Assembly (NCBI GenBank): GCA_965204745.1
Contig: OZ242010.1
Coordinates: 3,552,001 to 3,616,000, forward strand
Direction of reading: 5' to 3'
DNA length: 64,000 nucleotides
Source of the DNA: Candidatus Latescibacterota bacterium
GTDB taxonomy: Bacteria > Latescibacterota > UBA2968
In this document: in pieces, positions 1-64,000 of the stretch
Layout: the number at the start of each line of letters is the position of its first letter
Numbering within the stretch: position 1 is the first letter of the stretch
The notes under the pieces: model-generated
The model's input: the letters and a program-made list of their open reading frames with translations, nothing else
Told to the model about the DNA's origin: nothing
Databases searched by the model: none
Program-made: the position numbers and the translations under genes

Positions 1-3000
1 CCGTGGACCTTTGGCAAGACAGATCAGTATCCGGTGTTGAAGTATGCCGGCATGGACACCACCGCGCAGTATAACTTGCAACCGCCGGGCATTCCGACAA
101 GTGTGACAGTAACGCAAAAAGCGGACACCTTGGACGTGCGTTGGCGTGCGGCGAGTTATGCGACGGGGTACAAGGTGCAGTGGAAAGCCAGCGATCAGAA
201 CTACGCCGTCTCGCGTGAGGAGACCGTCACGGGGACGCGCTACAAGATCGCCAACTTGATCGGCGGGACGACCTACACAGTGCGTGTCATTGCCACCAAG
301 ACCGGTACGCGCGATGGCATGCCCTCAGCAGAGCAGACCGGCGTTCCCGTCTTGCTGGGCAGTCCGACTGTGATGGTGGCGGCGAAGGTGGACACGCTGA
401 CCGTGACTTGGAATGTGGTGAACGGGGCGACCGGGTATAAGGTGCAGTGGAAATCCGGGTCAGAGACTTATCCCGCCGCCGATGAGGAGTCCGCCACGCG
501 CGGGCAAGCCACTATCGCTGGCGGGGGCACCACGATCCACAAAATTTCTGGGCTGACCGCAGGGACGACTTACACGATTCGCGTCATCGCCACGAATACC
601 AGTATTAATGTAGCCGACAGTGCCCCCTCGGAGGAAGTCATGGTGACCTTGGCGACAACCAAACCCACCAATGTGCGCGTGACGCCGGGGCATCTCCAAC
701 TCATTGTGCGTTGGACCGAGGCAACCGGCGCGACGGGATACAAGATACAGTGGAGGTCCGGACAACAGACCTACAACACATCTGATCGCCAGGAGACGGT
801 CTCTGGAGGAAGCACCACGACCTACACGATAGAGAACCTGACTTTTGGCACGACCTACACGGTGCGCGTCACTGCTACCCTGGCAGGTGGGGCCGATAGC
901 ACGCCCTCGGACGAGGTCATGGGCACGCCCCAAGGGATCGATTATGATGGCGATGGCGATGGCCTCATCGACATTGAGACGCTGGCACAACTGCATGCCA
1001 TCCGCTGGGATCTCAACGGCGATGGGGTCGTCGCCGATAATGATACCATGACCTACAACGCCGCCTTTCCCAACCGCGACACCACCAGCAATGTCCGAAT
1101 GGGTTGCCCTTCTGGGACCTGCACCGGCTACGAACTGCTCAACAACCTCGACTTTGACGAGAATGGCGACGGCGAAATCACCTCAGCAGACGCCACCTAC
1201 TGGGACAACGGCGCGGGTTGGCTACCCATCGGCACAGCCGCCGCCAGATACACCGGCGATTTCAAGGGCAACGGCTACACTATCGACAACCTGACCATCA
1301 ACCGACCCGCCGTCGTTGAAGTGGGATTATTCGGCAACGCCGACACCGCCTCCCGCATCGAGTCCGTCGGCGTAACCAACGCCAGTGTTGCGGGAGGCGA
1401 ATATGCCGGCGCTCTGGTCGGCGCCCTGCGCGGCGAAGTCGTCGCCTGCTACTCCACCGGCAACGTTTCGGCGACGACTAGGACCGCCGGTGGACTGGTC
1501 GGATGGACGCCCAACGCGATTACCTCAAGCTACTCCACCGCATCCGTCAGCGGCCCTGAGCACGTCGGCGGCCTGCTGGGAGCAAGCCAAGGCGGCACCG
1601 TAACGAACTCCTACTCCATCGGCACGGTTATCGGCACCGGCAGTTCTCCACTCGTCGGCGGGTTGATAGGCTCCGGCACGGGCGGCACCGCAAGCTACTG
1701 GGACACCCAAACCAGCGGCTGTACATCCGGCGGCAGCAACGGTTGCACAACCAGCGCCGGCGGTGGCGGCGTTACCGGCCAGACGACCAGCGCGCTCCAA
1801 TCCCCCACCGACTACACCCTCATCTTCTCCACTTGGAATGCCAACCTCGACGGACAAGCCGGCGACGATGATCCGTGGACCTTTGGCGCGGCGGATCAGT
1901 ATCCCGTGTTGAAATATGCCGGCATGGACACCACCGTGCAGTATAACTTGCAACCGCCGGGCATACCGACCAGTGTGACCGTGACGCCAAAAGCGGACAC
2001 CTTGGACGTGCGTTGGACTGCGGCGAGTTATGCGACGGGGTACAAGGTGCAGTGGAAATCCGGCGATCAGAGCTACGCCGCCTCACGTCAGGGGACCGTC
2101 ACGGGGACGCGCTACAAGATCTCCAACTTGATCTCCGGGACGTACACAGTGCGTGTCATTGCCACCAAGACCGGTGCGCCCGATGGCATGCCCTCGGCAG
2201 AGCAGACCAGCGAACCCCTGCTGGTCAGTCCGACTGTGATGGTGGCGGCGAAGGTGGACACGCTGACCGTGACTTGGAACGCCGTGGACGATGCCACCGG
2301 GTATAAGGTGCAGTGGAAATCCGGGTCAGAGACTTATCCCGCCGCCGATGAGCAGTCCGCCACGCGCGGGCAAGCCACCATCGCTGGCGGGGGCACCACG
2401 ATCCACAAAATTTCTGGGCTGACCACAGGGACGACCTACACGATTCGCGTCATCGCCACGAGTACCAATAGCAATGTAGCCGACAGTGCCCCCTCGGAGG
2501 AAGTCATGGGAACCTTGGCGACAACCAGGCCCACCAATGTGCGCGTGACGCCGGGGCCGGTCCAACTCATTGTGACTTGGACCGAGGCAACCGGCGCGAC
2601 GGGATACAAGATACAGTGGAAGTCCGGGCAACAGGCCTACAACACCTCTTCTCGCCAGGAGACGGTCTCTGGAGGCAGCACCACGACCTACACGATAGAG
2701 AACCTGACTTTTGGCACGACCTACACGGTGCGCGTCACTGCTACCCTGTCAGGTGGGGCCGATAGCACGCCCTCGGACGAGGTCATGGGCACGCCCCAAG
2801 GGATCAATTACGACAGCGATGGCGATGGCCTCATCGACATTAAGACGCTGGCGCAACTGCATGCCATCCGCTGGGATCTCAACGGCGATGGGGTCGTCGC
2901 CGATAATGATACCATGAACTACAACGCCGCCTTTCCCGGCCGCGACATCACCAGCAATGGCCGGATGGGTTGCCCTTCCGGAACCTGTACCGGCTACGAA

Positions 3001-6000
3001 CTGCTCAACAACCTCGACTTTGACGAGAATGGCGACGACCAAATCACCTCAGCAGACGCCACCTACTGGGACAACGGCGCGGGTTGGCTACCCATCGGCA
3101 CAGACGCCGCCAGATACACCGGCGATTTCAAGGGCAACGGCTACACTATCGACAACCTGACCATCAACCGACCCTCCGTCGTTGAAGTGGGATTATTCGG
3201 CAACGCCGACACCGCCTCCCGCATCGAGTCCGTCGGCGTAACCAACGCCAGTGTTGCGGGAGGCGAATATGCCGGCGCTCTGGTCGGCGCCCTGCGCGGC
3301 ACAGTCGTCGCCTGCTACTCCACCGGCAACGTTTCGGCGACGACTAGGACCGCCGGCGGGCTGGTCGGATGGACGCCCAACGCGATTACCTCAAGCTACT
3401 CCACCGCATCAGTCAGCGGCCCTGAGCACGTCGGCGGACTGCTGGGAGCAAGCCAAGGCGGCACCGTAACGAACTCCTACTCCACCGGCGTGGTTACTCG
3501 CTCCAGCGGAACGCTAACAACCATCGGCGGGTTGATAGGCTCCGGCACGGGCGGCACCGCAAGCTACTGGGACACCCAAACCAGCGGCTGTACATCCGGC
3601 GGCAGCAACGGTTGCACAACCAGCGCCGGCGGTGGCGGCGTTACCGGCCAGACGACCAGCGCGCTCCAATCCCCTACCGGCTACACCCTCATCTTCTCCA
3701 CTTGGAACGCCAACCTCGACGGACAAGCCGGCGACGATGATCCGTGGACCTTTGGCGCGGCGGATCAGTATCCCGTGTTGAAATATGCCGGCATGGACAC
3801 CACCGTGCAGTATAACTTGCAACCGCCGGGCATTCCGACAAGTGTGACAGTAACGCCAAAAGCGGACACCTTGGACGTGCGTTGGACCGCGGCGAGTTAT
3901 GCGACGGGGTACAAGGTGCAGTGGAAAGCCGGCGCGCAGAGCTACGCCGCCTCACGTCAGGGGATCGTCACAGGGACGCGCTACAAGATCCCCAACTTGC
4001 TCGCCGAGACGACCTACACAGTGCGTGTCATTGCCACCAAGACCGGTGCGCCCGATGGCATGCCCTCGGCAGAGCAGACCGGCGTTCCCGCCTTGCTGGG
4101 CAGTCCGGCTGTGGTGGTGGCGGCGAAGGTGGACACGCTGACCGTGACTTGGAATGTGGTGAACGGGGCGACCGGCTACAAAGTGCAGTGGAAATCCGGG
4201 GCAGCGACTTATCCCACCTCCGATCTGGCGTTGGCCACGCACGGGCAAGCCACAATCGCTGGCGGGAGCACCACGATCCACAAAATTTCTGGGCTGACCG
4301 CAGGGACGACTTACACGATTCGCGTCATCGCCACGAGTACCAATATCAATGTAGCCGACAGTGCCCCCTCGGAGGAAGTCATGGGGACCTTGGCGACCAC
4401 CAGGCCCACCAATGTGCGCGTGACGCCGGGGCCGGGCCAACTCATTGTGGCTTGGACCGAGGCAACCGGCGCGACGGGCTACAAGGTGCAGTGGAAGTCC
4501 GGGCAACAGGCATACAACACATCTGATCGCCAGGCGACGGTCTCTGGAGGAAGCACCACGACCTATACGATAGAGAACCTGACTTTTGGCACGACCTACA
4601 CGGTGCGCGTCACTGCTACCCTGGCAGGTGGGGCCGATAGCACGCCCTCGGACGAGGTCATGGGCACGCCCCAAAGGATCAATTACGACAGGGATGGCGA
4701 TGGCCTCATCGACATTAAGACGCTGGCACAACTGCATGCCATCCGCTGGGATCTCAACGGCGATGGGGTCGTCGCCGATAATGATACCATGAACTACAAC
4801 GCCGCCTTTCCCGACCGCGACACCACCAGCAATGTCCGGATGGGTTGCCCTTCCGGAACCTGCACCGGCTACGAACTGCTCAACAACCTCGACTTTGACG
4901 AGAATGGCGACGGCGAAATCACCTCAGCAGACGCCACCTACTGGAATGCCAACGCGGGTTGGCAACCCCTCGGGACTTACACCGGTACGCTCAAGGGCAA
5001 TAACAAGACGATCTCCAACCTGTATATCAACCGTGGCGGTCAGAATGATGTTGGGCTGTTCCGGGATATCACGGGCACTGTTTCCGGTCTTGGGCTCCGC
5101 AATGTGGATGTCAGAGGCAACCTCGCCGTGGGAGGACTCACCGGCAATCAGCGCGGGGGTGCCATCACGGGTTGTTATGTCACCGGTCGCGTTCGGGGGT
5201 CTGGCAGTTACGGCTTGGGCGGTCTGGTGGGGCATTCTCATACCGGTGCCAACCGCCGCATCAGTGCCAGCTATTCTGTTGCGGCCGTGACGGCCTTAGG
5301 GAGTGGGGGCAATTTCTGGGTCGGTGGTCTGGTGGGGTGGCAGAACGGCGGGACGATTATCGCGTCCTATGCGACGGGTGCGGTCACGGTTACTGGGAGC
5401 GGCACGAAAGGCGGGTTGGTGGGGCGCCTCGAGAGCAGCGGTGAAGTGACGGCCAGCTATGCGACGGGTCAGGTCACCGGTGACGGCACGAAAGGCGGGT
5501 TGGTGGGTAGCACATCTGGCACAGTGACCAATAGCTACTGGGACAGTGACCAGAGCGGCATTGCCGGGGGCAAGAGCACCAGCGATCTGCAAAGCCCGAG
5601 CACCTACGGTGCCACCAACAGCGACACCTACTACAACTGGAACCTAAATGTGGACAGCGATACCAACACGGGCGACGCAGTGGGCAGAGACGATCCGTGG
5701 ACCTTTGGCGCGGCGGATCAGTATCCGGTCTTGAAATATGCCGGCATGGACACCGCCGTGCAGTATAACTTGCAACCGCCGGGCATTCCGACAAGTGTGA
5801 CCGTGACGCCAAAAGCGGACACCTTGGACGTGCGTTGGCGTGCGGCGAGTAATGCGACGGGGTACAAGGTGCAGTGGAAAGCCGGCGATCAGAACTACGC
5901 CGCCTCGCGTGAGGAGACCGTCACGGGGACGCGCTACAAGATCGCCAACTTGATCGCCGGGACGTACACAGTGCGTGTCATTGCCACCAAGACCGGTGCG

Positions 6001-9000
6001 CCCGATAGTCGGCCCTCGGCCGAGCAGACCGGCGTTCCCGCCTTGCTGGGCAGTCCGACTGTGATGGTGGCGGCGAAGGCGGACACGCTGACCGTGACTT
6101 GGAATGCAGTGTCCAACGCAACCGGGTATAAGGTGCAGTGGAAATCCGGGTCAGCGACTTATCCCAACGCCGATGAGGAGTCCGCCACGCACGGGCAAGC
6201 CACTATCGCTGGCGGGGGCACCACGATCCACAAAATTTCTGGGCTGACCGCAGGGATGACCTACACGATTCGCGTCATCGCCACGAGTACCAATGTCAAT
6301 ATACCCGACAGTGACCCTTCGGAGGAAGTCATGGTGACTGCGGCGACAAACAAGCCCACCAATGTGCGCGTGACGCCGGGGTCGGGCCAACTCATTGTGC
6401 GTTGGACCGAGGCAACCGGTGCGACGGGATACAAGGTGCAGTGGAAGTCCGGTGGACAAAGCTACAACACATCTGATCGCCAGACGACGGTCTCTGGGAT
6501 GAGCACCACGACCTACACGATAGAGAACCTGACTTTTGGCACGACCTACACGGTGCGCGTCATTGCTACCCTGGCAGGTGGGACCGATAGCACGCCCTCG
6601 GACGAGGTCACGGGCACCATAACGGATATCAGTTACGATAGCGATGGCGATGGCCTCATCGACATTGAGACACTGGCACAACTGCATGCCATCCGCTGGG
6701 ATCTCAACGGCGATGGGATCGTCGCCGATACTGATACCATGAACTACAACGCCGCCTTTCCCGGCCGCGACATCACCAGCAATGGCCGGATGGGTTGCCC
6801 TTCCGGGACATGCATAGGCTACGAACTGCTCAACAACCTCGACTTCGACACCGACGGGAGCGGGAGCGTAACCTCTGCCGACACCTACCCCAACTGGTCG
6901 CCCATCGGAGGCACCTACTCAACCACGTTCAAGGGCAATAACAAGACCATCTCCAACCTGCACATCAACCGTGGCGGTCAGAATGATGTTGGGCTGTTCT
7001 CCCGTGTCAGCGGCAACATTTCCGGTCTGGGGCTGAAAAATGTCAATGTAACAGGCCAAAGACGGGTGGGTGGGTTGGTCGGTAATCAGGTGGGTGGTCG
7101 CATCCTGGGCTGTTTTGTCACGGGTCGCGTTGAGGGTACTCATCACGAGGTGGGCGGTTTAGTGGGTTATTCAACCGGCAATAATACCGTCATCGCGGCC
7201 AGCTATGCCAATGCTGTAGTCTCCGGAGGGCATGTTCGTGTAGCGGTCGGCGGTTTGGTGGGCAACCTAAATGCTACGGTGATAGCGTCCTACGCCATCG
7301 GGCCGGTGAGTGGATTCCGTAGGGTAGGCGGTTTGGTGGGGAGGTTGGGCGTTTCTCCTAGTCCGGTTAGTACCAGCTATGCCACGGGGACAGTCACTGG
7401 GCAACGACATGACTCCAGCCACCTAGGCGGATTGATCGGGTCTGCACAATCCGGAGTGTCCCATAGTTACTGGGATAGGGAAAGTAGCGGTATCTCATCC
7501 AGTTCTGGCGGCACGAGCCAGACCACCAGCGCGTTGCGGTCGGAAACGGATTACAACGGCATCTACGCCAACTGGAATGTGGATGTCGATGGCAGGCCTG
7601 GCAATGACGCTCCGTGGACCTTTGGCGCGGCGGATCAGTATCCCGTGTTGAAATATGCCGGCATGGACACCACCGCGCAATTTGCAATGCAACCGCCGGG
7701 CATTCCGACAAATGTGACCGTGACGCCCAAAGCGGACACCTTGGACGTGCGTTGGCGTGCGCCGAGTAATGCGACGGGGTACAAGGTGCAGTGGAAATCC
7801 GGCGCGCAGAACTACGATGCCTCGCGTGAGGAGACCGTCACGGGGACGCGCTACAAGATCGCCAACTTGCTCACCGGGACGACTTACACAGTGCGTGTCA
7901 TTGCCACCAAGACCGGTGTCCGCGATGGCCGGCCCTCGGCCGAGCAGACCGGCGTTCCCCTGCTGGGTAGCCCGACGGGTGTGGAGGTGAATGCGAAGGT
8001 GGACACGCTGACCGTGACTTGGAATGCGGTGAACGGGGTGACCGGCTACAAAGTGCAGTGGAAATCCGGGTCAGAGACTTATCCCGCCGCCGATGAGGAG
8101 TCCGCCACGCACGGGCAAGCCACAATCACTGACGGGGGCACCACGACCTACGATATTTCTGGGCTGACCGCAGGGACGACCTACACGATTCGCGTCATCG
8201 CCACGCGTACCAATGTAGCCGACAGTGCCCCCTCGGAGGAAGTGACCGGCGTTCCTCTGCTGGGCAGTCCGACTGTGATGGTGGCGGCGAAGGTGGACAC
8301 GCTGACCGTGACTTGGAATGCGGTGTCCAACGCAACCGGGTATAAGGTGCAGTGGAAATCCGGGGCAGCGACTTATCCCACCTCCGATCTGGCGTTGGCC
8401 ACGCACGGGCAAGCCACTATCGCTGGCGGGAGCACCACGATCCACAAAATTTCTGGGCTGACCACAGGGACGACCTACACGATTCGCGTCATCGCCACGC
8501 GTACCAATGTAGCCGACAGTGCCCCTTCGGACGCAGTCATGGTGACCTTGGCGACCACCAGGCCCACCAATGTGCGCGTGACGCCGGGGCCGGCCCAACT
8601 CATTGTGGCTTGGACCGAGGCAACCGGCGCGACGGGCTACAAGATACAGTGGAAGTCCGGTGGACAAAGCTACAACACATCTGATCGCCAGACGACGGTC
8701 TCTGGGATGAGCACCACGACCTACACGATAGAGAACCTGACTTTTGGCGCGACCTACACGGTGCGCGTCACTGCTACCCTGGCAGGTGGGACCGATAGCA
8801 CGCCCTCGGACGAAGTCATGGGCACGCCCTACGCGATCAATTACGACAGCGATGGCGATGGCCTCATCGACATTAAGACGCTGGCGCAACTGCATGCCAT
8901 CCGCTGGGATCTCAACGGCGATGGGGTCGTCGCCGATAATGATACCATGAACTACAACGCCGCCTTTCCCGACCGCGACACCACCAGCAATGTCCGGATG

Positions 9001-12000
9001 GGTTGCCCTTCCGGAACCTGTACCGGCTACGAACTGCTCAACAACCTTGACTTTGACGAGAATGGCGACGGCGAAATCACTTCAGCAGACGCCACCTACT
9101 GGAATGGCAGCACGGGTTGGCAACCCATCGGGACTTACACCGGTACGCTCAAGGGCAACAACAAGACCATCTCCAACCTGTACATCAACCGTGGCGGTCA
9201 GAATGATGTTGGGCTGTTCCGGGATCTCACGGGCACTGTTTCCGGTCTTGGGCTCCGCAATGTGGATGTCAGAGGCAACCTCGCCGTGGGAGGACTCACC
9301 GGCAATCAGAGCGGGGGTGCCATCACGGGTTGTTATGTCACCGGTCGCGTTCGGGGGTCTGGCAGTTACGGCTTGGGCGGTCTGGTGGGGCATTCTCATA
9401 CCGGTGCCAACCGCCGCATCAGTGCCAGCTATTCCGATGCGGATGTAACAGCCTTAGGGAGTGGGGCCAATTTCTGGGTCGGTGGTCTGGTGGGGTGGCA
9501 GAACGGCGGGACGATTATCGCGTCCTATGCGACGGGCGCGGTCACGGTTACTGGGAACGGCACGAAAGGCGGGTTGGTGGGGCGCCTCGAGAGCAGCGGT
9601 GAAGTGACGGCCAGCTATGCGACGGGTCAGGTCACTGGTGACGGCACGAAAGGCGGGTTGGTGGGCAGCACGGCTGGCACAGTGACCAATAGCTACTGGG
9701 ACAGCGACCGGAGCGGCATTGCCGGGGGCAAGAGCACCAGCGATCTCCAGAGCCAGACCACCTACGGTGCCACCAATAGCGACACCTACTACAACTGGAA
9801 CCTAAATGTGGACAGCGATACCAACACGGGCGACGCAGTGGGCAACGATGATCCGTGGACCTTTGGCGCGGCGGATCAGTATCCCGTGTTGAAATATGCC
9901 GGCATGGATACCACCGCGCAGTATAACTTGCAACCGCCGGGCAGGCCGACCAGTGTGACCGTGACGGTGCAAATGGACACTTTGGATGTGCGTTGGCGCG
10001 CGGCGAGTTATGCGACGGGGTACAAGGTACAGTGGAAATCCGGCGCGCAGAACTACGACGCCTCGCGTGAGGAGACCGTCACGGGGACGCGCTACAAGAT
10101 CCCCAACTTGATCGGCGGGACGACCTACACAGTGCGTGTTATTGCCACCAAGACCGGTGCGCCCGATGGCCGGCCCTCGGCCGAGCAGACCGGCGTTCCC
10201 CTGCTGGGTAGCCCGACGGGTGTGGAGGTGAATGCGAAGGTGGACACGCTGACCGTGACCTGGAATGCGGTGAACGGGGCGACCGGCTACAAAGTGCAGT
10301 GGAAATCCGGGGCACAGACTTATCCCGCCGCCGATGAGGAGTCCGCCACGCACGGGCAAGCCACAATCACTGACGGGGGCACCACGACCTACAAAATTTC
10401 TGGGCTGACCACAGGGACGACCTACGCGATTCGCGTCATCGCCACGCGTACCAATGTAGCCGACAGTGCCCCTTCGGAGGAAGTGATCACCATTCTCATG
10501 CTGGGTAGCCCAACGGGTGTGGAGGTGAGTGCGAAGGTGGACACGTTGACCGTGACCTGGAATGCGGTGCCCCTCGCAACCGGGTATAAGGTGCAGTGGA
10601 AATCGGGGTCAGAGACTTATCCCAACGCCGATGTGGCGTCCGCCACGCGCGGGCAAGCCACTATCTCAGGCGGGAGCACCACGACCTACAAAATCTCCAA
10701 TGTGACCGCAGGGACGACCTACACGATTCAAGTCATCGCCACGCACACCACAACGGCCGGCAACAGTGCCCCTTCGGAGGAAGTCATGGTGACCTCGGCG
10801 ACCACCAGGCCCACCAATGTGCGCGTGACGCCGGGGCCGGGCCAACTCCTTGTGGCTTGGACCGAGGCAACCGGCGCGACGGGCTACAAGGTGCAGTGGA
10901 AGTCCGGTGGACAAAGCTACAACACATCTGATCGCCAGACGACGGTCTCTGGGATGAGCACCACGACCTACACGATAGAGAACCTGACTTTTGGCGCGAC
11001 CTACACGGTGCGCGTCACTGCTACCCTGGCAGGTGGGACCGATAGCGATCCCTCGGACGAGGTCACGGGCACGCCCTACGCGATCAATTACGACAGCGAT
11101 GGCGATGGCCTCATCGACATTAAGACGCTGGCACAACTGCATGCCATCCGCTGGGATCTCAACGGCGATGGGATCGTCGCCGATAATGATACCATGAACT
11201 ACAACGCCGCCTTTCCCAGCCGCGACATCACCAGCAACGTCCGGATGGGTTGTCCTTCCGGAACCTGTACCGGCTACGAACTGCTCAACAACCTCAACTT
11301 TGACGAGAATGGCGACGGCGAAATCACCTCAGCAGACGCCACCTACTGGAATGCCAACGCGGGTTGGCAACCCATCGGGACTTACACCGGTACGCTCAAG
11401 GGCAATAACAAGACCATCTCCAACCTGTACATCAACCGTGGCGGTCAGAATGATGTTGGGCTGTTCGTGGATCTCACGGGCACTGTTTCCGGTCTTGGGC
11501 TCCGCAATGTGGATGTCAGAGGCAACCTCGGCGTGGGAGGACTCACCGGCAATCAGAGCGGGGGTGCCATCACGGGTTGTTATGTCACCGGTCGCGTTCG
11601 GGGGTCTGGCAGTTTCGGCTTGGGCGGTCTGGTGGGGCATTCTCATACCGGTGCCAACCGCCGCATCAGTGCCAGCTATTCCGTTGCGGCTGTGACGGCC
11701 TTAGGGAGTGGGGGCAATTTCTGGGTCGGTGGTCTGGTGGGGTGGCAGAACGGCGGGACGATTATCGCGTCCTATGCGACGGGTGCTGTCACGGTTACTG
11801 GGAGCGGCACAAAAGGCGGGTTGGTGGGGCGCCTCGAGAGCAGCGGTGAAGTGACGGCCAGCTATGCGACGGGTCAGGTCACTGGGAACGGCACGAAAGG
11901 CGGGTTGGTGGGTAGCACATCTGGCACAGTGACCAATAGCTACTGGGACAGTGACCGGAGCGGCATTGCCGGGGGCAAGAGCACCAGCGATCTCCAGAGC

Positions 12001-15000
12001 CAGACCACCTACGGTGCCACCAATAGCGACACCTACTACAACTGGAACCTAAATGTGGACAGCGATACCAACACGGGCGACGCAGTGGGCAAAGACGATC
12101 CGTGGACCTTTGGCGCGGCGGATCAGTATCCGGTCTTGAAGTATGCCGGCATGGATACCACCGTGCAGTATAACTTGCAACCGCCGGGCATTCCGACCAG
12201 TGTGACCGTGACGCCAAAAGCGGACACCTTGGATGTGCGTTGGCGTGCGCCGAGTAATGCGACGGGGTACAAGGTGCAGTGGAAATCCGGCGATCAGAAC
12301 TACGACGCCTCGCGTGAGGAGACCGTCACGGGGACGCGCTACAAGATCTCCAACTTGCTCGCCGAGACGACCTACACAGTGCGTGTCATTGCCACCAAGA
12401 CCGGTGTGCCCGATAGTTGGCCCTCGGCAGAGCAGACCGGCGTTCTCGCCTTGCTGGGCAGTCCGACTGTGATGGTGGCGGCGAAGGTGGACACGCTGAC
12501 CGTGACATGGAATGCGGTGAACGGGGCGACCGGCTACAAAGTGCAGTGGAAATCCGGGGCAGCGACTTATCCCACCTCCGATCTGGCGTTGGCCACGCAC
12601 GGGCAAGCCACCATCGCTGGCGGGGGCACCGCGACCTACGATATTTCTGGGCTGACCGCAGGGACGACCTACACGATTCGCGTCATCGCCACGAGTACCA
12701 ATATCAATGTAGCCGACAGCACCCCCTCGGAGGAAGTCATGGTGACCTTGGCGACCACCAGGCCCACCAATGTGCGCGTGACGCCGGGGCCGGTCCAACT
12801 CATTGTGGCTTGGACCGAGGCAACCGGCGCGACGGGCTACAAGATACAGTGGAAGTCCGGTGGACAAAGCTACAACACCTCTTCTCGCCAGGAGACGGTC
12901 TCTGGAGGAAGCACCACGACCTACACGATAGAGAACCTGACGATAGGGACGCCCTACACAGTGCGCGTCACTGCTACCCTGGCAGGTGGGACCGATAGCA
13001 CGCCCTCGGACGAGGTCATGGGCACGCCCCCGGGGATCAATTACGACAGCGATGGCGATGGCCTCATCGACATTAAGACGCTGGCACAACTGCATGCCAT
13101 CCGCTGGGATCTCAACGGCGATGGGGTCGTCGCCGATAGTGATACCATGAACTACAACGCCGCCTTTCCCAACCGAGACACCACCAGCAATGTCCGGATG
13201 GGTTGCCCTTCCGGAACCTGTACCGGCTACGAACTGCTCAACAACCTCGACTTTGACGAGAATGGCGACGGCGAAATCACCTCAGCAGACGCCACCTACT
13301 GGAATGCCAACGCGGGTTGGCAACCCCTCGGGACTTACACCGGTACGCTCAAGGGCAATAACAAGACGATCTCCAACCTGTATATCAACCGTGGCGGTCA
13401 GAATGATGTTGGGCTGTTCCGGGATATCACGGGCACTGTTTCCGGTCTTGGGCTCCGCAATGTGGATGTCAGAGGCAACCTCGCCGTGGGAGGACTCACC
13501 GGCAATCAGCGCGGGGGTGCCATCACGGGTTGTTATGTCACCGGTCGCGTTCGGGGGTCTGGCAGTTTCGGCTTGGGCGGTCTGGTGGGGCATTCTCATA
13601 CCGGTGCCAACCGCCGCATCAGTGCCAGCTATTCCGTTGCGGCTGTGACAGCCTTAGGGAGTGGGGCCAATTTCTGGGTCGGTGGTCTGGTGGGGTGGCA
13701 GAACGGCGGGACGATTATCGCGTCCTATGCGACGGGTGCGGTCACGGTTACTGGGAGCGGCACGAAAGGCGGGTTGGTGGGGCGCCTCGAGAGCAGCGGT
13801 GAAGTGACGGCCAGTTATGCGACGGGTCAGGTCACGGGTGACGGCACGAAAGGCGGGTTGGTGGGTAGCACATCTGGGACAGTGACCAATAGCTACTGGG
13901 ACAGTGACCGGAGCGGCATTGCCGGGGGCAAGACCACCCGCGATCTCCAGAGCCAGACCACCTACGGTGCCACCAACAGCGACACCTACTACAACTGGAA
14001 CCTAAATGTGGACAGCGATACCAACACGGGCGACGCAGTGGGCAAAGACGATCCGTGGACCTTTGGCGCGGCGGATCAGTATCCGGTCTTGAAGTATGCC
14101 GGCATGGACACCACCGTGCAATTTCAACTCCAACCCGCGGTAGTGACGTTGACCCTGACGCCCTCGTCGATCTCGGAAAGCGGCGGGATGAGTACCGTGA
14201 CCGCGACGCTGACACGGTCGTGGAGCACGGCGACGACGATCACGGTGCGCCCTGTGACCGGTGCTTACACGGTGGGGATGGATTCGACGATCACCATCGC
14301 GGCAGGGCAAACCGCGAACGCGTCGGATACGGTGGTCATCACAGCGGTGGACAATACCCGAGACGAGCTTAATCGCGACGTGACTGTGTCCGTTGTGTCA
14401 GACAACACCCAGGGCAGTGTGGTCCGCCCGATCAAGATAACGATCACCGATGATGACCCGCAACCGAGGCTCTCGATCAGTTCGCCGAGTGCGGTTGAGG
14501 GCACTGCCCTGACGTTCACCGTTAGATTGAATGCGGTGAGCGGCAAGGAGGTGACGGTGGCGTATGCAGACGCGGGCACGGGCACCGCGACTTCGGGGAC
14601 GGATTACTCCACACTTACCGCAGGGACCCTGACCTTTGCGGCGGGCACGACCAGCCAGACTATCGCTGTTTCTGTGAGCGACGACGGGGATGATGAGCCG
14701 AACGAGACCGTGATCGTGACGCTGAGCAGTGCGACCAATGCGACCATAAGCACGGCGCAAGGCACAGGGACGATTATCGATGACGATGGCATGCCTGCGC
14801 TGAGTATCGGTTCGCCAAGCGTGATTGAAGGCGCGACCAGCGCGACCCTGACCTTTCAGGTGTACCTACGCCCGGCGCACACGGCACAGGTGACGGTGGC
14901 GTATGCAGACGCGGGCACGGGCACCGCGACTTCGGGGACCGATTACACCGCGCTCGCCGCAGGGACCCTGACCTTCGCGGTAGGCGATACCATCCAGACC

Positions 15001-15510
15001 ATCCCTGTTTCTGTGAGCGACGACGGGGATGATGAGCAGAACGAGACCGTGATCGTCGAGTTGAGCAGTGCGACCAATGCGACCATAAGCACGGCGCAAG
15101 GCACAGGGACGATTATCGATGACGAAAGCCCGAGTGCCAACTTGGATGTGGATGGCGATGGCCGGGTGAGATTGTTCTCGGATATAATCCTGGTCATTCG
15201 ATATGTCCTCTTCTTCCGGAACGAGGCCCTCCTCAGAGGGAACGTCATCGAGCCAACTGCCACGCGCACGACCGCTCAAGAAATTGAACCCTACCTCGAC
15301 ACGTTGGTCAATCAGAACATTCTCGATGTGGATGGCGATGGCGATGTGAGGCTGTTCTCGGATATAATTCTGATCATTCGATATGTCCTCTTCTTCCGGA
15401 ACGAGGCCCTCGTCAGAGGGAACGTCATCGAGCAAAATGCTACGCGCACGACCGCTCAAGAAATTGAACCCTACATTCGAAGCCTCTATCCCGACTCCCA
15501 CTTCCAATGA
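1..15510 (+). CDS. Giant repetitive surface protein/adhesin (Fn3 repeats alternating with GLUG-type beta-helix modules, two Calx-beta domains, two C-terminal dockerin/EF-hand-like repeats); 5'-partial
   Basis: Frame 1 is open from base 1 (CCG TGG ACC..., i.e. PWTFG) to TGA at 15510. Fn3 motifs (W..A..ATGYKVQWKSG...TTYTVRVIA) recur. There are seven DYDxDGDGLIDI...GGLVG modules, Calx-beta-like units (TVAYADAGTGTATSGTDY...DDEPNETVIVTLS) and two LDVDGDG.VRLFSDIIL.IRY repeats. Confidence 0.9.
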   Translation, partial: PWTFGKTDQYPVLKYAGMDTTAQYNLQPPGIPTSVTVTQKADTLDVRWRAASYATGYKVQWKASDQNYAVSREETVTGTRYKIANLIGGTTYTVRVIATKTGTRDGMPSAEQTGVPVLLGSPTVMVAAKVDTLTVTWNVVNGATGYKVQWKSGSETYPAADEESATRGQATIAGGGTTIHKISGLTAGTTYTIRVIATNTSINVADSAPSEEVMVTLATTKPTNVRVTPGHLQLIVRWTEATGATGYKIQWRSGQQTYNTSDRQETVSGGSTTTYTIENLTFGTTYTVRVTATLAGGADSTPSDEVMGTPQGIDYDGDGDGLIDIETLAQLHAIRWDLNGDGVVADNDTMTYNAAFPNRDTTSNVRMGCPSGTCTGYELLNNLDFDENGDGEITSADATYWDNGAGWLPIGTAAARYTGDFKGNGYTIDNLTINRPAVVEVGLFGNADTASRIESVGVTNASVAGGEYAGALVGALRGEVVACYSTGNVSATTRTAGGLVGWTPNAITSSYSTASVSGPEHVGGLLGASQGGTVTNSYSIGTVIGTGSSPLVGGLIGSGTGGTASYWDTQTSGCTSGGSNGCTTSAGGGGVTGQTTSALQSPTDYTLIFSTWNANLDGQAGDDDPWTFGAADQYPVLKYAGMDTTVQYNLQPPGIPTSVTVTPKADTLDVRWTAASYATGYKVQWKSGDQSYAASRQGTVTGTRYKISNLISGTYTVRVIATKTGAPDGMPSAEQTSEPLLVSPTVMVAAKVDTLTVTWNAVDDATGYKVQWKSGSETYPAADEQSATRGQATIAGGGTTIHKISGLTTGTTYTIRVIATSTNSNVADSAPSEEVMGTLATTRPTNVRVTPGPVQLIVTWTEATGATGYKIQWKSGQQAYNTSSRQETVSGGSTTTYTIENLTFGTTYTVRVTATLSGGADSTPSDEVMGTPQGINYDSDGDGLIDIKTLAQLHAIRWDLNGDGVVADNDTMNYNAAFPGRDITSNGRMGCPSGTCTGYELLNNLDFDENGDDQITSADATYWDNGAGWLPIGTDAARYTGDFKGNGYTIDNLTINRPSVVEVGLFGNADTASRIESVGVTNASVAGGEYAGALVGALRGTVVACYSTGNVSATTRTAGGLVGWTPNAITSSYSTASVSGPEHVGGLLGASQGGTVTNSYSTGVVTRSSGTLTTIGGLIGSGTGGTASYWDTQTSGCTSGGSNGCTTSAGGGGVTGQTTSALQSPTGYTLIFSTWNANLDGQAGDDDPWTFGAADQYPVLKYAGMDTTVQYNLQPPGIPTSVTVTPKADTLDVRWTAASYATGYKVQWKAGAQSYAASRQGIVTGTRYKIPNLLAETTYTVRVIATKTGAPDGMPSAEQTGVPALLGSPAVVVAAKVDTLTVTWNVVNGATGYKVQWKSGAATYPTSDLALATHGQATIAGGSTTIHKISGLTAGTTYTIRVIATSTNINVADSAPSEEVMGTLATTRPTNVRVTPGPGQLIVAWTEATGATGYKVQWKSGQQAYNTSDRQATVSGGSTTTYTIENLTFGTTYTVRVTATLAGGADSTPSDEVMGTPQRINYDRDGDGLIDIKTLAQLHAIRWDLNGDGVVADNDTMNYNAAFPDRDTTSNVRMGCPSGTCTGYELLNNLDFDENGDGEITSADATYWNANAGWQPLGTYTGTLKGNNKTISNLYINRGGQNDVGLFRDITGTVSGLGLRNVDVRGNLAVGGLTGNQRGGAITGCYVTGRVRGSGSYGLGGLVGHSHTGANRRISASYSVAAVTALGSGGNFWVGGLVGWQNGGTIIASYATGAVTVTGSGTKGGLVGRLESSGEVTASYATGQVTGDGTKGGLVGSTSGTVTNSYWDSDQSGIAGGKSTSDLQSPSTYGATNSDTYYNWNLNVDSDTNTGDAVGRDDPWTFGAADQYPVLKYAGMDTAVQYNLQPPGIPTSVTVTPKADTLDVRWRAASNATGYKVQWKAGDQNYAASREETVTGTRYKIANLIAGTYTVRVIATKTGAPDSRPSAEQTGVPALLGSPTVMVAAKADTLTVTWNAVSNATGYKVQWKSGSATYPNADEESATHGQATIAGGGTTIHKISGLTAGMTYTIRVIATSTNVNIPDSDPSEEVMVTAATNKPTNVRVTPGSGQLIVRWTEATGATGYKVQWKSGGQSYNTSDRQTTVSGMSTTTYTIENLTFGTTYTVRVIATLAGGTDSTPSDEVTGTITDISYDSDGDGLIDIETLAQLHAIRWDLNGDGIVADTDTMNYNAAFPGRDITSNGRMGCPSGTCIGYELLNNLDFDTDGSGSVTSADTYPNWSPIGGTYSTTFKGNNKTISNLHINRGGQNDVGLFSRVSGNISGLGLKNVNVTGQRRVGGLVGNQVGGRILGCFVTGRVEGTHHEVGGLVGYSTGNNTVIAASYANAVVSGGHVRVAVGGLVGNLNATVIASYAIGPVSGFRRVGGLVGRLGVSPSPVSTSYATGTVTGQRHDSSHLGGLIGSAQSGVSHSYWDRESSGISSSSGGTSQTTSALRSETDYNGIYANWNVDVDGRPGNDAPWTFGAADQYPVLKYAGMDTTAQFAMQPPGIPTNVTVTPKADTLDVRWRAPSNATGYKVQWKSGAQNYDASREETVTGTRYKIANLLTGTTYTVRVIATKTGVRDGRPSAEQTGVPLLGSPTGVEVNAKVDTLTVTWNAVNGVTGYKVQWKSGSETYPAADEESATHGQATITDGGTTTYDISGLTAGTTYTIRVIATRTNVADSAPSEEVTGVPLLGSPTVMVAAKVDTLTVTWNAVSNATGYKVQWKSGAATYPTSDLALATHGQATIAGGSTTIHKISGLTTGTTYTIRVIATRTNVADSAPSDAVMVTLATTRPTNVRVTPGPAQLIVAWTEATGATGYKIQWKSGGQSYNTSDRQTTVSGMSTTTYTIENLTFGATYTVRVTATLAGGTDSTPSDEVMGTPYAINYDSDGDGLIDIKTLAQLHAIRWDLNGDGVVADNDTMNYNAAFPDRDTTSNVRMGCPSGTCTGYELLNNLDFDENGDGEITSADATYWNGSTGWQPIGTYTGTLKGNNKTISNLYINRGGQNDVGLFRDLTGTVSGLGLRNVDVRGNLAVGGLTGNQSGGAITGCYVTGRVRGSGSYGLGGLVGHSHTGANRRISASYSDADVTALGSGANFWVGGLVGWQNGGTIIASYATGAVTVTGNGTKGGLVGRLESSGEVTASYATGQVTGDGTKGGLVGSTAGTVTNSYWDSDRSGIAGGKSTSDLQSQTTYGATNSDTYYNWNLNVDSDTNTGDAVGNDDPWTFGAADQYPVLKYAGMDTTAQYNLQPPGRPTSVTVTVQMDTLDVRWRAASYATGYKVQWKSGAQNYDASREETVTGTRYKIPNLIGGTTYTVRVIATKTGAPDGRPSAEQTGVPLLGSPTGVEVNAKVDTLTVTWNAVNGATGYKVQWKSGAQTYPAADEESATHGQATITDGGTTTYKISGLTTGTTYAIRVIATRTNVADSAPSEEVITILMLGSPTGVEVSAKVDTLTVTWNAVPLATGYKVQWKSGSETYPNADVASATRGQATISGGSTTTYKISNVTAGTTYTIQVIATHTTTAGNSAPSEEVMVTSATTRPTNVRVTPGPGQLLVAWTEATGATGYKVQWKSGGQSYNTSDRQTTVSGMSTTTYTIENLTFGATYTVRVTATLAGGTDSDPSDEVTGTPYAINYDSDGDGLIDIKTLAQLHAIRWDLNGDGIVADNDTMNYNAAFPSRDITSNVRMGCPSGTCTGYELLNNLNFDENGDGEITSADATYWNANAGWQPIGTYTGTLKGNNKTISNLYINRGGQNDVGLFVDLTGTVSGLGLRNVDVRGNLGVGGLTGNQSGGAITGCYVTGRVRGSGSFGLGGLVGHSHTGANRRISASYSVAAVTALGSGGNFWVGGLVGWQNGGTIIASYATGAVTVTGSGTKGGLVGRLESSGEVTASYATGQVTGNGTKGGLVGSTSGTVTNSYWDSDRSGIAGGKSTSDLQSQTTYGATNSDTYYNWNLNVDSDTNTGDAVGKDDPWTFGAADQYPVLKYAGMDTTVQYNLQPPGIPTSVTVTPKADTLDVRWRAPSNATGYKVQWKSGDQNYDASREETVTGTRYKISNLLAETTYTVRVIATKTGVPDSWPSAEQTGVLALLGSPTVMVAAKVDTLTVTWNAVNGATGYKVQWKSGAATYPTSDLALATHGQATIAGGGTATYDISGLTAGTTYTIRVIATSTNINVADSTPSEEVMVTLATTRPTNVRVTPGPVQLIVAWTEATGATGYKIQWKSGGQSYNTSSRQETVSGGSTTTYTIENLTIGTPYTVRVTATLAGGTDSTPSDEVMGTPPGINYDSDGDGLIDIKTLAQLHAIRWDLNGDGVVADSDTMNYNAAFPNRDTTSNVRMGCPSGTCTGYELLNNLDFDENGDGEITSADATYWNANAGWQPLGTYTGTLKGNNKTISNLYINRGGQNDVGLFRDITGTVSGLGLRNVDVRGNLAVGGLTGNQRGGAITGCYVTGRVRGSGSFGLGGLVGHSHTGANRRISASYSVAAVTALGSGANFWVGGLVGWQNGGTIIASYATGAVTVTGSGTKGGLVGRLESSGEVTASYATGQVTGDGTKGGLVGSTSGTVTNSYWDSDRSGIAGGKTTRDLQSQTTYGATNSDTYYNWNLNVDSDTNTGDAVGKDDPWTFGAADQYPVLKYAGMDTTVQFQLQPAVVTLTLTPSSISESGGMSTVTATLTRSWSTATTITVRPVTGAYTVGMDSTITIAAGQTANASDTVVITAVDNTRDELNRDVTVSVVSDNTQGSVVRPIKITITDDDPQPRLSISSPSAVEGTALTFTVRLNAVSGKEVTVAYADAGTGTATSGTDYSTLTAGTLTFAAGTTSQTIAVSVSDDGDDEPNETVIVTLSSATNATISTAQGTGTIIDDDGMPALSIGSPSVIEGATSATLTFQVYLRPAHTAQVTVAYADAGTGTATSGTDYTALAAGTLTFAVGDTIQTIPVSVSDDGDDEQNETVIVELSSATNATISTAQGTGTIIDDESPSANLDVDGDGRVRLFSDIILVIRYVLFFRNEALLRGNVIEPTATRTTAQEIEPYLDTLVNQNILDVDGDGDVRLFSDIILIIRYVLFFRNEALVRGNVIEQNATRTTAQEIEPYIRSLYPDSHFQ

Positions 15511-15521
15511 AAGCCTGTTCC

Positions 15522-15611
15522 CTGACCGCCACAGATGAAGATGGCGATGAGAACACCCTGAGTTTCTTCCTCACCGTCAGCGCGAATCTGATGCTGTCCT
15601 GGGGATTTTAG
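15522..15611 (+). pseudogene. Relic of a putative Ig-like (He_PIG-type) repeat domain
   Basis: Translates as LTATDEDGDENTLSFFLTVSANLM, resembling the TLTATDxDGDxATLxFxxTV ends of putative Ig repeats. No start codon. Confidence 0.4.
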
Positions 15612-15648
15612 CCACGAGCGGGGTACAACTGGCGACAGCCAATTCAAA
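15607..15648 (-). repeat. Dispersed palindromic repeat family B (TTTGAAyTGGCTrTCGCCAGTTGTACCCCGCTCGTGGCTAAA)
   Basis: Reverse-complement copy of the element at 19667-19710 and 25678-25826. Confidence 0.8.
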
Positions 15649-15909
15649 GACGCAAAAGGTGAGCAATGTGTGCAGGGGCGATGCCCCCGTGCTCGCCCAA
15701 AGATGCAAGATGTAGCGGTCAGTAGTCAGTGGTCAGTGGTCAGTCCCCGCCCATCGCCGCCCAAAGGCGGTTCGCAGATAATGCAGAAGACGCAGATGTA
15801 GAGGCGATGCCCCGTGCTTGAAGATACAAGAAGTAAGACGCGAGACATCCGCCCATCGTCATTTTGTAATAATTGTTTAATTGTTTTCCATTAAACTGGT
15901 AATTTTTCC

Positions 15910-15938
15910 TTGACACCTGTTCTTTTGTTTAGTATTAT
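15910..15938 (+). promoter_or_regulatory. Sigma70-type promoter
   Basis: TTGACA (15910-15915), 17 nt spacer, TATTAT (15933-15938). AT-rich upstream region and AGGAGG RBS before ATG 15981. Confidence 0.75.
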
Positions 15939-15980
15939 TGCATCGAGCATTGAAACGCACTTTTCGACAGGAGGTATCCC

Positions 15981-16277
15981 ATGGCGAGCATGATGCTTCA
16001 AAACGAGCACGGAATTGAGGAAATTCAGTTGTCCGATTTGAGTCGGGATTTGCTCAAAGTTGCTGACCGCATTCAGGCCGAGATGCCGCAAGTGCCTTTT
16101 GACGCCATTCGCCCCGAAGCGATGGCGCGAGTCGAAGCCGCTGAACGGGCTGTCGATACGCTTGCCCGAGATTTGAGCCAAGGGCAGGGGGAACTCATCG
16201 AGTGGCACGGCGCGCTCACGGCTTACGAATCGGCGTGGTTCCAAGTCATTGAGTCTTTGGGTGCTCGCAACAATTAA
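15981..16277 (+). CDS. Hypothetical helical protein (98 aa)
   Basis: ORF with AGGAGG RBS directly downstream of a consensus promoter. Confidence 0.75.
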   Translation: MASMMLQNEHGIEEIQLSDLSRDLLKVADRIQAEMPQVPFDAIRPEAMARVEAAERAVDTLARDLSQGQGELIEWHGALTAYESAWFQVIESLGARNN

Positions 16278-16360
16278 ATCGCAACGCACACAGACACATC
16301 TGTCGTCGGCGAAAGGCCCGTTGTGTCGCCGATTTTTACAAAACAATTCAGCGAGGAGAG

Positions 16361-17077
16361 ATGATCATGGCCAATCCCATTGACCGCGTGTCCGAAAGGG
16401 CAAAGCAGATCGCGGAATCCGAAGGTTTTCCCATCGAGAAGATCGATGAGTTCGTGGTGTTCATCCAAAATGAGTCCTACATCACGTCCACGGGCTTGCA
16501 ATACAAAATGTTGCAAACCTACAAGGCAGGCAAATTCGCCGTGCAAGCCGTGATGCCGTCAAAAGAAGAATACGGCCTTTTGCGCCGAATGATGGGGTTG
16601 AAAGACGAAGAGCCTCTGGTGGTCATGCGCGGCGAGGTGTGGGTCGATGGCCTCGACCGGCCCTTTGTGGATTACGGCACCACCACGCCCAAAAATCTCA
16701 AGGGGTTTATCCGATTTTCCGATTATCCGCTCGAAATGGCGACCCGCCGCGCCACCAACCGGGCAATGCGCTTGGCAACCGCGACCGGGATGTGTTCCGT
16801 CGATGAGATACCGAACACCCCCCCAAACAGTTCCGTGGGAGACATGCGCGATGCATGCGCCGAGAGGGCGTCACGTAGTGATCAAGCGACTCAAGGGCAG
16901 ATCGATTTGATCAAAAATTTGGGGCGAAGCCCGTTGCTGTCCAACAAAGAGCGCGAACATTTGGAAACCCAGATCCACGGCGGGTTGGGCAAACGCCAAG
17001 CATCCAAATTGATCGACAAAATAAAAGTGAGGTTAGACACGCGGCGAAAAGCCGAAGCACAACCCATTGCCGCCTAA
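16361..17077 (+). CDS. Putative single-strand annealing protein (RecT/Rad52/Erf-like)
   Basis: GAGGAG RBS. YIT..GL motif, LEMATRRATNRAMRLA..GMCSVDE helix typical of phage-type annealases, and C-terminal ATxxQ..LI..L and ASKLID motifs. Confidence 0.55.
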   Translation: MIMANPIDRVSERAKQIAESEGFPIEKIDEFVVFIQNESYITSTGLQYKMLQTYKAGKFAVQAVMPSKEEYGLLRRMMGLKDEEPLVVMRGEVWVDGLDRPFVDYGTTTPKNLKGFIRFSDYPLEMATRRATNRAMRLATATGMCSVDEIPNTPPNSSVGDMRDACAERASRSDQATQGQIDLIKNLGRSPLLSNKEREHLETQIHGGLGKRQASKLIDKIKVRLDTRRKAEAQPIAA

Positions 17078-17159
17078 TGCAACCGAGTCTCGCGCCGGTT
17101 GTAGCGCGTTCTTTCGTCAGGGGAGAAGGGAAAGACCGAGCGCGCAACCGGCCAATCAG

Positions 17160-17197
17160 AAACGGAGATTCCTTTTGGAATCTCCGTTTGCTTTTTT
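17160..17197 (+). terminator. Rho-independent terminator
   Basis: AAACGGAGATTCC-TTTT-GGAATCTCCGTTT stem followed by GCTTTTTT. Confidence 0.85.
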
Positions 17198-17496
17198 CGA
17201 TCTTAATCCCGGAGCGGGGTATCAAAGGCGAGTAGCGTGTAGGAGCGATTCTCCCCGCCCCGACGCTTCAGCACGGGGTGATCTGACAAGTCAATGGCTT
17301 GTGTTTTCCATTGCTTTTGTGTATCATGCAGATTGAACACGGGCAACCAAAACGAGGGGGCTTGTTGTGAAATGGATGATACTCGGGCTTTTGGATATGT
17401 CCCGCTCTGAACTAAAAAACATGGAAATTGAGGTCGATACCGCAAGCGCGACCACAACGCTTGCGATTCAATTCCGATTCAATAAGGAGCAATGCA

Positions 17497-18846
17497 ATGG
17501 GTATTTTTGACGTGACGACCATGCGGGCGCATGCGCGTGAGATTTTTGATGCTGCGGTCAAAGCGGTCGATGCCGAGCAATGCGTGCGGCAATTCGTCTC
17601 GTTGGAGGGCGATCAGTTGCGCGTGGGAGATCGACAGTACGATTTGGGCACGTATCGCCGCATTTTGGTCGTGGGAACGGGCAAGGCGTCTCCGCAAATG
17701 GGCGTTGCACTCGAAGATATATTGGGCGAGCGCATTTCCGGCGGGTCCATGAATACCAAATACGACCATGCCCTGCCCCTCAAACACATCGACATCGTGG
17801 AATGCGGTCATCCCGTGCCCGACGAAGCCGGCGTCGCAGGCGTTGCGCGCATGGCGCGGTTGTTGGAAGAAGCAGACGAAAACACGCTGGTGATCTGTTT
17901 GATTTCCGGCGGTGGCTCTGCCCTCGCGCCCGCGCCTGCGGAGGGCCTGACCCTTGAGGACAAGCAAGCGACCACGAGTTTGTTGCTGGCCTGCGGCGCG
18001 AATATCGTGGAACTCAACGCGATTCGCAAACACCTGTCGCGCTTAAAAGGCGGCGGCTTGGCGCGTGCGGCATTTCCCGCCACTGTGGTTGCCCTGATGT
18101 TGTCAGACGTGATTGGCGATCCCCTGGACGTCATCGCCTCTGGCCCCACCGTGCCGGACACCGCGACTTTTCAGACGTGCATGGACATTTTAGACAAGTA
18201 CGACCTGGTCGCCCAAGTGCCCGACCGCGTGCGGTCTCGCCTCGAAGCCGGCGTCGCTGGCGAAATTGAGGACACGCCCAAGCCGGGGGATGTGGCTTTG
18301 TCTAAAGTGCAAAATCTCATCGTGGGCAGCAATGGTCTGGCCGTGGCCGCGGCAAATGACAAGGCCAACGCCTTGGGCTACCGCACGTTGGTGTTATCGA
18401 CCCGCATTGAAGGCGAGGCGCGAGAAGTCGCTTATGTGTACGCGGGCATTGCCAAAGAAATCGCCACGTCTGCACAGCCCATCGCGCCGCCGGCCTGCGT
18501 GATTGCGGGCGGCGAAACAACCGTGCTGGTGCGCGGCAAGGGCAAGGGCGGGCGCAACCAAGAAATCCCCCTGTCCGGCGCGATTCAGTTGGCCGGCTGG
18601 GACGATGTAGTGCTCTTCAGCGGCGGCACGGATGGCACGGATGGCCCAACCGATGCGGCGGGCGCAGTCGCCGACGGACGGACCCTTGCGCGAGCAGAAG
18701 CCCTGGGCCTGTCCGCTATCGCCCATCTGAAAAACAATGACGCCTACCACTTTTTTAAGCCATTGAACGACTTGATCATCACCGGCGCCACCGGCACCAA
18801 TGTCGCCGATGTCGCGCTCGTGATGGTGGGGAACGCATCGGCGTGA
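17497..18846 (+). CDS. Glycerate 2-kinase (MOFRL/TtuD/GckA family)
   Basis: GKAS, GHPVPDE, LISGGGSAL, SDVIGD..IASGPT, GGETTV, GGRNQE, TDGTDG and GTNVAD motifs. AAGGAG RBS before ATG 17497. Confidence 0.92.
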   Translation: MGIFDVTTMRAHAREIFDAAVKAVDAEQCVRQFVSLEGDQLRVGDRQYDLGTYRRILVVGTGKASPQMGVALEDILGERISGGSMNTKYDHALPLKHIDIVECGHPVPDEAGVAGVARMARLLEEADENTLVICLISGGGSALAPAPAEGLTLEDKQATTSLLLACGANIVELNAIRKHLSRLKGGGLARAAFPATVVALMLSDVIGDPLDVIASGPTVPDTATFQTCMDILDKYDLVAQVPDRVRSRLEAGVAGEIEDTPKPGDVALSKVQNLIVGSNGLAVAAANDKANALGYRTLVLSTRIEGEAREVAYVYAGIAKEIATSAQPIAPPACVIAGGETTVLVRGKGKGGRNQEIPLSGAIQLAGWDDVVLFSGGTDGTDGPTDAAGAVADGRTLARAEALGLSAIAHLKNNDAYHFFKPLNDLIITGATGTNVADVALVMVGNASA

Positions 18847-18868
18847 TCTCTTTTGAGGAACTACTTCC

Positions 18869-19642
18869 ATGTCCAAAATTACCGAACCCATTCTCAACGA
18901 AGTCGAGGTCGATTATTTTCGGCGTCATGGGTATATCGTCCGCACGGACTTGCTCGGGGAGGGCGAGTGCGAGGAATTTCTCGCGCTGTTTGACCGCGAC
19001 CGGGATCGGTGCGCGTTTCGCTGGCACCCTTATGGCCATCACCAGCGGGCGAATTACGACGCGTTGGTCACCACGCCCGAATTTGACCGCGTCATTCGGC
19101 ATCCCAAAATCCTCGCGGCTGTCGAACAAGTGATGGGGGGCGCGGTGTGCTTTGGCGAAATCGGCGCGCGCTACATGCCGCCTTATCAGGGGGACTTGCA
19201 CCGCAGTTGGCACCGCGACCGCCCCCACTGGGTCGAGCATCCCTTTCGCATGGACTACATCCAACTCATGCTCTACCTCACCGACGTGGGCGCAAACACG
19301 CATTGCTTTTCCCTGTCGCCCGAGTCCATCTACGAACCCGTGCTCGCCGACAATGACGCGCAACTCAACCGCGGGGGCATCACCGATATCCACGGACCAG
19401 CGGGCACGGTTTGCCTGTTCAACGTGGCACTGCTACACACGGCCACCACGCGGCCCACAACGCACGACCGCAAAACCCTGCAAATTTACTACGGGCACCG
19501 CGACCACAAATACCTGGCCAATGACTCGGTCATCCCGCCGATCTTTTGGCGCGACCACAAAGCCCCGGAAGTGCGCGCGTTTTACGGCAATCTCAACGAA
19601 GTCTCCAACATCTACAACAGAGCTTATGGCATCGCGCCATGA
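18869..19642 (+). CDS. Phytanoyl-CoA dioxygenase (PhyH) family Fe(II)/2OG oxygenase
   Basis: F.RHGY start, WHRD (HxD), YLTDV and distal LLH motif. Confidence 0.85.
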   Translation: MSKITEPILNEVEVDYFRRHGYIVRTDLLGEGECEEFLALFDRDRDRCAFRWHPYGHHQRANYDALVTTPEFDRVIRHPKILAAVEQVMGGAVCFGEIGARYMPPYQGDLHRSWHRDRPHWVEHPFRMDYIQLMLYLTDVGANTHCFSLSPESIYEPVLADNDAQLNRGGITDIHGPAGTVCLFNVALLHTATTRPTTHDRKTLQIYYGHRDHKYLANDSVIPPIFWRDHKAPEVRAFYGNLNEVSNIYNRAYGIAP

Positions 19643-19666
19643 CCTTGCCCCTACACACTGCTCGCC

Positions 19667-19710
19667 TTTGAACTAGCTGTCGCCAGTTGTACCCCGCTCG
19701 TGGCTAAACT
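19667..19710 (+). repeat. Dispersed palindromic repeat family B
   Basis: TTTGAACTAGCTGTCGCCAGTTGTACCCCGCTCGTGGCTAAACT; near-identical to the copies at 25678-25826. Confidence 0.8.
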
Positions 19711-19780
19711 CCCATCTCGTAATCGCGCTATTGTTTGTCAAGTGGTAAAATGACGATGGGATCGGTACCGACAGAGATAA

Positions 19781-19806
19781 GGACAGGCACAGGGGCCTGT
19801 CCCTAC
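19781..19806 (-). repeat. GTAG-type REP-like palindrome
   Basis: GGACAGGCACAGGGGCCTGTCCCTAC. Related copies lie near 15672, 15798, 23921, 24687, 25635, 28383, 45000, 51747 and 61585. Confidence 0.7.
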
Positions 19807-19828
19807 GACGGGGATTGGGCGGGGCGGA

Positions 19829-19870
19829 CTGACAACTGACAACTGACAACTGACAACTGACAACTGACAA
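19829..19870. repeat. Heptamer tandem repeat (CTGACAA)x6
   Basis: Six perfect copies between convergent genes. Confidence 0.95.
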
Positions 19871-19929
19871 CTTGAGAGGGATAGCGCGGTGACCGTCTCC
19901 CCTCTCCCTATCGTTGGGTTGCGAAGGGA

Positions 19930-21003
19930 TTAAAACCGGTAAAACGCCTTTGCGTTTTCGTACAGGATTTTGCCCAGCAGCGAATCCGATAGGCCCTTGG
20001 GCAGTGCGTCTGTGGGCGCGTCAAAGTGCCAGTGGGGATAGTCGGTCGAAAACATCAGCATCTCGTCCGAGTCCAGATGCCCCAGGACTTGCAACAAGTA
20101 ATCGGATTCGGACGGCGCATCTATCGGTTGCAGGGTCATCCGAATGTGTTCGCGGATGTAGTCCGATGGCGGTCGCTTGACCCACGGAATGTCGCGGCGC
20201 AAGCCCTTCCACTCCTTGTCCAATCGCCACATCCACGCGGGCATCCACGTCCAGCCGCCCTCGATGAGCACCACGCGCAACTCGGGAAACCGATCAAACG
20301 CGCCTTCCACGACCAAGCTCATCACCTGCGACTGAAACACCTGCGCCATATCGGCCATTTCCTCGACATAAGTCGAAGGCCATCCCACCGGCGTGGGCGG
20401 CAACCCCGACGCGCCCCCGTAGTGAATCCCAATCGCCAAATCGCGTTTGACTGCCGCGTCGAACATCGGGTCGTACACGCGCTTGCCATAAGGTTCGTAC
20501 GACCTAACCGGGAGGATGATCTGCACAAAACCCGGATGATCGCCGAACCGCTCGATCTCGCGCGCGGCGAGCACCGGGTTTTGACTCGGCAGGACCAGGG
20601 ATGCGCGCAACCGGTCGTCCTCGTCGAGCCACGAGTCGATTTGCCATTGGTTGATCGCGGTTGCGAGAGACGCGGCCAAGTCCTCGTTGTGTACGCTTTG
20701 CACGCGGTACGCACACGTCAAAATCCCGACCTCGACATCCCACGCATCCAATGTCTGTGCCTTGAGCAATTCAAAATCCGACCCAGACGGCCCGCCTTTC
20801 GGCTTTGTGCCTTCCCGTGCAGACGTGGGCGCGCGCGGCGGATAATCGCTCGCGTTGGGCCCTACAAATGCCGATTCATCGATGTAAGCGACCCAGTGGT
20901 CTTCCAAATACGGAATCAGGGTTTCCAAACCGGGCAACTCGTTGTGAATATCACAATCGATGATCGGATGGTAAAATGGATTATTCGCTCTGCCCTGCGC
21001 CAT
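19930..21003 (-). CDS. Amidohydrolase 2 family protein
   Basis: IIDCDIH, IGIH, FDRFPELRVVLIEGG and MFSTDYPHW motifs. Confidence 0.9.
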   Translation of the reverse strand: MAQGRANNPFYHPIIDCDIHNELPGLETLIPYLEDHWVAYIDESAFVGPNASDYPPRAPTSAREGTKPKGGPSGSDFELLKAQTLDAWDVEVGILTCAYRVQSVHNEDLAASLATAINQWQIDSWLDEDDRLRASLVLPSQNPVLAAREIERFGDHPGFVQIILPVRSYEPYGKRVYDPMFDAAVKRDLAIGIHYGGASGLPPTPVGWPSTYVEEMADMAQVFQSQVMSLVVEGAFDRFPELRVVLIEGGWTWMPAWMWRLDKEWKGLRRDIPWVKRPPSDYIREHIRMTLQPIDAPSESDYLLQVLGHLDSDEMLMFSTDYPHWHFDAPTDALPKGLSDSLLGKILYENAKAFYRF

Positions 21004-21031
21004 GTCAATCCGTCCAAAAAATATTGTGCAG

Positions 21032-21436
21032 TTAGCGGTTAGCGGTTAGCCCGTCTAATCCACCGTCATTGACGGAAACAATCTCCACCAAACCGCCTGT
21101 CTGCACGCGCATTCGCAAATCGCAATTCGTCAATAAGCGCATTCCCAAAAGCGGCTTTGTTTCCACTGACGATACCAAAATAGAACGCGGTACACCATCC
21201 CAAATAATCGCGGCAGAGTGGATATCGAACGTCTCTATGGACCCGTCGGCCAATTCCGCACTGCCGCGAGTTCTCCAAGGCAACTGCAAGTGGCCGATCA
21301 CTTCGGAAGACAAAGTCAACGAACCATTAAATCCCGTATCCAATACCGCTTCAAACTCGTGAACTGCGCCTGATATATCCCGAAGGTGAATGGGGATTAT
21401 CGCTTCGGAAAACGCATTGATATATCCGGCAATCAT
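21032..21436 (-). CDS. Clan AA (retropepsin-like) aspartic protease, AF_0612-like
   Basis: LDTGFNG catalytic motif, LADG and PLLGM. ATG 21436 overlaps the upstream stop (ATGA). Confidence 0.85.
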   Translation of the reverse strand: MIAGYINAFSEAIIPIHLRDISGAVHEFEAVLDTGFNGSLTLSSEVIGHLQLPWRTRGSAELADGSIETFDIHSAAIIWDGVPRSILVSSVETKPLLGMRLLTNCDLRMRVQTGGLVEIVSVNDGGLDGLTANR

Positions 21437-21693
21437 GAGATCATTCCCACGCGATAGGTCGTTTTTTGGCCCACTCGACAAAGCCAAATTTGCGCGTGTG
21501 GCTGGCGATTTAACAAGCGTTCTGTCGCTGTATAATCATCGGCATCAATTTCAAAAGAACCGGTATCGATATCGATGGCGACAAATTTTCCCGCGTCGCG
21601 ATCTGTGATGCGCGAACGAATGACGCGCTCATAGCAAGTTTGACCCCGCTGGGCAAATTCACGCACACCATATCGAGGTTTTCGCGCTTCCAT
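21433..21693 (-). CDS. Small protein (86 aa, DUF5678-like) coupled to the aspartic protease
   Basis: MEARKPRY...GKFVAIDIDTG.FEID...IWL.RVG, a motif typical of small partners of AF_0612-type proteases. GAGGGAG RBS. Confidence 0.7.
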   Translation of the reverse strand: MEARKPRYGVREFAQRGQTCYERVIRSRITDRDAGKFVAIDIDTGSFEIDADDYTATERLLNRQPHAQIWLCRVGQKTTYRVGMIS

Positions 21694-21719
21694 GCTATGT
21701 CTCCCTCTCGTTCCTCGTC

Positions 21720-22532
21720 TCAATACCCCGCGTCGCGGCAGTATTGGTACATCTTCGCGCTGCGGGTTGCTTCGTGGAGCGCGTCTTCGCCTTCGTAGGG
21801 CGGCGCGCCCGGGCACGCCGTGACCCAGCGGTCGTAGCCCATGTCGCTGAGCACGGTTGCCAGCGCGGGGAAATCCAATGCCTCGGCAACGCCCACGGAA
21901 ACCCATTTGGGCATGAACCGTCCGTCCTCGTCGCGCGTGATATTCTCGTCTGCCCAATCCTGCAAATGCACGTAATTGAGTTGAACTTGAAAGTCGCGCA
22001 GGGACTGGGCCGCGTCATACCCCCAAAGTTGCGCGTGGGACACGTCAATGCACAGCTTGGCCTTTTCCAAATGGCGCGTGTACAACTGCCAGTCCTCTTT
22101 TGAATCGACCAGCAAATTGGTGTGGATGTGATAGCTCAATTCCAAATCGTATTGCGCCGCGTACTCGGCCCAAGCGTCCGCGGCTTCGGCGGATCGTTTG
22201 ATATCGTCTGCGTTGACGGAACGACCTTCGGGCTTGCGGCCACTCATGTACATAAAGCAGTCCACGCCCATCTCAGCGGCGAAATCGATGCGGCGCATGT
22301 TGCGCTCTCGGTGTTCCCGCCCCGGGGTTTCGGGCGACCCCTGCGCTGTGTACACCGCCATGGGCAGGCCCACATTCTCGCAAATTTTCCGCACCCGACC
22401 CGCCGGCCCCAACCAGTCCAAGGGCAAGCGGCACTCCCAACCGTCCCAACCCGCTTTTTTGAGGGCCTCGAGCGACCGCTCCAAGTCTGGATTTTTCCAT
22501 CGCAATGCACAGTATCCGAGCTTAAATGCCAT
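21720..22532 (-). CDS. Sugar phosphate isomerase/epimerase (xylose isomerase-like TIM barrel)
   Basis: GWDGWE, YHIH, CIDVSH and YVHLQD motifs. AAGGAG RBS. Confidence 0.85.
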   Translation of the reverse strand: MAFKLGYCALRWKNPDLERSLEALKKAGWDGWECRLPLDWLGPAGRVRKICENVGLPMAVYTAQGSPETPGREHRERNMRRIDFAAEMGVDCFMYMSGRKPEGRSVNADDIKRSAEAADAWAEYAAQYDLELSYHIHTNLLVDSKEDWQLYTRHLEKAKLCIDVSHAQLWGYDAAQSLRDFQVQLNYVHLQDWADENITRDEDGRFMPKWVSVGVAEALDFPALATVLSDMGYDRWVTACPGAPPYEGEDALHEATRSAKMYQYCRDAGY

Positions 22533-22561
22533 GACGATCTCCTTTGAAAAGGTAAGAAGGC

Positions 22562-22651
22562 AGAGGCAAGACGTGAGAAGGCCACCCCTCTTGCCTCTTG
22601 CCTCTTGCCTCTCCCCTCTTACGTCTCCCCTCTTGCCTCTCCCCTCTTACC
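22562..22651. repeat. Composite repeat: GAGGCAAGACGTGAGAAGGCCACCCC plus (CCTCTTG/CCTCTCC) heptamer array; contains an empty IS110 target
   Basis: The same motif occurs near 44911, 44956 and 51839 (reverse). CTCCCCTCTTGCCTCT is at 22625-22640. Confidence 0.85.
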
Positions 22652-23893
22652 GCTCTTCCCAAACAGTTCCCGATAGGCGCGGTCGAACGCCTCTGAGCCA
22701 TCGTCCAATTTCAGTTCCAGCCGAATGCCTGGCAAAAATCCCGTCAGTCGCCCGGCCAAAAAATCGTCGCGATAGCGACCATCGGCATAATGCGTCTCGC
22801 GGTCATCGGGCCAGCATATCGTGTGAATCTGACGCTTTTCTTCGACCTTAAAATCCGGATCGACCCGATACCGCTCGATCACATCCCAATCCAGTTCGAC
22901 GCCCAATCCCGGCGCGTTGGGCACGCGGATGTGCCCGCCTTCCACTTTGAAATTTTTAATGAGTGGATGCGCCCAGATATTCACGCACGGAATCGCGGGC
23001 CAGCGCGCATGGGACAGCACCGCGCCCAAATGCACGCCCCACATCGTAGTCAGGCCCGATCCCACCAGTTGCAACCAGAACGGCAAATTCGCCTCGGCGG
23101 CCAGCGTGCCCTGTTTGATCACGCGACTCGCGCCGCCGCCTATCACAAACCCGTCGCACACGCCCTCGCGCACCGCAGTCATGAAGGGCGGGTTGCCGAA
23201 ATGCATGGCGATTGGACTGGCGATCTTTTGGCGCAACAGCGCGTTGCCCGCCACATCGTTTTGCGGAATGGGCGTCTCGACCATCGCCAACTGGCGGTAC
23301 TCGTCTTCCAAGTTCCGAATCAAGGGCGCGGCTCGATCCACGCCCAGCAACAGGGAATTGAAATCCGTGTCGATCTTGAAATACGCGGGCACGGCTTGCG
23401 CCATAGCCTCAAATTGTTCTTCCGGATAAAACCACGGGCGCGCCTTGACTTTCATCGTCGTAAATCCTTGATCCACTGCGGCCCGCGCTTCTAGTGCCCA
23501 TTCTTCGGGCGTGCGGTCTTGCGCCCACCACGACACCGGACAAGCCGTGCGGTATTGCACGCCGAGCAATTTGTGACACGGCACGCCGAGGGTTTTGCCC
23601 GCCGCGTCAAAAAGGGCCATTTGCAACCCCGCGCCCAAGGTGTCATCCCACAAAAAGTCGAACGGGTTTTTCCCGCGCACCCGGGCAAATTGCCTTTCGT
23701 TGGACTGCCCCCACGTATAGCGCGTCAAGGTCTCGCCATACCCGGTCACGCCTCCCTTGGTCGTCACTTTGCACACATCTACGAGCGACCAAAACGGCAC
23801 GCGAATCTGTTTCACCTTGGCACACCGCGGATGAAACGGAACGTGCAACAAGATGTGTTCGACCTCTGCGATTTCGCAATTTCGAGCGGTCAT
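22619..23893 (-). CDS. Mandelate racemase/muconate lactonizing enzyme (enolase superfamily)
   Basis: GYGE, ALFD..GK.LGVP..LLG, KVK, DxN, ExP and VP..PGLGVELD motifs. The C-terminus runs into the heptamer array. Confidence 0.88.
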   Translation of the reverse strand: MTARNCEIAEVEHILLHVPFHPRCAKVKQIRVPFWSLVDVCKVTTKGGVTGYGETLTRYTWGQSNERQFARVRGKNPFDFLWDDTLGAGLQMALFDAAGKTLGVPCHKLLGVQYRTACPVSWWAQDRTPEEWALEARAAVDQGFTTMKVKARPWFYPEEQFEAMAQAVPAYFKIDTDFNSLLLGVDRAAPLIRNLEDEYRQLAMVETPIPQNDVAGNALLRQKIASPIAMHFGNPPFMTAVREGVCDGFVIGGGASRVIKQGTLAAEANLPFWLQLVGSGLTTMWGVHLGAVLSHARWPAIPCVNIWAHPLIKNFKVEGGHIRVPNAPGLGVELDWDVIERYRVDPDFKVEEKRQIHTICWPDDRETHYADGRYRDDFLAGRLTGFLPGIRLELKLDDGSEAFDRAYRELFGKSGKRGEARGET

Positions 23894-23968
23894 GAAAAAC
23901 GCTCCTTTGTTTTGTCCATTCCCGGACACGGGGCATCGCCCCTACGGTCTCGCGTCTCGTCCATTCGC

Positions 23969-24643
23969 CTACGCCACGATCAACCGACCGATAGCCCGGT
24001 TATGGGCATCGCAGTACCACAGGACGCCGTCGTGCATGGTCATCCCGTGGACTTCGTCAGGGGCTTGCACGCGGATGACATGATACACCCGCCCATCTGC
24101 GGTATCCAGCAAATTCACCGTGCCCGCTGACGTGTCTGCCACCCACAACTTGTCTCCTTCCCATGCCAAGCCGTGGTTGCGGAGGCCCGGCGTTCTGAAT
24201 GCGTGTTCCTCGGTCCAAGTTTGGGCATCCACCACATGGACGTGTTGAGACGGGGGAGACGCGATGTAAATTTTGCCGTCGCGCCATTCCAAGCCGTGTG
24301 CGCCGGTCGCTGTCGCGCCCGGCATACCCTCGCGCCATGAGGCGATGCGGACGCCTGGGGAATCGTATTTTGCAATGGTTTTCCCGGTTGCCATGTCCAG
24401 CTTGGCGATCTGCAATTCAAAGGTGGATGCGACCCACACATACCCGCCGCCGAGCGTGATCCCGCTCGAGTGATTCGTATCCGTCTGCGCTTCAAACAGC
24501 ACATCGCCCGTTTCCCAATCCACTTTGTAGATTTTCAAATCCACTTGATCGATGATCCACAAGCCATCTGCCGCGGCCTGCAAGCCATTGGGCTGGGGTC
24601 CGGGACTCTTAAACCGCTTCTCGACTCGCGCTATTTTGATCAT
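23969..24643 (-). CDS. Beta-propeller protein (glutaminyl cyclase/YncE-like)
   Basis: Repeated P.GL.W.(D)G.LW..D blades. AGGAG RBS before ATG 24643. Confidence 0.75.
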   Translation of the reverse strand: MIKIARVEKRFKSPGPQPNGLQAAADGLWIIDQVDLKIYKVDWETGDVLFEAQTDTNHSSGITLGGGYVWVASTFELQIAKLDMATGKTIAKYDSPGVRIASWREGMPGATATGAHGLEWRDGKIYIASPPSQHVHVVDAQTWTEEHAFRTPGLRNHGLAWEGDKLWVADTSAGTVNLLDTADGRVYHVIRVQAPDEVHGMTMHDGVLWYCDAHNRAIGRLIVA

Positions 24644-24846
24644 GGTATGGCTCCTATTTTGTGGTAAATGGTTTGCCCGCTCGTATCTTCGGACAGGCAC
24701 GGGGCATCGGCCCTACATCCACTTGTGGCTAATGCCTTTCCGCGCTGAACGCTCCTTTAATGTACTAGATCTTTTGCGGAATGCAAGCCATTGCAATGCC
24801 CGCATTTTTCTTTGACTTGGCGTGGGAATGCCATTTTATTTTTTTT

Positions 24847-25605
24847 ATGAGTCGAGTTCTCGAACACCTCAACGCGCTGTTTCGCAGGCGACGCCTTGTC
24901 GTAGCAGTGCTCGTCGTCCTGTTCTGTGCGGGTGTGGTTTGGAGCGAGCACCGCACCTATTGGTTTGCGCGTCAATTAGGGGCGTATCTGCTTTTGACCA
25001 ACGCGCTGCGCCCACAAACAGGCGCGGTTTGGCAACGCATTCACGCGAGGACGCAAACGCAACAGAACTTGGACGCGACCAATCCCATGCCCATCCCGCT
25101 ATCGGGCTTGCCCGTCGCGGTTGCGCGCAATCGGTTTGAATGCTCTCGCGTGCCCGAGATCGGGGAGGCGAGCTATGTCGCCATTTACAAAACGCCATTG
25201 CCCGATAGCGATCCCAACGCCCAACCCCTCGGCGACGTGATCGCGAGTTTGCGCGCCTATCGGCAAGGGCTGAGCATCGTCAAAGCACTGCATTTGCCCG
25301 ATGTCCATTTTCACGCGCGAGTACGCAACCGGTTTGAGCATCTCTACGCGGAATTTGGCGATGGCGCGTCCGATCCCGATTCGCTCAAAGCCGCTGTTTT
25401 TGCCGAACTCGCAACCGATCTCATTCCCGCCCTGCGACAGCGCGAACGCGCCGCCTTGATCGACGCGTATCAAAACGGACGGATCGCGCAAATTCTTTTG
25501 TTCCGGGATCTCGGGCATTTCCGCGGCGAACTCTACCGAGACGATGACCATGTCCCCATCGCCTTTGAAATTGACGCAAAGGCCGTTTCCGAGATTGTGA
25601 AGTGA
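24847..25605 (+). CDS. Hypothetical protein with N-terminal membrane anchor
   Basis: RRRR followed by a hydrophobic helix; typical codon usage. Confidence 0.7.
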   Translation: MSRVLEHLNALFRRRRLVVAVLVVLFCAGVVWSEHRTYWFARQLGAYLLLTNALRPQTGAVWQRIHARTQTQQNLDATNPMPIPLSGLPVAVARNRFECSRVPEIGEASYVAIYKTPLPDSDPNAQPLGDVIASLRAYRQGLSIVKALHLPDVHFHARVRNRFEHLYAEFGDGASDPDSLKAAVFAELATDLIPALRQRERAALIDAYQNGRIAQILLFRDLGHFRGELYRDDDHVPIAFEIDAKAVSEIVK

Positions 25606-25677
25606 GCGTTACCTACCCCCCTTGTATCTTATATCTTCGGCCGGGCACAGGGGCACCGCCCTTACACATATCGCTCA

Positions 25678-25826
25678 CCTTTGAACTGGCTATCGCCAGT
25701 TGTACCCCGCCCGTGCCTTTTGTGCCTTTGAACTGGCTGTCGCCAGTTGTACCCCGCTCGTGCCTTTTGTGCCTTTTGTGCCTTTGAACTGGCTATCGCC
25801 AGTTGTACCCCGCTCGTGGCTAAACT
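25678..25826 (+). repeat. Three tandem copies of repeat family B separated by GTGCCTTTT 9-mers
   Basis: Units start near 25678, 25725 and 25781. Each has an AACTGGC...GCCAGTT hairpin. Confidence 0.9.
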
Positions 25827-25880
25827 TCCATCTCCCTCCCCGCACAGGCATAGCCTACAACGGAGCGGAGCGAGTAATCT

Positions 25881-27956
25881 ATGTCCAGAAACCTCATCCC
25901 ACATCGCGGTGTTTTGCTCGCGGTCTTGCTCGTTGCCGATGGGCTGATCATCGTCTTGGCCGCGGCGGTTTGGATCGCGCTCACGTTGCCCAGGCTACCC
26001 GATGATCCCGATGACTTGTTGGCGGAATCCGGCATTAACATTTACGCGGCATCCGGAGAATTGCTCTACACGGTGAATCAGCGCGTAGATCGAGTCGGCC
26101 TCGACGCCGTGCATCCGCACTTTGTGCAAGCCGTGCTGGCGATAGAGGACGCGGAGTTTTATCGGCACCGCGGGTACAGCCTCAAAGCCTTCCTCGGCGC
26201 GGTTTGGGCGAATATCCGCCATTGGGACAAGGTGCGCGGCGGCAGCACGCTCACGCAGCAAATCGTGAAAAACATCTTTCTCACGCGGGAAAAATCCTAT
26301 TTGCGGAAGTTGAAAGAACTCTGCCTCGCAACGCAACTCGAAGCCCTTTTTGAACGCCACTACGGCGCGGATTACAAGCACCGCTTGCTCGAACTTTACA
26401 TCAACGGCAGTTTTTACGGCGCGAATGCACATGGCATCGCAGACGCAGCGCGCACCTATTTTGGCAAACGCCCCGCGGACCTCACCCTGCTCGAATCCGC
26501 TGTGCTCGCCGGCCTGCCCAACGCGCCGAGTGTGCTCAACCCCTTTCGGAAAGACCAATCGCGCGTGATAGCCCGCACCGAACTCGTGTTGCACCGCATG
26601 CGCGCCGCGGGGTATATCACCTTAGAAGACGCCGAAAATGCCCTGGCCGAGGGCCTTCAACTCGTCGCTGAACGCACGCCCCAAAACCGCACGCCGCATT
26701 TTGTGGAAACCATCAAAGCCGAGGTGACAAAACTGTGGGGGCCGTCCGCATTGAACTTTGGCGGCCTGACCATTCACACCACCCTCGACCTGTCCATGCA
26801 ACGCGCCGCAGAACGCGCGATGGGCCAGGGCTTGGCCGATCTCGACGCGCGGCTCGGGTTCTCGGATTACGAACGCGCATCGGTCGAACAGCGCGCCGAT
26901 TACGTGCAGGGCGCGTTGATCTGCTTGGATTCGCGCACGGGTCACGTCAAAGCAATGGTGGGCGGGCGCGATATTTTTGTCAGTTTTTACAACCGGGCCA
27001 CGCAAGCCCGGCGCCAGCCCGGTTCGGGTTTCAAGCCCTTTGTCTATCTCGCGGCTTTTGAAACCGGCGGCATATCTCCGGTTTCGCTTTTTGATGACGA
27101 ACCGCGCACCTATCGCGTGAACAACGCGGATTGGACGCCGAAAAATTTTGCAAACCAATACCTTGGCCTCACCACTGTAGCCCGAGCTCTGATCAAATCC
27201 GCGAATGCGACCAGCGTGCAAATCGCCATGCTCATCGGCCCTCAACGCATCGTGGATCTCGCCCGACGCTTGGGGATTCAGAGCGAACTCTACCCCTATC
27301 CGAGCATTGCTTTGGGCGCGCAAGAAGTCACGGTGCTCGACATGGCCGCGGCTTATGGCGCGATTGCGCGGTATGGCTTTCGCATCGCCCCGACATTTAT
27401 CGCGCGCATTGAAGACGCCGCAGGCGAATCCCGGTACGCGCATCGCCCAAACCCCGTGCCTGCGGTCGATCCCGAATACGCTGCGGTTGTGATCAACCTG
27501 ATGCAACACATCGTCAATCGCGGCACGGGACGAGCGGTTCGCGCCCTGGGCTTTCGGGGCCCCGTTGCCGGCAAGACGGGCACGACCAACGACAACACAG
27601 ACGCCTGGTTCACGGGCTTCACGCCCGAGCTGGTGGTCAGCGTTTGGATCGGCTTTGACAACTGCGAAGGTCGCCGCCGACTCATCGAAAAAGCGAGCGG
27701 ACGCCAGATCACCGGCGGCAATGGCGCCGCACCGATCTGGACCGCGTTCATGAAAAGCATCCAGGCAGACAAACCCGCAACCGCCTTTATCACGCCCACG
27801 GGCATCGCCGAACACCCTGTGGACTTACGCACCGGCATCGCCGACACCTCGGCCCACGCCATCACCCTCGCCCTACCCGCAGGCACTCCGCCCAATACAC
27901 CCGCAGATACGCTGAGATTTTTAACGAGAAAAGCAACCGCGGATGAACACAGATGA
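25881..27956 (+). CDS. Class A penicillin-binding protein (PBP1A family)
   Basis: ED..FY.H.G, GGSTLTQQ.VKN and RKLKE transglycosylase motifs; SGFK (SxxK), SAN and KTGT transpeptidase motifs. Confidence 0.92.
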   Translation: MSRNLIPHRGVLLAVLLVADGLIIVLAAAVWIALTLPRLPDDPDDLLAESGINIYAASGELLYTVNQRVDRVGLDAVHPHFVQAVLAIEDAEFYRHRGYSLKAFLGAVWANIRHWDKVRGGSTLTQQIVKNIFLTREKSYLRKLKELCLATQLEALFERHYGADYKHRLLELYINGSFYGANAHGIADAARTYFGKRPADLTLLESAVLAGLPNAPSVLNPFRKDQSRVIARTELVLHRMRAAGYITLEDAENALAEGLQLVAERTPQNRTPHFVETIKAEVTKLWGPSALNFGGLTIHTTLDLSMQRAAERAMGQGLADLDARLGFSDYERASVEQRADYVQGALICLDSRTGHVKAMVGGRDIFVSFYNRATQARRQPGSGFKPFVYLAAFETGGISPVSLFDDEPRTYRVNNADWTPKNFANQYLGLTTVARALIKSANATSVQIAMLIGPQRIVDLARRLGIQSELYPYPSIALGAQEVTVLDMAAAYGAIARYGFRIAPTFIARIEDAAGESRYAHRPNPVPAVDPEYAAVVINLMQHIVNRGTGRAVRALGFRGPVAGKTGTTNDNTDAWFTGFTPELVVSVWIGFDNCEGRRRLIEKASGRQITGGNGAAPIWTAFMKSIQADKPATAFITPTGIAEHPVDLRTGIADTSAHAITLALPAGTPPNTPADTLRFLTRKATADEHR

Positions 27957-27989
27957 ACTTTGCGCGAGGGGACCTATCCCCCGGCCCTG

Positions 27990-28254
27990 TTACCGGCAAA
28001 TAACAAACGCCCACCGCCAAACCGAGCGCGAAGACGCCCCAAACATCCCGCCGAGTCAGTTCGCGCCCTGACGCTCGCTCCTGCGAGGACGGAGACTGGG
28101 CGAGGCGACGTTTGTCGCGCAATTCGTCGCGCCCTGACGCTCGCGCAACCGAGGACACTGACCGCCGCGCCCTCGCCTCCTCCCTCGCCACCCGCCGCGC
28201 CCTCGCAGTTGACTTACTCCTGCGCGGATTGTTTGTCTTTCTCTTCTTCGCCAT
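27990..28254 (-). pseudogene. Truncated 5' fragment of a membrane protein (possibly TMTC/TPR-type)
   Basis: MAKKRK basic leader and one TM helix (ALGLAVGVCYLP), then breaks off into repeat sequence. Confidence 0.4.
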
Positions 28255-28486
28255 TGTTGTACCAATGTGATTTTTCGTTGTCCTAATTTTTCTAATACAC
28301 GACAAAAGCGCGCACAGGCGTAGCCTACAACGGAGCGGCGAGTAATAGACGGAGCGGGGTACAACTGCAATAGCAGTTCATCGTAGGGACAGGCCCCCGT
28401 GCCTGTCCGAAGCAGTGATAGTTGAAGTGTTCCAGTATAGCGGTCATGTATCTGAAAGAGAGGCATATCTACGGCTCGGGATTTGC

Positions 28487-28651
28487 GTGTTGCAACTCTC
28501 ACGCAGGTGCCACCTCGAATTGCCTCTTGCCTCTCGCCTCTTGCCTCTCGCCTCTTGCTTCTTGCCTCTTGCTTCTCGACTCTTGCCTCTTACCTCTCCC
28601 CTCTTGCCTCTCCCCGCTGTATTGCAACTTTCACGCAGGTGCCACCTCGAA
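28487..28651. repeat. 33-bp direct repeat of the AAA gene 3' end flanking a heptamer array; contains an empty IS110 target
   Basis: GTGTTGCAACTCTCACGCAGGTGCCACCTCGAA at 28487 and a near-identical copy at 28619. CTCCCCTCTTGCCTCT is at 28596-28611. Confidence 0.9.
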
Positions 28652-30178
28652 AGCCACCAAGTTGCGGGTCTTTTTGCTGAATGTCGTTGCGATGAGATGA
28701 ATCGGAAGGCCAGCGTCTCGATACTTATCCGCGTAGTGCCGCGCTCGCAGTTGCGTCAGGCCGATGCCCTCGGAGTCCGATTCGACCACTTTGAACTCGA
28801 ACAAGTAGATGTTGTCGTTGAAGCGCACCGCCATGTCCAAACGCCCGTGGCTACTGCTGTCCTCTACGGTGATGTCTAGCCCCAGCGACGCAAAGTAGGA
28901 GTAAAACACACTGGCGTAGTAACCTTCGTAGTCGGCGATGTCGTTTTTCGTGTGCCACTGGTAGGGGATGCTGGCGAAGAATGCCTTGAACAAGTTCTCC
29001 AGACCGCCGAAGTCGTTGACCAACAACAAGTCGTACAGACGGGCAATGTACTCCACCTGTTGCGCCGGGCTTTTCGTCAAGCGATTCAGCAAACTCTCGT
29101 TCAGGCTCTGGCGCACTTCTTGGTTCGGGTAGCCCAACCGGTAGTAGGTCCTGCTACCGCGTGGTTCTGTCTGGTGGATGGTCAGATAGCCCGTTTGGAA
29201 CAGCAGGGCTTCGGTAGCCATGTGGTCGATGTCGAAGGCCGATAGCAACTCGTCGGTGCCCAGCATATTGTCTAAAGCCAATGAACCGACCCCGCGTGTC
29301 ACTAGGGTCTCGATCAGAAAGGTCGGCGTGGCGGTCTCGAACCAGTAGGCGCCGAACCGGCGGCGGCGAAAGAGCAGCAACACATCGAAGGGGTTATAGA
29401 CCCGCTCGTTCCCCAGCCAGTTGTAGCCATTGTACCAGCGGCGGATTTCGTCGCGATCCAAGCCGGGAAGTTCCGGCGCAAACACCGCGTCCAGGTCCGC
29501 GTCCGTGTACCCGCACAGCGCGGAGTAGCGCGGTTCGAGGGTGATGTCGATGAGATTGTTGAGCCCAGAGAACAGGCTGACCTTGGAAAACTTGCTCACG
29601 CCGGTGAGGAACGCAAACTTGATATGTGCGTCGCTATCCTTGATCGTGGCGTATAGGCCGCGCAGAAAGTCGCGGTTGGCACGGGCGATTTCCGGCTCCT
29701 CGAGCGCGTCTAAAATCGGCTTGTCGTACTCGTCAATCAACACCACAACCCGCTGTCCCGCACGCTCGTGCAATGCCTCGATCAGAAAGGCAAAACGCCC
29801 CGGTTCTGTCGCGTACTCGGACTTCATGCCCGCCCGACGTTCCACCGCGTCTAATTGTGCCATCAGATTCGCTTGCAGATAGCCCGGTTCCTTGAAGTTG
29901 CCGCTACCAAAACTCAGGCGCACCACCGGATAGCGAACCGACCAATCCCAGTGGTCGTGGATGTCGAGCCCCTCAAACAGCGGCGCGTTGCCCTCGAACA
30001 ATTCCTTCAACGTGTCGAGGAACAGACTCTTGCCAAAGCGGCGCGGGCGAGAGAGGAAGTAGAGCTTGCCTTCATCGACCAACCGCCGGATGTAGGCGGT
30101 CTTATCGACATAGTAATGGTTCTGCTCGCGAATCTCGCGGAAGGTCTGAATGCCAATGGGCAGTTTGCGTTTATCCAT
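28631..30178 (-). CDS. AAA-ATPase-like protein with C-terminal PD-(D/E)XK nuclease (PF09820 + PF08011 type), paralog A
   Basis: LPIGIQTF, YYVDKT, RPRRFGKS (Walker A), LIDEYDKP (Walker B), WYNGY, GRLD...FEFK and Y.DKY motifs. AAGGAGG RBS. Confidence 0.92.
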   Translation of the reverse strand: MDKRKLPIGIQTFREIREQNHYYVDKTAYIRRLVDEGKLYFLSRPRRFGKSLFLDTLKELFEGNAPLFEGLDIHDHWDWSVRYPVVRLSFGSGNFKEPGYLQANLMAQLDAVERRAGMKSEYATEPGRFAFLIEALHERAGQRVVVLIDEYDKPILDALEEPEIARANRDFLRGLYATIKDSDAHIKFAFLTGVSKFSKVSLFSGLNNLIDITLEPRYSALCGYTDADLDAVFAPELPGLDRDEIRRWYNGYNWLGNERVYNPFDVLLLFRRRRFGAYWFETATPTFLIETLVTRGVGSLALDNMLGTDELLSAFDIDHMATEALLFQTGYLTIHQTEPRGSRTYYRLGYPNQEVRQSLNESLLNRLTKSPAQQVEYIARLYDLLLVNDFGGLENLFKAFFASIPYQWHTKNDIADYEGYYASVFYSYFASLGLDITVEDSSSHGRLDMAVRFNDNIYLFEFKVVESDSEGIGLTQLRARHYADKYRDAGLPIHLIATTFSKKTRNLVAFEVAPA

Positions 30179-30464
30179 CCTTTCCTCCTTCAAGAGCCGA
30201 ATCCCGCGCCAATCGGTCTTGGCGTGGCGGCGTTTTGTTTCCGCGGTTGTGTTTCCCGCTGATCCTTTTTTCTGCTCATATTGCAAGCGGTTAATGCCCA
30301 AGCCGAAGATACCACAACATATACGGTCATGTATCTAGCGGGTGGTCATATCTACGGCTCGGGGTTTGCGTGTTGCAACTCTCACGCAGGTGCCACCTCG
30401 AATTGCCTCTTGCCTCTTGCCTTTTGCCTCTTGCCTCTTGCCTCTCCCCGCTGTGTTGCAACTC

Positions 30465-32012
30465 TCACGCAGGTGCCACCTCGAAAGCCACCAAGTTGCG
30501 GGTCTTTTTGCTGAACGTCACCGCGATGAGATGAATCGACAGGCCAGCGTCTCGATACTTATCCGCGTAGTGCCGCGCTCGCAGTTGCGTCAGGCCGATG
30601 CCCTCGGAGTCCGATTCGACCACTTTGAACTCGAACAAGTAGATGTTGGCGTTGAAACGCACCGCCATGTCCAAACGCCCGTGGCTGCTGCTGTCCTCTA
30701 CGGCGATGTCTAGCCCTAACGACGCAAAGTAGGAGTAGAACACACTGGCGTAGTAGCCTTCGTAGTCGGCGATGTCGTTTTTCGTGTGCCACTGGTAGGG
30801 GATGCTGGCGAAGAATGCCTTGAACAAACTTTCCAGCCCAACGAAGTCAGCGGTCAACAGCAAGTCGTACAGCCGGGCACTGTGCTCTGCCTGCCGCGCT
30901 GGGCTTTCCGTCAAGTGATTCAGCAAGCTCTCGTTCAGGCTCTGGCGCACTTCTTGGTTCGGGTAGCCCAACCGGTAGTAGGTCCTGCTACCGCGCGGTT
31001 CTGTCTGGTGGATGGTCAGATAGCCCGTCTGGAACAGCAGGGCTTCGGTGGCTATGTGGTCGATGTCGAAGGCCGATAGCAACTCGTCGGTGCCCAGCAT
31101 ATTGTCCAAAGCCAATGAACCGACCCCGCGTGTCATTAGCGTCTCGATCAGAAAGGTCGGCGTGGCGGTCTCGAACCAGTAGGCGCCGAACCGACGACGG
31201 CGAAAGAGCAGAAGCACATCAAAGGGATTATAGACCCGCTCGTTCCCCAGCCAGTTGTAGCCATTGTACCAGCGGCGGATTTCGTCGCGATTCAAGCCGG
31301 GAAGTTCCGGCGCAAACACCGCGTCCAGGTCCGCGTCCGTGTACCCGCACAGGGCGGAGTAGCGCGGTTCGAGGGTGATGTCGATGAGATTGTTGAGGCC
31401 AGAGAACAGGCTGACCTTGGAAAACTTGCTCACGCCGGTGAGGAACGCAAACTTGATATGCGCGTCGGCGAACTTGATGGTCGCATACAACCCGCGCAGA
31501 AAGTTGCGGTTGGCGCGGGCGATTTCCGGCTCTTCCAGCGCGTCTAAAATCGGCTTGTCGTACTCGTCGATCAGCACCGCGACGGGTCGCCCGGTCTGAC
31601 GATGCAATGCCTCTATCAGATGGGCGAAACGCCCCGGCGCCGTGGCGTATTCGGAGGTTATTTGTTCTCGACATTCAATGGCGGTCAGTTGTTCCATGAC
31701 GTTCGCCTGGAGGTGCCCCGGCACCCCATAGTCTCCGTTGCTGAAGTCGATCCGCACCACCGGATAGCGAACCGACCAATCCCAGTGGTCGTGGATGTCG
31801 AGCCCCTCAAATAGCGGCGCGTTGCCCTCGAACAATTCCTTCAGCGTGTCGAGGAACAGACTCTTGCCAAAGCGGCGCGGGCGCGACAAAAAGAAATGGC
31901 TACCCTCATCCATCAGTTGCCGCATGTAGGCGGTCTTATCGACATAGTAGCAGTTTTCCTCTCGCATCTTGCGAAAGGTCTGAATGCCAATGGGCAGTTT
32001 GCGTTTATCCAT
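30465..32012 (-). CDS. AAA-ATPase-like/PD-(D/E)XK nuclease, paralog B
   Basis: Same motifs and same 1548-bp length as paralog A. Confidence 0.92.
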   Translation of the reverse strand: MDKRKLPIGIQTFRKMREENCYYVDKTAYMRQLMDEGSHFFLSRPRRFGKSLFLDTLKELFEGNAPLFEGLDIHDHWDWSVRYPVVRIDFSNGDYGVPGHLQANVMEQLTAIECREQITSEYATAPGRFAHLIEALHRQTGRPVAVLIDEYDKPILDALEEPEIARANRNFLRGLYATIKFADAHIKFAFLTGVSKFSKVSLFSGLNNLIDITLEPRYSALCGYTDADLDAVFAPELPGLNRDEIRRWYNGYNWLGNERVYNPFDVLLLFRRRRFGAYWFETATPTFLIETLMTRGVGSLALDNMLGTDELLSAFDIDHIATEALLFQTGYLTIHQTEPRGSRTYYRLGYPNQEVRQSLNESLLNHLTESPARQAEHSARLYDLLLTADFVGLESLFKAFFASIPYQWHTKNDIADYEGYYASVFYSYFASLGLDIAVEDSSSHGRLDMAVRFNANIYLFEFKVVESDSEGIGLTQLRARHYADKYRDAGLSIHLIAVTFSKKTRNLVAFEVAPA

Positions 32013-32319
32013 CCTTTCCCCCTTCAAGAGCCGAATCTCGCGCCATCGGTCTTGGCGTGGCGGCGTTTTTCCGATTGCGCGGTTGTGTTTCCCGCTGATC
32101 CATTTCTCTGCTCATATTGCAAGCGGTTAATGTGCCCAAGCCGAAGATACCACAATATATGCGGTCATGTATTTGGAGGGTGGTCATATCTACGGCTCGG
32201 GGTTTGCGTGTTGCAACTCTCACGCAGGTGCCACCTCGAATTGCCTCTTGCCTCTTACCTCTTGCCTCTTACCTCTTGCTTCTTGCCTCTTGCCTCTCCC
32301 CTCTTGTATCTTGGAAGTA

Positions 32320-32497
32320 AGGGTTAATTAGGAGTTGCGCCCTCGTATCGAGATAAGCCATCTTGATGCCCGGCTCGGGGAAGGCCGGCCCCTCTTGAAG
32401 GCGATGACCTTGTAGGTAAGATAGGCCCCCCGACCGCCGGGTCTATGCCGAAGAGTATCTAAGCCCCTTGAGGCTGCATATACAAGACCGGTAGACT
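32320..32497 (+). ncRNA. Predicted bridge RNA of IS110 copy 1
   Basis: Target loop: GGCCCCTCT (32387-95) and AGGTAAGA (32414-21) around an AAGG/CCTT hairpin. Donor loop: AGAGTATCT (32452-60) and ATACAAG (32480-86) around an AGCC/GGCT hairpin, closed by GTCTA..CCG/CGG.TAGAC. Ends are approximate. Confidence 0.8.
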
Positions 32498-32571
32498 TGG
32501 CGTCAATGGTCGGGACGCGACCCCGAGCGCGCACCAGATCCCTTACAACCCCCTCATCACAGGAGGCCCCC

Positions 32572-33579
32572 ATGTCGAAATCTCACCCCGCTTTTGCCGG
32601 CATTGATGTCAGTGCCCGCACGTTGTCCGTTGCCCTGTCCAGACCCGGACAAGCTGTCATGCAAGCGACCTTTGCCAATGATCCCCAAGCCCATAAGCGG
32701 TTGCTGAAGTGGCTCACGAAGGGCGGGCACATGGTCTCTGTGTGCCTCGAAGCGACCGGGCTTTACAGTTTGGGGGTGGCCTTGGCCTTGCATCGGCATC
32801 GCCACACAAAGGTCATGGTCGTCAATCCCAAAGCGATGAGCAAGTACGCCCAAGCCTGCATGCAACGGGCGAAGACGGATGCGAAGGATGCGTTGTTGAT
32901 CCTCGACTATGCCGAGCGCATGCCTTTTGTGCCTTGGCAAGCGCCGAGCGAGCAACGGCTTCAACTGCAAGCCCTCACCAGACGCATTGACCAACTCAAG
33001 CAGGAGATCATCCGCGAACAGAGCCGCAACCACGCGCAGAGCTACCACATCCGCAGCACACGTCTCATCGCACGCGATATTCAGGTGAATATTCGACACT
33101 TCAAACGCCGGATTGCATACTTGGAAAGCCAAGCCCTCGATCTCGTTTTGCACGATGAGCCCCTCAAGCGTGCCTACCAACGCCTCTGCTCGACGCCTGG
33201 CATCGCGCAAACGAGTGCCTTGCGGCTCTTGGCCGAGTTGACCCTTTTGCCAGAGGAGATGCAACCGCCCCAGTGGGTCGCACATGCAGGCCTGGATCCC
33301 AAACCCAAACAATCCGGAACCGCCAATCCACAAAGACGCATCTCGAAAACCGGGAATAAGTACCTCCGCCATGCCCTCTATATGCCTGCCTGGGTGGCCA
33401 TCAGACACGAAGGCCATGTCAAAGCCTTCTATGACCAACTCATCGCCCGCGGCAAGAAACCTTTGCAGGCTATCGTTGCGGTGATGCGAAAGTTGCTCCA
33501 TTCGATCTGGGGCATGTTGCGCCATGACCAAGATTTTGAGGGCGAAAAATTCTATCGAATCACCCCGAAAACCCCTTGA
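32572..33579 (+). CDS. IS110 family DEDD recombinase/transposase (335 aa)
   Basis: GIDVS, LEATG and KTDAKDA (D-E-D-D) motifs; C-terminal AGL.P...QSG serine motif and GNKYLRHALY. AGGAGG RBS. Confidence 0.95.
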   Translation: MSKSHPAFAGIDVSARTLSVALSRPGQAVMQATFANDPQAHKRLLKWLTKGGHMVSVCLEATGLYSLGVALALHRHRHTKVMVVNPKAMSKYAQACMQRAKTDAKDALLILDYAERMPFVPWQAPSEQRLQLQALTRRIDQLKQEIIREQSRNHAQSYHIRSTRLIARDIQVNIRHFKRRIAYLESQALDLVLHDEPLKRAYQRLCSTPGIAQTSALRLLAELTLLPEEMQPPQWVAHAGLDPKPKQSGTANPQRRISKTGNKYLRHALYMPAWVAIRHEGHVKAFYDQLIARGKKPLQAIVAVMRKLLHSIWGMLRHDQDFEGEKFYRITPKTP

Positions 33580-33685
33580 CCTTTTAAGAGAGTATCTTGC
33601 CTCTTACCTCTTACCGCTGTGTTGCAACTCTCACGCAGATGCCACCTCGAATTGCCTCTTGCCTCTCCCCGCTGTATTGCAACTC

Positions 33686-35233
33686 TCACGCAGATGCCAC
33701 CTCGAAAGCCACCAAGTTGCGGGTCTTTTTGCTGAATGTCACCGCGATGAGATGAATCGGCAGGCCAGCGTCTCGATACTTGTCCGCGTAGTGCCGCGCT
33801 CGCAGTTGCGACAGGCCGATGCCCTCGGAGTCCGATTCGACCACTTTGAACTCGAACAAGTAGATGTTGTCGTTGAAACGCACCGCCATGTCCAAACGCC
33901 CGTGGCTGCTGCTGTCCTCTACGGTGATGTCTAGCCCCAGCGACGCAAAGTAGGAGTAGAACACACTGGCGTAGTAGCCTTCGTAGTCGGCGATATCGTT
34001 TTTCGTGTGCCACTGGTAGGGGATGCTGGCGAAGAATGCCTTGAACAGCGTCTCGAGGCCAGAAAAATCGTTGATGGACAGCAGTTTGTATAACTGGACG
34101 ATGTGCGCGGTCTGGGTGGACGCATTGTGTAGCAGGTGACGCAACAGGCTTTGGTTCAGGCTTTGGCGCACCTCTTGGTTGGGATACCCCAGTTGATAGA
34201 GGGGTTGCCCGACTAGGTCCTCCTCGTCCTGTATGGTCAGATAGCCGGTCTGAAACAACAGGGCTTCGGTAGCCATGTGGTCGATGTCAAAGGCCGACAG
34301 CAACTCGTCGGTGCCGATCATGCGCTCCAGATCAAAGGAACTGACTCTGCGTGCCATTAGGGTCTCGATGAGAAAGGTCGGCGTGGCGGTCTCGAACCAG
34401 TAGGCGCCGAACCGGCGGCGGCGAAAGAGCAACAACACATCAAAGGGGTTATAGACCCGCTCGTTCCCCAGCCAGTTGTAGCCATTGTACCAGCGGCGGA
34501 TTTCGTCGCGATCCAAGCCGGGAAGTTCCGGCGCAAACACCGCGTCCAGATCCGCGTCCGTGTACCCGCACAGTGCGGAGTAGCGCGGTTCGAGGGTGAT
34601 GTCGATGAGATTGTTGAGCCCAGAGAACAGGCTGACCTTGGAAAACTTGCTCACGCCGGTGAGGAACGCAAACTTGATATGTGCGTCGTTATCCTTGATC
34701 GTGGCGTATAGGCCGCGCAGAAAGTCGCGGTTGGCATGGGCGATTTCCGGCTCCTCAAGCGCGTCCAAAATCGGCTTGTCGTACTCGTCGATCAACACCA
34801 CAACCCGCTGTCCCGCACGCTCGTGCAATGCCTCGATCAGAAAGGCAAAACGCTCGGGGACTGTCGCGTACTCGGACTTCATGCCCGCCCGACGTTCCAC
34901 CGCGTCTAATTGTGCCATCAGATTCGCTTGTAGATAGCCCGGCTCTTTGAAGTTGCCGCTACCAAAACTCAGGCGCACCACCGGATAGCGAATCGACCAA
35001 TCCCAGTGGTCGTGGATGTCGAGCCCCTCAAACAGCGGCGCGTTGCCCTCGAACAATTCCTTCAGCGTGTCGAGAAACAGACTCTTGCCAAAGCGGCGCG
35101 GGCGCGAGAGGAAGTAGAGCTTGCCTTCATCGACCAACCGCTGTATGTAGGCGGTCTTATCGACATAGTAATGGTTCTGCTCGCGAATCTCGCGGAAGGT
35201 CTGAATGCCAATGGGCAGTTTGCGCTTATCCAT
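33686..35233 (-). CDS. AAA-ATPase-like/PD-(D/E)XK nuclease, paralog C
   Basis: Same motifs and same 1548-bp length as paralogs A and B. Confidence 0.92.
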   Translation of the reverse strand: MDKRKLPIGIQTFREIREQNHYYVDKTAYIQRLVDEGKLYFLSRPRRFGKSLFLDTLKELFEGNAPLFEGLDIHDHWDWSIRYPVVRLSFGSGNFKEPGYLQANLMAQLDAVERRAGMKSEYATVPERFAFLIEALHERAGQRVVVLIDEYDKPILDALEEPEIAHANRDFLRGLYATIKDNDAHIKFAFLTGVSKFSKVSLFSGLNNLIDITLEPRYSALCGYTDADLDAVFAPELPGLDRDEIRRWYNGYNWLGNERVYNPFDVLLLFRRRRFGAYWFETATPTFLIETLMARRVSSFDLERMIGTDELLSAFDIDHMATEALLFQTGYLTIQDEEDLVGQPLYQLGYPNQEVRQSLNQSLLRHLLHNASTQTAHIVQLYKLLSINDFSGLETLFKAFFASIPYQWHTKNDIADYEGYYASVFYSYFASLGLDITVEDSSSHGRLDMAVRFNDNIYLFEFKVVESDSEGIGLSQLRARHYADKYRDAGLPIHLIAVTFSKKTRNLVAFEVASA

Positions 35234-35435
35234 CCTTTCCTCCTTCAAGAGCCGAATCCCGCGCCAATCGGTCTTGGCGTGGCGGCGTTTTTTTCATTCT
35301 GCGTTTGCAAACAATATCGCCCCAACTATTGCTATGTTACTATATCGCGTCTGTTCTGACAAGGAGTAAGTCAGGGGTCAGCACATCCGCGCCAGAAAAA
35401 CCCCTCGCGATTTATCCTCTCATCGCAACGCTTAC

Positions 35436-35464
35436 TTGACGATTCGCCATTGACTGAGTATAAT
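35436..35464 (+). promoter_or_regulatory. Sigma70-type promoter upstream of the R-M operon
   Basis: TTGACG (35436-41), 17 nt spacer, TATAAT (35459-64). Confidence 0.8.
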
Positions 35465-35610
35465 GGCTTAGCTACCACATTCAACTCGTTGCCCAGATCG
35501 CAGAGGGCGGAAATTAAAACGCATAGCAGAGGAGATAGACATGACTGGCAAAAAGGGACCCATTATGCGTCATCAAGCCTTAATCTCAGTGTTAATGAAA
35601 GGGATGGATT

Positions 35611-36132
35611 ATGACTGAAGCGAAACTCAAAGACACCCTGCGTTTGATGGTTCACCGCTATGGGTTTGAGCGGGTTGAACAATCTCTACATGAGATGCGT
35701 TCAGACCATCGACTCAAAAGCTCTAAGCAGGATAAAGTGCAATCGGTGTCGGGAACGGCGGCAAAGCCGAAAAAAAGGAAAGCAAAAGTGACCGCACCGA
35801 AATACGTGGCGAAAATGGAACTTTCTGCGGATCGGGAAGCCGCAGTCGTTGAGCTTGCGAAAAGGTTTGAGGACAAATGTTTTTTGCCAGCATTTGGCGA
35901 TATTAGAGAATTTTGCCAGATTTATCGCATTCCCGAACCGGCGTCCAAGTCTCGCGCCAGCGCCATCCCAAGAATTTTCAAGTTCCTAGCAACAATGGAA
36001 ATTGACGAACTCCAGAGAATCTTGGACAACGGGATGTTTTCCGGCCCGTCGCGGCTCGGGCCCATTGCGGACGCAATCCGGTACCACAGCCCGCGGAGAC
36101 AACCACAGAAGCCGATCAGCAAAACAACTTGA
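35611..36132 (+). CDS. Hypothetical protein upstream of the type III R-M genes
   Basis: 173-aa ORF with lower GC than its neighbours, directly preceding mod. Confidence 0.7.
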   Translation: MTEAKLKDTLRLMVHRYGFERVEQSLHEMRSDHRLKSSKQDKVQSVSGTAAKPKKRKAKVTAPKYVAKMELSADREAAVVELAKRFEDKCFLPAFGDIREFCQIYRIPEPASKSRASAIPRIFKFLATMEIDELQRILDNGMFSGPSRLGPIADAIRYHSPRRQPQKPISKTT

Positions 36133-36140
36133 GGAAGCCC

Positions 36141-39100
36141 ATGACTGACATGACCTCATCTCGACCAAACAAAGTGCAACCTGCGCCCGGGGCAGGGGGA
36201 AAGCTCGACCGGTTGCGGGCGTTGTTGCGCGAGATGTTTCAACTCGACCGCGGCGATTTGGACTTTGGATTGTACCGGATCATGAACTTGAAGGCCGGCG
36301 AGATCGCGGCCTTTCTCGACGAGGATTTGTTGCCGCAGGTCAAGACCAAGTTGAATCTCACCAGCGAGGAGGAAATGGCCTCGCTCGAAGAAAACTTGGA
36401 TAACGCCCGCAAAGCGGCCCAAAAGTTGCGGGTCGATCCAGACACCTCGCCCTTGGTCCAAGAGTTGTACGCGCGGCTCGCGGAAATGCGGAAGGACGCG
36501 GCAGCCGAGGCCGATGTGTACAACCATCTCACCCATTTCTTCGCGCGGTATTACGCCGAGGGCGATTTCATCTCGCAGCGGCGTTACGCCAGCGGAGGGC
36601 ATGCGGCCTATCTGATCCCGTACGATGGCGAAGAAGTCAAGTTGCACTGGGCAAACGCAGAGCAGTATTACGTCAAAACGACCGAGAACTACGCGGCTTA
36701 TGCGTTCACAGTGGGGGCGGGCGACGCGAAAAAGCGCGTGCGCTTCGAGATCGCAACAGCGGATAACGAGAAGGACACTATCGCGGAACCGGCCGGCAAA
36801 CAGCGGCGGTTCGTGCTCGCAGGGGGGACGCGCGCCATTGCGGTCGACGAGGGCGATTTGATCGTGCGCTTCGCGCATCGGCCCCTAACAGACCGCGAAA
36901 AGAAGCGATGGGCGGGCAATGGGGTCAAGCAACAGGGGCGGATCAACGAGGCGATAGTTGCGCGCATCCTCAACGCGGTGACGCCGGACTGGCTGCCTTT
37001 GTTGGCCGCACCCGCGCCCACAGATGCCAATGGCGAGCGCACGGTGCTGGCAAAGCACGTCGAGCGTTATACGGCCAAGAATAGTTTTGACTATTTCATC
37101 CACGAGGATTTGGGCGGGTTTTTGCGCCGCGAGTTGGATTTGTACTTAAACTCGGAAGTGCTGAACTTGGACGATCTGGAACGAGGCGACGTCCTCCGCT
37201 TGGACAGGGCACTGGCGCGGGTGCGTGCAACGCGGTACATCGGCGGCAAGATCATCGACTTTTTGGCGCAGTTGGAGGCGTTTCAAAAGCAACTTTGGCT
37301 AAAGAAAAAGTTCGTGCTCGAGACACAGTGGTGCGTGACATTGGACCGCGTTCCAGACGCGCTATACGCGGAGATCGCCGCCAACACAGCGCAGTGCGCG
37401 GAATGGGTCGCGCTGTTCGCCGCCGATGAGATCGCGGGAGACCTGACCAATGGCAATACGACTTGGACCGACCCGCCGAGCGTGGCATTCCTCAAGGCCA
37501 ACCCCTATCTCGTGCTGGACACGCGACACTTTGACCGCGCGTTCAAGGACCGCCTGTTGACCGCGCTTTCCGATGCTGGCCCGCTAAGCGACCAGTTGGA
37601 CGGCCTGCTCATCCACGCCGAGAATTTTCAGGCGTTGAACCTGCTGCAAGCGCGGTATCAGGGGCAGGTGCAGTGCATTCACATCGATCCGCCATACAAC
37701 ACCCAAACGAGCGGCTTTATGTACAAGAACGGGTACCAGCACTCGAGTTGGCTCGCAATGATGCACAATCGCACAGAGGCCGGGATCGCACTGCTGAATG
37801 AGAAAGGGCATTTCCTGTGCCACATCGATGAAAATGAGTACGAAAAACTTTATATGCTGTTGGACTATATTGGGATTCCCGATGTCGGGACGATTGTTTG
37901 GGATAAGAGAAATCCCATGACTGGAGGCGGGGGAATCGCAACTCAGCATGAGTACATTGTTTGCAGGTCAAACTCGGATGATGCGATCCGGCTTCGGAAC
38001 GCCAACGTCAAATCTATCTTAAACAAAGCCAAAGAACTGGTGGACGAGCACGGTGGCGTGTCTGACGCGGCAAAAAGTGCATTTTCGAGTTGGGTATCAA
38101 AAAACGCCCGATTAACAGGGGGCGAAAGGGCATATCGCTATATTGACGAGGCTGAAAGGGTATATACAAGCGTGAGTTTGAGAGCACCAGAACCGAGAAC
38201 CGATCCAAAGTTTTTTGAGCCACTGATACACCCCTTGACCGGAAAACCCTGTGCAGTTCCACCTAATGGGTTTTCGCGTACGCCAGAGACACTCAAAGCA
38301 ATGGTTCGGCGCGGAGAAATTTTGTTTGGTTCCGATGAAACCACGCAACCTCGACAAAAGCGATTTCTCGAGGAAGGAACTGATCGGCAACTTTCCTCTG
38401 TGATTCAGGATGCCAAGAGAGGAAAAGCCGACCTCGATGGATTGGGCTTAGAGAACTTTCCCTATTGTCATTCGGTGTCCTTGTATGAAGAATTGTTGGG
38501 GGCTACGGCGCCTGACGCCAATGACATGGTGCTCGATTTCTTCGCCGGCTCTGGCACTACCGGGCATGCGGTCGTCAATCTCAACCGCGAGGATGGGGGG
38601 CGGCGCAAGTACGTTCTCGTGGAACTCGGCCACCATTTCGACACGGTGTTGTTGCCGCGCATGAAAAAGGTCGTCTATTCGCCGAATTGGAAGGATGGCA
38701 AGCCGGTGTCGCGCAATGGGATTACGCAACTGGTCAAGTACATCCGCTTGGAATCCTACGAAGATGCGATGGACAGTTTGGACATCGCGCCGCCATCAGC
38801 CGCACAAAAGGAGTTGCTGGCCGAAAATCCCGCGCTGGCCGAGGATTATCGGTTGCGCTACATGCTCGGCGTAGAGACGGCTGGCAGCGCGTCTTTGCTG
38901 GGCGAGGCGTTTGCCGATCCGTTTGCGTACACGCTCTCGGTCGTGCGCGATGGGGGGCGCAGCGAAGTCCCGGTCGATTTGCCCGAGACCTTCAATTTTT
39001 TGCTCGGCTTGCGCGTGGCGTCCCACCGGCAAATCGATGGCGTGCTCGCTATCGCGGGCACAGACGCCGAGCGCCGCGACTGCCTGATCCTCTGGCGCGA

Positions 39101-39293
39101 TTTAGACGCCATGGATCACGCCGCGCTAGACGCTTGGTTTGACCGCAACCGCGACCAATTCTCCGAATCGCTGGACGTCATCTACGTCAATGGCGACCAC
39201 ACCCTAAACGCCATGCGACCGCCGGGCGCGTCTTGGACCGCCGAGACCATCGAGCCTGTTTTTCGAGACCTGATGTTCATGGGAGAATCGTAA
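36141..39293 (+). CDS. mod: Type III restriction-modification DNA methyltransferase (Mod)
   Basis: DLDFGLYRIMN, HIDPPYNT (motif IV) and DFFAGSGTT (motif I). Overlaps the res start (TAATG). Confidence 0.88.
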   Translation: MTDMTSSRPNKVQPAPGAGGKLDRLRALLREMFQLDRGDLDFGLYRIMNLKAGEIAAFLDEDLLPQVKTKLNLTSEEEMASLEENLDNARKAAQKLRVDPDTSPLVQELYARLAEMRKDAAAEADVYNHLTHFFARYYAEGDFISQRRYASGGHAAYLIPYDGEEVKLHWANAEQYYVKTTENYAAYAFTVGAGDAKKRVRFEIATADNEKDTIAEPAGKQRRFVLAGGTRAIAVDEGDLIVRFAHRPLTDREKKRWAGNGVKQQGRINEAIVARILNAVTPDWLPLLAAPAPTDANGERTVLAKHVERYTAKNSFDYFIHEDLGGFLRRELDLYLNSEVLNLDDLERGDVLRLDRALARVRATRYIGGKIIDFLAQLEAFQKQLWLKKKFVLETQWCVTLDRVPDALYAEIAANTAQCAEWVALFAADEIAGDLTNGNTTWTDPPSVAFLKANPYLVLDTRHFDRAFKDRLLTALSDAGPLSDQLDGLLIHAENFQALNLLQARYQGQVQCIHIDPPYNTQTSGFMYKNGYQHSSWLAMMHNRTEAGIALLNEKGHFLCHIDENEYEKLYMLLDYIGIPDVGTIVWDKRNPMTGGGGIATQHEYIVCRSNSDDAIRLRNANVKSILNKAKELVDEHGGVSDAAKSAFSSWVSKNARLTGGERAYRYIDEAERVYTSVSLRAPEPRTDPKFFEPLIHPLTGKPCAVPPNGFSRTPETLKAMVRRGEILFGSDETTQPRQKRFLEEGTDRQLSSVIQDAKRGKADLDGLGLENFPYCHSVSLYEELLGATAPDANDMVLDFFAGSGTTGHAVVNLNREDGGRRKYVLVELGHHFDTVLLPRMKKVVYSPNWKDGKPVSRNGITQLVKYIRLESYEDAMDSLDIAPPSAAQKELLAENPALAEDYRLRYMLGVETAGSASLLGEAFADPFAYTLSVVRDGGRSEVPVDLPETFNFLLGLRVASHRQIDGVLAIAGTDAERRDCLILWRDLDAMDHAALDAWFDRNRDQFSESLDVIYVNGDHTLNAMRPPGASWTAETIEPVFRDLMFMGES

Positions 39294-42200
39294 TGCCATC
39301 GCGCCAACGCCGCAGGGGAACCGCGCCGCTCCAAACCCGTCTCGCGCTCCATCGCTTTATCTGCCGAGAGTTTGGCTATGACGACATGGGCGCGATGCTC
39401 GAGAGAACGCGCTATGCCCAAGGAACGCACGCCTCGGGCCGGGAGAGCGACTACGCCCAATCCCTGTACCCGCATCCGGCAAATGCCCGCGTACCTGCGG
39501 ATCAATTCGCCGACTACGACGCCAATATCGCCACGCACAGCAACAAGCTGCGAATCACAGAGGAACACGGGCGCACGTGGAAACCCCACCAATACCTCGC
39601 CCTGTTGTTCACCGAACACTACTTGCGCCGGTATTTCGACGACCCCGAAGCCCTGTGCGCGGACCTCAACCGGGAAAAGGCCATGTATCGCCCGACCTGG
39701 GACATGCCGGATTACGAAGCGGACGACCTGCACACGCTCGCCTTTCAAAGCGCGACCGGATCCGGGAAGACGCTCCTCATGCACGCCAACATCTTGCAAT
39801 ACCGGCATTATCTCAATCGCGCGGGCAGGCGGTTAAACAACATCGTACTGGTCACGCCAAACGAGCAACTGTCCATGCAACACGAGCGCGAGATGCGACA
39901 AAGCGGGTTGCGGGCGCGGCTGTTTTCCAGTGAGGCGCGTTCCGATTTGCTCGCGCCGGTGGAAATTATCGACTTGAACAAGTTGGCAGAGAAGAAGGGG
40001 GTGAAGCGCGTTGCCGTGGCGGATTTTGGCGACGACAATCTCGTGCTGGTCGATGAAGGGCATCTGGGCGCGTCTGGCAAGGTTTGGCGCGAACGCCGCC
40101 GGGAGTTGGCGAGCGGGGGCTTTGCGTTTGAATACTCGGCGACCTTCAACCAAGTGGCGGGCCGAGATGCGGATTTGCTCGACGCTTATGGCAAGTGCCT
40201 GTTGTTCGACTACGCGTACCGCCGGTTCTACGCGGACGGGTACGGCAAGGACTACGCGATTTTGAACCTGCCGGGCGGGGTGAAGGACGAGAACAGCGAT
40301 ATGTACTTGCTCGGCTGCTTGCTGACCTTTTACCAGCAATGCCGCATCTATCGGGACAAGGGCGCGCTGTGGAAGGCGTTTAACCCGGCCAAGCCCCTGT
40401 GGGTGTTCTTGGGCAAGACCGTGATCGGATCGAGCAAGGCGGATCGAGCGACCCGCTCCGATGTGGTCCGCATCCTGACCTTTCTCGGCTGGGTGCTCGC
40501 CCACGCCGACATGGTGCGGCCCATGATCGACCGCTTGTTGGGCGGGCAATCGGGCTTGATGGACGACGCGGGCCGCGATTATTTTGCGGGCCGGTTTTCC
40601 CACCTGCCGCGCGGGGAAGACCTGTACGCGGATTTGTGCGAGACCTTGTTCCACGGGCCGGGGCGGTTGTCCGTGGCCTATCTGACCGCTGCCGAGGGCG
40701 AATTGCACCTCCGCACCGCAGACAACGATCCCTTTGGCGTGGTCAATGTCGGAGATTCGACCAAGCTCTACGGGTTGCTCGCGGATAATCCCAATCCTGA
40801 TTTCGACGTCGAGCGGGAGATGGGCTTTGCAACGCGCCTGTTCGCCCATGTGGATCGCCCGGATTCGACCGTGAACATCGTCATTGGCGCGCGGCGTTTT
40901 ATCGCGGGGTGGAACTCATGGCGCGTGAGCACGATGGGGCTGATGCACGTCGGGGTGCGCGAAGGGCCGGAAATCATCCAAATGTTCGGGCGCGGCGTGC
41001 GCCTCAAGGGCTATGCCATGAGCTTGAAGCGGCACAGGGAAACCGGGGTGATGCCGCCCGGGAACAGCGCGGAATTGGCAGAACTGGAAAAGCTGTACAT
41101 CTTTGGGTTGCGCGCCAACTACATGCAGACGTTTCGGGAGTTGCTCGCAAAAGAGGGGATGGGCATCGAGCGAGAGACCTTTCGCTTGCCCATCACTTGG
41201 AATTTTGCCAAGAAGACGGATTTGAAGCTGATCCGCCTCAAGGAAGATCGGCAATACGACCTTTCCGATGAACGGCCCCGTTTACCCGGGCCGGACGATG
41301 AGGACCGCCCGGTTGTGGTGCTGGATCTGTACTCGCGGCTTCAATCCGTCGCATCCAGTGACCACGCGGCCCAAGGGGGAACGCCAAAACAGAAGGTTAG
41401 CCTCGCGCCCTACGCTATGTTTTTTAACGCGGGGCGCATTTACGAGCGCGTGTTGCGGCGCAAGCGACAAAAGGGCTGGCAAAATCTGGTCATCGTGCGG
41501 GGGACCGTGGCGCGCCTCTTGCAAAGCGATGCGTGGTACGAACTCTATCTGCCGCAGGATCGACGCCCTGCCATGGCGTTTGAGCAGGTGCGCGACTTGG
41601 AGGATATCGCCGTCGATCTGATCGCGGAATACGCCGATGTGTTTTACCGCAGGCAGCGCAGGCGTTGGGAACACGGCGAGATCGAGGTCGTCACCCTAAC
41701 CGAGGATGATCCGAACAATGCCGCGACCTACGAACTGTCCGTCGATGCGACCGAGGCGCAGTTGGTCAAGGATGCACGCGATCTGGCGGACGCGATTGGG
41801 GAAGGCCGGGGGCCGGATTTGAAATACTGGTACCGCGAGTTGAAGATCGGCACCATCCAGGCAAACGCCCACGCCTATCGCCCGCTGCTCTACGCGGAAA
41901 AGGAGCGCGTCATCGCGGTTCAACCCGTTCCCTTAGACGAGCACGAAAGGCGCGTTGTCGAAGAACTAGAAGTACTCGCCCGGAACCGCGATCCCTGTTT
42001 GCACGGCAAGGAGTTGTTTTTGATCCGCAATCTGACGCAGGGCCGGGGCGTGTCGTTTTTTGATGATTTTGGTTATTACCCGGATTTCATCGTCTGGTTG
42101 AAAGACGATGTTCTCCAGCACGTCTTGTTTCTCGATCCAAAGGGATTGAGCCGGTTTGGCGAACGAGAACGCAGAAAGGTGTTGTTGCACCGCGAGATCG

Positions 42201-42391
42201 CACAGGTCGAAAAACGGGTGCGAGACGAAGACCCGAATTTGCGATTGCGCGCTTTTGTGTTGTCCGTTACGCCGCCCACAAAAATTGGCGATAGCGGGCG
42301 TTCTGCCCCTGACTGGAAAGCAGATGGGGTTTATTTTTTGGACGAGCGCGATTGTTTGAAGCAGGTTATCGAACACGCGCTCGGCGAGTGA
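39293..42391 (+). CDS. res: Type III restriction enzyme Res subunit (SF2 helicase plus PD-(D/E)XK nuclease)
   Basis: ATGSGKT, LVDEGH, YSATF and Q.FGRGVR helicase motifs; YYPDFIVW...FLDPKG nuclease motif. Confidence 0.88.
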   Translation: MPSRQRRRGTAPLQTRLALHRFICREFGYDDMGAMLERTRYAQGTHASGRESDYAQSLYPHPANARVPADQFADYDANIATHSNKLRITEEHGRTWKPHQYLALLFTEHYLRRYFDDPEALCADLNREKAMYRPTWDMPDYEADDLHTLAFQSATGSGKTLLMHANILQYRHYLNRAGRRLNNIVLVTPNEQLSMQHEREMRQSGLRARLFSSEARSDLLAPVEIIDLNKLAEKKGVKRVAVADFGDDNLVLVDEGHLGASGKVWRERRRELASGGFAFEYSATFNQVAGRDADLLDAYGKCLLFDYAYRRFYADGYGKDYAILNLPGGVKDENSDMYLLGCLLTFYQQCRIYRDKGALWKAFNPAKPLWVFLGKTVIGSSKADRATRSDVVRILTFLGWVLAHADMVRPMIDRLLGGQSGLMDDAGRDYFAGRFSHLPRGEDLYADLCETLFHGPGRLSVAYLTAAEGELHLRTADNDPFGVVNVGDSTKLYGLLADNPNPDFDVEREMGFATRLFAHVDRPDSTVNIVIGARRFIAGWNSWRVSTMGLMHVGVREGPEIIQMFGRGVRLKGYAMSLKRHRETGVMPPGNSAELAELEKLYIFGLRANYMQTFRELLAKEGMGIERETFRLPITWNFAKKTDLKLIRLKEDRQYDLSDERPRLPGPDDEDRPVVVLDLYSRLQSVASSDHAAQGGTPKQKVSLAPYAMFFNAGRIYERVLRRKRQKGWQNLVIVRGTVARLLQSDAWYELYLPQDRRPAMAFEQVRDLEDIAVDLIAEYADVFYRRQRRRWEHGEIEVVTLTEDDPNNAATYELSVDATEAQLVKDARDLADAIGEGRGPDLKYWYRELKIGTIQANAHAYRPLLYAEKERVIAVQPVPLDEHERRVVEELEVLARNRDPCLHGKELFLIRNLTQGRGVSFFDDFGYYPDFIVWLKDDVLQHVLFLDPKGLSRFGERERRKVLLHREIAQVEKRVRDEDPNLRLRAFVLSVTPPTKIGDSGRSAPDWKADGVYFLDERDCLKQVIEHALGE

Positions 42392-42403
42392 TTGGAGGAA
42401 GCG

Positions 42404-43087
42404 ATGACGAGAAAGTTCTTCTCGGTTGCGCTGATCGCGGTGTTGGTCGGCTGTGGAACTATGGCGAATCAGGACGCCATGCCAGAGGATTTTGTCGTGG
42501 TGAATGAGGCGATTCCGTCCGCGCTGTTTGAGATTCGGTATTTTACGGACGACAATTTTCTCGGCACAAAAGTGGATGGGTATGAAAAGCCGTTTTGCGT
42601 GCTCTCGGCGCAGGCGAGCGCGGCGTTGGCCCAGGTGCAACGAGACGTGCAACAACGGGGATACACGCTCAAAATTTTCGATTGTTACCGCCCGCAGCGG
42701 GCCGTGGATCACTTCGTGCGCTGGGTGCAGGATGTGGCGGATCAGCGCGCAAAAGCGGAATATTATCCGAATGAGGACAAAGCGCGGTTGATCGAAAAGG
42801 GGTATATTGCAGATCGGTCCGGGCACAGTCGGGGCAGCACATTGGATTTGACATTGGCCCGAACCTCCGATGGCGCGGAGTTGGACATGGGAACGCCGTT
42901 TGATTATTTCGATACCCTGTCCAACACCGCGGATCCGCGCATTGCAGAAGCGCAAAAAAACAACCGCCTGTTGCTGAAAACCGCGATGGAAAACCACGGA
43001 TTTGTCAATTACGACAAGGAGTGGTGGCATTACACGTTGCGCGACGAACCGCATCCGGACACGTATTTTGATTTTCCCGTGAAATAG
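42404..43087 (+). CDS. D-alanyl-D-alanine dipeptidase (VanX/DdpX, peptidase M15D), probable lipoprotein
   Basis: DCYRPQ, SGHSRGSTLDLT, DMGTPFD and EWWHY motifs; LVGC lipobox. Confidence 0.9.
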   Translation: MTRKFFSVALIAVLVGCGTMANQDAMPEDFVVVNEAIPSALFEIRYFTDDNFLGTKVDGYEKPFCVLSAQASAALAQVQRDVQQRGYTLKIFDCYRPQRAVDHFVRWVQDVADQRAKAEYYPNEDKARLIEKGYIADRSGHSRGSTLDLTLARTSDGAELDMGTPFDYFDTLSNTADPRIAEAQKNNRLLLKTAMENHGFVNYDKEWWHYTLRDEPHPDTYFDFPVK

Positions 43088-43096
43088 GGTCAAGCA

Positions 43097-43543
43097 ATGC
43101 TCGCAAATCTATGGGAATGGCTGGTGACAGGCGTGCGGATCGCACTCGGGGAGCGCGTGCCAAAGCAGTGGATCAGCTTTGGCGGGGTGGGCGCGCTCGG
43201 CATGGCAACAGACGCGCTGCTCACCGGCATCTTGCACGGGATGATGGAATTGTCCTTCGCGCTCGCGCGGCCCTTGCCCATTCTCTTGAGCATGACGCAG
43301 AACTATTTGTTGAACAACCGATTGACATTCAACGACGCGCAACATCGCGGCGCCGCGCAACTGATCCGCGGGTGGGCCGCGTATGTCGCTTGCCAGATGG
43401 CCGGCGCAGTGGTGAACTGGAGTGGGTCCGTGGCCCTCCACTGGACGGGCCTGCCATGGCTGCTCGCCCTGTTCGTCGGGGTCGCCCTGGGCACGGTGAT
43501 CAACTTTGTGATGGCAAAGCGGTTGGTCTGGAAAGGCAGGTGA
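43097..43543 (+). CDS. GtrA-like membrane protein
   Basis: Four hydrophobic segments with F..VG, NYLLN...TF and NF...K..VW motifs. Confidence 0.8.
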   Translation: MLANLWEWLVTGVRIALGERVPKQWISFGGVGALGMATDALLTGILHGMMELSFALARPLPILLSMTQNYLLNNRLTFNDAQHRGAAQLIRGWAAYVACQMAGAVVNWSGSVALHWTGLPWLLALFVGVALGTVINFVMAKRLVWKGR

Positions 43544-43615
43544 GAGGCAAGGCGTAAGAGGTAAGACGCAAGAGGGGAGAGGGGAGACGCAAGAGGCAAG
43601 ATACTCTCTTAAAGG

Positions 43616-44623
43616 TCAAGGGGATTGCGGGGCGATTCGATAGAATTTCTCGCCCTCAAAATCTTGGTCATGCCGCAACATGCCCCAGATTGAATGGAGC
43701 AACTTTCGCATCACCGCAACGATAGCCTGCAAAGGTTTCTTGCCGCGGGCAATGAGTTGGTCATAGAAGGCTTTGACATGGACTTCGTGTCTGATGGCCA
43801 CCCAGGCAGGCATATAGAGGGCATGGCGGAGGTACTTATTCCCGGTTTTCGAGATGCGTCTTTGTGGGTTGGCGGTTCCGGATTGTTTGGGTTTGGGATC
43901 CAGGCCTGCATGTGCGACCCACTGGGGCGGTTGCATCTCCTCAGGCAAAAGGGTCAACTCGGCCAAGAGCCGCAAGGCGCTCGTTTGTGCGATGCCAGGC
44001 GTCGAGCAGAGGCGTTGGTAGGCGCGCTTGAGGGTCTCATCGTGCAAAACGAGATCGAGGGCTTGGTCTTCCAAGTATGCAATCCGGCGTTTGAGGTGTC
44101 GAATATTCACCTGAATATCGCGTGCGATGCGCCGTGTGCTCAGGATGTGGTAGCTTTGCGCGTGGTTGCGGCTCTGTTCACTGATGATCACCTGCTTGAG
44201 TTGGTCAATGCGTCTGGTGAGGGCTTGCAGTTGAAGCCGTTGCTCACTCGGCGCTTGCCAAGGCACAAACGGCATGCGCTCGGCATAATCCATGATCAAC
44301 AACGCATCCTTCGCATCCGTCTTGGCTCGTTGCATGCGGGCTTGACCGTACTTGCTCATCGCTTTGGGATTGACGACCATGACCTTTGTGTGGCGATGCC
44401 GATGCAAGGCCAAGGCCACCCCCAAGCTGTAAAGCCCGGTCGCTTCGAGGCACACAGAGACCATGTGCCCGCCCTTGGTGAGCCACTTCAGCAACCGCTT
44501 ATGGGCTTGGGGATCATTGGCAAAGGTCGCTTGCATGACAGCTTGTCCGGGTCTGGACAGGGCAACAGACAACGTGCGGGCACTGACATCAATGCCGGCG
44601 AAAGCGGGTTGAGATTTCGACAT
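43616..44623 (-). CDS. IS110 family recombinase/transposase
   Basis: 335 aa with DEDD and QSG motifs; close variant of copy 1. Confidence 0.95.
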   Translation of the reverse strand: MSKSQPAFAGIDVSARTLSVALSRPGQAVMQATFANDPQAHKRLLKWLTKGGHMVSVCLEATGLYSLGVALALHRHRHTKVMVVNPKAMSKYGQARMQRAKTDAKDALLIMDYAERMPFVPWQAPSEQRLQLQALTRRIDQLKQVIISEQSRNHAQSYHILSTRRIARDIQVNIRHLKRRIAYLEDQALDLVLHDETLKRAYQRLCSTPGIAQTSALRLLAELTLLPEEMQPPQWVAHAGLDPKPKQSGTANPQRRISKTGNKYLRHALYMPAWVAIRHEVHVKAFYDQLIARGKKPLQAIVAVMRKLLHSIWGMLRHDQDFEGEKFYRIAPQSP

Positions 44624-44695
44624 GGGGGCCTCCTGTGATGAGGGGTTGTAAGGGGTCTGGTGTGCGCTCGAGTTCGATCCCGACCATTGACGCCA

Positions 44696-44873
44696 AGTCT
44701 ACCGGTCTTGTATATGCAGCCTCAAGGGACTTAGATACTCTTCGGCATAGACCCGGCGGTCGGGGGGCCTATCTTACCTACAAGGTCATCGCCTTCAAGA
44801 GGGGCCGGCCTTCCCCGAGCCGGGCATCAAGATGGCTTATCTCGATACGAGGGCGCAACTCCTAATTAACCCT
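44696..44873 (-). ncRNA. Predicted bridge RNA of IS110 copy 2
   Basis: Same four guide segments as copy 1; the left target guide is at 44798-44806. Confidence 0.8.
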
Positions 44874-45112
44874 TACTTCCAAGATACAAGAGGGGAGACG
44901 CAAGAGGGGAGAGGGGTGGCCTTCTCACGTCTTGCCTCTCACCTCTCACTTTTTTGGGGTGGCCTTCTCACGTCTTGCCTCTCACCTCTCACCTTTTTGG
45001 GCGATGTCCCCGTGCTCGCCTGAAGACGCGAAAAGGCGAAAGGCAACTGCTGATAAACACAGATGAACGCGAATGGCGAGGTATCCGTTCAACCACTTAT
45101 TTGAGGTATATT

Positions 45113-45361
45113 ATGGCACTTACAAAACGCGCACAATTACTGATGGAACCCGACGACTATCAACAACTCGTGCATATTGCACAATACGAGCAGATTTCAG
45201 TGGCTGAGTTAATCCGAACGGCTGTCCGAGAGCGATATTTGACACAGCCCAAAAAGCCGGAAGAACTGGTTGAAGCAATTTGTGCAATGAATTTAGAGGT
45301 CATCGATTGGGAATCGCTAGAGGCAGATATAACGGAGGCCCACGGTGAGAGCCTTTCTTGA
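45113..45361 (+). CDS. Antitoxin (ribbon-helix-helix/CopG-like, VapB)
   Basis: KRAQLL.......L...A......S.AELIR.AV motif. Overlaps the PIN toxin gene. Confidence 0.75.
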   Translation: MALTKRAQLLMEPDDYQQLVHIAQYEQISVAELIRTAVRERYLTQPKKPEELVEAICAMNLEVIDWESLEADITEAHGESLS

Positions 45362-45773
45362 TACCAATATTTTTCTGTACGCAGCAGGGACAGACCATCC
45401 ACTTCGCGCCTCCTGTCAAGATATTTTGCATTGGTGTAGCCGAGGCATATTAGAGGCGACAACAAATGCGGAAGTTGTGCAGGAAATTCTCTATGTGTTG
45501 CACCGGCGAGGGGAGGTCGCAGGCGCGCCTGCATTGTCTCGTCACATCTTAAATTTGTATCCCAATTTGATTGCCGTGACGCATACAGATATGTTACAAG
45601 CGTGCAATTTGTTGGCGAAATATCCAAATCTACCTGTTCGGGATGCTGTGCATGCAGCCACAGCCTTAAACAATGATATCCAGAATGTGATTAGTGCAGA
45701 TCGACACTTTGATCAAATTGAAAATTTGCACCGAGTAGATCCACTTGATGTGGCAAAGGTTTGGGAATTATGA
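45345..45773 (+). CDS. vapC: VapC-type PIN domain toxin
   Basis: FLDTNIFLYA, V.QE, RDAVHAATA and SADRHFD motifs. Confidence 0.9.
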   Translation: MRAFLDTNIFLYAAGTDHPLRASCQDILHWCSRGILEATTNAEVVQEILYVLHRRGEVAGAPALSRHILNLYPNLIAVTHTDMLQACNLLAKYPNLPVRDAVHAATALNNDIQNVISADRHFDQIENLHRVDPLDVAKVWEL

Positions 45774-45827
45774 AATATCAGTTTGCAATTAGCGCGTGTT
45801 TGTGCCACTCATCTTCTCACTTTCACC

Positions 45828-46391
45828 ATGCCCTTTGAATTTATCCCCCTGGACATACCCGCTGTTATCCTCGTGCGGGCGACGCGGTTTTTGGATGATC
45901 GCGGGTTTTTTGTGGAAACGTACAGGCGCGAGGACTTCGCCGCGCATGGCATTGCGGAGTCCTTTGTGCAAGACAATTACTCGCGGTCCGTGCGCGGGGT
46001 GTTGCGCGGGTTGCACTATCAGAAAGACCCGCACGCGCAGGGCAAGATCATTCAGGTGCTCAACGGCGAAATGTACGATGTTGCCGTGGATCTGCGCCGA
46101 GGAGCGCCCACGTACGGGCAGTGGGTCGGGATGCGGCTCTCCGATGCGCGGTCCGAACTGTTGTACGTGCCGCCGGGGTTTGCACACGGCTTTTGCGTTT
46201 TGAGCGAAGTCGCGGATTTCACGTACAAATGCACGGATATTTACGCGCCCGAAACCTATCGCGGCATCGCTTGGGACGACCCGGACTTGGGCATTCCATG
46301 GCCCGTCAAAAACCCCATCCTTTCCCAACGCGACCAAAACCTGCCCCGGTTCAAAGACGCGGACAACAATTTCATTTTTCGAGGACCATAG
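45828..46391 (+). CDS. rfbC: dTDP-4-dehydrorhamnose 3,5-epimerase
   Basis: D.RGFF.E, FVQDN.S.S..GVLRGLHYQ, DVAVDLR, GFAHGF and WDDPDLGIPWP motifs. Confidence 0.95.
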   Translation: MPFEFIPLDIPAVILVRATRFLDDRGFFVETYRREDFAAHGIAESFVQDNYSRSVRGVLRGLHYQKDPHAQGKIIQVLNGEMYDVAVDLRRGAPTYGQWVGMRLSDARSELLYVPPGFAHGFCVLSEVADFTYKCTDIYAPETYRGIAWDDPDLGIPWPVKNPILSQRDQNLPRFKDADNNFIFRGP

Positions 46392-49300
46392 ATGATCCTG
46401 AAGCATTTCTTTCGCACCTCCGGCCTTTCTCCCGCGCAACAACGCAGCCTGATCCAGTCGGCAAAACAATGCGTCTCCGCGCGCATTCGAGACATCCAAA
46501 CCGAAGCCTGTTTCAACATCCAAACCCGCTCCCCCCTCTCTGCGGAACAGCAAACCCGCCTCGCGTATTTGCTCTCTGAAACCTTTGAACCGGACCAGTT
46601 TGCAGAACAGTCCTTCCTCGCCGGCGACGGGACGCTCCTCGAAGTGGGGCCGCGCCTGAATTTTTCCACGGCTTGGTCGACCAATGCCGTGGCGATCTGC
46701 CACGCCTGTGGCCTCGCGCAAGTGGTGCGCGTGGAGCGGTCGCGGCGGTATCTCATCACCCCCACCCTCGCCCCACAACAACAACGCGCGTTTTTGGCAT
46801 TGGTCCACGACCGCATGACCGAATGCCCGTATCCCGAACCCCTCGCGTCTTTTGAATCCGATGCAAAACCCGAACCCGTGTTCGAGATTCCCCTCATCCA
46901 AGAAGGCCGCCGCGCATTGGAGGAAATCAACCGCGCGATGGGCCTCGCGTTCGACGATTGGGACCTCGATTATTATGCGGACCTCTTCCTCGATCAAATC
47001 AGACGCAATCCCACGCAAGTCGAATGTTTTGACATCGCCCAGTCCAACAGCGAACACTGCCGGCACTGGTTCTTCAAAGGTCGCCTCATCATCGACGACG
47101 AGGCAATGCCCGAGCACCTCATCGCCCTCATTCAATCGCCCCTCAAAGCCAATCCCAACAACAGCACCATCGCCTTTCGGGACAATTCCAGCGCGATTCG
47201 CGGGTATCCGATTCGCACCCTCATCCCCACGCGCATTGGCAAGCCGTCGGCATTCGCGCTCTTTGACCGTGCGTACGACATCCTCTTCACCGCAGAAACG
47301 CACAACTTCCCCTCGGGCGTGGCGCCGTTTCCCGGCGCGGAAACCGGCACGGGCGGGCGCATCCGAGACGTGCAGGCCACGGGCCGAGGCGCGCTCGTCA
47401 TCGCGGGCACCGCCGCGTACTGTGTGGGCAATTTGTACGTGCCGGGCTATGACCTGCCGTGGGAAAACCCCGAATTTCAGTACCCGGACAATCTCGCGTC
47501 CCCGCTGCAAATCGCCATCGAAGCCAGCAATGGCGCGTCTGATTACGGCAACAAATTCGGCGAACCCCTCATCCAAGGCTACGTGCGATCCTACGGCGCG
47601 CGCCTGCCCAATGGCGAGCGCAGGGAATGGCTCAAGCCCATCATGTTCAGCGGCGGCATCGGGCAGATGGATGCGCGACACGCGGAAAAAGGCGCGCCTG
47701 CGCCCGAGATGCTCGTCGCCAAACTCGGCGGCCCGGCCTATCGCATCGGCATGGGCGGGGGCGCCGCGTCGAGCATGGTGCAGGGCGAAAACGAAGCCGA
47801 ACTCGATTTCAACGCCGTGCAACGCGGCGATGCCGAAATGGAACAAAAGCTCAACCGCGTGATTCGCGCGTGCGTGGAACTCGGGGATCAAAATCCCATC
47901 GTCAGCATCCACGACCAAGGCGCCGGGGGCAACTGCAATGTGATCAAGGAACTCGTCAGTCCGGCAGGCGCGCGCATCGACATTCGCGCCATCCCCGTGG
48001 GCGACGAGACCCTGTCCGCGCTCGAAATTTGGGGCGCGGAATACCAGGAAAACAACGCCTTGCTCATCCGCCCGGATCACGCCCAACGCTTTGACGCCCT
48101 CTGCGAACGCGAAAAAGTTCCCCATGCGTACATCGGCAAAGTGACCGGCGACGGGCGCGTGGTGGTCTATGACCGCCGGGACGACAGCGTGCCTGTCGAC
48201 TTCGACCTCGACCACGTCTTGGGCGAGATGCCGCAAAAGCCCTTCAAACTCGACCGGTTTCCCATCCGCACGGAACCGCTCGTTTTGCCCGAAGACCTGA
48301 CCGTCGCAGACGCCCTCGACCGCGTGGCGCGCCTCGTCTCCGTCGGGTCCAAGCGATTTCTCGCCAGCAAAGTGGATCGCAGCGTGACCGGCCTCGTCGC
48401 GCAACAGCAATGCGCGGGGCCTTTGCAACTGACCGTGGCGAATGTGGCCGTCGTGGCGCAAAGCCACTTTGGGCTGACCGGCGCGGCGACCGCGATTGGC
48501 GAACAACCGATCAAGGGCCTCATCGACCCGGGCGCGATGGCGCGCATGTGCGCGGGCGAGATGCTCACCAATATCGCGTGGGCGCGCATCAGCGCGATAG
48601 AAGACATCAAGTGCTCGGGCAACTGGATGTGGGCCGCCAAATTGCCCGGCGAAGGCGCCGCGCTCTACGACGCGGCCCACGCGCTCACGGATATTTTGCG
48701 CGCGTGGGGCATGGGCATTGACGGGGGCAAAGACAGCTTGTCGATGGCCGCGATTGCGCCGGGTGATGAGGGCGATGAAACCGTCAAAGCCCCCGGCGCG
48801 CTCGTCCTGTCCGGCTACGTCACCTGTCCGGATATCACGCAGACCGTCACCCCGGATTTGAAATATCCCGACGATGGCGTCATTTTGTACGTGGACCTCG
48901 GCGCGGACGAGCACCGCTTGGGCGGTTCCGCGCTCGCGCACGTCTATGGGCAAATAGGCGATGAGTCGCCCGACGTGGATGATCCGGCACGGGTCAAACG
49001 CGCCATAGCCGCGCTGCAATCCTGCATTGCAAACCACGCGATAGCCGCGGGTCACGACCGCAGCGACGGTGGCTTGATCACCGCGCTTTTGGAAATGGCG
49101 TATGCCGGCAACTGCGGCATCGAGATCGACCTGCACACCCGCGCCGATGCAATAGCCGCGCTCTTTTCCGAAGAACTCGGCTTGGTCTTTGAAGTGCAGT
49201 CGCAAAACCTGAAGACCGTGCGCGACATTTTTGACCGCGCCAACGCGCCCATTCAAACCCTGGGCAAAACGACCGCGAGGCCGGAGATTCGCATTTCCGT

Positions 49301-50297
49301 CAACGCGCAGCGCGTGCTCGCCGCGCCCATGCCCGCGCTGCGCGATGTGTGGGAAGCCACGAGTTTTCAACTCGAACGCCTGCAAACCAATCCGACGTGT
49401 GTCGCGCGAGAAGAAGCGTCTCTCGCCACGCGCACAGGCCCCCAATACACCGCGCCCTTCGCGCCGAAGCCCACGCCGCCTGCGGTGCTCAACGCCCGTT
49501 GCAAACCCAAAGTCGCGATTGTGCGCGAAGAGGGCAGCAATGGCGACCGCGAAATGACCTCGGCATTTTTCGCCGCGGGGTTTGAACCCTGGGATCTAAC
49601 GACGACCGATCTCCTCTCTGGCGCGATCACACTCGACCGGTTTCGCGGGCTCGCGTTTGTCGGCGGGTTCAGCTATGCAGACGTGCTCGATTCGGCCAAG
49701 GGCTGGGCCGGCGCGATCCGCTTCAATGATGGCCTGCGCGCACAGTTCGACGCGTTTTACCATCGCGCCGATACGTTCAGCTTGGGGGTGTGCAATGGTT
49801 GCCAACTGATGGCCCTGCTCGGCTGGGTGCCGTTCCCGGGGCTTGCGGATGTGGATCAACCCCGGTTTGTTCGCAACGAGTCCGGGCGGTTTGAATCCCG
49901 GTTTTCCACCGTGCAAATACAGGACGGCCCGGCGATCATGTTCAACAACATGGCCGGCGCGTCCCTGGGCTTATGGGTCGCACACGGCGAGGGCCGCGCA
50001 TTTTTCCCCCACGCCGACATCCTCTGCCGGGTCATTGCCGACAACCTCGCGCCCGCGCGCTATGTGGATGACGACAACGCCATCACCGAAGCCTATCCCT
50101 TCAACCCCAATGGATCGCCGCACGGCATCGCGGCCCTGTGCTCGCCCAATGGCCGCCACCTCGCCATGATGCCCCATCCAGAACGCGCCTTCCTCAAATG
50201 GCAATGGCCCTACATGCCCCTGCACTGGAAACGCGATCTCAAAGCGTCTCCATGGCTTCAAATGTTCCAAAACGCCCGTGCGTGGTGCGGGAAGTAA
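46392..50297 (+). CDS. purL: Phosphoribosylformylglycinamidine synthase (large single-chain PurL)
   Basis: NSEHCRH.FF, ETHNFP, GAETG.GG.IRD, IHDQGAGG, GGFSY.D, LGVCNGCQ, AHGEG and MMPHPER motifs. Confidence 0.97.
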   Translation: MILKHFFRTSGLSPAQQRSLIQSAKQCVSARIRDIQTEACFNIQTRSPLSAEQQTRLAYLLSETFEPDQFAEQSFLAGDGTLLEVGPRLNFSTAWSTNAVAICHACGLAQVVRVERSRRYLITPTLAPQQQRAFLALVHDRMTECPYPEPLASFESDAKPEPVFEIPLIQEGRRALEEINRAMGLAFDDWDLDYYADLFLDQIRRNPTQVECFDIAQSNSEHCRHWFFKGRLIIDDEAMPEHLIALIQSPLKANPNNSTIAFRDNSSAIRGYPIRTLIPTRIGKPSAFALFDRAYDILFTAETHNFPSGVAPFPGAETGTGGRIRDVQATGRGALVIAGTAAYCVGNLYVPGYDLPWENPEFQYPDNLASPLQIAIEASNGASDYGNKFGEPLIQGYVRSYGARLPNGERREWLKPIMFSGGIGQMDARHAEKGAPAPEMLVAKLGGPAYRIGMGGGAASSMVQGENEAELDFNAVQRGDAEMEQKLNRVIRACVELGDQNPIVSIHDQGAGGNCNVIKELVSPAGARIDIRAIPVGDETLSALEIWGAEYQENNALLIRPDHAQRFDALCEREKVPHAYIGKVTGDGRVVVYDRRDDSVPVDFDLDHVLGEMPQKPFKLDRFPIRTEPLVLPEDLTVADALDRVARLVSVGSKRFLASKVDRSVTGLVAQQQCAGPLQLTVANVAVVAQSHFGLTGAATAIGEQPIKGLIDPGAMARMCAGEMLTNIAWARISAIEDIKCSGNWMWAAKLPGEGAALYDAAHALTDILRAWGMGIDGGKDSLSMAAIAPGDEGDETVKAPGALVLSGYVTCPDITQTVTPDLKYPDDGVILYVDLGADEHRLGGSALAHVYGQIGDESPDVDDPARVKRAIAALQSCIANHAIAAGHDRSDGGLITALLEMAYAGNCGIEIDLHTRADAIAALFSEELGLVFEVQSQNLKTVRDIFDRANAPIQTLGKTTARPEIRISVNAQRVLAAPMPALRDVWEATSFQLERLQTNPTCVAREEASLATRTGPQYTAPFAPKPTPPAVLNARCKPKVAIVREEGSNGDREMTSAFFAAGFEPWDLTTTDLLSGAITLDRFRGLAFVGGFSYADVLDSAKGWAGAIRFNDGLRAQFDAFYHRADTFSLGVCNGCQLMALLGWVPFPGLADVDQPRFVRNESGRFESRFSTVQIQDGPAIMFNNMAGASLGLWVAHGEGRAFFPHADILCRVIADNLAPARYVDDDNAITEAYPFNPNGSPHGIAALCSPNGRHLAMMPHPERAFLKWQWPYMPLHWKRDLKASPWLQMFQNARAWCGK

Positions 50298-50387
50298 GTC
50301 GTTCATAAGAGGTGAGAGGTGAGAGGCGAGAGGCAAGAGGCGAGAGGGGAGAGGGGAGAGGGAAGAGGCAAGATACTCTCTTAAAGG

Positions 50388-51395
50388 TCAAGGGGATTGC
50401 GGGGCGATTCGATAGAATTTCTCGCCCTCAAAATCTTGGTCATGCCGCAACATGCCCCAGATTGAATGGAGCAACTTTCGCATCACCGCAACGATAGCCT
50501 GCAAAGGTTTCTTGCCGCGGGCAATGAGTTGGTCATAGAAGGCTTTGACATGGACTTCGTGTCTGATGGCCACCCAGGCAGGCATATAGAGGGCATGGCG
50601 GAGGTACTTATTCCCGGTTTTCGAGATGCGTCTTTGTGGGTTGGCGGTTCCGGATTGTTTGGGTTTGGGATCCAGGCCTGCATGTGCGACCCACTGGGGC
50701 GGTTGCATCTCCTCAGGCAAAAGGGTCAACTCGGCCAAGAGCCGCAAGGCGCTCGTTTGTGCGATGCCAGGCGTCGAGCAGAGGCGTTGGTAGGCGCGCT
50801 TGAGGGTCTCATCGTGCAAAACGAGATCGAGGGCTTGGTCTTCCAAGTATGCAATCCGGCGTTTGAGGTGTCGAATATTCACCTGAATATCGCGTGCGAT
50901 GCGCCGTGTGCTCAGGATGTGGTAGCTTTGCGCGTGGTTGCGGCTCTGTTCACTGATGATCACCTGCTTGAGTTGGTCAATGCGTCTGGTGAGGGCTTGC
51001 AGTTGAAGCCGTTGCTCACTCGGCGCTTGCCAAGGCACAAACGGCATGCGCTCGGCATAATCCATGATCAACAACGCATCCTTCGCATCCGTCTTGGCTC
51101 GTTGCATGCGGGCTTGACCGTACTTGCTCATCGCTTTGGGATTGACGACCATGACCTTTGTGTGGCGATGCCGATGCAAGGCCAAGGCCACCCCCAAGCT
51201 GTAAAGCCCGGTCGCTTCGAGGCACACAGAGACCATGTGCCCGCCCTTGGTGAGCCACTTCAGCAACCGCTTATGGGCTTGGGGATCATTGGCAAAGGTC
51301 GCTTGCATGACAGCTTGTCCGGGTCTGGACAGGGCAACAGACAACGTGCGGGCACTGACATCAATGCCGGCGAAAGCGGGTTGAGATTTCGACAT
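50388..51395 (-). CDS. IS110 family recombinase/transposase
   Basis: Protein identical to that of copy 2. Confidence 0.95.
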   Translation of the reverse strand: MSKSQPAFAGIDVSARTLSVALSRPGQAVMQATFANDPQAHKRLLKWLTKGGHMVSVCLEATGLYSLGVALALHRHRHTKVMVVNPKAMSKYGQARMQRAKTDAKDALLIMDYAERMPFVPWQAPSEQRLQLQALTRRIDQLKQVIISEQSRNHAQSYHILSTRRIARDIQVNIRHLKRRIAYLEDQALDLVLHDETLKRAYQRLCSTPGIAQTSALRLLAELTLLPEEMQPPQWVAHAGLDPKPKQSGTANPQRRISKTGNKYLRHALYMPAWVAIRHEVHVKAFYDQLIARGKKPLQAIVAVMRKLLHSIWGMLRHDQDFEGEKFYRIAPQSP

Positions 51396-51467
51396 GGGGG
51401 CCTCCTGTGATGAGGGGTTGTAAGGGGTCTGGTGTGCGCTCGAGTTCGATCCCGACCATTGACGCCA

Positions 51468-51645
51468 AGTCTACCGGTCTTGTATATGCAGCCTCAAGGG
51501 ACTTAGATACTCTTCGGCATAGACCCGGCGGTCGGGGGGCCTATCTTACCTACAAGGTCATCGCCTTCAAGAGGGGCCGGCCTTCCCCGAGCCGGGCATC
51601 AAGATGGCTTATCTCGATACGAGGGCGCAACTCCTAATTAACCCT
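51468..51645 (-). ncRNA. Predicted bridge RNA of IS110 copy 3
   Basis: Same sequence as the copy 2 left end. Confidence 0.8.
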
Positions 51646-51660
51646 TACTTCCAAGATACA

Positions 51661-51862
51661 AGAGGGGAGAGGGAAGAGGGGAGAGGGAAGAGGGGAGAGG
51701 GAAGAGGGGAGAGGCGAGAGGTGAGACAGTCCCGCCGCCATTAACCGTAGGGATAGGCCCCTGTGTTCGCCCGAAGATACAAGAGGGAAGACGCAAGACG
51801 CAAGACGCAAGACGCAAGACGCAAGACGCAAGACGGGAGAGGGGTGGCCTTCTCACGTCTTG
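51661..51862. repeat. Heptamer arrays (AGAGGGG/AGAGGGA; AAGACGC x6) with a REP-like palindrome
   Basis: Directly visible 7-nt periodicity; GTAGGGATAGGCCCCTGTG at 51747. Confidence 0.9.
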
Positions 51863-54009
51863 CTTTTGATCTTTTGCTGGTGGAGGAAGGTGCGGACGAG
51901 GCGGAGTTCGTCGTAGGAATAGGCGTCTTCGAGGAGGTTTTTGATCGGTGTTAGGGCCATGCTACCCGAGGTGTGGAAGGCGGATTTGATTTTCTCGACG
52001 TGTTCCTGTGGCGGCATGAGGGGGCGGATGTCCAGGTCCTCGCCCGCCAAAATCAGGCGTTCTATGTGGCTGATGACCGTGCCTTCGGCGAGGCCGCGCT
52101 GTTTTGCCATCTCTGCGATAGACAGCCCTTGTTGTAGCAATTGTTTGGTCAGGTCGTAGGTCGAGCCTTTTTGCCGGGCCGTGCGATTTCTGGCGCGCCG
52201 TTGGGAGGGCAAGTCGCGTTCCGTCAAGGCGTGTTGGCTGGCGTGGTCGCAGATGGTGGATAAGAACGCGTCGCCGAGTTGGGCCAATTTCACCGCGCCC
52301 ACGCCGGAGATGCGAGACAGGCTTTCGCGGGATTGGGGGATGTAGTAGGCCATTTGCTGGAGCGTGGCGTCGCTGAAGATGATGTAGGGCGGCACGTTTT
52401 GTTCGCGTGCAATGTGGCTTCGCAGTCCGCGCAACGCTTCAAAGAGCGTCCGATCATAGTCGAGTGTTGCGCGGGTCAAAGCCGGCGGGGCTTCCTCGCG
52501 TTTTCGCCGGGTGAGGGTGAGGCGGGCGCGGGTTTTGAGGAAGTTGTATCCCTCCTCTGTGACGCCCAAGGTGGGGTATTCCCCGCTGTTTTTGTACAGG
52601 AGACCCCGGGCGATCAGTAGCCCTGCGATTTCTTTGAGGTCGTCATCCGAAAAGTCGTCGACAATGCCGTACACGCTGAGTTTGTCGTGCCCGAGTTCTC
52701 TGATGCGTTTAATGTTCGCCCCCCGCAGCACTTGGCTGACATGGCCGATGCCGAACCGCTCGTTTGTCCGCACCACAGCGGATAGCATTTTTTGCGCGAT
52801 GATCGTGGCGTCGAATGTCTCTGTGTCGGCGACGCAGACGTCGCATCCTCCGCAATTTTCTTTGTGCCAAGGTTGACCGAAATAGGATAGTAGGTATTGC
52901 CTGCGGCACGTTTGCAACTCGCAAAACGCGATGGTCTGCGCCAGTTTTTCCAGTGCGTTTTCCCGCTCGGGTTCGTCTGTAATTTGGTCGATGAAAAAGT
53001 CGTGCTTTCTCTTGTCCGCAGAGGAGTAGAACAACACGCAGTCGCTGGGCAAGCCATCGCGCCCGGCCCTGCCGGTTTCTTGGTAATAGCCCTCGAGGGA
53101 CTTGGGCAAGTCGTAGTGGACGATCAAGCGGATGTCGGATTTGTCGATGCCCATGCCAAAGGCGATAGTCGCCACGATGATGGGCACTTCGTCGCGGATG
53201 AACTTTTCCTGCGTTTGGCTGCGCGTGTCGTGTTCCAAGCCCGCGTGGTAGGGCAATGCGGGAAATCCCTCGTCGCTGAGCCCTGCGGCGACTGCCTCGG
53301 TGTCTTTGCGGGAAAAGCAGTAGATGATGACCGATTCGCCCCGGTGCGTTTCGAGCAGATCCAAAAGCGCGCCAAAGGCTTTTCGCTTGGGCCGCACCGC
53401 GTACTTGAGGTTGGCGCGGTCAAAGCTGGCGATGAAGTGTTGCGGTTCGCACAGGCCGAGTTGGGCGACGATGTCCTCGCGCACGCGCTCGGTGGCCGTG
53501 GCGGTCAGCGCGATAAAGGGCACATGCGACAGGCTGCGGCGCAGGTCGCCGAGGTTGCGATAATCCGGGCGGAAATCGTGCCCCCATTCGGAGATGCAAT
53601 GCGCTTCATCCACGGCGACGAGGCTGACTTGGAGTGGTTGCAAAAAATTTCTGAACCCCGGCAACGCCAGTCTTTCAGGGGCGATGTACAGAATTTTGAG
53701 CACGCCCTGCTGCGCGAGGGCTTGAACCCGGCGCATTTCGGGGTAGGACAAGGTGCTGTTGATGAACGCCGCTTCAATGCCGTTGGATTTCAGGGCATCT
53801 ACTTGGTCTTTCATGAGGGCGATCAGCGGGGAGACGACCAGCGTCAGTCCGTTGAACCGCAGCGCGGGCAGTTGATAGCACAAAGACTTGCCCCCGCCCG
53901 TGGGCATGATCACCAGCGCGTCCCTGCGTTGCATCACGCTGGCGATGATCTCTTCCTGAAGCGGCAGAAAATCGTCATAGCCGAAGTGGTTTTTTAGAAG
54001 ATCGAGCAT
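51853..54009 (-). CDS. recQ: ATP-dependent DNA helicase RecQ
   Basis: MPTGGGKSLCYQ, DEAHCISEWGHDFRP and YYQETGRAGRDG motifs, Zn-binding CRR..LL.YF...CG.CD.C, then RQC, HRDC and C-terminal HTH domains. Confidence 0.97.
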   Translation of the reverse strand: MLDLLKNHFGYDDFLPLQEEIIASVMQRRDALVIMPTGGGKSLCYQLPALRFNGLTLVVSPLIALMKDQVDALKSNGIEAAFINSTLSYPEMRRVQALAQQGVLKILYIAPERLALPGFRNFLQPLQVSLVAVDEAHCISEWGHDFRPDYRNLGDLRRSLSHVPFIALTATATERVREDIVAQLGLCEPQHFIASFDRANLKYAVRPKRKAFGALLDLLETHRGESVIIYCFSRKDTEAVAAGLSDEGFPALPYHAGLEHDTRSQTQEKFIRDEVPIIVATIAFGMGIDKSDIRLIVHYDLPKSLEGYYQETGRAGRDGLPSDCVLFYSSADKRKHDFFIDQITDEPERENALEKLAQTIAFCELQTCRRQYLLSYFGQPWHKENCGGCDVCVADTETFDATIIAQKMLSAVVRTNERFGIGHVSQVLRGANIKRIRELGHDKLSVYGIVDDFSDDDLKEIAGLLIARGLLYKNSGEYPTLGVTEEGYNFLKTRARLTLTRRKREEAPPALTRATLDYDRTLFEALRGLRSHIAREQNVPPYIIFSDATLQQMAYYIPQSRESLSRISGVGAVKLAQLGDAFLSTICDHASQHALTERDLPSQRRARNRTARQKGSTYDLTKQLLQQGLSIAEMAKQRGLAEGTVISHIERLILAGEDLDIRPLMPPQEHVEKIKSAFHTSGSMALTPIKNLLEDAYSYDELRLVRTFLHQQKIKSKT

Positions 54010-54028
54010 GAGGAATTGTCAGTTGTCA

Positions 54029-54293
54029 ATGCGAATTAAGAGTTGGATCCATCGCGTACTTGTCTTTTCTTGAGGGCGCAACCCTTTCACCCTTAAAGGA
54101 AGGAGCGCGCGATGGATTGGCAAGATAAACGCATTCACTTGTATGTCTCTATTTATCAGCAGTATGACCAAAAGCATCTGTGGTTTTATACACAACGCAT
54201 GAGTAATAACGACACGCCGACCTTCACAGATGAAGAAGTGCTGACGATCTCTTTGTTTGGGATCATGCAACAACACACGCAGATCAAGGCGCG
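54029..54293 (+). mobile_element. Truncated IS (IS982-like) left end with a transposase N-terminal fragment (from 54112)
   Basis: MDWQD...QRMSNN..P.FTDEEV.TI.LFGI resembles N-termini of IS982-type transposases. AAGGAG RBS. Frame breaks off after about 60 aa. Confidence 0.55.
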
Positions 54294-54770
54294 TTGATAC
54301 AACACCGCGTTGTCGTAGATGTGATCGCGCTCAAAAGCCGCGCAATACGTTCGATACAGGTGTTGCAACAAGTGATGCCGCCCACCTTTGCCAGAGACCG
54401 AATCGGGTTCCAATCCCGCGGCGTGCAAGACGTGCAGGGTTCGCAAAAACGGCCGCGTGAGCGCGGCGGCTTGTTGGGCAAAATAATCATCATCAACTTC
54501 GCGCACGACGCGGGGAATCATTTGGTCCAGCCAGAACAAATCCGCATCTTGGGCGAGGCGCGCTCGTCCCTCTGCGACGAGCAACGCGCCCGCGTCCTTT
54601 TCGGCCAGACTGCGCGGCGTCTCGATTTGCAAGTTCATCCATGAGTACCCCGTCGCCGCAAGCCCCATCCCCAGGTTGTGCCCGATGCTCATCGCGGGGA
54701 CGATCAAGACTTTCGGCTCAATCGGATGCGCGTCGCAAAATGCCTTCAGTTGTGCGAGGTGATAGTGCAT
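54290..54770 (-). pseudogene. 5' fragment of an AddB/RexB-like (PD-(D/E)XK family) protein
   Basis: L..FC...PIEPKVLIVP...IGH......LA..G..W.NL...T resembles N-termini of AddB-like proteins. Truncated at the IS fragment. Confidence 0.45.
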
Positions 54771-54879
54771 AATGAAAAAAAACGAAATTCTGGAGAGAAT
54801 GGCAAAGAGGAAAAGCAGATCGCTTCTTGCATTATAGGTTTTGTTGTTGATGAATACGATGAATAATAGCAGGGAGCGA

Positions 54880-57669
54880 TCAGTTTATATAGTCGTTCCA
54901 GTCTGAAGTGTGGAATTCGTCTTGAACGACTCTCAGGCGGGATGGAAATCTTCCATTGTAAGTAATGCCCAGAAATTCCGCTGCTCGGGTCAAACTTACA
55001 TAGAGATATTTGTCTACAAGGTTAGGGGTGTTTCTCTGAATCTTATCCACATCTACCAAAAACGCGCCTTGAAACTCAAGACCTTTGATGTATTTGACGC
55101 TGAAGATACGAACCTTTTCACCGTCGCCAACTTTTCCATCAATGCACTTGTCAAGTTCAAAGGCACGATCATTGAGAGGATATACCAAAGTGTCATAGAG
55201 AGGTTCAATATCTGACTCCTCGGGTACGAAGATAGCGATAGATGGCAAGCGGTTTTCATGGATTCTATAAATTTCAGAAATGCGCTCAGACAACCATTCA
55301 GCTAGTGCATCTCGATCCTTCTTGGCATTAAATTGCAAAGGAGGAGGATCATTTTTGTTTTTTTTATATACAGTCTGGAAGGGAGCTTCCTTTTTCATGA
55401 TCTGAACATAGAGATTTTTTGCGACCTGCAATAATCTGGCACTTTGCCGATAGTTTTTGTCCAGCGTGTGCGGTGTAAATTCTTTTAGAAACAGATCACA
55501 CTCTTGCCAATCAGCCAGCCCGTGATTTGTTACGCGTTGCATGGGATCACCCGAAAGCACAAGTGAATTGACGTTCGGGTGTGAGAGAAAAAACATACAT
55601 CCCAATTGCAAAGACGAAAAATCAGTGGCTTCATCAACGAGTACCTGGATTCTATATTCGTCATGAATATTTTCAAGAATCTGGTTTGGAAGCATTGGGG
55701 AGGAAAGTAGGTCTCTATGGCGGTTAAAAATTGATCGCGCATTTTTCAGCATGATAAAAATTAACAGATCAACTTCAGATCGAGAAAGCTTGTTCTCTCG
55801 TATATCTGCTGTGTGGTCAGTTTTTAGATAAGTACTCTTTTCTCGAAGTAGTATCCGACGGAATCTGTTGTAATATACTGGTATCCGATTCAATAGGATT
55901 TCATACCCCTTCGTCAATGGGCTTATAGACCGTAGATCCAAATGTCTCTTGCCCAATTCGACAAGCGTTTTTTCGTTACCAAATGCCGTTGCTACACCTT
56001 GTTTCTCAAGTACTGATTCCACACATTGAATAATTGGCCAATACTTTTTGCTCTGTGTACTTTTCCTGTCTCTCGCCAGCCATTCGACATACCAAGCAAT
56101 AGCCAGCTTAATGCCGTTTACCGCTTGAACACGTTGGTATTGTTCCGCACGGCTTCGCTCCAAAGCAGATATTCCTTCAAAGTCTTCAAGGGATTCACCC
56201 TCGTCCTCGTCTTCCTCTTCCGCAACCATTTGGGCAGTCTCCGAATTTGATTCTTTCTGGAGTAACTCAACGACAGCTTTTAGAACTCCCTTTTTTTGGA
56301 TAATAGTATCGGTGAGCTTTCCCATGTCTTTTTTTAGCTCTTCACGCAATTTCTCAAAAATGGCTTGAAGTTTAGCAAGTTCATCTACAAACTCAACTTG
56401 CTTGTCTGTGTTGGCCAGGGCTTCTTGGGAGTATTTACCAGTGATGCGTTTCAACCCACTTAGTAACTCTGGATTGGTTTTGTTTTTTCGGAGTGTTCTC
56501 ATCACTTCGCGGCAGGTCTTCCAGATTGTTTCCTTCACATACTTCTCAAATCGCTTGGTGTATCGTATCAACTGCCGGTTCTGAGTTCTTGCAAGAATTT
56601 CATCTCTCCCTAAACGGAACAAACCTTTACTGCCATCTCTCACTTTAAGTATATCCAAGTAGCCCGTTCGGGCAAGACGGGTTTGCCAGGTTTCCCACGT
56701 CGCGATATTAGCTTCTGCAATTCCTTCCTTGTTCATGGCTTCTTTGAGGTAGCCCTTCAGAAGATCGCTAGGCGTGAACATAACCCATTGTTTGTTTTGG
56801 TCAAATAGTTGGTTAATTTTTTTTTGTTTCAGAAATTTTTCTTCATCGGAGAGAAACTCTTCTCTGGACTTTTGTGAAATACGCTTAACAAGTGTGGTTG
56901 TTTTTCCTGTACCAGGCGCACCTGTGAGGATAATCTGTGAACCCAATGGAAGGCGAAATATCTCATCCTGATGTTGGTCAAGTATTGGTCTATCGATCAA
57001 TTCCAATTTTTGTCGGATCGCTCTCCGCCTACTCTGCTGACGCACTCTATCACGCTTTAGATGTTCTTCCAATGCCGTTGCTTCTTCACTTGCTTTGCGT
57101 GCTTCTTCTTCATCCAATTCCTCTATCTCGGAGGGAGTGATCAATTCTATAAGTTGACGAAGAGATTCGGTTGAAATATGGCCTTTTTCCAAATAAAATT
57201 GGTTATCGGTTCCATCCCATTCCCCTTCGGACTTTACCGGCCTAAAGATCGTCTTTTCAAGAACTTGATAGCTGAATCCATTCACAGAAATTTGCTGATC
57301 TAAATCAAGGGCAGTGACTCGACCAAGAGGACTTTTGTAACTGGCAAAAAAACTGTTGTCTTTTTTGGGATTTTGACGTGCAGGCGGTGCATAGTTACGA
57401 CAAAAAATTAAATAGGTCTCTGTTTGATCTCGGAGGCATTTGACATAGGCAATAAAGGGTTCTTTTTCCAACTCGCGCATTTGTTGTTCAACAATGGCCT
57501 GACTCTTTCTACTTGAGGAAATTACCGTCGAATTGGCGCGTGTTGTGGGTGGTATAACAGCAGGAACACTGGTTTGGTAATCAATCTTGAAGTGGTCAAG
57601 TTCTACTATGATATCTTGTGCGACCTCACTTGCGCGTGTCTGTGCTTCATTTCGATTTGCTTTATCCAT
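54880..57669 (-). CDS. Superfamily 1 (UvrD/HelD-like) helicase/ATPase, low GC
   Basis: GAPGTGKTT, LVDEATD, GDPMQ, NYRQS, KGLEF and LYVSLTRA motifs. GGAGG RBS before ATG 57669. Confidence 0.85.
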   Translation of the reverse strand: MDKANRNEAQTRASEVAQDIIVELDHFKIDYQTSVPAVIPPTTRANSTVISSSRKSQAIVEQQMRELEKEPFIAYVKCLRDQTETYLIFCRNYAPPARQNPKKDNSFFASYKSPLGRVTALDLDQQISVNGFSYQVLEKTIFRPVKSEGEWDGTDNQFYLEKGHISTESLRQLIELITPSEIEELDEEEARKASEEATALEEHLKRDRVRQQSRRRAIRQKLELIDRPILDQHQDEIFRLPLGSQIILTGAPGTGKTTTLVKRISQKSREEFLSDEEKFLKQKKINQLFDQNKQWVMFTPSDLLKGYLKEAMNKEGIAEANIATWETWQTRLARTGYLDILKVRDGSKGLFRLGRDEILARTQNRQLIRYTKRFEKYVKETIWKTCREVMRTLRKNKTNPELLSGLKRITGKYSQEALANTDKQVEFVDELAKLQAIFEKLREELKKDMGKLTDTIIQKKGVLKAVVELLQKESNSETAQMVAEEEDEDEGESLEDFEGISALERSRAEQYQRVQAVNGIKLAIAWYVEWLARDRKSTQSKKYWPIIQCVESVLEKQGVATAFGNEKTLVELGKRHLDLRSISPLTKGYEILLNRIPVYYNRFRRILLREKSTYLKTDHTADIRENKLSRSEVDLLIFIMLKNARSIFNRHRDLLSSPMLPNQILENIHDEYRIQVLVDEATDFSSLQLGCMFFLSHPNVNSLVLSGDPMQRVTNHGLADWQECDLFLKEFTPHTLDKNYRQSARLLQVAKNLYVQIMKKEAPFQTVYKKNKNDPPPLQFNAKKDRDALAEWLSERISEIYRIHENRLPSIAIFVPEESDIEPLYDTLVYPLNDRAFELDKCIDGKVGDGEKVRIFSVKYIKGLEFQGAFLVDVDKIQRNTPNLVDKYLYVSLTRAAEFLGITYNGRFPSRLRVVQDEFHTSDWNDYIN

Positions 57670-57774
57670 CTTTGAATCCTCCTTTTGCAATGAATGTGCG
57701 AATCAGTAACTGATAATAAAAAATACCATCACAAAAAGCCAGCAGAAAAGCCATCACGCATCGCGTTCAATGTA

Positions 57775-60243
57775 TCATTCACACCGCAAGGTGACGATGG
57801 GATTTGCGCGGGCGGCTTTCCACGCTTGCGTGCTCACGGTCAATAGCGCGATGCCATAAGTTAGCAGGCCGCCGAGCACAAAGGGTGTGGCACTCAGGTC
57901 GATCCGGTACGCGAAATGTTGCAAGTAGTGATCCATCGCTACGTAAATAATGGGCCAGGCGATCAGATTTGCTATGCCGATCAGCGCGACAAATTCCCGC
58001 GATAACATCACCACCACGTTCCACGCGGACGCGCCCATGACTTTGCGGATGCCGATCTCTTTTGTCCGTTGCTCCGCGGTAAATGCCGCCAAGCCAAACA
58101 GCCCCAAACACGCGACAAAAATTGCGATGACAAATGCCGTGCGGAATATGTGTCCAACGCGCAGATCGTCCCGGTACCAGCGGTCTAAGCGGTCCGTCGC
58201 AAATGCGAGTTCGGGGGCGCGACTCGGCATAAACCGCGACCAGGTGCGTTCTAAAAACGCCATTGTTTCGGCCACCCCTTGCGACTGGATCCGGATGGAG
58301 AGGTGGCTCAGTCGGTACCACGCCGCGGTGATGACCAGCGGTTCGATAGGCTCGTACAGATGCCGAAAGTGAAAGTCCTTGACGATGCCGATTACGCGGC
58401 CTTTGCGGACATGGGACGTCAGCACCTTGCCCACCGGGTCCGTCCAACCAAATACTGCCGCGGCGGTTTCGTTTAAGACGAACAACTCGCCCGGTTTGCC
58501 GCGTCTTTCCGATGCCCGTTCCGCGTACGTGCGGTCGTAATTTCGCCCGGCCAGCAGGGGAATGTCATAGCACGCCAAAAATGCCTCGTCCGCGCCAAAA
58601 ACGCGCACTTCAACGCCTCGGGATGGATCGCCTTCGGGAAAAAACCACTCGCGGTGGGGCCAGCTATGCCCCGGCAAATCCGAGGTTGCCGACGCGGTGA
58701 TGACGCTCGGATGTCGGGAAAAAGCCGCTCGCACTTGGAGGTGTCGTTTTTGCAACTGCCCGCTGTCGCGCAGGTGGCGATCCCGTTGGAATATGGATGC
58801 GACGACGACTTCATCTTTGTTGAACCCCAGGTCCTTGTCCCGAACCAAGCGCATCTGATCGGCGACGATGAGGGTGCCGATGACGAGGGCTATTGAAATC
58901 GCAAATTGCACCACCACCAGGCCTTTTCGCACGCGGCCTTGCCCCGGCCCGGCTTTGATGGCTCCACCCTTCAAGACCGTTGCGGGCTGGAATGCAGAGA
59001 GATATAGGGCGGGATAGGTGGCCGATAACAGGCCGACAACCAGGGCGATTCCCGCGACCCAAATCGCCACCTCGCCATCCAACATCAGGTCTTCGCGCAC
59101 AAAAGCGCTGAACGCGGGCAACGCGAGACAGACCAAGCCGAGGGCCACGACTGCGGCGAGCAGGGATAACAATAGGGATTCGCCCAAAAATTGCGCCATG
59201 AGATGCGCGCGATGCGCGCCGACCACTTTTCGCATTCCCACTTCTTTGGCGCGGTTGGCGGAGCGGGCCGTGGATAGGTTCATAAAGTTGATGCACGCGA
59301 TGAGCAAGATGAAGGCCCCCACCAAGCCGAGCAGATATATTTGAGAGATGTCTTTGTATGGCCTTCCGGAATCGCCCACGAACCCCGGCATGTCGGTTTT
59401 GGAATACAGGTGCATGCGCGTTGTGGGATGCAAGTAATAGCGCGCGGTTTCGGTTTCGTCTTCTGCGATTTCCGCGTACCGCTCGACCAAGCCCGGGAGT
59501 TTTTGGGCGACGGCTTCGGGATCGGCCCCGGGTTTGAGGCGCAAGTACGTATTTGCCGGGCGCGAGTACGAGGGCGGCAACCAGTGATCCCACGACCTGC
59601 GCTGTCGAACGCCCCGTGGCATGGTGGCGGTGATAAAGTCGTACTGAAAGCGCGAGTTGCGCGGGGCTTCCCGAATGATGCCGGCGATCTGGTATTCGCC
59701 GCCGAACAGATTGTGGTCGACCGAGATCACTTTGCCCATGGGATCGGCACCGTTGAAAAACTTCCGCGCAACCGGTGCGGTCACGACGACGGAGAATGGC
59801 TCTTGCAATGCGGTTTGGGGATCGCCTGCCAATACCTCGATCCCGAAAAACGCAAACACATTGGGGTCGCTGAGCCAGAACATTTGCGACGTTGCCATTT
59901 CTCGGTATTGCACCTGGCGCGTACCACTCCAAAACCGGACCGCGGCTTCCACTTCGGGAAATTCTTCGGGCAATACGGTTGCCAGTGGGCCTTGTTGCCC
60001 GCTGTGCCAGGCAATCCTGCCATTTGCGTGTCGGATTTGTTTCATCACGCGATAGGTGCGCGCCGCTTCTGGGCGAAACCGGTCATAGCTCAACTCATGG
60101 CGGATATAAACCACGAGCAGAATCGCGCACGCCATGCCAATCGCCAATCCCAAGAGGTTGATCGCGGAATAAATCGGATGCCGCAGCGCGTTCCGGGTGG
60201 CTATGGCGAGGCAATTTTTCCCGAGTATGGCTATTCGTTTCAT
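57775..60243 (-). CDS. ABC transporter permease, MacB/FtsX family (duplicated)
   Basis: INLLGLAIG, LLIACINFMNLSTARS..RAKEVG.RKV.GA and EQRTKEIGIRKV.GAS motifs. Confidence 0.92.
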   Translation of the reverse strand: MKRIAILGKNCLAIATRNALRHPIYSAINLLGLAIGMACAILLVVYIRHELSYDRFRPEAARTYRVMKQIRHANGRIAWHSGQQGPLATVLPEEFPEVEAAVRFWSGTRQVQYREMATSQMFWLSDPNVFAFFGIEVLAGDPQTALQEPFSVVVTAPVARKFFNGADPMGKVISVDHNLFGGEYQIAGIIREAPRNSRFQYDFITATMPRGVRQRRSWDHWLPPSYSRPANTYLRLKPGADPEAVAQKLPGLVERYAEIAEDETETARYYLHPTTRMHLYSKTDMPGFVGDSGRPYKDISQIYLLGLVGAFILLIACINFMNLSTARSANRAKEVGMRKVVGAHRAHLMAQFLGESLLLSLLAAVVALGLVCLALPAFSAFVREDLMLDGEVAIWVAGIALVVGLLSATYPALYLSAFQPATVLKGGAIKAGPGQGRVRKGLVVVQFAISIALVIGTLIVADQMRLVRDKDLGFNKDEVVVASIFQRDRHLRDSGQLQKRHLQVRAAFSRHPSVITASATSDLPGHSWPHREWFFPEGDPSRGVEVRVFGADEAFLACYDIPLLAGRNYDRTYAERASERRGKPGELFVLNETAAAVFGWTDPVGKVLTSHVRKGRVIGIVKDFHFRHLYEPIEPLVITAAWYRLSHLSIRIQSQGVAETMAFLERTWSRFMPSRAPELAFATDRLDRWYRDDLRVGHIFRTAFVIAIFVACLGLFGLAAFTAEQRTKEIGIRKVMGASAWNVVVMLSREFVALIGIANLIAWPIIYVAMDHYLQHFAYRIDLSATPFVLGGLLTYGIALLTVSTQAWKAARANPIVTLRCE

Positions 60244-60291
60244 ACAATTCCATTCGGCCAGGCACGGGGGCATGACAACTGACAACTGCCT

Positions 60292-61527
60292 TCATCTGCG
60301 TTCTTTTGGTAACCCATTTGCGACTTTGACAATCGCGGCTGCCGCGTCGCGGATGTCGTTTTCGCGCATGTGTTCGTGCAAGCCCCATACGACTACGGTA
60401 CGCAATGCCTGCACCGCGCCCGGGACGAGTTCGGGAACGTAGTTGTATTCGCGGCTCGTCACGCCGTGGTGGAAGGGAAAACCGCTGTTGCCATACGTGC
60501 GTTTCTCGGTCAGATAATTCCCGCGCATAAAAATCGGGTCTTTGATATAATGGGCACTCATGGAAACGCCCTCGGCACGCACGGCATTGCAAAATTCATC
60601 GGGGTCGTGACCCGTGACGTGAAAAACGAAATTCCACCAGGAAACCTCGCGGTCCTCTTCAGGGGGAATGGCCCTTATCCCCGGTGCGTCGGCGATTAAC
60701 TCGCACAGCAACGCGCCCAAGGCGTGACGGCGTTTGACCACGCCGCGCACCTTTTCCAACTGCGCCAATCCAACCGCGCCCTGCATTTCGGTCATGCGGT
60801 AGTTGGGGGCCACAAAAGCGTGATCGCGCTCGCCCATGTACTCGTAATCCCACCCCTTGTCGGAGAACAGCTTGAGGCGGATGTAGGTGTCTCTGTCATG
60901 GGTGATCGTCATCCCCCCGTCGCCCGTGGTCATGTGTTTGGATTGTTGCAAGCTAAAACAACCCATGTGTCCAAACGTGCCCACGTACCGCCCTTTGTAC
61001 TTTGTGGCGTGGCACTGGCTGCAATCTTCTATGAGCGTAAGATGGTGTTTTTCCGCGATTTTCACCACTTCCTCGACATTGCAGGGCCGGCCGAATAGAT
61101 GCACGAGGATGATCGCACGCGTGCGCTCCGTGATGTTGGCTTCAATGGATTCGGGCGTCATGTTCATGGTGAGGGGATCGACATCGGCGAACACGGGCAC
61201 GGCATTTTGAATCAAGATCGGCATCACACTGCCCGGGTCCGTAATGGGCGCGGTGATGATCTCGTCTCCCGGTTCCGGATCGACGACGCCCACCGCGAGG
61301 TGAATGGCCGCGGTGCCGCTGGTCGAACTCTGTGCATGGCCCGTCCCGTAAAAGTCGGCAAATTGCCGTTCAAACTCCTTGACGTACGTGCCGCTCTTGC
61401 CAAACAAATTTTGACTCCGCACGGCCTTCACCAACAAGTCTTCTTCTGTTTTCCCAAACGGCATACGCGCCGGAAAAGGCGCGGTTCGGACTTTCTCCCC
61501 GCCATATACAGCCAATTTTCCGCTCAT
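60292..61527 (-). CDS. DegT/DnrJ/EryC1/StrS family PLP-dependent aminotransferase
   Basis: SGTAAIHLA, PVFADVD, LIEDCSQ, FSLQQSKHMTTGDGG and NYRMTE motifs. Confidence 0.92.
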   Translation of the reverse strand: MSGKLAVYGGEKVRTAPFPARMPFGKTEEDLLVKAVRSQNLFGKSGTYVKEFERQFADFYGTGHAQSSTSGTAAIHLAVGVVDPEPGDEIITAPITDPGSVMPILIQNAVPVFADVDPLTMNMTPESIEANITERTRAIILVHLFGRPCNVEEVVKIAEKHHLTLIEDCSQCHATKYKGRYVGTFGHMGCFSLQQSKHMTTGDGGMTITHDRDTYIRLKLFSDKGWDYEYMGERDHAFVAPNYRMTEMQGAVGLAQLEKVRGVVKRRHALGALLCELIADAPGIRAIPPEEDREVSWWNFVFHVTGHDPDEFCNAVRAEGVSMSAHYIKDPIFMRGNYLTEKRTYGNSGFPFHHGVTSREYNYVPELVPGAVQALRTVVVWGLHEHMRENDIRDAAAAIVKVANGLPKERR

Positions 61528-61753
61528 CCCGTCCTCCGATGTCTTATACCAAATCGACCTATATACCACCTCAACGAATCACTGCTTCGGACAGGCACGG
61601 GGGCCCGTCCCTACGACCGATGAGACAGGGTGAACTAGGTTGTGTTGACATTTCATTTTTTAGACGTTACGCACAGATTAGCAAATGTGTTGCTTGCTCA
61701 TTTAAGGCGTTTGGTCTTACAGCCTCGTTTGCTACCTTCGATGCCTTCGGCGA

Positions 61754-61785
61754 CTTACTTTTTTTCAACAGCAAAAAAAAGTAAG
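61754..61785. terminator. A/T-tract hairpin (possible bidirectional terminator or repeat core)
   Basis: CTTACTTTTTTT-CAACAGC-AAAAAAAAGTAAG inverted repeat. Confidence 0.45.
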
Positions 61786-62103
61786 CAAAAAATGCCGCTC
61801 TCAAACGCCGAGAGGCTTGCACAGCGCAAAGCGCTTTTGTAACAGCACAATATGCGTCAGCCTGCAAAGTGGGTTGCAAGATGGCAGTTGGTTGCGAGAC
61901 GGCCTTGCGCGCTGTGCGTGATAGCTTGATCGGAGGGTGTTTTGCGAGGGCCCTTGTTGTGAGGTTCTTTGAACTGCGGAACGGCAGTGAATACGATGAG
62001 AGGGGTAGCAAAAGCGAGAAAATTGAAGTAGCGATTGTCTGATTTTCTCGATAAACCGCCCCATCTACTTGCGTCTCACCTCTTGCGTCTCACCTCTTCC
62101 CTC

Positions 62104-63522
62104 TCACCTTTCCTTCCCCGCGACTGTGCCGGACACTTTTTTGTTCCCGGCCTGCAAGCGTGCGGCTTGGCTGGCGGAGCCGATGTGCATCGTGTTGTAC
62201 GCGTCTTCGGATGACTTGAACGGCCCATCGTACTCCTTGCGCCCGTGCCAGTTCAGATTCGTGAACATGGGATTGGCGTGGCCCACTTCTTTTTCGCGCT
62301 TGGCGATCCACGCTTCCATCCGGCCGCGCAGCAGCGCGACCACCTCGGGTTCTGCGTCCGCGAGATTGGTGGTCTCGCCCGGATCTTGGATCAAATTGTA
62401 AAGCTCCACTTCGGGCTTAAAATGAAAATCCGGTTCCAACGCCACGATCAACTTCCACTCGGGCGTGCGCCAGCCGTGTTTTCGCATCCACGTACACTCG
62501 GTGATATAAAACTCGGACTCGTGCGTCTTGCACTCGCCGCGCACCATCGGCATCAGGCTACGACCGTCAAACGCGATCTGCGTCTCCACATCCAAAAGCT
62601 CTAAAATCGTGGGCAGCAAATCCTTGTGCTGATTGTACCCATCCACGCGCGCGCCTTCGGGCAACTGCCCGGGCAAGCGCATTGCCAACGGCACTTTCAG
62701 GGTACACTCATAAATGCCGTGGTGGTCGAAATAACAATCGTGCTCGTCCAAGGTCTCGCCGTGGTCCCCATTGATCACCACCAACGTATCATCCCGCAAG
62801 CCGAGTTCGTCCACCCGCGTCAGCAGGCGTTGGATACACGCATCCATGTACGCGATTTCACCGTCGTATTGCGCCACCACAAAGTCCGCGTCCGTAATGC
62901 CCGGCGGCATCCAACTCAAGTGAAAATCCCGAAACGGCTTGAACGCCTTCACCGGTGCCATCGAGGTCTTGGCCGGGTCGCACGGGTCTTTGCTGTAAAA
63001 CATCGAATCGAACGGCGGCGGCGGCAAATAGGGCGCGTGAGGATCCATGTGCCGCAAAAACAGGAAAAACGGTTTGTCGCCTGCGGCCAACCGCTCCAAG
63101 TGGGGCAACGTCACCTCGTTGAGCAACTCGGCCTTTCGCAGGGGACGCTCGTCCCAACTGCCCCAGGCCTGAAAATTGACGTATTCGTCAAACCCGCGAG
63201 AACTCGGATTCCCGGTGAACCCGACGCACAGGGACTCATAACCCTCGTCGCGCAAAATCTCGGGCAAGGTCGCAACCTCGTCGGTCAGCCCGCCCCGGTG
63301 GCGGAGCGCGACCACGTCGGTCGAAAAACAATCCATCCCGGTCAGCATGGACGCGTACGCAGGCGTCGTGGGGATGTGCGCGCTAAACGTGTTTTCAAAC
63401 AAGACGCCCTGCGTGGCGAACTCGTCGATATTCGGCGTGGTCAAGCGGTGATAGCCGTAACAACTCATGTGATCCGACCACAGGCTGTCGATGCCGAACA
63501 AAATCAAATTCTTTTTTTTCAT
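62104..63522 (-). CDS. Sulfatase-like hydrolase (alkaline phosphatase superfamily)
   Basis: NLIL..IDSL..DH...YGY...TPNID, DPH.PY, YDGEI, DHGE, HG and ELYNL..DPGE motifs. GAGGAG RBS. Confidence 0.88.
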   Translation of the reverse strand: MKKKNLILFGIDSLWSDHMSCYGYHRLTTPNIDEFATQGVLFENTFSAHIPTTPAYASMLTGMDCFSTDVVALRHRGGLTDEVATLPEILRDEGYESLCVGFTGNPSSRGFDEYVNFQAWGSWDERPLRKAELLNEVTLPHLERLAAGDKPFFLFLRHMDPHAPYLPPPPFDSMFYSKDPCDPAKTSMAPVKAFKPFRDFHLSWMPPGITDADFVVAQYDGEIAYMDACIQRLLTRVDELGLRDDTLVVINGDHGETLDEHDCYFDHHGIYECTLKVPLAMRLPGQLPEGARVDGYNQHKDLLPTILELLDVETQIAFDGRSLMPMVRGECKTHESEFYITECTWMRKHGWRTPEWKLIVALEPDFHFKPEVELYNLIQDPGETTNLADAEPEVVALLRGRMEAWIAKREKEVGHANPMFTNLNWHGRKEYDGPFKSSEDAYNTMHIGSASQAARLQAGNKKVSGTVAGKER

Positions 63523-63571
63523 ATCGTTCTCCTCAAAAACATCAGTCGGGGCCGTCTGCGTCATCTGCGGG

Positions 63572-64000
63572 TCAAAAGCCCTCCGCGATCTTTCTGAACC
63601 CATCGCCGTAGGCTTTCAGGGTCGCATCTGCGTCGTGATCGCTGCCGGGTTTGTGAATGACCTCGACGGAAAAGAACCCGTCGAATCCCGCGGCGTGCAA
63701 CAATTTGAGGGGCGTGGCGTGATCCAAATCGCCGTGGCCCAGCGCGACGGTTGTAATCCGGCCGTTTTCATCGTCATAACGCCCGTCGTGTGCGTGCAGG
63801 TGTTTGGTCAGCGCCCCGATAGTTCGCATGGTTTCTTCGGGGCGTTCCATGTGCCGTTGCGGGTGCATCAAATCCCACAGCACGCCCATGTTGGGATGAT
63901 TCACTTTCTCGACCACAGCGCGCACTTGCGCGGAAACGCACCATTCGTCGTGCGTCTCCATCAGCACAACGACCCCGCGCTCGGCGGCGTGATCCATCAC
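63572..64000 (-). CDS. Sugar phosphate isomerase/epimerase family protein, 5'-partial
   Basis: METHD, WD..H, HLHAHD and GFDG..SVE motifs. Runs off the window end. Confidence 0.8.
   Translation of the reverse strand: MMDHAAERGVVVLMETHDEWCVSAQVRAVVEKVNHPNMGVLWDLMHPQRHMERPEETMRTIGALTKHLHAHDGRYDDENGRITTVALGHGDLDHATPLKLLHAAGFDGFFSVEVIHKPGSDHDADATLKAYGDGFRKIAEGF

Follow-up and report, generated by a model that had tools for sequence, protein, structure and literature searches.

The window, a stretch of 64,000 nucleotides from a Candidatus Latescibacterota genome (contig OZ242010.1, positions 3,552,001 to 3,616,000), contains three copies of an insertion sequence (IS) of the IS110 group, each inserted within an array of heptamer repeats. 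The features of the first copy, and the positions of the other two, are as follows (window coordinates):

32240..32302, + strand: heptamer array left of the insertion (CTTGCCT, CTTACCT, CTCCCCT and other units), which resumes at 33598-33612
32303..32304, + strand: left copy of the CT core, where the left target arm joins the left end of the IS (sequence)
32305..33595, + strand: body of the IS110-group IS, 1291 bp, without inverted terminal repeats (blastn copies)
32572..33579, + strand: recombinase gene, 335 aa, with DEDD (RuvC-like) and Tnp domains (Pfam, NCBIfam and PDB matches)
33596..33597, + strand: right copy of the CT core (sequence)
about 43600..44888, - strand: second copy, of the 96% subfamily, with the guides of the first copy and the same target 16-mer
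about 50372..51660, - strand: third copy, of the 96% subfamily, likewise with the guides of the first copy and the same target 16-mer

All three copies rebuild the site CTCCCCT-CT-TGCCTCT, as the earlier note on this DNA had read it, inside arrays of 11.3, 10.7 and 18.4 units (TRF); the reconstructed empty site of the first has a period of 7 and extends from -63 to +15 around the junction. The suggestion that such arrays provide intergenic safe harbours holds for these three copies, each of which lies between Pfam-supported genes, and its scope is those three. The termini of the element (TGTAT.. and ..GAGTAT) are not inverted repeats, and its non-coding ends measure 267 nt on the left and 16 nt on the right.

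Genome-wide, blastn found 52 full-length copies of 88-100% identity, 37 of them at least 99.8% identical to the window copy, besides about 20 fragments; internally deleted copies are also present. CT flanks every full-length copy on both sides (52/52). Apart from a tandem pair and one locus with paralogous genes around it, the full-length copies have unrelated distal flanks and therefore represent separate insertions. All 57 matches to PF01548 in the genome were assigned to this element, leaving no second IS110 lineage among them. The IS is present in the assembled contigs of all four sequencing runs, which were compared over 31900-34000. Four contig joints, in three of the four runs, skip about 1325-1383 nt, and these end in repeated flanking motifs or have short sides or unknown sequence between, so that they do not qualify as empty sites; no circle-junction joint was found among the assembled contigs of the four runs, which are a poor test for one.

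The recombinase matches PF01548 (E 1.2e-24) and PF02371 (E 4.8e-20), scores 213.8 bits against the NCBIfam model NF033542, "IS110 family RNA-guided transposase" (cutoff 140), and aligns end-to-end, over residues 7-326, with the PDB entries of ISCro4 (E 7.6e-40) and IS621 (E 5.8e-36). Each of the five catalytic residues of IS621 has an aligned counterpart, at D12, E60, D103, D106 and S258. Together with the published loop layout and strand pattern considered below, these matches bear out the initial identification of a bridge-RNA recombinase. The 335-aa frame is found in 45 of the 52 copies and is broken (262 aa) in one; six were not scored by the script, and their frames are open. The protein has 3553 database relatives; its closest kin come from Latescibacterota MAGs, and a scan of metagenomes gave only two loci, both distant. 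The element had been described as a distant lineage with a conserved donor and a reprogrammed target loop: the second half of that description stands, and the first gives way to a mainstream member of the IS110 group.

Predicted bridge RNA

RNAalifold of 19 left ends and separate folds of the two modules agree on a pair of stem-loops with internal loops, each closed by a stem, as had been proposed from the sequence. Their parts, and the promoter-like hexamers of the two ends, are:

32307..32312, + strand: TATCTT, -10-like hexamer of the predicted circle-junction promoter (in-silico end joining)
32376..32431, + strand: target-binding stem-loop of the predicted bridge RNA, with closing stem GGGG..GGCC/GGCC..CCCC and inner hairpin AAGG/CCTT (RNAalifold and single fold)
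32387-32397, + strand: 5' side of the target loop, GGCCCCTCTTG, which reads CCCCT-CT-TG in target sense (sequence)
32389..32397, + strand: left target guide CCCCTCTTG, in the sense of target positions 3-11, which would pair with the bottom strand
32412-32423, + strand: 3' side of the target loop, GTAGGTAAGATA, containing AGGTAAG (sequence)
32414..32420, + strand: right target guide AGGUAAG, complementary to top-strand CT-TACCT and forming U:G against CT-TGCCT
32421..32422, + strand: AU, which complements AT at donor positions 6-7 and is a candidate for the handshake guide in the target loop
32446..32493, + strand: donor-binding stem-loop, with closing stem TGCCG/CGGTA and inner hairpin AGCC/GGCT (RNAalifold and single fold)
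32452..32460, + strand: left donor guide AGAGUAUCU (DNA AGAGTATCT), same sense as the core and the 7 nt of the right end before it
32480..32486, + strand: right donor guide AUACAAG, which complements CT-TGTAT (the core followed by nt 1-5 of the left end)
33576..33581, + strand: TTGACC, -35-like hexamer of the right end, which shares bases with the recombinase stop codon (sequence)

The minimum free energy fold of the entire left end mispaired the loops and was no better than shuffles (z -0.68), and the modular and alignment folds were used instead; they replace GGTCT/AGACC, a by-eye reading of the stem that closes the donor loop, with TGCCG/CGGTA. The 72 nt at 32436-32507, which include the donor stem-loop, fold with -26.4 kcal/mol and z -2.9 against shuffles, and the target-loop module by itself gives z -1.1. 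Alignment columns 133/199 change from a GC to an AU pair in 7 of the 19 left ends, and double changes affect 2 of the 46 predicted pairs; structural covariation is thin because the aligned sequences are close. The earlier note had also advised a fold and a covariance-model search of the left end: modular folding recovered the two loops, and Rfam gave no match in the window at gathering scores and only chance-level matches to the left end (E about 1-7, among those with E up to 10).

The location that had been proposed for the target guide, on a match of 7 of 9 nt, was correct; in register the match is better, with CCCCTCTTG equal to target positions 3-11 at 9/9. The donor loop carries both of the expected matches to the circle junction AGAGTAT-CT-TGTAT, at 32452-32460 and 32480-32486. 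Of the 19 left ends that were aligned, 18 have an identical left donor guide, the exception being a single-copy variant, AGCGTATCT, whose change is uncompensated. The right donor guide of relatives reads AUAGACAAG, which is compatible with discontiguous pairing of the IS621 type, 9 RNA bases to 7 donor bases. Comparison with the description of handshake guides in PMC11208158 makes the AU at 32421..32422 a candidate for the handshake guide of the target loop.

Joining the ends in silico yields TTGACC-N18-TATCTT for the first copy and a spacing of N17 for the second, with 9/12 promoter matches, a match of motif only. Upstream of the integrated left end of the first copy no promoter-like site was found. 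Array units upstream of integrated copies were considered as suppliers of a -35 element and rejected, since TTGCCT lies at N18 in only 4 of 52 copies and no promoter results at the first.

Site specificity in the heptamer arrays

Targeting of the arrays, first noticed in the window, extends across the genome, where 47 of the 52 full-length copies lie inside arrays of period 7 or 14 (TRF). Occupancy differs sharply among junction types. Sites of the form CCCCT-CT-TACCT are 80% occupied (20 occupied, 5 empty) and those of the form CCCCT-CT-TGCCT 20% occupied (16 and 65); both array variants are used, as had been anticipated from a U:G wobble, and they are used unequally (A versus G at target position 11, Fisher p 7e-8). 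TACCT-CT-TACCT holds 4 copies against 83 empty sites, and none at all occupies TGCCT-CT-TGCCT, the commonest array junction (241 empty), CCCCT-CT-CCCCT (45 empty) or TGCCT-CT-TACCT (48 empty). These counts indicate that both target arms matter. They also allow the cost of U:G in the right target guide to be read from occupancy, 20/25 for fully complementary against 16/81 for wobble sites, which could inform guide design, and they place the near-perfect sites close to saturation.

Insertion at unrelated sequences had been named as evidence against such targeting, and it was not found. Among the 45 copies with the guides of the window copy, 36 lie on the exact 12-mer, and the other nine differ from it at 1-3 of the 10 non-core positions; guide pairing is complete at all 10 in 37 of the 45 sites, with 1-3 mismatches in the other eight. 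The copy at genome position 602782 occupies a site that fits the guides of another subfamily and has three mismatches to its own. When the IS body was subjected to 1000 dinucleotide shuffles, 21 reached both target-arm match lengths and 2 reached both donor-arm match lengths. The raw loop matches alone are thus only modestly above chance, and the strong evidence comes from genome-wide specificity together with covariation.

Covariation of guides and targets

Within the genome, the left-guide variants CGCCT, TGCCT and TCCCT..C are found at matching left flanks, with the copy at 602782 as the sole exception, and the right-guide variants follow suit, AAGUAAG at CT-TACTT and AGGUGAG at CT-CACCT. 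The class CGCCT/AAGTAAG (four copies) lies at CGCCT-CT-TACTT, and the class TCCCT..C/AGGTGAG (one copy) at TCCCT-CT-CACCT. When guides were scored against targets in a matrix, the highest value of all five columns fell on the cognate pair, with one tie. The related Latescibacterota genome with L007 (18 loci) combines the guide CTCGCCTCT/GGGAG with sites CTCGCCT-CT-CCC, pairing there at only 6-8 of 10 positions, and that with L001 (7 loci) combines TCCYCCT/AGAAAAG with sites ..CC-CT-TTTCT. The guides of two distant relatives, L026 (48% aa identity) and L033 (46%), match their own flanks. Across variants and relatives, the donor loop stays constant while the target guides change with the flanks. 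The 52 copies in this genome, with three or more guide variants at matching junctions, make a clean natural example of bridge-RNA retargeting.

Small repeats sharing the right-donor half-site

Outside the IS, small hairpin repeats are headed by CTTGTATCTT, the core joined to the 8 nt with which the left end begins, in more than 150 places. Its total in the genome is 212 (about 150 outside the IS) against 5.7 expected, and two related genomes contain it 242 and 294 times, the reversed control giving 3 in each. Conservation of the repeats begins sharply at CT, and CT stands at each end of 31 mini-elements, which are 73-280 nt long. In a 46%-identical relative from another setting the first 11 nt of the left end are identical, so that the motif seems to stem from the IS and not from the host. 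Outside the IS, the left-donor half-site AGAGTATCT stays at background level. The possibility that CTTGTATCTT is the plain terminal unit of pyrimidine arrays was set aside, because only 48 of 158 sites have an in-phase heptamer unit directly upstream and 110 have none. Mobilisation of the mini-elements by the present guides is not supported, their flanks being heterogeneous and the left-donor half-site unenriched outside the IS.

Discussion

Comparison of sequences makes it very probable that the element is an IS110-group insertion sequence, active or recently active, that works in the manner of IS621. A different possibility is that the protein, or short homology between the IS ends and the arrays (CTTG), picks the sites, with the matches between loop and target coincidental in a pyrimidine-rich setting. 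CT is common to all heptamer units and CTTG to many, the left end itself opens with the heptamer-like units CT-TGTAT CT-TGGAA, and the match of the IS body to the target was equalled in 21 of the 1000 shuffles. However, guide changes follow flank changes in at least four independent lineages, at positions 3, 4, 10 and 13; CTTG junctions mismatched to the guides are unused, as seen in the 0 of 241 for TGCCT-CT-TGCCT; and relatives with the same ends and other guides are found at non-heptamer sites, which together render selection by protein or homology highly improbable. It is equally hard to credit that the element is a dead relic whose copies and shared flanks arose by duplication or recombination of repeat-rich segments rather than by RNA-guided insertion. 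Abundant arrays and modular repeats could favour homologous recombination, fragments and internally deleted copies are known in the genome, and the assembled contigs of the four runs contain no circle joint; against this stand the unrelated distal flanks of the full-length copies, bar the tandem pair and the paralogous-gene locus, the near-identity of 37 copies, and the full-length frame kept in 45.

A third reading holds that part of the host repeat landscape was made by the recombinase or is its partner, and that the small repeats with the right-donor half-site are non-autonomous elements or footprints of the same recombination system. On this account the recombinase may do more than land in the heptamer arrays: it may have helped to build the host intergenic repeats, the hundreds of hairpin repeats in the three related genomes that open with the core and the right-donor half-site serving as non-autonomous partners or arising as products of bridge recombination via a half-matched donor. 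The excess of CTTGTATCTT in these genomes, the sharp start at CT, the mini-elements with CT at both ends and the 11 nt shared with a distant relative speak for it, and MITEPpu9 provides a precedent for a MITE-like element of the IS110 family, as described in PMC12288879. On the other hand, the left-donor half-site is at background outside the IS, the flanks of the mini-elements do not fit the present guides, and most sites lack an in-phase heptamer unit immediately before them; moreover, heptamer families with no relation to the IS ends are no less numerous, and arrays contain only about five single-unit CTTGTAT "footprints". We regard this reading as unlikely. If it were true, guide loops and array variants would co-diversify within the genome.

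For the element as an RNA-guided IS, of which the analysis shows the protein family, the predicted loop architecture, the pairing pattern, the site specificity, the covariation of guides and targets and the junction promoter motif, we propose the following cycle. The element would be excised as a circle in which the right end is joined to the left end at the CT core, bringing the -35 TTGACC of the right end to the -10 TATCTT of the left end, and a bridge RNA of about 190-200 nt would then be transcribed from the left end. The donor loop of this putative RNA would pair with the circle junction, and the target loop with a 14-nt target in which the heptamer unit CTCCCCT is directly followed by the unit CTTRCCT. 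The 5' guide would pair with the bottom strand at positions 3-11 and the 3' guide with the top strand at positions 8-14. If target position 11 is A, the 3' guide would form U:A there and the 5' guide G:T; if it is G, they would form U:G and G:C, respectively, so that either base would give one Watson-Crick pair and one wobble. Strand exchange at the CT core would be carried out by the DEDD/Ser recombinase, whose catalysis, like RNA expression and circle formation, we infer.

[quoted passage not shown] Our element resembles IS621 of E. coli and ISCro4, both of solved structure, in its two-domain recombinase with aligned catalytic residues, its CT core, its predicted left-end RNA with separate loops for target and donor, the strands assigned to the two guide sides, the -35 and -10 hexamers split over the circle junction, and a tendency to insert in repeated host sequences. 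Another likeness is G:T pairing at position 11, which PMC11208158 reports for IS621 along with handshake guides. The donor 14-mer is one base off that of IS621, a difference stated in the earlier note and in agreement with ACAGTATCTTGTAT, contained in the IS621 donor oligo given in the Methods of PMC13396178. The element differs from IS621 in phylum, the match at E 5.8e-36 denoting no close orthologue; in its target, a two-unit junction in heptamer tandem arrays rather than a REP element; and in its right target guide, which has 7 nt as opposed to the natural 4 nt of IS621. Unlike IS621 and ISCro4, it is represented by 52 copies with several guide variants in one genome. With its 7-nt right guide and deeply conserved donor, it is a candidate orthologue for testing.

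Covariation of guide and target beside a conserved donor loop is likewise a property of the set of 5,511 target-RNA pairs of Durrant et al. 2024, whose paper describes, across IS110 orthologues, a donor loop that is conserved and a target loop that varies (PMC11208160); that set comprises thousands of distant orthologues, whereas the present one comprises subfamilies in one genome and in sister genomes. The element adds no new mechanism, and is an ordinary IS110 member whose mechanism and repeat-targeting habit are already known, with only the target class appearing undescribed. In keeping with what the earlier note had supposed, no description of IS110 targeting of heptamer, tandem-repeat or microsatellite sequences was found in the article texts that were searched. 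Among known systems, ISPpu9 and ISPpu10 of Pseudomonas putida, which use REP or other conserved intergenic repeats, are likewise members of the IS110 family, inserted in many identical copies of one intergenic repeat; ISPpu9 has a MITE-like partner, MITEPpu9, and for ISPpu10 a stem-loop adjoining the target adds specificity. The repeat is in our case a short tandem array and not a dispersed palindrome, and, in contrast to MITEPpu9 and ISPpu9, the small repeats have only the right-donor side in common with the IS. Only the excess of this half-site beyond the IS has no obvious place in existing descriptions.

The element and its recombinase

Judged at the sequence level, the 1.29-kb element belongs to the IS110 group by every criterion that could be tested. 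Copy 1 in the window comprises:

32305-33595, + strand: IS body, 1291 bp
32303-32304 and 33596-33597, + strand: CT at both boundaries
32572-33579, + strand: recombinase gene, 335 aa, the sole gene of the element

The non-coding left end measures 267 nt and the right end 16 nt. The protein contains the Pfam domains DEDD_Tnp_IS110 and Transposase_20, scores 213.8 bits, above the cutoff of 140, for the NCBIfam equivalog "IS110 family RNA-guided transposase" and can be aligned over its whole length to the solved recombinases of ISCro4 (E 7.6e-40) and IS621 (E 5.8e-36), with the IS621 catalytic residues opposite D12, E60, D103, D106 and S258. The window holds two further copies, both on the minus strand, and each of the three restores one and the same site, CTCCCCT-CT-TGCCTCT, as the earlier note had stated. 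Its idea of intergenic safe-harbour sites was compared with the gene map for these three copies, each of which lies between Pfam-supported genes (two AAA-ATPase_like/PDDEXK_9 genes; a D-Ala-D-Ala dipeptidase gene and purL; purL and recQ). The genes on either side of copy 1 are a pair of 520-aa paralogues (AAA-ATPase_like plus PDDEXK_9; 30465-32027 and 33686-35248, both minus strand), and a motif ..TTGCAACTCTCACGCAG.TGCCACCTCGAA.. recurs 3′ of each.

Predicted bridge RNA and junction promoter

Nineteen distinct left ends, drawn from the subfamilies of this genome and from two related genomes, were aligned, and their consensus is predicted to form two stem-loops; in each, an inner hairpin closes a large internal loop. 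The target and donor modules take the same predicted shapes when folded separately. The loops of copy 1 contain these predicted guides:

32387-32397, + strand: target loop, 5′ side, GGCCCCTCTTG
32412-32423, + strand: target loop, 3′ side, GTAGGTAAGATA, containing AGGUAAG
32452-32460, + strand: donor loop, left guide AGAGUAUCU, identical to the last bases of the right end followed by the core
32480-32486, + strand: donor loop, right guide AUACAAG, complementary to the core and the first bases of the left end

The last nine bases of GGCCCCTCTTG are identical, in the sense orientation, to target positions 3-11 and therefore would pair with the bottom strand, and the AGGUAAG of the 3′ side is complementary to CT-TACCT of the top strand. 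At target position 11 the guides compensate, A giving U:A plus G:T and G giving U:G plus G:C. This predicted layout is the one described for IS621 (PMC11208160), whose loops bind the bottom strand through 8-9 nt of their 5′ side and the top strand through 4-7 nt of their 3′ side, the core being part of every one of the four pairings; a G:T pair at position 11 is recorded for IS621 as well. The AU 3′ of the right target guide complements donor positions 6-7, a property expected of a handshake guide like that described for IS621 (PMC11208158). The donor 14-mer lies one base from the IS621 donor oligonucleotide, as the earlier note had stated and as the oligonucleotide printed in PMC13396178 bears out. 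When the right and left ends are joined in silico, TTGACC-N18-TATCTT spans the junction (N17 in the subfamily of copies 96.2% identical to the window copy), matching the split promoter reported for IS621; no promoter-like site was found ahead of the integrated left end. Assembled contigs from 4 sequencing runs showed no circle joint, although contigs test for circles poorly.

By themselves the loop matches are only modestly unusual: dinucleotide shuffling of the IS body attained both target-arm match lengths in 21 of 1000 trials and both donor-arm lengths in 2 of 1000. Compared with shuffles, neither the whole left end (z −0.68) nor the target module (z −1.1) has a noteworthy fold energy; the donor module does better (z −2.9). 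Structural covariation is thin (2 of 46 pairs in the 19-left-end alignment) because the aligned sequences are close, and no Rfam model matched the window or the left end. The case rests mainly on site specificity and on guide/target covariation.

Site specificity within heptamer arrays

The genome holding the window (a single contig of 5.48 Mb, 56.5% GC) contains 52 full-length copies and about 20 fragments by blastn, which together make up about 1.2% of it, and all 57 of its PF01548 matches are this element. Identity to the window copy is at least 99.8% in 37 copies, 96.2% in 8 and 88-89% in 5. At a distance of 200-1200 nt the copies have no related sequence in common, apart from two exceptions (one tandem pair, and the copy in the window that sits between paralogous genes), so they represent separate insertions. 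With the IS removed in silico, 47 of the 52 sites lie inside, or on the margin of, arrays with period 7 or 14 and 2-34 units; pyrimidine-type heptamer runs of at least 3 units number 689 in the genome and total 26.7 kb.

Occupancy of 12-mer junctions in the genome by the 45 copies with the window's guides
CCCCT-CT-TACCT: 20 occupied, 5 empty
CCCCT-CT-TGCCT: 16 occupied, 65 empty
TACCT-CT-TACCT: 4 occupied, 83 empty
TGCCT-CT-TGCCT (most frequent array junction): 0 occupied, 241 empty
CCCCT-CT-CCCCT: 0 occupied, 45 empty
TGCCT-CT-TACCT: 0 occupied, 48 empty

The distribution of occupied and empty junctions indicates that both target arms are read. Sites whose right arm is fully complementary come much nearer to being filled than those with the wobble variant (Fisher p 7e-8), and the other 5 of the 45 copies occupy sites with 1-3 positions changed relative to the main ones.

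Short tandem repeats are unusually plentiful in this genome (1195 period-7 and 788 period-9 arrays by TRF), and abundant heptamer families unrelated to the IS target are present (AACTGAC, ACCACTG and ACTACTG as rotation-normalised TRF units). Purine-rich heptamers (GTGAGAG, GCAAGAC and others) lie opposite pyrimidine arrays across a short GGCCACC spacer (window 44900-45000, minus strand; 747869-748100 of C1, the contig of this genome, G000), so that many arrays make up arms of long imperfect hairpins, with the IS target frequently at the start of the pyrimidine arm. At locus L032 (C1:1121592-1124180), two copies of distinct subfamilies, 96.2% and 99.9% identical to the query, stand head to tail with one heptamer between them, filling two adjacent target registers of a single array. 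An internally deleted copy (C1:2972661-2972850) has left-end positions 1-183 fused to the final 7 nt of the right end, its breakpoint lying within the right donor guide. At C1:2459527-2459570, a tandem pair of CTTGTAT units leads into the first left-end bases and another TAT-CT-TG junction, an arrangement that looks like a scar left by recurrent recombination at the GTAT-CT site inside the left end.

Covariation of guides and targets

The 4 copies with guides CGCCT and AAGUAAG are located at CGCCT-CT-TACTT; the single copy with TCCCT..C and AGGUGAG is at TCCCT-CT-CACCT, with three matching changes; and one copy with TGCCT and AAGUAAG is at TACCT-CT-TACTT, with one G:T. The one clear exception is a second TGCCT/AAGUAAG copy (genome position 602782), whose site fits the TCCCT..C/AGGUGAG class and not its own guides, and which would be compatible, conjecturally, with the RNA of another copy acting in trans.

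The nearest relatives are in two closed Latescibacterota MAG chromosomes. In the first (18 loci, 76-78% aa identity), the guides are CTCGCCTCT and GGGAG and the sites are also in heptamer arrays, but at CTCGCCT-CT-CCCGT; just 6-8 of 10 scored positions are paired there because the right guide is short. In the second (7 loci, 80-84%), guides TCCYCCT and AGAAAAG accompany sites at ..CC-CT-TTTCT, not in heptamer arrays. When all guide classes were scored against the lineage consensus targets, the cognate pair was best in all 5 columns, with one tie, and the mean number of paired positions was 9.1 of 10 in 77 cognate versus 6.9 in 693 non-cognate comparisons, which include related copies and are not independent. 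Guides also match their own unrelated flanks in a Gemmatimonadota contig (48% aa identity) and a metagenome contig (46%). The donor guides stay constant throughout these comparisons, the same pattern that Durrant et al. noted among orthologues.

The mechanism, the preference for repeated host sequences (REP in the case of IS621 and ISPpu9) and natural guide/target concordance are already published. The target class of this IS appears to be undescribed: full-text searches turned up no account of IS110 elements directed at short tandem arrays of heptamers, a limited negative that covers main texts only. The within-genome record of retargeting is unusually clear.

Half-site repeats and mini-elements

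The 10-mer CTTGTATCTT, in which the core is joined to the initial 8 nt of the left end, is present 212 times in the genome, where 5.7 occurrences would be expected; some 150 of them lie outside IS copies (for example 51768-51777, minus strand, just upstream of the array of copy 3). The two related genomes contain it 242 and 294 times, and the reversed control 3 times each; the count in the genome of the window gave no enrichment of the left-donor half-site. Outside the IS, the conserved stretch starts sharply, exactly at CT, and usually leads into a short GC-rich hairpin repeat (at least 96 cases), most such units lying away from array ends. A 46%-identical relative elsewhere has the same left-end start, and the half-site motif therefore looks IS-derived. 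A second module, ending in ..GGCTAAAATCCCAT-CT (..CCCAT-CT), occurs 133 times in the genome. A MITE-like element of the IS110 family, MITEPpu9, has been reported (PMC12288879). Mini-elements with both ends amount to 31 units of 73-280 nt (for example C1:296649-296800), built from a left half-site, a hairpin, one or more units roughly 40 nt long, a tandem repeat of 9 nt (TTTTGTGCC) and the right module; they carry CT at both ends, yet their flanks are heterogeneous.
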